The position numbers and the translations under genes were made by a program. Under the pieces are notes generated by a model. The model did no database searches and had not been told where the DNA came from. It was given only the letters and a program-made list of their open reading frames with translations. DNA of 63,385 nucleotides, from positions 48,200,445 through 48,263,829 of the forward strand of contig NC_068999.1 of assembly GCF_001194135.2 (NCBI RefSeq), written 5' to 3'. The DNA is from Octopus bimaculoides (Eukaryota). This document shows positions 1 through 63,385 of this stretch, one piece after another (the first letter of the stretch is position 1; every line of letters begins with the position of its first letter).

Positions 1-43
<43 letters not shown>

Positions 44-699
44 ATATGTACACACACAACAGACTGTCACAACTTTCAAGGTTCTGCAAGGGGATCACAT
101 CATATCTTCACCGTGCACACCAACACTTCACATTTCCACTTCCATGCCATATTTTTCACAATGCCCTCTGCTGTGACATATTCTGCAGTACTTGCCACCA
201 TGTCATTTTGCAAGGACCTGCACTAAGTCATATTTCCACAAATCCCAACACCTTGTATTTTCCACATGTCCTACTAGCAGAAAACAAAACAACGGAAGTA
301 TCCTATAACAGATAACACACCCGCCATTTTAGATAAAATATGGGTTAGTCAAGCATAGATAACTGTGATATCAAGCACATAATAGTTCAGATTCACCCCT
401 TTGAAAAGGTTATTCAATCCACCAGCTGTATGTTATAGAGACAGGTGAATGTCAATCAGTCATTTCGGTACATTATAGGGTTGTAGTGCTAGTATACAAG
501 TGTATATGTGCGTGGGAGTTTAATACTCCCATGCATATAAGGAGAGTGAATGTGTGTGCATTTATCTATGTCTACATATACATGTATTTATGCTTTGCAT
601 CTAATTAAATTACCTTCAGGAATTCACCCATGCTAGCACAGAAGGCAGATGTTAAATGATAATGATTATGATGATGATCATCATATTACATTAACATTA

Positions 700-1260
700 A
701 CCTTCTGATATTCTCATTGTTTTTGAATTAATCATGTATTATTTTGTAGGTTTCAGATTTTGATGAGCTAATTGTTAATTTTTGGAATGTTGTTGCAGGG
801 TTGGTGTGAGAGGCCAAGCCTGGTGAGTTTGAACATAAAACAGGTAGAATATTTTGGCCGGATATCATCATCATCATCATCATCATCATTTAACGTCCGC
901 TTTCTATGCTAGCATGGGTTGGACGATTTGACTGAGGACTGGTGAAACCAGATGGCTACACCAGGTTCCAATTTGATTTGGCAGAGTTTCTACAGCTGGA
1001 TGCCCTTCCTAACGCCAACCACTCCGAGAGTGTAGTGGGTGCTTTTACGTGCCACCGGCACGAAGGCCAGTCAGGAGGTACTGGCAACGGCCATGTTCGA
1101 AATGGTGTATTTTACGTGCCACCTGCACACAGGCCAGTCCAGTGGTACTGGCAACGAACTCGCTCGAATGTCTTTTCATGTGTCACTGGCACAAGTGCCA
1201 GGAAGGCGACGTTGGTAACGGTCACCAACCGTTATGGCCAGTTTAAATGCTAAAGGATTA
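700..1260. mobile_element. piggyBac-like MITE copy split by a retroposon insertion at about 866-1232
   Basis: 700-865 and 1233-1260 join to match the intact 58119-58338 element (…tattttggccagatatggccggtttaaatgctaaaggg). Confidence 0.65.
866..1232 (-). mobile_element. Non-LTR retroposon 3' portion with (GAT)n tail and internal tandem units (family R4 here)
   Basis: Near-identical copies at about 6985-7215(+), 11283-11465, 21022-21215, 34190-34440(+), 39783-40135, 48005-48180 and 51945-52040; shared motif ggcgttaggaagggcatccagctgtagaaac. Confidence 0.8.
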
Positions 1261-1699
1261 AATATATGGTGATCTATGAATATTGTTTCCATAAACCTGA
1301 GGAAACACAACTAGCTCTGATAATGCAGGTAAACAGTTACATAACCAAATACTTGTGAACCTTAAGAACTATGCTGTGTGAAAACAATTGTAGTTATTAC
1401 AAATAAATTTTCCTCTGTACTCCCTCTTGTTGACTCCAACTTATTCAGTTACCCATTCACACACAATAGAAGCCCCAATGTAAATCTGGCGATACCTGTG
1501 ATACTACTGCTGAATATCATCAGGTGAAATCTGAAGGTGGTCAAGCTTTATACTGTACTCTACTACATTCTAAATAGAATATAACTTAACTATATATATA
1601 TATATATATATATATCACACCAGAGGAAGGAACCCTCTTTACAACAGTAGTGATAAGGAAAGACAAATTTATGCAGAGTGAAAAGAAAAACATTCACAT

Positions 1700-2160
1700 G
1701 GAGAGTTTAAACTAATTCATGAGGAAAATTAAATAGCTCAACAAAAGAGAAACAAAAATCGTGTGCAAACTTATGAAAATCGTAAAATAAGGAAGACTTG
1801 TTAGCTGGAGAAGTTGAGGTGCAAAAACAACAACAACAACAACTCAAGTAACAAGTACAACAACAAGGATTGCAGCAGCAAATGTTACAACTAATGAAGT
1901 TGATAACCAGACCAGAGAATACGTTTTTGCCTGACCATGTAGCAAATTCCATAAGCAAATTCAAATATAACCCCGAAGAAGGAATAACCTTCGAAGCTTA
2001 CTTACAAAGATTTCAACAAATTCTTGAAAACAAATGTCAGGATTGGACGTATGATATGAAAACACATTTAGTTTTAAGAAAACTAGAAAAAGCAGAGCAT
2101 GAGAAGTATAGTAACTTCATATTTCAAAAAAAAGTGTCCAACATAAATTTCACCAACTAA
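1700..2160 (+). mobile_element. Ty3/Gypsy-like gag relic (FKYNPEEGITFEAYLQRFQQILENKC...KTHLVLRKLEKAEHEKYSNFIF)
   Basis: Resembles the gag N-terminal motif FxYxPE.G.TF..W..R....K..LLLRKL of invertebrate Gypsy elements; in-frame stops upstream. Confidence 0.65.
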
Positions 2161-2361
2161 GTTATCATTAATTTAATGAAACAGCAAATGCTGATAATAG
2201 TGAAATAGAACATACATACATACATACATGCATACATGGATATAGATATATTGTCGTATTTGGGGATGGTCATATTGCCAGTTTAGCCAATAAAAACACA
2301 CGCAGTATATATTTCGTGTTCATTTGCTTCAGCTTTATTTTATATTAATCGTATATTTCAG

Positions 2362-2401
2362 CCAGAGTTCTTTCGTCTTACTTCTGTGACCTCATCAGTG
2401 G
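2362..2401 (-). ncRNA. Minimal type-I hammerhead-ribozyme-like motif at a Penelope-like element end
   Basis: Minus strand: CCA-CTGATGA-G-GTC(10 nt)GAC-GAAA-GAA-CTC-TGG; stem I 3 bp, stem II 3 bp, stem III 2 bp. Confidence 0.55.
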
Positions 2402-2859
2402 TCCTTTGCTTTCTTATTTTTTTTTTGTGTGTCTTTCCTTACTAATGATCAGCCATTTTGTATTCCTATTGTATGTGTCTTTGTATGCGCATGCGGTTTA
2501 TCCCTCTGTGTGTCTATGTTTAGTATGTGTGTGTAGGAATGTGCCTGCATTATCAGTATCATGTTTATACACATTAGTTTAATTTGTTTTTATTTTTTTT
2601 GTTCATGTGTTTATACCTACTTATTTTTTCTATTATTCCTTCTTTTTTTTGTATTTAATTTTATTTATTTTGTTAATGTATATAGTTATTTAATTCCATT
2701 TGTTTATCTGTGTATTGTATTATATCATGTTCATATCATTACCAGTTTATATGGATCTTATTCTGTTATATGTTACACACACCCCCAACACACCACAACA
2801 TAATCCGATCTATCATTGCAAGTGGTTGTCAGAGTTTCTATTTCTTCACTAGCCTGAAT

Positions 2860-3110
2860 TTCTGGGTCTCCCAATTCCCACAATTGTAATCCTATGTATT
2901 ACAATGTATGAGGCATAGTTGAGAAAGACACCAACCACTCTGCCTGAACACCCAGTCTGATCTGGTAGCCAAGATCAAGGAGGTATTCAAAGATCATCTC
3001 AGGGACACAGTGAGGAATGCATGTGCCACATTACAGAGCTGTATTGAGGCTATGGTGGAAGCTGGGGTCAGCTACTTTGCGCAAACTGTTATCTCCCAGT
3101 CATAATCTAA
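2860..3110 (+). mobile_element. Tc1/mariner DDxD transposase C-terminal relic
   Basis: PNSHNCNPMYYNV*GIVEK...IEAMVEAG; same family as 19625-20470. Confidence 0.65.
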
Positions 3111-3296
3111 ATGACATCATTTGAAATGTGAATATCTGAGTAACTGCATGTCCCAGGCAAACAAAATTAAATAGGCTTCATGTTGAACAATTAAAGATTT
3201 ATTCATCAAAATTCAAACAAAAGTTTCAGAGAGATGTAGATTTTATAACCAATTTCACAAAGCTTCATATATGTTCAATATGTACACTTCTTCTCT

Positions 3297-3668
3297 TTGG
3301 CATTCTGTCGCTTACAATGACGAGGGTTCCAGTTGATCCGATCAATGGAACAGCCTGCTCATGAAATTAATGTGCAAGTGGCTGAGAACTCCACAGATAA
3401 GTGTACCCTTAACGTAGTTCTCGGGGATATTCAGCGTGACACAGTGTGACAAGGCTGGCCCTTTGAATTACAGGCACAACAGAAACAGGAAGTAAGAGAA
3501 AGTTGTGGTGAAAGAGTACAGCAGGGTTCACCACCATCCCCTGCCGGAACCTCGTGGAGTTTTATGTGTTTTCGTTCAATAAACACTCACAACACCTGGT
3601 CTGGGAATCGAAACCGTGATCCTTTGATCGCGAGTCCACTGCCCTAACCACTGGGCCATTTCGCACTA
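3297..3668 (-). mobile_element. tRNA-derived SINE (family S2)
   Basis: Homologous to 12284-12675, 51547-51904, 59035-59350 and 63312-63385; tRNA-like A/B boxes at the 5' end. Confidence 0.85.
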
Positions 3669-3689
3669 CCTGTGACATGACACACGTCA

Positions 3690-4020
3690 AGTCAATAGTC
3701 CAGCTCCTGCTTAACATGCTGTACTATGTCTTGCGTAACATTCTCTAACACCTCAGTGATACTCTGCTTGAGTTCCTCTAGGCTTGTAGGAAGAGCTGAG
3801 ATATAGACCAGTCCTTTCACATAGCCCACAGAAAAAGAATCACGAGGTGTCAAGTCAGGTGCACATGGTGGCTATTTCAACAACACATTGTCATTATCAC
3901 TGATGTGCTTGATCTAAACTTAGCATTTATACATTTTGTTAAAATTTGAGATCATTTGAGCAAGAATTAGCTATGTTATTAGACTCCGAAATGATGTCAA
4001 TTTTTGTGGACACCCTGTAT
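3690..4020 (-). mobile_element. Tc1/mariner-type relic
   Basis: Minus translation PCAPDLTPRDSFSVGYVKGLVY..PTSLEELKQSI (degenerate SPDLTPCDFFLWG motif); TIR-like end ggacaccctg-ta. Confidence 0.6.
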
Positions 4021-4113
4021 ATATACAAATGTATTTACATACATCTGTGTTTGTATATGTGTATGTATACATATTGATGCATGTGTTTGAATTCCTGGAC
4101 CCATGTATACATA

Positions 4114-4785
4114 CACAGAGGTTGGACAAAATAATGGAAACACCTATTTTAATATGGAGTAGGACTGACTTTGGAAGAAATTACAGCTTGGCTTCTATGA
4201 GATATGGACTCATACAAAGTTTGAATTGTTTCCAAAGGAATTTTTGTCCATTCTTCAGCTAAAACAGTCATCAGTTCTTGTAGTGATGATGGTGGAGGAT
4301 ATCGACTCCTTACTTGTTTTTCTAAAATGCAGTTCAATAATATTGAGATCTGGAGACTGTGGTGGCCAGACAAGATGTTCAACTTCACTAGAATGTTCCT
4401 TGTACCATTCAGTAACAACTTTAGCTGTGTGAATTCTTGCCTTATCATCCTGAAAGATTGTGTTTCCCTGCAAAAACAGTTCTGCAACCATAGGATGAAT
4501 TTGATCAGATAAAATGCTTAAATAGTCTTGACTATTAATTCTGCCATGAAATGAAACCATTGGGTCTGGATTTCCAAGATATAGCCCTCCAGATCATCAC
4601 AGATCTTCTTCCATGTTTAACAGCTGGGAGAAAGCAGTTTGGGTCAAATGCTTCTTTTGGCTGTCTCCACACGTATACTTGGCCGGTGGTTGGAGATAAG
4701 GTGAAGGAGGACTCGTCTGAGAAAATAACATTCTTCCACTGCTCTAGGGACCAGTTGTGTAGGTTTTTACTCCACTCTAAATGCT
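4114..4785 (-). mobile_element. Tc1-like (DDE) transposase relic with one TIR
   Basis: TIFQDDKARIHTAK...WPPQSPDLNIIE; frameshifted; TA-cacagaggttggacaaaataatggaaacacc end. Confidence 0.85.
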
Positions 4786-5376
4786 TTGCACATTAATTTC
4801 ACGAGCAGGCTGTTCCATTGATCGGATCAACTGGAACCCTCGTCATCATAACCGACGGAGTGCCAACAATATATTTACAGAGAGAGAGAGAGAGAGATGG
4901 TCGGATGGACACAATTGGCTTCTTTCAGTTTCTGTATACCAAATCCATTCACAAGGATTTGTTCAACCCAGGACTATTGTAGAAGACACTTGCCCTAGGT
5001 ACCATGCAGTGGGACGGACTGACCCCACTATTATGTGACAGTTGTAAGCAATTGTCACTGTCATATAAATGATGACTTTCATTTCCAATCTTCTGCAGAA
5101 ACATGTTTTGCTTTGGCAAGATATTGCCTTGCTTGAAGTGGGTGGGGTTGGTAACAGGAAAGGCAACAAGCTGTAGAAAACCTGCTTCAGCAGAAAAGTG
5201 GATGTTAAAAAGGATGTTGAAATGACTTACAGATAGATTATGAAGTTGAAAATCTAATGCACTGAAGCTGCTGATCTCAGAATATCTGTGAATGTTATAG
5301 CTACTACTTTCTATTTCTATTTCCTCTCTTATCCCTGTATCTAACACCACTATCTTATATTTTTGATATTTTAGAG

Positions 5377-35665
<30,289 letters not shown>

Positions 35666-35734
35666 CAATTTAATGAGCAATGGTAGCGTTTGTGCAAATT
35701 CCAAAACTTTTATTATTCTTGTCTGAACATTTTG

Positions 35735-35891
35735 ACATCCATTATTTACATTATTAACACTTGACGGATATTTGTCCTCATCTTGTTTGTTGTTAACACA
35801 ACGTTTAACACAACGATATACCCTCCGACCATCATCAGGTGTCTTGGAGAAATTTCAAACTTGGGTTCTCATTTCTAAGGTATTTTTTGAC

Positions 35892-35936
<45 letters not shown>

Positions 35937-36040
35937 ATTCAGGTCACTGCTTGAGCATATGGCATCATGGTTAAGAGTGCGAGCTACTGACCCCAAGATT
36001 CTGACTTTGATTCCAGGCAGTGATCTGAATAATAATAATG

Positions 36041-36085
<45 letters not shown>

Positions 36086-36270
36086 TCGAAAAATATCTTA
36101 GGAATGAGAACCCAAGTTCGAAATTTCCCCAAGACTCCCGATGAAGGCTGGAGGGTATCTCAGTCAAAACATGTTAACAACAAACAAGATGAGGGCAAAT
36201 ATCCAACAAATGTAAATAATGTAAATTATGTACATAATTCCTCATCTCTTAAATATAGAACTGGATTTTC
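35735..36270. mobile_element. Head-to-head pair of a tRNA-headed element with (AAT)n core and hammerhead-core-like tail
   Basis: 35956-36270(+) near full length; 35735-35955 is an inverted 5'-truncated copy abutting it. Confidence 0.8.
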
Positions 36271-36823
36271 ACATCCAGTTTTCCATGCTTGCATAGGCTG
36301 GAGGGAATTTGTTGATGGAGATGTTCTATGGCTGGATGCCCTTCCTATCACCAACCCTCAAAAGAAACTATATAGGAATGTAATTATATTCCTTCTATGC
36401 TTTCAATGTGCAGAAAAAAAGAGTGGAGGAGTTTCTTGACAGATTGTTTCACAATTTGTTGATCACTCTTCAGACACAAAATATCCAATATCTTTCCCCA
36501 GTTGAGGATAGCATAGGATATTAGGCTGCTGTATATTGCTGTTGGCAATTACACAATTACTATGTATGTGGAGGTCAGGGTTAATTTGCATATATATATT
36601 GTAGGTAGCACATCATTAATTTTCAAAAGTGCTTTTTTTTTTTGACTTGTTTCAGTCATTGTACTGCAGCCATGCTGAGTACAGCCCTTGAAGAGTTTTA
36701 ATCAAATTGATCACCCCCAGTACTTATTTTCTTAAATTTGTTCATCTTCTTTACCAAACTGCTAGGTTATGGTGATGTGAACAAACCAACAGTAGTTATC
36801 AAGCAGTGGTGGAGACAGACATG

Positions 36824-36892
<69 letters not shown>

Positions 36893-39800
36893 GTGTGTCT
36901 GTGTGTGACAGGCATCCATACTGTTTGTGTCTTCCAAATTCACTCACAAGGCATTGGTTCACCCAAGGCGCTACAACCCTAACCATCCTGTCTTTTAAAG
37001 GGCTACATTATTTTTATATCTTTTTTTTTCTTTCGGTTTGTAGTGTGTGATTAGAGGGAAATTAGGCTACTATTTCTAACAACATAAGTAACTCTGTGGA
37101 GGCTCCTTCCTTTTCTTCTACATAGTATGTTGTTTTTGTTTTGCTCTACTCAGTCCTGAATGAGTTGATCTTTACTCAGTCATCAGCCACAACCATACTC
37201 ACTTTTCAGGGTGGCCTACAGCTGACCACAACCACCCTAAAAATGGCATATAAAGAATTTACATTATCTAGTGTGTCTTCCCTTTGTATGATGATTGGTT
37301 GTGAGTTGAGGAAGACTTGGCTGTTATTTCTAGCAAAGTGGGCAGCTATGTAGAGGCTCCCTCGTTTGTTCATATCTTAGGTAGAATATTGTGAAGCAGG
37401 ATTTCACTTTGCGCTGAAAACAATGGGTCATCAGGTTAACAGCACTGCAATGCCATTTCAGAGATGTGTGCTTTTGAGACTTTGATCCATAAGGTAGGAT
37501 TTGACCTGTTTTGAACTCTTGACAGCCACTTGAGTGATGCTCCAGTGACACTTCCATTCATATTCTTCAGCATTTTTATTACAGTTTTACAATAGCTGAG
37601 TGATAACCAAACTGCCTTACAGCATTTAATTGGATTTCTTTATGTTCTGAGCTTAAATCCCACTTCAGTTAACTTTGGCCTTCACGTTTCCAACATCAAT
37701 GAAATTAGTAGCAGTTAGGCACTGTACCAAGAGGGGTCCAATTTAAATTACTGCACGAGGGGTCCAATTTAAATTACTGCACACTTTTCCCCAAAATTTG
37801 TGGCTTCAAGTCTATGTTACAAATTGATATTATTATAACACTTAAAGTTACTTCACATTTGACCTTGCTTCTTTGTCTAAATTGTTAAAGCTGTTTGTAT
37901 AAGATGCTGTGTGATAACTACAACATGGATGATATTGTTTGCTGTCCGCTCTAATATTATGTCAGTGATTTGCATGCGACAAGAGCAATTGTTGGCAGAC
38001 TTAAGTAGTGTAAGGTAGTTGAAATTCTTCTTCGATTGCCCCCCCCCCATTACACACAATTCAGGCCTAAAGATACAATGTCTGTTGCATTTTTGTATAT
38101 ACGTGTATGTGGTTTGCATAAAAACCGAAATGGCCAAAAGGATCAGATATAAACAGCTGTGAGTTCCTTAATTCTTCAGAGATTCTTTTGTCTCTGGGAC
38201 AAGACAATTTATTCTCTCTACATGCCTTCACTTCACCCATCTGAGAGAATTATATTTGAAATCTGGGAATATTCTCTCTGTTAGTCTAGTATCTTTTCCA
38301 GTGATATGTTTTGTCATAAAACAATCAGTTTTTAAGTAACCATTTTTAAATTACTATATATATATTCGTGCATAATACATACTCTTTTTATCAGGTTTTT
38401 CTTAGGCATAAATATGAGAAGTGTACTTTATATCCAAGAACTAAATATCATCCGTGAAGGCACATGGCTCAGTGGTTAGAGCGTCGAGCTTATGATGGTG
38501 AGGTTGTGAATTCGGACTGGGCTGCGTGTTGTGTTCTTGAGCAAGACACTTTATTTCACGTTGCTCCAGTTCACTCAGCTGTAGAAATGAGTTGCGACGT
38601 CACAGGTATCAAGCTGTATCGGCCTTTGCCTTTCCCTTGAATAACATCAGTGGCATGGAGTGGGGAGGCTGGTATGCATCGGTGACTACTGGTCTTCCAT
38701 AAACAACCTTGCCTGAACTTGTGCCTGGGAGGGTAACTTTCTAGGTGCAATCCCAGGGTCAGTCATGACCGAAGGGGGTCTCAGAAGCATATCTCAGCAA
38801 ATATCATCGATTTTTTCTTCTGTCAAGTGCATTGCTGTATTCAACATAGCATGACGGGAATTAAATGGATTACACATATTGTTCAAGCTAATTGATGCAT
38901 AACAAAATGTCAAGCTCACTATAATAATGTTATATTTTCCACTATAGACCTTAATAGTTGTAAAGACACTATATGAGTGGATAGGCTAAAAAAGAGCTTC
39001 ATAGAGAAAACTGTCCTTGTTCCCACTGCAGACAAAACACACACACAGCGTTACAAACATAGCCTGCACACCCAACTTCACATTCCATGACTACCATTGG
39101 GATTGATCAGGTACCGGACAAGGATTCTGGATTATTTTTCCGTTTTTTTTTTTTTACTTAATTTTTGAGAGCGGTCAGGTTCATTTTTAGTATTCTCATT
39201 TGTGAGAGCAGTCAAGTTTATTTCAGATATTCTCATTTTAAAAATCATCTCTGGCTAATCCTTGAGATGACGTTGGGTGGAGGTCTGCGCTCTCTGAGTG
39301 CTCGTTATCATCATAATCATCATCATCATCATCATCATTATTATTAGTTTCTCTTCTCTTTTCAATTTTGTTTTTATTTCTTGCCGAGTGTCTTCCTGAC
39401 TCCTAGGACAAAGAAACTCACTGTATATATTGACAGGCCATTTAACTAAACTCATCAGTGTTCATTTTCAAAAGGAAATGAAGTTATATGTAAAAACAAA
39501 AATTTAACACGAGTGCTAATCGTTCTTGCATCAACAATGCTCTTCTCAATACATGTGATGTACCAGTTAAAACAATCTTTTGCACTCCTTGCAGGGATGG
39601 TAAACCAAGGATCATTCTCAAATAATTTCAGTTCCTTTTTTAATCATTCTAAGTGTTCCTACAATCACCTGTATTCTAACCACCCTGAGATGTACATTTT
39701 TCCAATTTCAGTTAGCAAATCTTTATATTTTCTAAGCTTATCAAATTCTTTCGCCGAGATATTATGACCACAAGGAATACTCATCATCATCATCATCATC

Positions 39801-41992
39801 ATCGTTTAACGTCCGCTTTCCATGCTAGCATGGGTTGGACGATTTGACTGAGGACCGGTGAAACCAGATGGCTGCACCAGGCTCCAATCTGATTTGTCAG
39901 AGTTTCTACAGCTGGATGCCCTTCCTAACGCCAACCACTCCGAGAGTGTAGTGGGTGCTTTTATGTTCCACCGGCACGAAGGCCAGTCAGGTGGTACTGG
40001 CAATGGCCACGCTCAAAATGGTGTATTTTATGTGCCACCTGCACAAGAGCCAGTCCAGGGGCACTGGCAACGATCTCGCTCGAAAGTCCTTACACATGCC
40101 ACAGGCACAAGTGCCAGAAAGGCGACGCTGGGCACAATAACCAAACTTGATCTGGTTTATTACCTTTGATAGTTTGGTTTGTATGTACTAGAATGTCCTA
40201 AAAAATCATTACATTTTCTTCCTCAGTTACTGCCCCAGGGTGACGATTATACCATTTATCAACAGTTTTGATTTTATAATGCTAACATATTAACCAAGAT
40301 ATTAACCAACTCTGTCATGTCTTGATTTATACTCTACTGGTGCTAAGACTTTACATTTAGAGATTAGGTGGTGTACTGTTTCAATCACATCATTGCAGGA
40401 TCACCATTTTCAGATTGACTCCATTTTTCATTACATTGGCTTGGTAATTCAGGGTCAATAACCTTTGATCTTGGGCAACTAAGATAAAGCCTTTGCTCTC
40501 TCCTTTTAGCTCTAGTCTACATCAACTGTGGGCCACATATTTGCCCTGCAGAGGTTTCTGCTCCCATCTATCAGCCAAATGCTTGTGTGCTTTTTTTCTG
40601 TGCCATTAATTTCGTCTTCTCTGCAATAACATTGCCACACTTCATTCAGGTTGTTCAGCCTGTGTATTATGCATGAAATGGACTTTAACGTTTTGCTCCC
40701 CTTTATGACAGAATGAAATTTGTTACACCTCTCATGATTTTCAACAAGTTTAACATCCAATTGTGGTGCCGTTCTGAGTTCGAATTCCATCAAGGTCAAC
40801 TTGTCTTCCATCCTTTCAAGATGGAGAAAATAAAATACCAGTCAAGTGCTGAGATTAAGGTAATCAACTTACCCTCTACCCTCAAAATTACTGGTCCTAC
40901 TCTAAATATGCCCCTATAAATCGGATAGCAGGAAAGAAGGCTCATACCTTAGATCTGTGGAGTTCCTTGATTGACCCTAGTTGGAGTTTCTCTTGTATCA
41001 GGAGAACTCCATCATTCATGTTGTCACATACTTTATACAGAGTGTATACTTTTATTGCATTTTACTGTCTTTTCCATTTCTTTTTCCCCATCCTTTATGT
41101 AAATTCTACACAAACTGTTGTCTATCCTTGTGATGCCCCCTCATATGTGCCCCTGTGGCTAATAAAAGAAATTATTACTAGCACACCGGAGAAAACGCTT
41201 ACAGCATTTCGTCCATCTTTATGTTCTGAGTTTAAATTCTGCTAAGGTCGGCTTTACCTTTCAACCTTTTGAAGTTGATAAAATAAGTTCCAGTTGAGCC
41301 CTGGGGTTGATGTAATCAATTATCACCTTCCCCCAAAATTTCAGGTCACATGCCTATAGTAGAAAGGATTATTAAATTATAGTTTAATTTTCCTTTTCTT
41401 TGCTGACGGTGGATGAAGACTTGGAATTGTTAAGGCAGTCAAAAATGGCCAGTCAGATAACAAGATATAAAATTGGTTAGGATGAGATTTATAGATAATG
41501 GGATCTATGGTCATTGTCATTATTTTTTTCAGTTATGAACTGAAGCAAGTCAGCCTTATACATGTTTGATCTCCTCTATTTACATCTCAGAACCGATTTA
41601 TATATATATGGAAGTGGATTTAAGGTGAAAAGAAGTGCTGATCTCTTGTAGCAAGAGTGCTGCTACCAGATGTGTTTGCTAAAGATAAAATTTGTGTTGT
41701 TGTTTAGTTTTATGTCAGCCCCAAATAAGCAGATCTGTAATCAAAAGTATTCCAATTATAATGCCATCATTTTACATCTCTAGAACTACATTATGCAATA
41801 TATCATTCCATTTTTTTAAAAGACATTTCGCTGTGATTTGAAAATGATTTGGGTGCTATTTCCAGCAGGTTGGTTAACCACCTACAGACTTCTTTATTGG
41901 ATGAAAGGAAGTTTGTTAAAAGTTGATAAAGATATTCTTGAGAACCACTTTTTTTTCTTTGTCATTAGTTAAGTCTGGCGGAAAGGGCAGAG

Positions 41993-42040
41993 TTAGGGTT
42001 AGGGTTAGGGTTAGGGTTAGGGTTAGGGTTAGGGTTAGGG
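41993..42040 (+). repeat. Interstitial telomeric-type repeat (TTAGGG)8
   Basis: Eight perfect hexamers; two more units near 23995. Confidence 0.95.
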
Positions 42041-42972
42041 TAAGATTGACGACATCAATATTCTACTTTGAGGTGGCAAGCTGTCAGAATCGGTTGTGCA
42101 TTGAACAAAACGCTTAGCGACATTTCTCTTGGCTCTTCATATTCTGAGTTCAAATGCCACCATGGTCAACTTTGTCGTTCATCCTTTTCAGGGTTAATAA
42201 AATAAGTTCCAGTTGAGCACTGGAGGGGGGGGAGGGTCAATGTAACTGACGTACCCCCTCCCCTAAAATGTCTGACCATTATTTTTCAACTTGAACTGTT
42301 GCAAGTCAACAACTGCAGGAAAGACCTGTCATGGGTAAAAATTCAAGGAGACTAATTTGAATGAAATGAATAAGCAGTAGCTTTTCTCTGGGTACTGTCT
42401 AGAATGTGATGGGGTGGGGTGTATGTAACAGCAGCATGTTCTACATGTGTGATCACTTCTCTACCGTGGGTCCCGTCAGAGCTTTCAAACATTATTTTGC
42501 ATTTTAATGATCTTGTAGTGATGTCAGGTAGCAAGAACTTCCACTCTAACTAAATCTGTTCAACAAAGATTCTGGTTTTATCTTCGCCTTTACTTAGATG
42601 TCTTTCATATTGTATTCTCCCTAGTAAATATATATATTTTAAAAACTTAATTTACACATTATGCCTTTGAACCTTCAAACAGCTATTTTCCAATCCTGAA
42701 TGTCAACTTTGCTTTAAATGCCAATGCCGCAGTATTTTTCTCTTTATATTGAGTTGTTTCCCTTGGATTAAGCTTAGACGAACGTTGTGTCGTAAGACCA
42801 TTGTAAATTTCAACAGACACTTCTTGTCATCCTCGACATCTTAAGTGTCTTGAACCAATAATTGACCAGGTGGAAAAGTATAACTGTCGATGCAACCAAC
42901 AAATCTGAAGCTCTGGGTTTCTGTAAGTCTATCAGACATAAATATTGCATTTTTTACTTGTATTATATATAG

Positions 42973-43548
42973 CAGTGGTTCCCAAACTATGAGTCGCGAC
43001 CCACTGATGGGTCGCGAACGAAATCTTAGTGGGTCGCAAAAAGTTATAAAATTACGCATTAGCTTTGATTAACTGCTGTCTATCGAGATATTTCAAGGCT
43101 CATGCTTTCAATACCTGACTGGTTGTTTTATCAAGCAGTAGGCTTTTTCCACGAACTTAACAAATCAGAGGTGGTCATTTTAATTAGGCGCAGTACAACA
43201 CTGATGGAGCCGATAATAGTTACTACTTCGAGGTTTTGTATTAGAGTTAATACCTACCCATAGGGTATGGAGACGTTGAAACAGTTATAAAACGTTTTGT
43301 TTCACATTTAATATAAATAGTAAAACATTTAAATAAATAAGACAGTATGGATTTCACTAATAAGTTTATAAATTATTCAAAAAAGTTTAGGAGTGATTAC
43401 CAGGTGGCTATTAATTAGCTGATGCAATAGTTGGAATAGACAGCAGTTAGACGGTAGATGGGTCAATAGAGTCTATCTGATAAACGGTAGAGTTAAATGG
43501 GTCGCCATAAATAGTGGGTCGCGTCTCTAAAAAGTTTGGGAACCACTG
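42973..43548. mobile_element. Intact non-autonomous hAT (Charlie-like) element, 576 bp
   Basis: Perfect 16-bp TIR CAGTGGTTCCCAAACT and perfect 8-bp TSD ATATATAG; subterminal gggtcgc repeats. Confidence 0.92.
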
Positions 43549-44689
43549 ATATATAGTATTAAATTTTTAAGCAAAGTAAATTTCCAGATGGTTCGCAGAC
43601 TTTTTGTACCCTTTTCGCTAATCATAGCTGTGGTCTTTGTCGTGTGGAATTTTAGACCATGGATTATAGACCCTTCTTATGTATTTGCATTTTGTTTTTA
43701 TAACTGAAGGATATTAAAATTTTCTCATGACGTCTACTCTGTCCTAACTTAATTGTTGATCATTATTTTCTTTTATTCTTGCTTCATTTACTCCAAGATG
43801 AAGGCCACTTACAACATGAGCTGGATTTAAAGTCACTACATTTGATGAGTTATTATGTGTGATGTTTTGCAAAAAAAAAATCGTATTTTATAAACAGTAT
43901 ATTACAGTACATTAATATATTGTTAAGACACCGGTGCCATCCAATACAAATTAAATTGAACCTCTATAAAACCATTGACAATGACAAGTGTTTGCTCTAA
44001 AAGTCAAATGATTTTGAAATCAAAACTCTTATATGTACTTAAAAATTTTAAATCTCATTAATGAAAAAAAAATTATATTTTTCTATTTTTGTTTTTTCAA
44101 ATAACATTTAATATATATAATTTTCTTAATGATTGGTTGTAGTTCATTAATTTGTCATTTGTGTTATATTATTACTATCATTATTATTTTATTTTGTTTT
44201 TTTCTCTGTTGCTATGTTCTGAGTTAAAATTCCACCAAGGTCGACTTTGCCTTTCATCCTTTCAGGGTCGATAAATTAAGTACCAGTTACACACTGGAGT
44301 CAATGAAATTGACTAGCCCCTTCCCCTGAAATTTCAGGCCTTGTGCCTATAACAGAAAGGATTATTATTATTAATATTATAAGGCGGTGAGCTGGCAGAA
44401 TTGTTAGCATGTTGGACAAAATATTTATTGGTATTTCATCCGCCTTTATGTTCCGAGTTCAAATTATGGTTTATTTTGCCTTTCATCCATTCGGGGTGAA
44501 TGAATTAGTACCGGTGAAGCACTGGAGTTGATGTGACTGACTTACCCCTGACCACAAGTTTCAGGCTTTGAGCCTATAGTAGAAAAGGATGATGATTATT
44601 ATTATTATTATTATTATTATTGTTGTTGTTGTTATCATATTTGGTGCAATATTTAGAATAAATTACTTTTATAATGATTGGTTGGAGTT

Positions 44690-45200
44690 TAAATATGCTG
44701 TGCATGAGAAGACCAAATATGCTGTGCGTGAGAAGACCCAGCAAGACAAGTGAGACCATAACCCGTGGCCTTTACCAGGGGTGTAGCCAGCCCACTTATG
44801 CGTACCTTTCCTTCTTTGGACACAAAACCCTGCTTGCGAAGACCTGTTGAGGCAAGTGAAATCGAAAATTGAATCAAATTCGTTGACTGGCACCCATGCC
44901 AACCTTCCTTCATTGGACACTAAACTCAGCTTGTGAAGACCTGTTGGGGCAAGTGAGATCGAAACTGAACCAAATTCGATGACTGGCACCCGTGCCAGTG
45001 GAGCGCTAACAGCACCATCCGAGCGGGATCACTGCCAGAGCAGTGGTCTTGTTTCCAGCTTCGCCTTACTGGGACTCGTGCCAGTGGCATGTGAACAAAT
45101 CATTGGACTGACTCCTGTGCAGGTGGCATGTAAAAAACACCATTTGAGTGTGGCTGTTGCCAGTACCGCCAGACTGGCCCTCGTGCCAGTGGCAACCAAC
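44690..45200 (+). mobile_element. Upstream, internally repetitive part of retroposon family R4
   Basis: Repeated modules (gaagacctgttg.ggcaagtga.atcgaaa..gaa.caaattcg.tgactggcaccc x2; gccagtggca/ttgccagtacc units) continuous with the units at 39960-40135 and 1040-1230. Confidence 0.65.
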
Positions 45201-45239
45201 AGAACTGAACTGAGAAAAACATCGCAGATGTGCATGCAG

Positions 45240-45705
45240 CTATGAGAGAAAATCATCGAATCACCATCCGGGAGTTATCAGAGGATGTGCAGATAAGTTA
45301 CGATTCAGTTCAGTCTATTATCACTGAAGATTTGAGTATGAGATGCGTGTGTACCAAGTTTGTGCTAAAACTGCTTTCAGCTGACAATGCAGCAGTTTTT
45401 GGCTAGGCACAGCATTCCCCAGGTCCAACAGCCACTGTATTCCCCAGATCTCATCCCTTGCAATTTTTTCCTCTTTCCAAAAATCAAATCCTGCTTGAAA
45501 AGAGGATTTCAGGACGTTGAGAAATCAAAGTAAATGCAACAACATCACTGTTGATAATCCCAGAAAACAAGTTCCAGGAATGCTTCCATCAATGGAAACA
45601 GTACTGGATTAAGCATATGGCTTCCAAAGGAGATTAAATGCCAAATTGGTACATGTTGTAGTTTGGTCTTTATAGTACCAGATACTTATTGATCAGACCT
45701 CGTAT
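45240..45705 (+). mobile_element. Internally deleted mariner element
   Basis: ENHRITIRELSEDVQISYDSVQSIITEDLSMR and QPLYSPDLIPCNFFLFPKIK (YSPDLAPxD motif); 3' TIR acttattgatcagacctcg-ta. Confidence 0.8.
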
Positions 45706-46927
45706 ACTTACATTGTATGCATGTATGTAATGGGCTTCTTTCAGATTTCATCTATCAAATTCACTCACAAGGCTTTGATCAGCCTGGGACTACAGTAGCA
45801 GACACTTGGCCAATGTGTCATAATATAGTGGGACTGAACCCAACTTAGCTATGTGTCTTTTAAATTTAAAAAAAAATCTGTTCATTTAACAAAAAATATT
45901 TTATTCACAAAATTTAGTACAAAAATAAATAAAATTTCATCATTCAAGCATCTACATAAATAATTTCACCCTTTTTGAAACCAACCTGCTTGAGGATGCC
46001 CTTGGTTTTGTGATACAAAGTTGCCTTAATGTGATTTACATTAAAATCTTCAATTTGGAATTTTATGTTAATTTATGTTCCAAATATCAGGTTTATAATG
46101 ACAGAGGGGTTTTACACAACTCTTACTTGCTTTCCTAATTAATTGGAATGAAGTCTGTGTATGCAAGGTTGGCTCAGTAACAATTTGTATAGAAGAACAA
46201 TCAGTTGTCTTTGGTATATAACTAGTGCTTGTGGTATTGCTCCTCTCTCCNNNNNNNNNNGGTATATAACTAGTGCTTGTGGTATTGCTCCTCTCTCCTA
46301 GAATTTAAACTGTAGAGGTGAAGTCACCTCTAATGGGATTTGAAACTGGAATCCTGGGTGTATGAGCAAGAGAGAGATGGAGGTGGGGGCTCAGTGATAA
46401 ATCCCATTCAGTATTTACTTTTATTATCAGCTGTCTTAGCTTTCTCCTAAGTTTACAATGTATTCTTACTTAAACACAGGATTACAAATTCATAGAGACG
46501 GGGAATGATAGTCCAAAGGCAGGAAGAGCCAAAAGGAAAGAAGTGAATTGGTTTGAACTACAAATCACAGAATTAAATTGAAGCTTGAAAGGAGTTTACA
46601 GTTTGCTAGTTAAGTGAGGATGATTTAGTTTGACTTTATACGAATCAACAACATTATAAAAGAGAGTTATAGATAATTGAATCAACTACTGAATGAAATA
46701 AGTACACTGAGCCAATTAAGAAGCCACTGAGTGGTTGTTCAAACTGCTAGATATAGCAGCCAGATCTCCCTCAATTTACACTTTATCATCTCAAAAAGAG
46801 AAAGAGAGGATACATTAGACTAGAGGTTCTCAACCAGGGTTCATATGACCCTTGGGGATCCATATAAGATACTGTTGTTAAAATTTATGTGCAATAAATT
46901 GGTGATATTTCTACAATATGTAAAATA

Positions 46928-47149
46928 CAGTAATCCTTTGCCATGTCGCGGTTCACCTATCACAGTTTATTATTTAAGCTTACGTTGATTCCTCTGTGGT
47001 GTTGTTTTGCATTCATAATGAAATAAATATATACAAATTATAAAAATAATTAAAAAAATATACAGTACAGTACTGTTTTTACTTTACAGATTTTCACCTA
47101 TCACGGGGGAGGGGGGGACATAACACCCACAATAGTTGAGGGATTACTG
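46928..47149. mobile_element. pogo/Tigger-like MITE, inserted next to or into an hAT-like MITE starting at ~46820
   Basis: TA-cagtaatcc ... ggattactg-TA. Confidence 0.7.
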
Positions 47150-48002
47150 TATTTCAGCAATTTTTTAATACAATTTCTAATATTTTATTATAAAACTATA
47201 ATAGGATTCTTTTTTTTAACATGAAAGGCTGTCAGGGTCCATCCAAGTGAAATAGGAATCAAAGTGGTGTACAGACAAAAGACAAAAAAAAAATGGTTGA
47301 AAACCACTGAATTAGACAAATGTGGTCTGATGCATAGTTCAATTTTAAAAAATGACCATAGATTCACTTGATCAAGGCTGACTTGGGAGTTAATCAATGC
47401 CAATAATTAATCCTTATTTTGATGATCCTAACTGTATGAAAGGTAGCTTCTACTTGGAATGAAGATAGAGAAAATATACCCGAGGAATTTATATAACTAG
47501 GCAGGGATTTTACATCTTCAGGTGATCTTAGAATAAAAGATAACAATAAATTCTATCCAAAGTCTTTCTAATTATTGATTTCAGACTGTGCTGAAAGGGA
47601 TTAAAAAAATTAATATCAATGCCTGACCAGCAGCAGCATCAAATTTTTCACTTTTGTTGTTGGATATGACTTTTTTTTCTTTTCTTTTTAGTCAAAATTT
47701 CTTTTTGTTTCATTTGAAAATGGTTTAAGATAAAGGAAATTAGCTAAATCTGTTTAGAATAGAATCGTTTCATAAAGACACAGGTATGTCAGTCGGTAGG
47801 TCTGCTAGATTAGGACATTTGGGTAGAGGACATAATTTGGAGGTAGAGTCATTCCTTTGTTTGTTTCTGTCACCAGGGTGTTGTTGCATAGACAAGAATG
47901 AAAGCCTTTGGAGAAGCAGTGAATAAACAACAGTAGCAACTTTAACATAACATATTGTCACTGCTTTTTAAGCATATTTTAAGTATATATATATATATAT
48001 AT

Positions 48003-48038
<36 letters not shown>

Positions 48039-48655
48039 GTTTAACGTCCGCTTTCCATGCTAGCATGGGTTGGACAATTTGACTGAGGACTGGTGCAACT
48101 GGATGGCTACACCAGGCTCCAATCTAATTTGGCAGAGTTTCTACAGCTGGATGCCCTTCCTAACGCCAACCACTCAGAGATACTTTACAGTGTTGACCCC
48201 CAACTCTTGAAGGTCTGGCAGTCACTGTGAGGGGCCAAATTCTTGCAAAATAGGGCGATTAAAAAAAAAAAAAAATGCTGACTTTTATTAGCAACTTTTA
48301 AAATAAATTGCTGAGAAGAGCAGATGCAAATTTTTGGTATTGAAATATTGTTTCAAAAAGGTGACTCAAGAAGCTTTTGTTTAAAGAGACAAAAAAAAAA
48401 ACGTTTAAATATTTAAACAGCTTAGAAGTTTTCTTCATTCACATGTGCATTTTTGTGTTTAGTTTCATTTGTTTTTGTGTTTTTTGCTCTTCTGTTAATC
48501 ATCAAACATGGTCAGCAAATATAAGTGGAATGATTTTTTTGTGTAAATTGCAATATTGAAGCAAGTAGTTTTTACACTCAAATACCTTCCATATTGAAAA
48601 CTATTTATCTGTAAAAAAATGCTGAAGATATTCAAATCTAATTTCTTTTTTAGTA

Positions 48656-49930
48656 TTATTTTAAATGTGAAATTTCATTAGAAACATATCCAAGAAAACT
48701 TTCTGTTTTGACATAATCTAATGTCTCTGTTATTTGTTCTGTGTCTTGTATTTTATCCATTTCTTTATCTGGTCTTTGCAAAGAATCTGATGGTTTATGA
48801 ACATTAGCATTTACAAGATTACAAGAACTTGTTGGATTTTGAGATATTCCTTGTCTTTCGTTTTGAATATTTTTGTCTTGAACCTCATCTAATGAAGATT
48901 CCATAGCCTCTACAACGTGTTCATGTGGTACATAACCATCATTACAATTCACTTTTACATTTTCTTTGTCTGTTCTACCATTAAACTTTGAAGTTCCTAT
49001 CTGATCACTTTCTTTATTTTCAGTTTGTAAAATTTGTCCTTTCAAAGGTTTACTTTTATAAGAGTTAGTGCTTTCTTCGAGGAATCCTGAAATATAATCT
49101 GGTTCAGAGAATATATAATCTGTGATACTCCCATTACTGTTTGTATTTTTACATGGAGGAATAGAATTAGATACAAGTTTGTTAAGATCATTTGGTTCAT
49201 CAACATAATCTGGGCTACTGGAAACAATATTCATCAAGTTACCATTCACACATGTGGGAACTGACACACTGAAAGAACTATCTGGTTCATCAACATAATC
49301 TGTTCTACAGGAGACATTTTCCTTCATGTTACCATCCGAAAATGTGGGGACTGGCATAGATAGAAGTTCACTGGAAGAACTATCTGGTTCATCAACATAA
49401 TCTGTTCTACAGCAGACATTTTCCTCCATGTTACCATCCGAACATGTGGGGACTGACATAGATGAAAGTTCACTGAAAGAACTATCTGGTTCATCAACAT
49501 AGTCTGTTCTACTAGAGACATTTTCCTTCATGTTATCATCCGAACATGTGGGGACTGACCCAGGAGACCTACATGACCGCCTATAATCTCCTGATGCATC
49601 AATATAGCCTGTCTTATTGGAAACATTTTCAATATCATCTATTTTACTCCATAGAAAGGCAGTTTTAACATTGATATTCTCAACATCCTTTGATTTGTCC
49701 AGAAGTTTTCCTGTCAGTTCATTAACTTGTAAATAATCAGGAAAATGTATTGTTGACTTTAAAAATTCTTGACTTGGAAAATGTGATTTTTCAGTCCCTG
49801 ATGAATTGTCGAAACTATAATAACCTGATTCACCAGTTTGATGAAACGTGTATTTACTACCATCCATTAGCTGATTTTCACCCTCTTTAATTTTTTCGTA
49901 ATTGTAGTCCAGATCAGTGTAACTGGGAAC
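48656..49930 (-). CDS. Gene B terminal exon: cytoplasmic tail (VPSYTDLDYNYEKIKEGENQLMDGSKY...GYVSNEISHLK*) with internal tandem repeat
   Basis: Minus-strand acceptor ttttccttttgatcttcacag| extends ORF 48656-49867 by 21 codons; 1275 nt. Confidence 0.88.
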   Translation of the reverse strand, partial: VPSYTDLDYNYEKIKEGENQLMDGSKYTFHQTGESGYYSFDNSSGTEKSHFPSQEFLKSTIHFPDYLQVNELTGKLLDKSKDVENINVKTAFLWSKIDDIENVSNKTGYIDASGDYRRSCRSPGSVPTCSDDNMKENVSSRTDYVDEPDSSFSELSSMSVPTCSDGNMEENVCCRTDYVDEPDSSSSELLSMPVPTFSDGNMKENVSCRTDYVDEPDSSFSVSVPTCVNGNLMNIVSSSPDYVDEPNDLNKLVSNSIPPCKNTNSNGSITDYIFSEPDYISGFLEESTNSYKSKPLKGQILQTENKESDQIGTSKFNGRTDKENVKVNCNDGYVPHEHVVEAMESSLDEVQDKNIQNERQGISQNPTSSCNLVNANVHKPSDSLQRPDKEMDKIQDTEQITETLDYVKTESFLGYVSNEISHLK

Positions 49931-52900
49931 CTGTGAAGATCAAAAGGAAAATGACATACATTAATATATGATAGAGACATAAGGAAAACAGTGTCTATTG
50001 CTTTAGGAGAGGCTATTGTAGAAGCAGTAAAGGAAATTAGCTGAGAGAGAAGACAGCATATTTGGAGAATGTCTCCAGATAATGAATTTATGCCTATAAA
50101 TTGAGTGACCTTTCTCTGAATGTGATCCAGAATGTGTGTGTGTGTGTGTGTGAAGCAGCCATGCTGTTCCACATGTTGAAACAGTATTCCGTTTTTTTTA
50201 TGTCTCACATAGACTACATAGTTGTCCATGAATTATTGAAGGATATTGTAGCTCTGTATGTAGGTGTGTATGCTTGCATATTAGCGAGTTTGGTGGGGTG
50301 GAAAGGGATAGATCTGGAGGAGATTGTTTACCTGGTGGTGCGCAAGGTGAGAATGGATGAAGTCGGAGGCTTTCTCCATAGGAGTACTCTTGATAGAATC
50401 TTCAGGTTTGAGAAGCAGAAGAAAGAAGGATTCTGAAAACTTGATGGAATTCCTTTTGGTAAAGAACCAGAAGGACCAGCTGCATTTTGTGGCGCAAGAG
50501 AGATCGAGGGAAATATGATGCACAAAGGAATCCTTCATGATTTGGATACGGAAAGTTCTGTCACCAAAATAGGTTCAGTGTCTTGTCAGCCATGCTGAAT
50601 CACCAGCACGTAAACAGCCAAGCCCAATCATCTCATGTCACTTTATCGTGGCTTCTATGATATATTATACGAGAAGACCTGTCAAGCCAAGTGAAATTGT
50701 AGTTGTGCCAGTGGTACGTAAAAAGCACCCTTTGAATGTTGGGCCTCATGGGGGCAATGACAAGTTACCAAGACCTTTGGCAATATACTGTGCTACAATC
50801 TTGTGATCATGAGTACAATACTTGAACAACTAAGCCAACTGTCTAAGGTCCCATCTTTAATCCCTTGCTTTTTATTCTAATCCACGAGACTAGATATCAC
50901 TGGGAACTATTCTATGCTGATGACATATTTTTCAGTGCAAAATCTGCTAAAGAAAAACAGAAGTTTGAAACTTGGCAAGTGTGGGATTGAGTTAAAAAAA
51001 AACATGAAGCTTAACAAGACCTAAAGTAAAATAATAATTAGGAACAAGATCTAAGTGAAATAACTCCAAGAGAAGGATCCATTCTCAATGTGTGAGCCAA
51101 GAAGTAACAGTTGTAATTTAACTTTGTTATAATGAGAGAAAGGTCAAAGGTTGTGAATTGGCAGAATTGTTACCATACTGGACAAGAATGCTTGGCAGCT
51201 CTTTAAGCTCTGAGTTCAAAATGCTGTGAAGGTCAACTCTGCCTTTCATCCCTCCAAGAGTCAATAAAATAGGTGGCAATCAAGCACTGATGATCAAGAT
51301 AATCAACTTAACCAAACCCCTTAAATTGCTGGTCTTGAGCCAAAATTTGAAAGCATTGATAAAGAAAGGATTATAGCTGAGAGCAAGCAGTAAATCATTT
51401 ACCCTGTCTATTGTGGTAACTTCAATTGCTGTAACATACTTGCAGTGGCTGAAATAAATGAACAGAGAACATGACATTTATAAACGGCCATTGTTTTTGC
51501 ATCATAGTCATGAAGGATTTGTGTTACATTAAAGAAATTACATTTATTGTTGTTGTTGGCACTCCGTCGCTTACGACGTCAAGGGTTCCAGTTGATCCAG
51601 TCAACGGAACAGCCTGCTTGTGAAATTAATGTGCAAATGGCTGAGCACTCCACAGACATGTGTACCCTTAACGTAGTTCTCGGGGATATTCAGCATGACA
51701 CAGAGTGTGACAAAGCTGACCCTTTTGAATTACAGGAACAACAGAAACAAGAAGAAAGAGTGAGAGAAAGTTGTGGTGAAAGAGCCTCGTGGAGCTTTAG
51801 GGGTTTTCGCTCAATAAACACTCACAACGCCCTGTCTGGGAATCGAAACTGCGATCCTATGACCGTGAGTCCGCTGCCCTAACCAGTGGGCCATTGCGCC
51901 TCCACAAATTATGGCTATTCAAAAATAACAATAACATTCATCATCATCATCATCATCGTTTAACGTCCGCTTTCCATGCTAGCATGGGTTGGACGATTTG
52001 ATTGAGGACTGGTGAAACCGGATGGCAACACCAGGCTCGTCTAACACAATTTTTGTCCTTGGGTAGCAACTGTTATTTCATATTTGCTTACCCCTAGTAA
52101 GTATGAAAAACAGCCAATATTTCCTTTAAACTTTGCTTTTGTTACATTTATTAAAAACCCAAAGAATCCCTCTTGACATATGGCTATGATGCTCATTCAC
52201 TATTCCAGTATGAGAGACGCCCATACTGTCAACCACTAAGGGACATGCTCAAGTGGTTACAGTCAACCAACTGGCAAGCAAATCTGTGATACTGAGCAGA
52301 ATATTTGTTATAACGATATTTCTGCTTCAGCAACTCAGTGCTGAATCTGTCTGAAATGTAATGGAAAATAGTCAGTTTCAAAACATTGTTGTCCAGGTCA
52401 CAAAGGCAAACTTTGAAACGAATAATAGTCATTTCCTTTGATTCTTAGAGAGAAGCAAATAGGAAATAACACTTACTGACCAAAGACAAAACAAAATAAA
52501 AATTTTGTTTCACAGTGTAAACAATGACAAAATAATATAGGCACAATCGTGGCTGCCTCAGTTTCCATCTACCAAATTCAATCACAAGGCTTTGCTCAGC
52601 CTAGTGCAACATTACAAGACACTTGGCAAAGGTGCCGTGCAGTTGGACTGAACTTAACCTTGCATTGTTGGGAAGAAACCTTCTTAAACCACAGACCAAA
52701 AAAGAGATGTCTGCTACTGTATGGTGGTATTGTTTGCAAGCCTCCCAGTTGACCTCTGTTACAGAGATTCATAAAGATTCAAATGCTTCTGAACACCTGG
52801 TGCTAGCTTCCTTCCATGGAGACCTGTCTTGAGTATATGTTAGCCGGGGGAGAGGAAGAGGCAGAATGGGTAAGGTTGGGTAGTGGACTCAGCCCAATTA

Positions 52901-55900
52901 TAAGCTGATCTTGCAATCTTTTAAGGTTGCTTTCAGTGCATCTTTGAATTTTTTTTTTTAAACAGGTGTACCAACATTGTAGCCTCCATTTGAAAGCTTA
53001 GAATAGGTTACATCTGATTGTTGACAGTCAGACAGTCCTGACAGCATGTATTGTATGAACGTGTGTGTGTGTGTGTGTGTGTAAAAAGGAATATAAACAT
53101 TTAAAACTTACCTCCTAATATATATAAACAAGCCTGATGTAATTAATAGAACTGTCGCCAACAACATGAACGAATATAGGTAAATCTCACTCAAATCTGT
53201 AAAAGTAAAGATGTTCATTAGAGCATATAATTTTTGCACATTACCATCACTATTTGATGACCAAAATTTCAAACATTCAGATAAAAATTTCTCCCTTTAT
53301 ATTTATATACAATATTCTGTAGTTGTTTCTATTTGGTGGGAAGGGTGTATTTCTTTTCAGTGTTACTCAAAACCAGATTTTCCATTTCCCATATAAGTTA
53401 ATTTATCTCAAGCTATTAGCATGAAAATTTGATGAACTTTACTTTAATAATTTTTGCTCTACATGAACTAGGTCTTCAACCATTTGTAGCCACATGGACT
53501 GGGTTGCTCACATATTAAATGTAACTGTCATTAACATTATGTAAAACTGCCAATTAGTTAACCAATTATATCTGTTATCTGCAGCCTTACAATATGTAAA
53601 AATAAAGTAGGATATGAAGTTTATACCATGGGTTTCATGTAGACTACCTGGAAAAGATAACAGGACACAGTTCCAATGTATCCTCCATTGGACACTATGA
53701 TAGATTCATATAAAATTAGGTGTAAGGATAGATAAGCTTTGTTTTTGGAGAGATTAAAATTTTACAGTGTACTGTTTGATATGGTAATACAGAAGAATCT
53801 AAAAAGAGCCCTTGTAATTTTTCCTTCCATTCCAATAAGAGACAAACTAAACGACAATGCTGAATGATGTATAAACAAAATATTAGATTCTAAATCAAGG
53901 GTTCTCAACCATTTTTTATCTATGGACCCTTTGATTACTATTTTATTCTGGTGGATACCCATAGCCATTCAATGTAACCAGTTTTATAGAACCATGTTTC
54001 AAAATTCCAATTAATTTGTGTAGGTTGAACTACATAAAATGTTAGAGAAAGAAATCTAGAGATTTCCCAATACATACATCTGAAACAAAATATTTTCAGG
54101 GGTTCTGAAAATACTATTGTGGATCCCATGTTTACTATTTTATGGCATGGACCCTAAAAATTTTATATGGACCCTGGATGAAAACCCTTGTTCTAGATAT
54201 TCCATAAAGTATTCTCTTTACCTGTGTCTTTAGTTACTCCTGTTATGGTGTCACTCATTAGACTTAGTCCATGCTTTGTCTTCACTTGTATACATACTGA
54301 ATATTCTGTGTCTGGTGATAGGCCATTGATGATGACAACATTTTCAACTGCTTTTGTCTCATTCACTGGAAATTCTTTCCTCTTACCTTTAAGCAATTTT
54401 TAAAATGAAGAAAGGACAACATTTTACCATTTCTTTATATTTATTTAGTCAGTCAGAGAATATCTTTAGGAAAAACAGGAATACCACATCTTTCATTTCT
54501 TATTTTCCATACCAAATATAGGTTCAAAGAATGATATCCAACAACTAGAACAACAGCAGCAATAAGATCAAGTGGTGAGGGAGATCTGTTTATACCAAGG
54601 CACAAGCCCTACTTCTCCCCCTCTGTAAGGGACAAAATGCATTTCCTTTTGATTTGGTTAGAATTTATTTTCTAAATGTTAGGTGTAAATGAAAAACTTT
54701 TGGTCTGGCAGGATTTGAACCTAAAACCATAAAGCACTCTATTGGGTGGTTGATGTTAAAAACCCATGCCAAAACAGACACTGAAGCCTGGTGTAATCTT
54801 CTACCTGGCCAGCTCTTGTCAAACCGTCCAACCCAATGCCAGCATGGAAATGGACATTAAATGATGATGATGATGGTGACAATGATGATGATTCTACTGT
54901 CACAACCACCATTCTAAACAGTGTTTCACAACAATAAGAACATCGACATCACCATCAACATCATCATCAGTTAATGTCATTTTTTCTCTGTTGGCTTGGT
55001 TGGTTCAACAGGAGCCAACAAACTAGTGGGCTGCACCAAGTTTCAATGTCTGCTTTGGTATGGTTTATACATTTGGATGCATTTCCTGTTGCCATCCACT
55101 TCACAGAGCGTACTGACACCAGAGTGTACCTTTTTTTTTTTTTTTTTACCTTGGCACCAGCAATGATGGAGTCACCAAGTACCTACAAGGTAAAACCTCT
55201 CAACTGAGTAGGGTATTGTATTGAGGGGATGGGAAAATATGATAGAGGAACAAGAGCAGGTGGCTTGCCCATTTAGAAAGAGACAGACAGACAGACACTG
55301 CTGAGGGCAAAGTGTGAGGTGAATATGAGAGAAAGTATAAGGAATGCAACGAGACAGTTAAAAAAATAGAATACTCACCATTTTCACAATTCTTACCCTC
55401 TGCATAATGCAGCACATAAGCAATGGGTATACCATTCCAGTCCGAACATTGCAGAGTAGGCCATGTAAGAGAAAACTTAGTTTCTGACCAATAAACATAA
55501 GGTTTCTGAGGTTTTATGGCTGAAAGAGTGTAAAATATTTGTTATTCTTACTTTTATTCTTATCATTATTAATATCACTATTAGCATGTTCACAGTTTTA
55601 TTAATGATCGAAAATGGTATATCAAAACAACGAGAGAAACTATTGTTAAATGTCAGCAGTCAAGTAAATAAATGTATATACTCAGAACTGAAGCACTTGA
55701 AGAATCAGATACGGTTGTAACATATCAGTTGAAAATATTGTCCACATGATTGATAGATGTGTGTGTGTGTGTGTGAAAACACATACATATGGTGGTCTTC
55801 TTTTAGTTTTCATCTACCAAATCTACTCACAAGGTTTTGGTTGGCCTGCCCTAAGATATAGGGCAGGCCAAACAAAAGCCCTATATTTCATATTTCATTC

Positions 55901-58900
55901 AGCTTTGTGTGCAAGTAGCACAGGGCTTGGAATTTTCCAACGTTAAGCTGCATGGTATTGTCCTCAGCCCACCTGTATATTGCACCCAACTCCTGTTGCA
56001 GGTGCACAATATCTCCAGGATTCTGTATCCTCTAAGAGACTTTTGTATCATCTGCATAGCTAGCAAGGGAGGCTATCTGAGCAGCTGAGAGGATGTCTGA
56101 AAGGGCCACTATGAATAACATTGGCCCAAGACAGTGCCCTGTAGAACACTACTCACGATTTGTGTTTCCTTAGAGGTAGCTGCATTGGCCACCACTGCCT
56201 GACTTCTATCTTTTAGAAAGTCATGTTGCCATTCTCTAAGTTTTCTGACAATGCAGAGATCGTGCAGCTTGTGACATATCATACCATGGTTGACTTTATC
56301 AAAGATATATCACATCCACATTTGAGTTGTTAAACAGCTGCTTTAACACCCAAACTTTCTGGGTGTTCTATTTCAAATTTGATGTGGCTGTCAGTATTGC
56401 TGAAACTTTAATGTATGGCAATCACCTCCTCCCAGAACCCTCTCTCTACTGGATTTCCAAATCAAGATCACAGAGGAGGGTTCCATCTATACTAATTTTT
56501 ACAAAAAGAAAAAGCAGCCAGTAGGAACCTGTTTGTACACTACAAATCAGCTCTGCTGGCCAGAGCTAAAGCTGCATATGTGCAAAATGAAATCACGTGC
56601 ATAAGAGACAAATGCAACAAAACAACTGACAGAGGTATCAACAGCAAGTGATTCCTCAAGAACTTAGCACACAATAGCTATCAAACGACTGTAACTACAA
56701 AACATGAAAGTAGGCAAACCACACAAGAAGGCCCATAATCCCAAGTCTGAAAAGTGTTTCCTTAAACTGCCCTACTTTGACGGCAGAACATCTGCAGCTA
56801 TACAACATGTGACCCGCATAGAGAGACTCAACATACAGATGGTGCACACTGGTCCACCGTGAAGAAATTTCTCTCAAGGAATAATACTACAGATAGCATT
56901 GTTGGGTGCACACTAACCAATTGCCCCATCAATAATGTCAAAATATACTTGAGGGCCTAAGTGGTATATGAAGTAGTCTGCAGTAAATGTGGAGCATCCT
57001 ACATAGAGAGCACCACCAGGAAATTTCACATCTGTATAAAGGAGCATATGCACAGGGACACTTCAATATAGAAACACCTTAGGAAGTGCCAAACCCAAGA
57101 TTTTCAAGTAGCCATCGAGGCCATCCAACACAACAGGATCAATCTCAGAATCATGGAGGCCCTCCTTATAAACTTAATAAATACAGTTGATCCTATTGCA
57201 AACATCATTGTAATGTTAGAGATAGTAAGAAAGTTTTAACATATTTTTCTGACAAAACTTGCTACATTAGTCTGTTTAGAAGAGTATAACAGATTATAAA
57301 ATTGGGATAATTACATTTTCTAGGCATGAATATACATTCTGCTTTTGTTAAAGAACTTCTCCCTTCTTCTGTGCTGACATGAGCAGCAAAAACAGGCAGT
57401 TGTTCAAAACTGTAATTTACCAAAACATAACCTTCATTTGCAACTGTAATCCATTCACCTTCATCCTAAAAGCACAATAAAATTTTAGGTAATTAAATTA
57501 AATAATAATTCTTTCTACTATAGGCACAGGGCCTGAAATTTAGGGAGAGGGAGCTAGTCATTATATTGCCCCAGTTCTAGACAGGGGTAATGTAATGACT
57601 AGCTGAAGGGATAAAAAGCAAAGTTGACCTCAGTGGCATTTGAACACAGAGCATAAGGAGCCAGAAGAAATGCTGCATTTAGCATCTCTGATTATCACTC
57701 ACTCCCATTCCATTTGTTATCTTAGTCTGGCTCCATCAGCGTGACTGCAATGTCAAAATGCAGACACAAACACACACACACACACACACATATGATGAGT
57801 TACTCTCAATTTCTGCCAACCAAATCCACTCACAAGGTTTTGGTCAGCCTGGGCCTATAGTAGAAGACAATGGTGCCACAGAATGGGACAGAACCTAGAA
57901 GCATGTAGCAAGAGCTACATGCAGAAACAATTAGACCAGCTCGCTGTCTTTAATGATTTTAAATATTGACACAAAGCTAAAAATTTTAAGGGAGGGGTTA
58001 ATCAATTACAGCGACCCCAGTATTCAACTGCTACTTATTTCATTAAGCCAGAAAGGATGAAAGGCAACCTCAACAGAAATTGAACCCAGAACTTAAATTG
58101 CTATTACTGTCATTTTAACCCTTTAGCATTCACATTATTCTGTCAAAAGTAATGCTTATTTATTCACATTGTTTTGACTGAATCATGCATTATTTTGTAG
58201 CTTTCAAATTCTGATGAAGTAACTCTTAATTTTTAGAATGATATTGTAGGGTTGGTCTAAGAGGCCAGATCTGACCAGTTTGAATATCAAAGAGGTAGAA
58301 TATTTTGGCCAGATATGGCCGGTTTAAATGCTAAAGGGTTAAAATGTAATTTGCAATCTGCTAAATTGGTAGCCAGGTCCATCCATCTCAGTTCTGAATC
58401 CATACATCAGAGATGCCCACAGTTTAAAGCTTCACCTATCTATTCTCAAATATTCTTTAGACTGTTTCTACTTTGAATACACTATACTACCAACTGATGG
58501 TTGATGGTAACCAAGGATGGTCACTGATTTAGGCACAAGGCCAGTAACTGTAGATGGGGTGGGTGAGTTGATACTGGTGTACCCCACCACCACCACAACC
58601 ATCACCAGGACTTGAGGTGTTGTCATCTTCATCACAAAACTACATAAATTGAATATGTTGTAAACATTTATTAATGATAAATTTACATTCATGTTTATAT
58701 GACATCATAGGAAGATGGATTTACTTACTCTGCATTCAATTTTAGAAGAGGTAATCTGATTCAGGCACCAAAACACAGTTACATTAACAGATTCCTGAGG
58801 CTGTTCAATTAACCAAGACACATTATACATTTTGTCACTTATTTTTGACACATAAACTGCTGTAGGCTTCCTTGGGGCTGAATAAAAGAAAAGGAATCAT

Positions 58901-60647
58901 TAATAGCTGTTTTATATTATCTTCCTTCTGCATACATGAGTATGAAAGTTATGAATTAGCTTATGATTTAATATATGATTGTTAAGAATTAATTAAAAGG
59001 AGTACTTTAACTGTTTGATGACTTTCAGAATACTACTCGCAGTCATAGGATCGCGGTTTCGATTCCCAGACGTTGTGAGTGTTTATTGAGCGAAAACACC
59101 TAAAGCTCCACGAGGCTCCGGCAGGGGATAGTGGCGAACCCTGCTGTGCTCTTTCACCACAACTTTCTCTCACTCTTACTTCCTGTTTCTGTTGTGCCTG
59201 TAATTCAAAGGGCCAGCCTTGTCACACTGTGTCACGCTGAATATCCCCGAGAACTACGTTAAGGGTACACGTGTCTGTGGAGTGCTCAGCCACTTGCACG
59301 TTAATTTCACAAGCAGGCTGTTCCGTTGATTGGATCAACTGGAACCCTCGATGGACAATGGACATTATATGATGATGATGATGATGATNNNNNNNNNNNN
59401 NNNNNNNNNNNNNNNNNNNNNNNNNNNNNNNNNNNNNNNNNNNNNNNNNNNNNNNNNNNNNNNNNNNNNNNNNNNNNNNNNNNNNNNNNNNNNNNNNNNN
59501 NNNNNNNNNNNNNNNNNNNNNNNNNNNNNNNNNNNNNNNNNNNNNNNNNNNNNNNNNNNNNNNNNNNNNNNNNNNNNNNNNNNNNNNNNNNNNNNNNNNN
59601 NNNNNNNNNNNNNNNNNNNNNNNNNNNNNNNNNNNNNNNNNNNNNNNNNNNNNNNNNNNNNNNNNNNNTGAAACTCTTTATATAAAGAGTCAACTATTAA
59701 ATTGTTTGAATCCAGGCATTGTTCAGTGTTATTAGTTGATGAACTTCCATCAATGTATTGGACACAGTATCCTGTTAGAATATCATTCCTGAATTCCACA
59801 GGTAAACTCTGTGAAAAAGACAAACATTAACAATAATGTTACAATATCCTTTGATTCATTCAATACTTTCACCTCCAACCCCATCTCTAACCATTTCACA
59901 TTCTCATCAACTTATCTCCCCATCCACCTTTCCCAATTTTTTGTCTGTATTCCCTTTTAATACTCGCCATTTTGATTCTTTTAAAAAAACTGGCACTCCA
60001 TCAGTCATGACCAACAATTGTTCCAGCTGATTTAATCAATGAAACAACCTGCTTGTGAAATCAACATGCAAGTGGTTGAGCACTCCACTGATATGTATAC
60101 CCTTAGTGTAGTTCTCAAGGAGTTTAAGTGTGACACATAATGTGACAAGGCTGGCCCCTTGAAATACATGGGCAACTCATTTTTTACCAACTGAGCGAAC
60201 CAGAGCAACATGAGACAAAATATCTTGCTCAAGGACACAATTCATCACCAGGAGTCAAATTCATGACCTAATGACCATGAGCTCAATACCTTGACCACTA
60301 AACCAGGCACCTTCATTTCTTTCCTTTTTTTTTTTTGTATCTTGAGAGTATTACAACACACCATTATTTACAGTAGCGATACTTTCAGACTATCAAGTAC
60401 TGCATTAGTTTGCAATGCAACATTCAATGCTTACTATGATCAGATAATTTGAATAGGGATAAATGGTACAGTCTTTGGTACTCTTGTGCTGTTTCTACAA
60501 CTCAATAGGATTTAACATTCAGTATATACTTTGAAAAAATAGTTCAATTTACCTGCCAGTATACTGTGATACATCTTTGGTTTGTTGGGTGGGGACAACT
60601 CCATTCATAATATCGAAAATAAGATGTTTTGACTGGATAAGGAATGG
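48656..60647 (-). CDS. Gene B (visible spliced span): paralogous gp130/Domeless-like receptor; N-terminal exons lie beyond the window end or in gaps
   Basis: 9 exons with GT-AG sites and the same phases as gene A exons 7-14 and 16; 19/48 identities in the 141-nt exon pair. Confidence 0.85.
49190..49640 (-). repeat. Coding tandem repeat of about 102 nt (34 aa) with a DYVDEP core, 4 good units plus 1 diverged (GYIDAS)
   Basis: Tyr-core anchors at + positions 49201, 49291, 49393, 49495 and 49600 (spacings 90, 102, 102, 105 nt, all frame-preserving). Confidence 0.92.
50250..50580 (-). mobile_element. LINE (CR1/L2-group) ORF2 linker relic
   Basis: SLDLSCATKCSWSFW..KRNS.KFSES.F.LL.KPEDSIKSTPMEKASDF; motif recall only. 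Confidence 0.4.
51403..51448 (-). CDS. Gene B juxtamembrane exon (HCKYVTAIEVTTIDR)
   Basis: tttatttcag| acceptor, |gtaaat donor, 46 nt phase 2-0 as in gene A exon 14. Confidence 0.8.
53112..53196 (-). CDS. Gene B transmembrane exon (DLSEIYLYSFMLLATVLLITSGLFIYIR)
   Basis: tttacttttacag| acceptor, |gtaagt donor, hydrophobic helix, phase 1-2. Confidence 0.88.
53896..54190. mobile_element. hAT (Charlie-like) MITE, 295 bp, 31 bp from a gene B donor site
   Basis: TIR caagggttctcaacc / ggatgaaaacccttg; TSD ttctaaat / ttctagat (nTCTAGAn-like). Confidence 0.8.
54222..54386 (-). CDS. Gene B FN3-5 second half (GKRKEFPVNETKAVENVVIINGLSPDTEYSVCIQVKTKHGLSLMSDTITGVTKDT)
   Basis: FN3 LxPDTEYxV signature; YxVCIxVxT..SLMSD shared with gene A exon 12. 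Confidence 0.9.
55379..55519 (-). CDS. Gene B FN3-5 first half (SIKPQKPYVYWSETKFSLTWPTLQCSDWNGIPIAYVLHYAEGKNCEN)
   Basis: ctctttcag| acceptor, |gtgagt donor, 141 nt, aligns without gaps to gene A exon 11. Confidence 0.9.
55930..56850 (-). mobile_element. CR1/Jockey-group LINE reverse transcriptase relic
   Basis: DVIYL..FDKVNHG, S.V.QGTVLG, ASYADDTKV (YADD at 56047-56058). Confidence 0.85.
56940..57190 (+). mobile_element. Penelope-like GIY-YIG endonuclease C-terminal relic
   Basis: YIESTTRKFHICIKEHMHRDTSI*KHLRKC...NRINLRIMEALLI. Confidence 0.75.
57315..57465 (-). CDS. Gene B FN3-4 second half (DEGEWITVANEGYVLVNYSFEQLPVFAAHVSTEEGRSSLTKAECIFMPRK)
   Basis: cttttag| acceptor, |gtaatt donor; LTKAECIF shared with gene A exon 10. 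Confidence 0.9.
58119..58338. mobile_element. Intact piggyBac-like MITE, 220 bp
   Basis: TTAA-CCCTTTAGCATT ... AATGCTAAAGGG-TTAA. Confidence 0.88.
58729..58877 (-). CDS. Gene B FN3-4 first half (PRKPTAVYVSKISDKMYNVSWLIEQPQESVNVTVFWCLNQITSSKIECR)
   Basis: ttttattcag| acceptor, |gtaagt donor; VYV..YNVSWL..NVT shared with gene A exon 9. Confidence 0.9.
59035..59350 (+). mobile_element. SINE S2, 5'-truncated
   Basis: Reverse complement of 51547-51904 and 12284-12675. Confidence 0.85.
59669..59808 (-). CDS. Gene B FN3-3 second half, partial (SLPVEFRNDILTGYCVQYIDG...SLYKEF, runs into the N gap)
   Basis: tttttcacag| acceptor; GYCVQ and SLYKEF shared with gene A exon 8; 3' part hidden in gap 59389-59668. 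Confidence 0.88.
60553..60647 (-). CDS. Gene B FN3-3 first half (IPYPVKTSYFRYYEWSCPHPTNQRCITVYWQ)
   Basis: tttctcacccag| acceptor, |gtaaat donor, 95 nt; YYxWxC...CITVYW shared with gene A exon 7. Confidence 0.9.
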
Positions 60648-62512
60648 CTGGGTGAGAAAAAAAGATGAAATACATTGATTGGTTATAGAAGAGATAATAT
60701 GGGATAAAGACATAGGGAATTTTTATGGGGATATATCATGTAACAAGACTTGCCAACTTAATATACTAGAATAGGAAAATGTGCACAGAAAAGATAATGA
60801 TGCTGATGATGATGATGTATTGTATTGGAAACTCATCATATTTCTTTCTTTCAATCAATCAATCAATCATAAAATTCTTAGGATCCAATGGAATCAAGGT
60901 ATTTAAATAACAAAGGCACCAAAATAGAGTTGGGAATAGCATACCTGTGTACTAACAGTGTGTATGGATACTTATAGACTTACTCAGCCCACCTGTATTA
61001 TCATTTACATCTATTTATCTATCTCATAATCATTTAACATCCCTTGTCCATGCTGGTATGGGTTGCACTGCTGGCATTATATACATATATACATATATAT
61101 ATATATAATTTAGAGAAAAACCACTATCAAATAATTCAGTAATGAAGAATATAATTCATACCCTCCAGAAAATAAATATATCATAAACACCTTATTCTAA
61201 AATACAATAAAATGCATAAAAAATAACTAGTAAATGGTATAAGAATGACTATGCATGTTTCGTAGCTATATTTTCAAATAGATAACTAATAAAACTAATT
61301 CGATTATTAATTCTATTAATAATCAATGTTAATATTAAATGTTATTCGATCATTTGTTTATTTATTGTTAAAATAAGTATTTTTTATATATTCATTTGAT
61401 ATTTATTGTAAGTTACAATATGTAAATTGGTTTATTTTTATTATTTTTATTTCATTTTAGACCTAACAAGTGACTATTTTTGAATAGATTTAATTATAGA
61501 TCGATTTGATTATATTGTATTGTATACATATATATAATACACATATGTGTGTCATTTTAACGATGCGTATTGTTGCACCTTGTTTACCATTTTTGTCCTT
61601 GTTCTTTTGCCACGTCATGTACCCAGTTATGTATCTATATGTACATGTGGATGAACGTATATACATACATGTACATATATATGCATATACTCATATATTG
61701 TTTGTATCACGACAGAACACACGCGTTACCTTTATACAGTAAGTTTTAACTATTTTTCTAACGCGACTCTCTCTATTTCTATCTCCCCCTCTCATTCTTC
61801 CCTCTACTGTTCTTCGNNNNNNNNNNNNNNNNNNNNNNNNNNNNNNNNNNNNNNNNNNNNNNNNNNNNNNNNNNNNNNNNNNNNNNNNNNNNNNNNNNNN
61901 NNNNNNNNNNNNNNNNNNNNNNNNNNNNNNNNNNNNNNNNNNNNNNNNNNNNNNNNNNNNNNNNNNNNNNNNNNNNNNNNNNNNNNNNNNNNNNNNNNNN
62001 NNNNNNNNNNNNNNNNNNNNNNNNNNNNNNNNNNNNNNNNNNNNNNNNNNNNNNNNNNNNNNNNNNNNNNNNNNNNNNNNNNNNNNNNNNNNNNNNNNNN
62101 NNNNNNNNNNNNNNNNNNNNNNNNNNNNNNNNNNNNNNNNNNNNNNNNNNNNNNNNNNNNNNNNNNNNNNNNNNNNNNNNNNNNNNNNNNNNNNNNNNNN
62201 NNNNNNNNNNNNNNNNNNNNNNNNNNNNNNNNNNNNNNNNNNNNNNNNNNNNNNNNNNNNNNNTCATTTTAACGATGCGTATTGTTGCACCTTGTTTACC
62301 ATTTTTGTCCTTGTTCTTTTGCCACGTCATGTACCCAGTTATGTATCTATATGTACATGTGGATGAACATATATACATACATATACATATATATGCATAT
62401 ACTCATATATTGTTTATATATATATATATATATATATACATATATTTTTTTTATGTTTCAGTTGCAAAGCTGCGGTCATGCTGGAGCACCACTGTATATA
62501 CACATATGTGTA

Positions 62513-62545
<33 letters not shown>

Positions 62546-62645
62546 ACATATATATAATACACATATGTATACATATATCATCATATATGTATCCAAACAT
62601 ATATTATATATATGTATGCATATACATACATATGTAAACATATAC

Positions 62646-62702
<57 letters not shown>

Positions 62703-63385
62703 TATAGATATATATACATATATACATATAACATGCTCTAGCATGGCCATAGCCTTTGGGCTGAAACATAGAAACACACACACACACACATCTTGGTTTC
62801 AAATTTTGGTACAAGGCCAGCAACTTTAGGAAGGAGTCATGTGACTCAATTCAGTCATGTGACTCTCTTATATAGAGAATTTGTGGAGTATAAAATACTG
62901 GATCCTAATATTGGCAATCACAAAGGCGGTGGGTTGGTAGAATCATTACCATGATGAAAAAATGCTTAGCAGCATTCTTCCGACTTAATGCTCTGAGTTC
63001 AAATTGTGCAAATGCTGACTTTGCCTTTCAATCTTTGGGGGGGGTCGATAAAATAAGTACCAGTTGAACATAGGGGTCAATGTAACCAACTTAAAACCTC
63101 CTGTGAAATTGCTGGCCTAGCACTGAAATTTGATTCCAATATCAACAGTCACATATATTAGGTAATATAGTGAATTAGCTCAATCCCCAGTATTTGACTG
63201 CTTCTGTCTTTTATTAACCCTGAAAGGGTGAAAGAAAACATCAACTCCCACAGGATTTGGAAGTAATGTGCACAAAGCATTCTACTATTTTACCATGAAA
63301 TACTGCTTACAGTGGAGGCGCAATGGCCCAGTGGTTAGGACAGCAGACTCACAGTAATAGGATCACGGTTTCGATTCCCACACCG

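Follow-up and report, generated by a model that had tools for sequence, protein, structure and literature searches.

A tandemly amplified tyrosine motif of variable copy number in the cytoplasmic tail of a cephalopod type I membrane protein, a putative phosphotyrosine docking array

The last coding exon of the Octopus bimaculoides gene LOC106877108 (hereafter gene B) contains a coding minisatellite, a tandemly amplified short linear motif of a kind that is already known, in which the repeated motif reads DYVDEP. The gene encodes a type I membrane protein whose family is confined to cephalopods, and the array sits C-terminal to the transmembrane helix of this protein. Judging from the changes accumulated among the units, selection is holding the DYVDEP residues in place, whereas the linkers are free to vary, and the motif probably acts as a docking site whose number is evolving quickly. 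The best reading of these sequences, to which we assign a probability of roughly 0.55, is that the units form a multivalent phosphotyrosine docking array in a receptor tail.

Results

The exon occupies 48656..49930 on the minus strand of the window (the whole 63,385-nt stretch of DNA that was analyzed) and was delimited by its open frame and its match to the NCBI model. The frame runs for 425 codons at 48659-49930, with the stop codon at 48656-48658 and the splice acceptor cag at 49933-49931, and the product is 100% identical to residues 230-654 of P0001, the C-terminus of the NCBI protein LOC106877108. The exon contributes 424 residues to a cytoplasmic tail that is acidic, of disorder-type composition and without a kinase domain. 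The membrane region is encoded by a transmembrane exon (..IYLYSFMLLATVLLITSGLFIYI; 53114..53200, minus strand) and a juxtamembrane exon (SHCKYVTAIEVTTIDR; 51400..51477, minus strand, the coding part being the 3' portion of this range); the corresponding part of P0025 was predicted to be helical, in a low-confidence model. The sequence-only reading had counted 20 cytoplasmic tyrosines, which was reproduced with 19 in the last exon and one, in a KYV context, in the juxtamembrane exon, and the DYIF, DYIS, GYVP, DYVK and GYVS motifs that it had listed were all found in the tail. Among the distal motifs, GYVPHEH (48917..48937, minus strand) is kept in Octopus genes B and C, and the C-terminal pair LDYVKTESFLGY (48686..48718, minus strand) includes a DYVKTE that is common to Octopus genes B and C and the Argonauta homolog.

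The repeat was recovered by several methods. TRF reported a period of 102 nt at 49267-49559 with 2.9 copies, 92% matches and a score of 503, and repeat finding gave four copies spaced 90/102/102 nt. Three young units, U1 (VPTCSDDNMKENVSSRTDYVDEPDSSFSELSSMS; 49454..49555), U2 (VPTCSDGNMEENVCCRTDYVDEPDSSSSELLSMP; 49352..49453) and U3 (VPTFSDGNMKENVSCRTDYVDEPDSSFSVS; 49262..49351), all on the minus strand, are 102, 102 and 90 nt long, are mutually 90-93% identical and differ pairwise at 6-10 positions; U3, with 30 codons, is four codons shorter than the others. U1 and U2 were found by TRF, repeat finding and blastn alike, and the unit consensus matched U1, U2 and U3 at 96, 94 and 99% identity in blastn. 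The young units are flanked by older copies, each in frame and each with one tyrosine. On one side lies U0 (..KIDDIENVSNKTGYIDASGDYRRSCRSPGS; 49556..49657, minus strand), an old diverged unit with the motif GYIDAS, which was found by blastn to the consensus (75% over 40 nt, E=0.016) and reads GYIDEP in the O. vulgaris ortholog. On the other side lie U4 (VPTCVNGNLMNIVSSSPDYVDEPNDLNKLVSNSI; 49160..49261, minus strand), seen in repeat finding and in blastn (81% over 72 nt, E=2e-14), and U5 (PPCKNTNSNGSITDYIFSEPDYISGFLEES; PPCKNT..TDYIFSEPDYIS; 49070..49159, minus strand), a sixth and the most diverged unit, which is common to the O. bimaculoides paralog and O. vulgaris and whose DY[IV]FSEP is kept in Argonauta. 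U4 shares only 61-68% nucleotide identity with U1-U3 (32-39% of sites differ) and differs from its O. vulgaris ortholog at 7 of 90 nt, while the 18 nt of its DYVDEP core are identical to those of U2 and U3. The DYVDEP-bearing peptides of the units, with their putative phosphotyrosines, read RTDYVDEPDSSF and ..TDYVDEPDSSFSELSSMSVPTC..

These results bear out an earlier claim of an in-frame intragenic amplification, with units of 102/102/90/102 nt and the frame open across all 425 codons; the 90/102/102/105-nt spacing given for it proved exact, since the tyrosine codons of the five motifs stand at 49207, 49297, 49399, 49501 and 49606. The TRF score together with the 425-codon frame in DNA of 37% GC excludes chance, the probability of such a frame being on the order of 1e-13 by a rough estimate from base composition. 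When the unit consensus was searched by blastn, no further copies were found outside the array in the 63-kb window; because the unit is absent elsewhere in the window, a dispersed repeat or transposon fragment was ruled out. An Rfam search of both strands returned no match.

Copy number differs between species, as had been suggested. Family members were retrieved by an exhaustive HMMER search combined with a profile search; word-index searching was unreliable for these sequences, as the tail query returned only its own protein and the ectodomain query returned nothing. The profile search identified LOC115222071 as the gene B ortholog in O. vulgaris. LOC115222231, which has two units, was considered for this role and rejected, being the ortholog of a third O. 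bimaculoides paralog, LOC106877032, which likewise has two units. Gene B carries three young units plus U4 in O. bimaculoides and six plus U4 in O. vulgaris, so that the two closely related octopus species (~34 million years) possess 4 and 7 DYVDE[PL] sites, respectively. The O. vulgaris array has a period of 102 nt, 5.9 copies and 96% matches; its unit lengths are multiples of three, its frame is open throughout, some of its units are identical or only 1-2 nt apart, and its last young unit is shortened as U3 is in O. bimaculoides. O. sinensis models contain at least 3-4 units, and all of them end inside the array, differing by one unit. Gene A (LOC106877106), a convergent paralog, was confirmed to lack such a repeat: its last coding exon (34760..35665, plus strand) has GYV motifs and no tandem repeat in the tail. 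In addition, a gene-conversion mosaic tract was detected in gene B at approximately 48896..49194 (minus strand), where the gene is near-identical to its O. bimaculoides paralog LOC106877032 and not to its O. vulgaris ortholog.

The changes among units were unevenly distributed. The young units of O. bimaculoides and O. vulgaris, nine in all, had accumulated 4 synonymous and 0 non-synonymous changes in the DYVDEP core and 3 and 14, respectively, in the flanks (Fisher P=0.006, from few changes in units that are mutually related), the synonymous core changes being GAT/GAC and CCA/CCC/CCT. D-Y-V was present in 13 of 13 gene B units of O. bimaculoides and O. vulgaris. The expectation that tyrosines would be preferentially conserved held within the young units, in which the tyrosine and the whole core are invariant, but was only marginally borne out over the whole tail, where 95% of tyrosines against 84% of other residues are conserved in O. 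vulgaris and 39% against 32% in Argonauta. Retention of the open frame was improbable under neutral substitution (P=0.005-0.012), and in three species every indel had a length divisible by three. The comparison of O. bimaculoides with O. vulgaris gave dN/dS of 1.08 for the proximal tail, 0.74 for the distal tail and 0.99 for the ectodomain, and among U1-U3 it was not confidently below 1. A whole-gene dN/dS of about 1 could also reflect weak constraint in general.

Tyrosine context was biased in the tail and beyond the array. Each unit has one invariant tyrosine with an acidic residue at -1 and an aliphatic residue at +1, a context favored by kinases. Valine or isoleucine stands at +1 of 11 of the 20 gene B tail tyrosines (background 0.118, P=4e-6) and aspartate or glycine at -1 of 14 (P=1e-8); the Argonauta homolog has valine or isoleucine at +1 of 9 of its 14 tyrosines (P=1e-5), and both DYVKTE and DY[IV]FSEP are kept between Octopus and Argonauta. 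The cuttlefish-type member P0008 contains an unrelated array of its own, with about 20 residues per unit and [GN]Y[IV] in most units. As E is at +3 and P at +4, the core is not YxxQ, YxxP, YxN or an ITIM, and Y-V-D-E-P matched none of the SH2 consensuses compared (YxxQ, YxxP, YxN, YxxM, ITIM/ITAM). Candidate readings of the core as a YxxPhi endocytic signal, ITAM/ITIM, LIR, acidic dileucine, TRAF2 or TRAF6 site were rejected for pattern mismatch on reading the sequence, and tyrosine sulfation was ruled out because the core lies on the wrong side of the membrane. A literature search found no paper mentioning DYVDEP or these LOC identifiers.

Orthologs have a signal peptide, fn3 domains, one transmembrane segment and a tail in which 66% of residues are disorder-promoting and the net charge is -37. 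Pfam annotated generic fn3 only, with sub-threshold matches to CRLF2-like_D2 and to the fn3 domains of DSCAM and ROS1. The family profile was colinear with gp130 over ~400 residues (145-550 vs 144-536, E=7.9e-11) and also matched LIFR (2e-9) and IL-12RB2 (6e-7), with the fn3 arrays of LAR (6e-11) and neogenin scoring alike. Class I cytokine receptors are characterized by an fn3-based type I ectodomain, a kinase-less tail, two disulfide pairs in the membrane-distal domain and a proline-rich Box1, PxP (PMC7444064). No WSxWS was present in the ectodomain, where the site aligned to gp130 WSDWS reads IWNKN, LWNPP or IWNVP and only P0008 and P0009 among the family have YWSD; the membrane-distal domain has one invariant cysteine across six family members. 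A PxP Box1 was absent inside the membrane, gene B having single prolines only (RSHCKYVTAIEVTTIDRVPSYTDLDYNYEKI) and the family sharing, in its place, I-x-I-[DE]-x-P and then Y-x-[DE]-I; the vertebrate rule therefore does not predict that JAK binds. The cytokine-receptor framing of the sequence-only reading was sustained only in part: the ectodomain resembles gp130, but WSxWS and Box1 are missing. AlphaFold2 on the full O. vulgaris ortholog with a 5-sequence alignment gave a mean pLDDT of 32, too poor to judge disorder or fold.

Discussion

In the docking-array reading, head-to-tail amplification of the 34-codon unit came about through either unequal crossing-over or replication slippage, and with every copy the long, acidic, non-catalytic tail has gained a further acidic tyrosine motif (R-T-D-Y-V-D-E-P). 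Ligand-driven clustering of the receptor would lead an associated non-receptor tyrosine kinase, of JAK/Hopscotch type or Src type, to phosphorylate the tyrosine of each unit along with the remaining [DG]-Y-[VI] sites of the tail, and the phosphorylated sites may recruit SH2-domain proteins such as STAT, SHP2/Csw, SOCS or an adaptor. The number of units would set docking valency, and signaling gain could therefore change quickly in evolution. JAK2 is reported to prefer D/E at -1 and V/L at +1 in its substrates (PMC3078918), a preference that the array matches; JAK and STAT are present in mollusks (PMC13203501). STAT tails themselves read GY[IV]K/P (PMC3078918).

The conservation of the core might instead be explained by a constrained short linear motif that is not a phosphotyrosine site. 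Unphosphorylated D-Y-V-D-E-P would bind a trafficking or scaffold adaptor, or would be a DxxD-type caspase site (D-Y-V-D|E), with the copies tuning avidity or cleavage. Constraint spans all six residues rather than the tyrosine alone, tyrosine conservation over the whole tail is marginal, and the core matches none of the SH2 consensuses compared here, all of which such a motif would accommodate; DYVD and DYAD also fit DxxD. However, the common denominator of the family is [DG]-Y-[VI], with tyrosine the fixed residue, and the core fits none of the YxxPhi, dileucine, LIR and TRAF patterns. As for cleavage, U0, Argonauta units and the O. bimaculoides paralog have G, K, E or A in place of the P4 aspartate (GYIDAS, GYIDDP, EYVVNC, AYADEP), and glutamate at P1' is poor for caspases. 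We regard a motif of this kind as unlikely. A neutral coding minisatellite, in which a slippage-prone 102-nt unit gains and loses copies in a permissive disordered tail and a motif with no function of its own seems conserved only through youth or conversion of the copies, would agree with dN/dS values of ~0.7-1.1 for the tail and for the gene as a whole, with the failure of dN/dS among U1-U3 to fall confidently below 1, with the identical or nearly identical O. vulgaris units and with the gene conversion active in the last exon of gene B. Yet every change in the core was synonymous, against 14 replacements in the flanks (P=0.006), and the core has been retained by the paralog and by the old units U4 and U0, whose flanks have all diverged. 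Furthermore, Argonauta still has Y[VI]D motifs of related form, and the maintenance of the frame with multiple-of-three indels in three species is not readily expected under neutrality. Such an account therefore appears improbable.

Alternatively, the array could be an artefact of assembly or annotation in O. bimaculoides, whose genome was assembled from short reads. This assembly is heavily gapped, comprising 713,915 contigs and showing five N runs within the window, and the O. sinensis models that stop inside the array one unit apart suggest that it is hard to assemble or annotate. Nevertheless, the nearest gap (46251-46260) is 2.4 kb away, and U1-U3 differ at 6-10 positions each and are therefore not duplicated reads. 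The O. vulgaris assembly rests on ONT long reads (PMC10700109), and its ortholog locus (L001), with no N in 55.6 kb, contains the array with more copies, so the long-read check that had been proposed went in favor of a genuine repeat. With copy number differing between species and paralogs and the array present in a long-read assembly, we consider that it is no assembly artefact, and the residual chance of one is very slight. As short reads tend to collapse repeats rather than create them, the four units of O. bimaculoides may be a lower bound.

Among the closest known likenesses are gp130, LIFR and Drosophila Domeless, the 'tall' class I cytokine receptors, which have the same type I single pass, the same order of an Ig-like region at the N-terminus and then several fn3 domains, and the same long kinase-less tail bearing several tyrosine motifs, four YxxQ sites in the case of gp130. 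The family is colinear with gp130 D2-D5 (E=8e-11). It differs in that only W[NS] is left of WSxWS, or YWSD in two paralog lineages, in that PxP Box1 is missing and in that the cysteine pattern is not clearly conserved; moreover, no recent tandem DNA repeat lies behind the tyrosine motifs of gp130. The prolactin receptor had been put forward as an analogy. Its tail does contain DYLDP (in GLDYLDPACF, beside PTYLDPD), with the same acidic residue before the tyrosine, an aliphatic residue at +1, aspartate at +2 and a nearby proline, and DYLDP of this receptor docks STAT5. The analogy stands as a resemblance but not as evidence for docking in gene B, since proline is at +3 in the prolactin receptor, whereas gene B has glutamate at +3 and proline at +4, and the receptor sites are single-copy rather than tandem.

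Tandem units with one phosphorylatable tyrosine each in an acidic context, whose copy number varies between strains or species and sets how many SH2 proteins dock, are found in Helicobacter CagA (EPIYA) and Chlamydia Tarp. Both of these are secreted by bacteria and phosphorylated by kinases of the host, whereas gene B encodes an animal transmembrane receptor whose phosphorylation is putative. In-frame tandem repetition of a short linear motif within disordered intracellular sequence, with copy number differing among alleles or species, also occurs in the 48-bp repeat of DRD4 exon 3 and in the heptads of the RNA polymerase II CTD. The DRD4 repeat adds proline-rich SH3 motifs to a loop of a GPCR and the CTD is ancient and essential, in contrast to the acidic tyrosine motif of a cephalopod-only family.

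Little is known of cytokine-type receptors in invertebrates other than Drosophila, and we are aware of none that has been characterized in cephalopods. If the docking-array reading is true, the locus would be a natural experiment in which the count of identical docking motifs shifts between close species, and the question of whether valency sets gain could be directly tested with natural alleles; if the motif is not phosphorylated, the array would simply be a well-documented coding minisatellite. A wider proposal, which we hold to be doubtful, is that lineage-restricted, fast-evolving gp130/Domeless-like cephalopod receptors might form a 'variable-valency' cytokine-receptor system, in which gain and loss of tandem STAT/SH2-docking modules would tune signaling, paralogs would exchange tails by gene conversion, and arrays would have been built independently at least twice (octopus DYVDEP and cuttlefish NGY[IV]). 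The C-terminal DYVKTE resembles the STAT1 phosphorylation motif GYIKTE, a hint within this proposal at direct STAT docking. Separately, a cephalopod-only family with dN/dS of about 1 and gene conversion between paralogs displays a pattern typical of immune or recognition receptors.

The tandem array in the gene B tail

The last coding exon of gene B (LOC106877108) lies on the minus strand of the window (37% GC, five N gaps) as an open frame of 425 codons (48659-49930, stop at 48656-48658), and its product is 100% identical to the 425 C-terminal residues of the NCBI protein (P0001, 654 aa). The intragenic 102-nt tandem array proposed in the sequence-only reading was confirmed by TRF, which reported 2.9 copies of period 102 nt at 49267-49559 (92% matches, score 503), by repeat finding on the window, which returned four copies spaced 90/102/102, and by blastn of the unit consensus, which matched U1, U2 and U3 at 96, 94 and 99%, U4 at 81% across 72 nt (E=2e-14) and U0 at 75% across 40 nt (E=0.016), with no match in the window outside U0-U4. 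In minus-strand order the units encode ..DDIENVSNKTGYIDAS.. (U0), VPTCSDDNMKENVSSRTDYVDEPDSSFSELSSMS (U1), VPTCSDGNMEENVCCRTDYVDEPDSSSSELLSMP (U2), VPTFSDGNMKENVSCRTDYVDEPDSSFSVS (U3) and VPTCVNGNLMNIVSSSPDYVDEPNDLNKLVSNSI (U4), followed by a sixth, strongly diverged copy, PPCKNTNSNGSITDYIFSEPDYIS.. (U5); U1-U3 are the young units, and DYVDEP is the core. The proposed Tyr-to-Tyr spacing of 90/102/102/105 nt matched exactly, the count of 20 cytoplasmic Tyr was reproduced, and the tail of the paralogous gene A (LOC106877106; 34760-35665, plus strand) carries, as had been stated, no tandem repeat.

Relatives and unit number across cephalopods

When 1.84 billion representative proteins were searched exhaustively with HMMER, 16 matches were obtained, and every source that was looked up (P0002-P0006, P0008 and P0009) was cephalopod (Octopus, Argonauta, cuttlefish). 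Profile search identified LOC115222071 as the true gene B orthologue; the orthologous proteins are P0025/P0031 in O. vulgaris (76% identity) and P0028-P0030 and P0032 in O. sinensis. Gene C, a further paralogue and the third, corresponds to LOC106877032 in O. bimaculoides; in O. sinensis and O. vulgaris it is LOC115222231.

Gene B comprises U0, three young units, U4 and U5 in O. bimaculoides, and U0 (GYIDEP), six young units, U4 (DYVDEL) and U5 in O. vulgaris; gene C has two units (DYADEP or AYADEP, then DYVDEP) plus U5, and gene A has none. Of the variation between alleles or species that had been suggested, the part concerning octopus species is thus borne out, and it extends to paralogues. 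O. sinensis gene B has at least four young units, all of its models stopping inside the array. The LOC115222071 models P0030, P0028 and P0032 (X1, X2 and X4) end in the array (...SVPTCVDG) or shift frame there, and X1 and X2 are exactly one 34-residue unit apart, a pattern indicating that the assembly breaks within the array, that transcripts differ in their number of units, or both. The order of units differs between O. sinensis and O. vulgaris, despite a split only ~2.5 million years ago.

The young units differ by 6-10 nt per 102 within O. bimaculoides and by 7-12 nt between species, and the U4 orthologues differ at 7/90 nt, which dates the three O. bimaculoides units to roughly the time of the species split. 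Estimates of dS were 0-0.13 among U1-U3 and 0.23-0.51 from these to U4, against a species dS of ~0.07-0.09 between O. bimaculoides and O. vulgaris. The young unit adjoining U4 is shortened in both species, which argues that their common ancestor already had an array of several units. Within O. vulgaris, young units u1-u3 are only 1-2 nt apart and u4 and u5 are identical (0 nt differences), implying that units of this species were duplicated or homogenised much more recently.

Selection on the gene and on the core

Between O. bimaculoides and O. vulgaris, gene B had a dN/dS of 1.08 for the proximal and 0.74 for the distal tail, and of 0.99 for 242 codons of the ectodomain and transmembrane segment, with the frame intact and every indel a multiple of three. 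When neutral substitution was simulated at the observed divergence, the last exon stayed open in only 0.5-1.2% of trials (P=0.005-0.012); the gene is therefore maintained and not decaying. The combination of a dN/dS of ~1 (48656-58881, minus strand, compared with L001 of O. vulgaris) and an open frame is what a rapidly evolving immune or recognition receptor shows, not a pseudogene.

The core DYVDEP had been fixed in advance by the sequence-only reading and was tested across the nine young units of the two species. Its codons showed four synonymous and no non-synonymous changes, against three synonymous and 14 non-synonymous in the remaining 28 codons (Fisher P=0.006), these being small counts from units that share ancestry and are non-independent. 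In U4 the 18 nt of the core are unchanged, and the full unit departs from U1-U3 at 32-39% of its sites. Across the tail, Tyr were conserved at 95% vs 84% for other residues in O. vulgaris, 73% vs 62% in gene C and 39% vs 32% in Argonauta (seven Y-Y matches, reached by 1/200 shuffles). Constraint covers the whole core, Tyr included, and preferential conservation of Tyr is only marginal across the tail, where the test was cruder.

A gene-conversion mosaic was observed in the distal tail at ~48896-49194 (minus strand; compared with L002 46155-47021 and L001 52066-53628). At alignment positions ~56-354 O. bimaculoides gene B shares 23 informative sites with the paralogue LOC106877032 and only 4 with the O. 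vulgaris orthologue; in either flank this is reversed, with gene B nearer the orthologue. At the protein level the tract is species-specific, not gene-specific, also in O. vulgaris and O. sinensis.

Tyrosine context and conserved motifs

The sequence context of the Tyr is clearly non-random: V/I stands at +1 in 11/20 (P=4e-6; 9/18 counting U1-U3 once, P=8e-5) and D/G at -1 in 14/20 (P=1e-8), and in Argonauta V/I follows 9/14 Tyr (P=1e-5). Conservation between Octopus and Argonauta extends to the C-terminal DYVKTE..GY[VI] and to DY[IV]FSEP. DYVKTE (48686-48718, minus strand; Octopus B and C, Argonauta) closely resembles the STAT1 Tyr701 motif GYIKTE, one of the GY[IV]K/P phosphorylation motifs of STATs (also STAT5A GYVKPQ and STAT4 GYVPSV), and GYVPHE resembles the STAT4 motif and likewise STAT6 GYVPAT. 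Noticed post hoc, these likenesses are suggestive of STAT-type SH2 recognition and may serve as a lead. DYVDEP itself fits no SH2 consensus known to us, so its partner cannot be named. The tail of PRLR contains DYLDP, which docks STAT5, and TYLDP; both are like DYVDEP but differ in the register of the Pro. As to kinases, the D at -1 and the V at +1 agree with what has been reported for JAK2 substrates; the reported +3 and +5 preferences are unmatched (PMC3078918).

A separate tail array was observed in a cuttlefish-type family member, P0008/P0022, Logan transcript contigs that cluster at 90% with P0021, an Acanthosepion pharaonis protein named 'PTPRQ'. It has about a dozen units of ~20 residues, roughly SDS[ND][GN]Y[IV]xNxxNSSELSQxx, with [GN]Y[IV] in most. 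This unit shows no sequence relationship to the 34-residue unit of octopus; Tyr-bearing modules have thus been amplified independently in the family. Pfam found only fn3 and no phosphatase domain in P0008, and the name of its cluster-mate P0021 looks wrong.

Architecture of the receptor family

In full-length orthologues a signal peptide and an Ig-like N-terminal part are followed by several fn3 domains, a single transmembrane helix and a tail 340-540 residues long. The tail is 66% disorder-promoting in residue content, with a net charge of -37 and a mean hydropathy of -0.85. A six-member family profile was colinear with gp130 over ~400 residues (E=7.9e-11) and also matched LIFR and IL-12RB2, with the fn3 arrays of LAR and neogenin scoring as well as gp130. 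Of the hallmarks that define class I cytokine receptors (PMC7444064), WSxWS is not present, only W[NS] being kept at the aligned position, the family tail has no PxP Box1, and the Cys pattern is not clear-cut. The class I label was set aside for these reasons, and the family is, in predicted architecture, gp130/Domeless-like. JAK, STAT and Domeless/IL6R-like receptors have been reported in molluscs (PMC13203501). Instead of a proline-rich Box1, the family members have a common juxtamembrane pattern, ~I-x-I-[DE]-x-P then Y-x-[DE]-I (family alignment A1, columns ~780-810; AIEVTTIDRVPSYTDLDYNYEKI in gene B, 51400-51477, minus strand), which might be a kinase-binding or sorting element.

Interpretation of the array

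Our analyses showed that an acidic Tyr motif, amplified in tandem and maintained by selection, sits in the intracellular tail of a kinase-less receptor and that its copy number evolves. The genetic part of the earlier interpretation stands, and the phosphotyrosine biochemistry is a sequence-based reading to which we give a probability of roughly 0.55; it is supported by the partly JAK2-fit context, the likeness to STAT motifs and the independent [GN]Y[IV] array of the cuttlefish-type member. An associated kinase would phosphorylate the unit Tyr, the phosphorylated Tyr would dock SH2 proteins, and the number of units would set docking valency.

A constrained motif that works without phosphorylation, as an adaptor-binding or DxxD caspase site, is unlikely, the older copies having the Tyr, and not the P4 Asp, as their common denominator. 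Slightly less probable again is a neutral minisatellite without function, against which stand the synonymous-only changes in the core and its survival in old units. That the array is an assembly artefact, the concern for which a long-read check had been proposed, is very improbable, because it is present in the O. vulgaris locus L001 (55.6 kb, zero N; period 102, 5.9 copies, 96%), from an assembly built from ONT long reads (PMC10700109). The O. bimaculoides assembly is short-read based, so its unit count may be a lower bound.

Evolution is known to multiply short linear motifs in tandem within disordered tails, as in CagA EPIYA, Tarp, the DRD4 VNTR and the Pol II CTD. The gene B array is a further case, in an uncharacterised, cephalopod-only receptor family; the literature searched contains no mention of the DYVDEP motif or of these genes. 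Its interest would grow if phosphorylation and valency-dependent signalling were shown.

Gene models and neighbourhood

On the minus strand, gene B spans at least 60657-48656, with approximate exons at 60657-60553, 59817-59671 (cut by an N gap), 58881-58732, 57465-57304, 55538-55362, 54387-54223, 53200-53114 (transmembrane), 51477-51400 and 49930-48656. The N-terminus of the 654-aa NCBI model is truncated by assembly gaps, the model beginning after such a gap (N runs at 59389-59668 and 61817-62263). Two exons absent from it (59671-59817 and 60553-60657, minus strand) match residues 207-286 of the O. vulgaris orthologue, and the first ~200 residues lie in gaps or outside the window. Gene A, complete in the window (5377-35665, plus strand), is convergent with gene B, the two paralogous receptor genes lying tail-to-tail (gene B at 48656-60657, minus strand), and LOC106877032, the third paralogue, maps to the same 55-Mb chromosome record. 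Immediately upstream of the juxtamembrane exon (51280-51477, minus strand), an in-frame ..SLFIYF.. resembles the ..GLFIYI with which the transmembrane exon ends (53114-53200, minus strand); tblastn aligned P0001 residues 205-231 to this region at 78%, and the stretch may be left over from a partial exon duplication or from an exon that was once contiguous.
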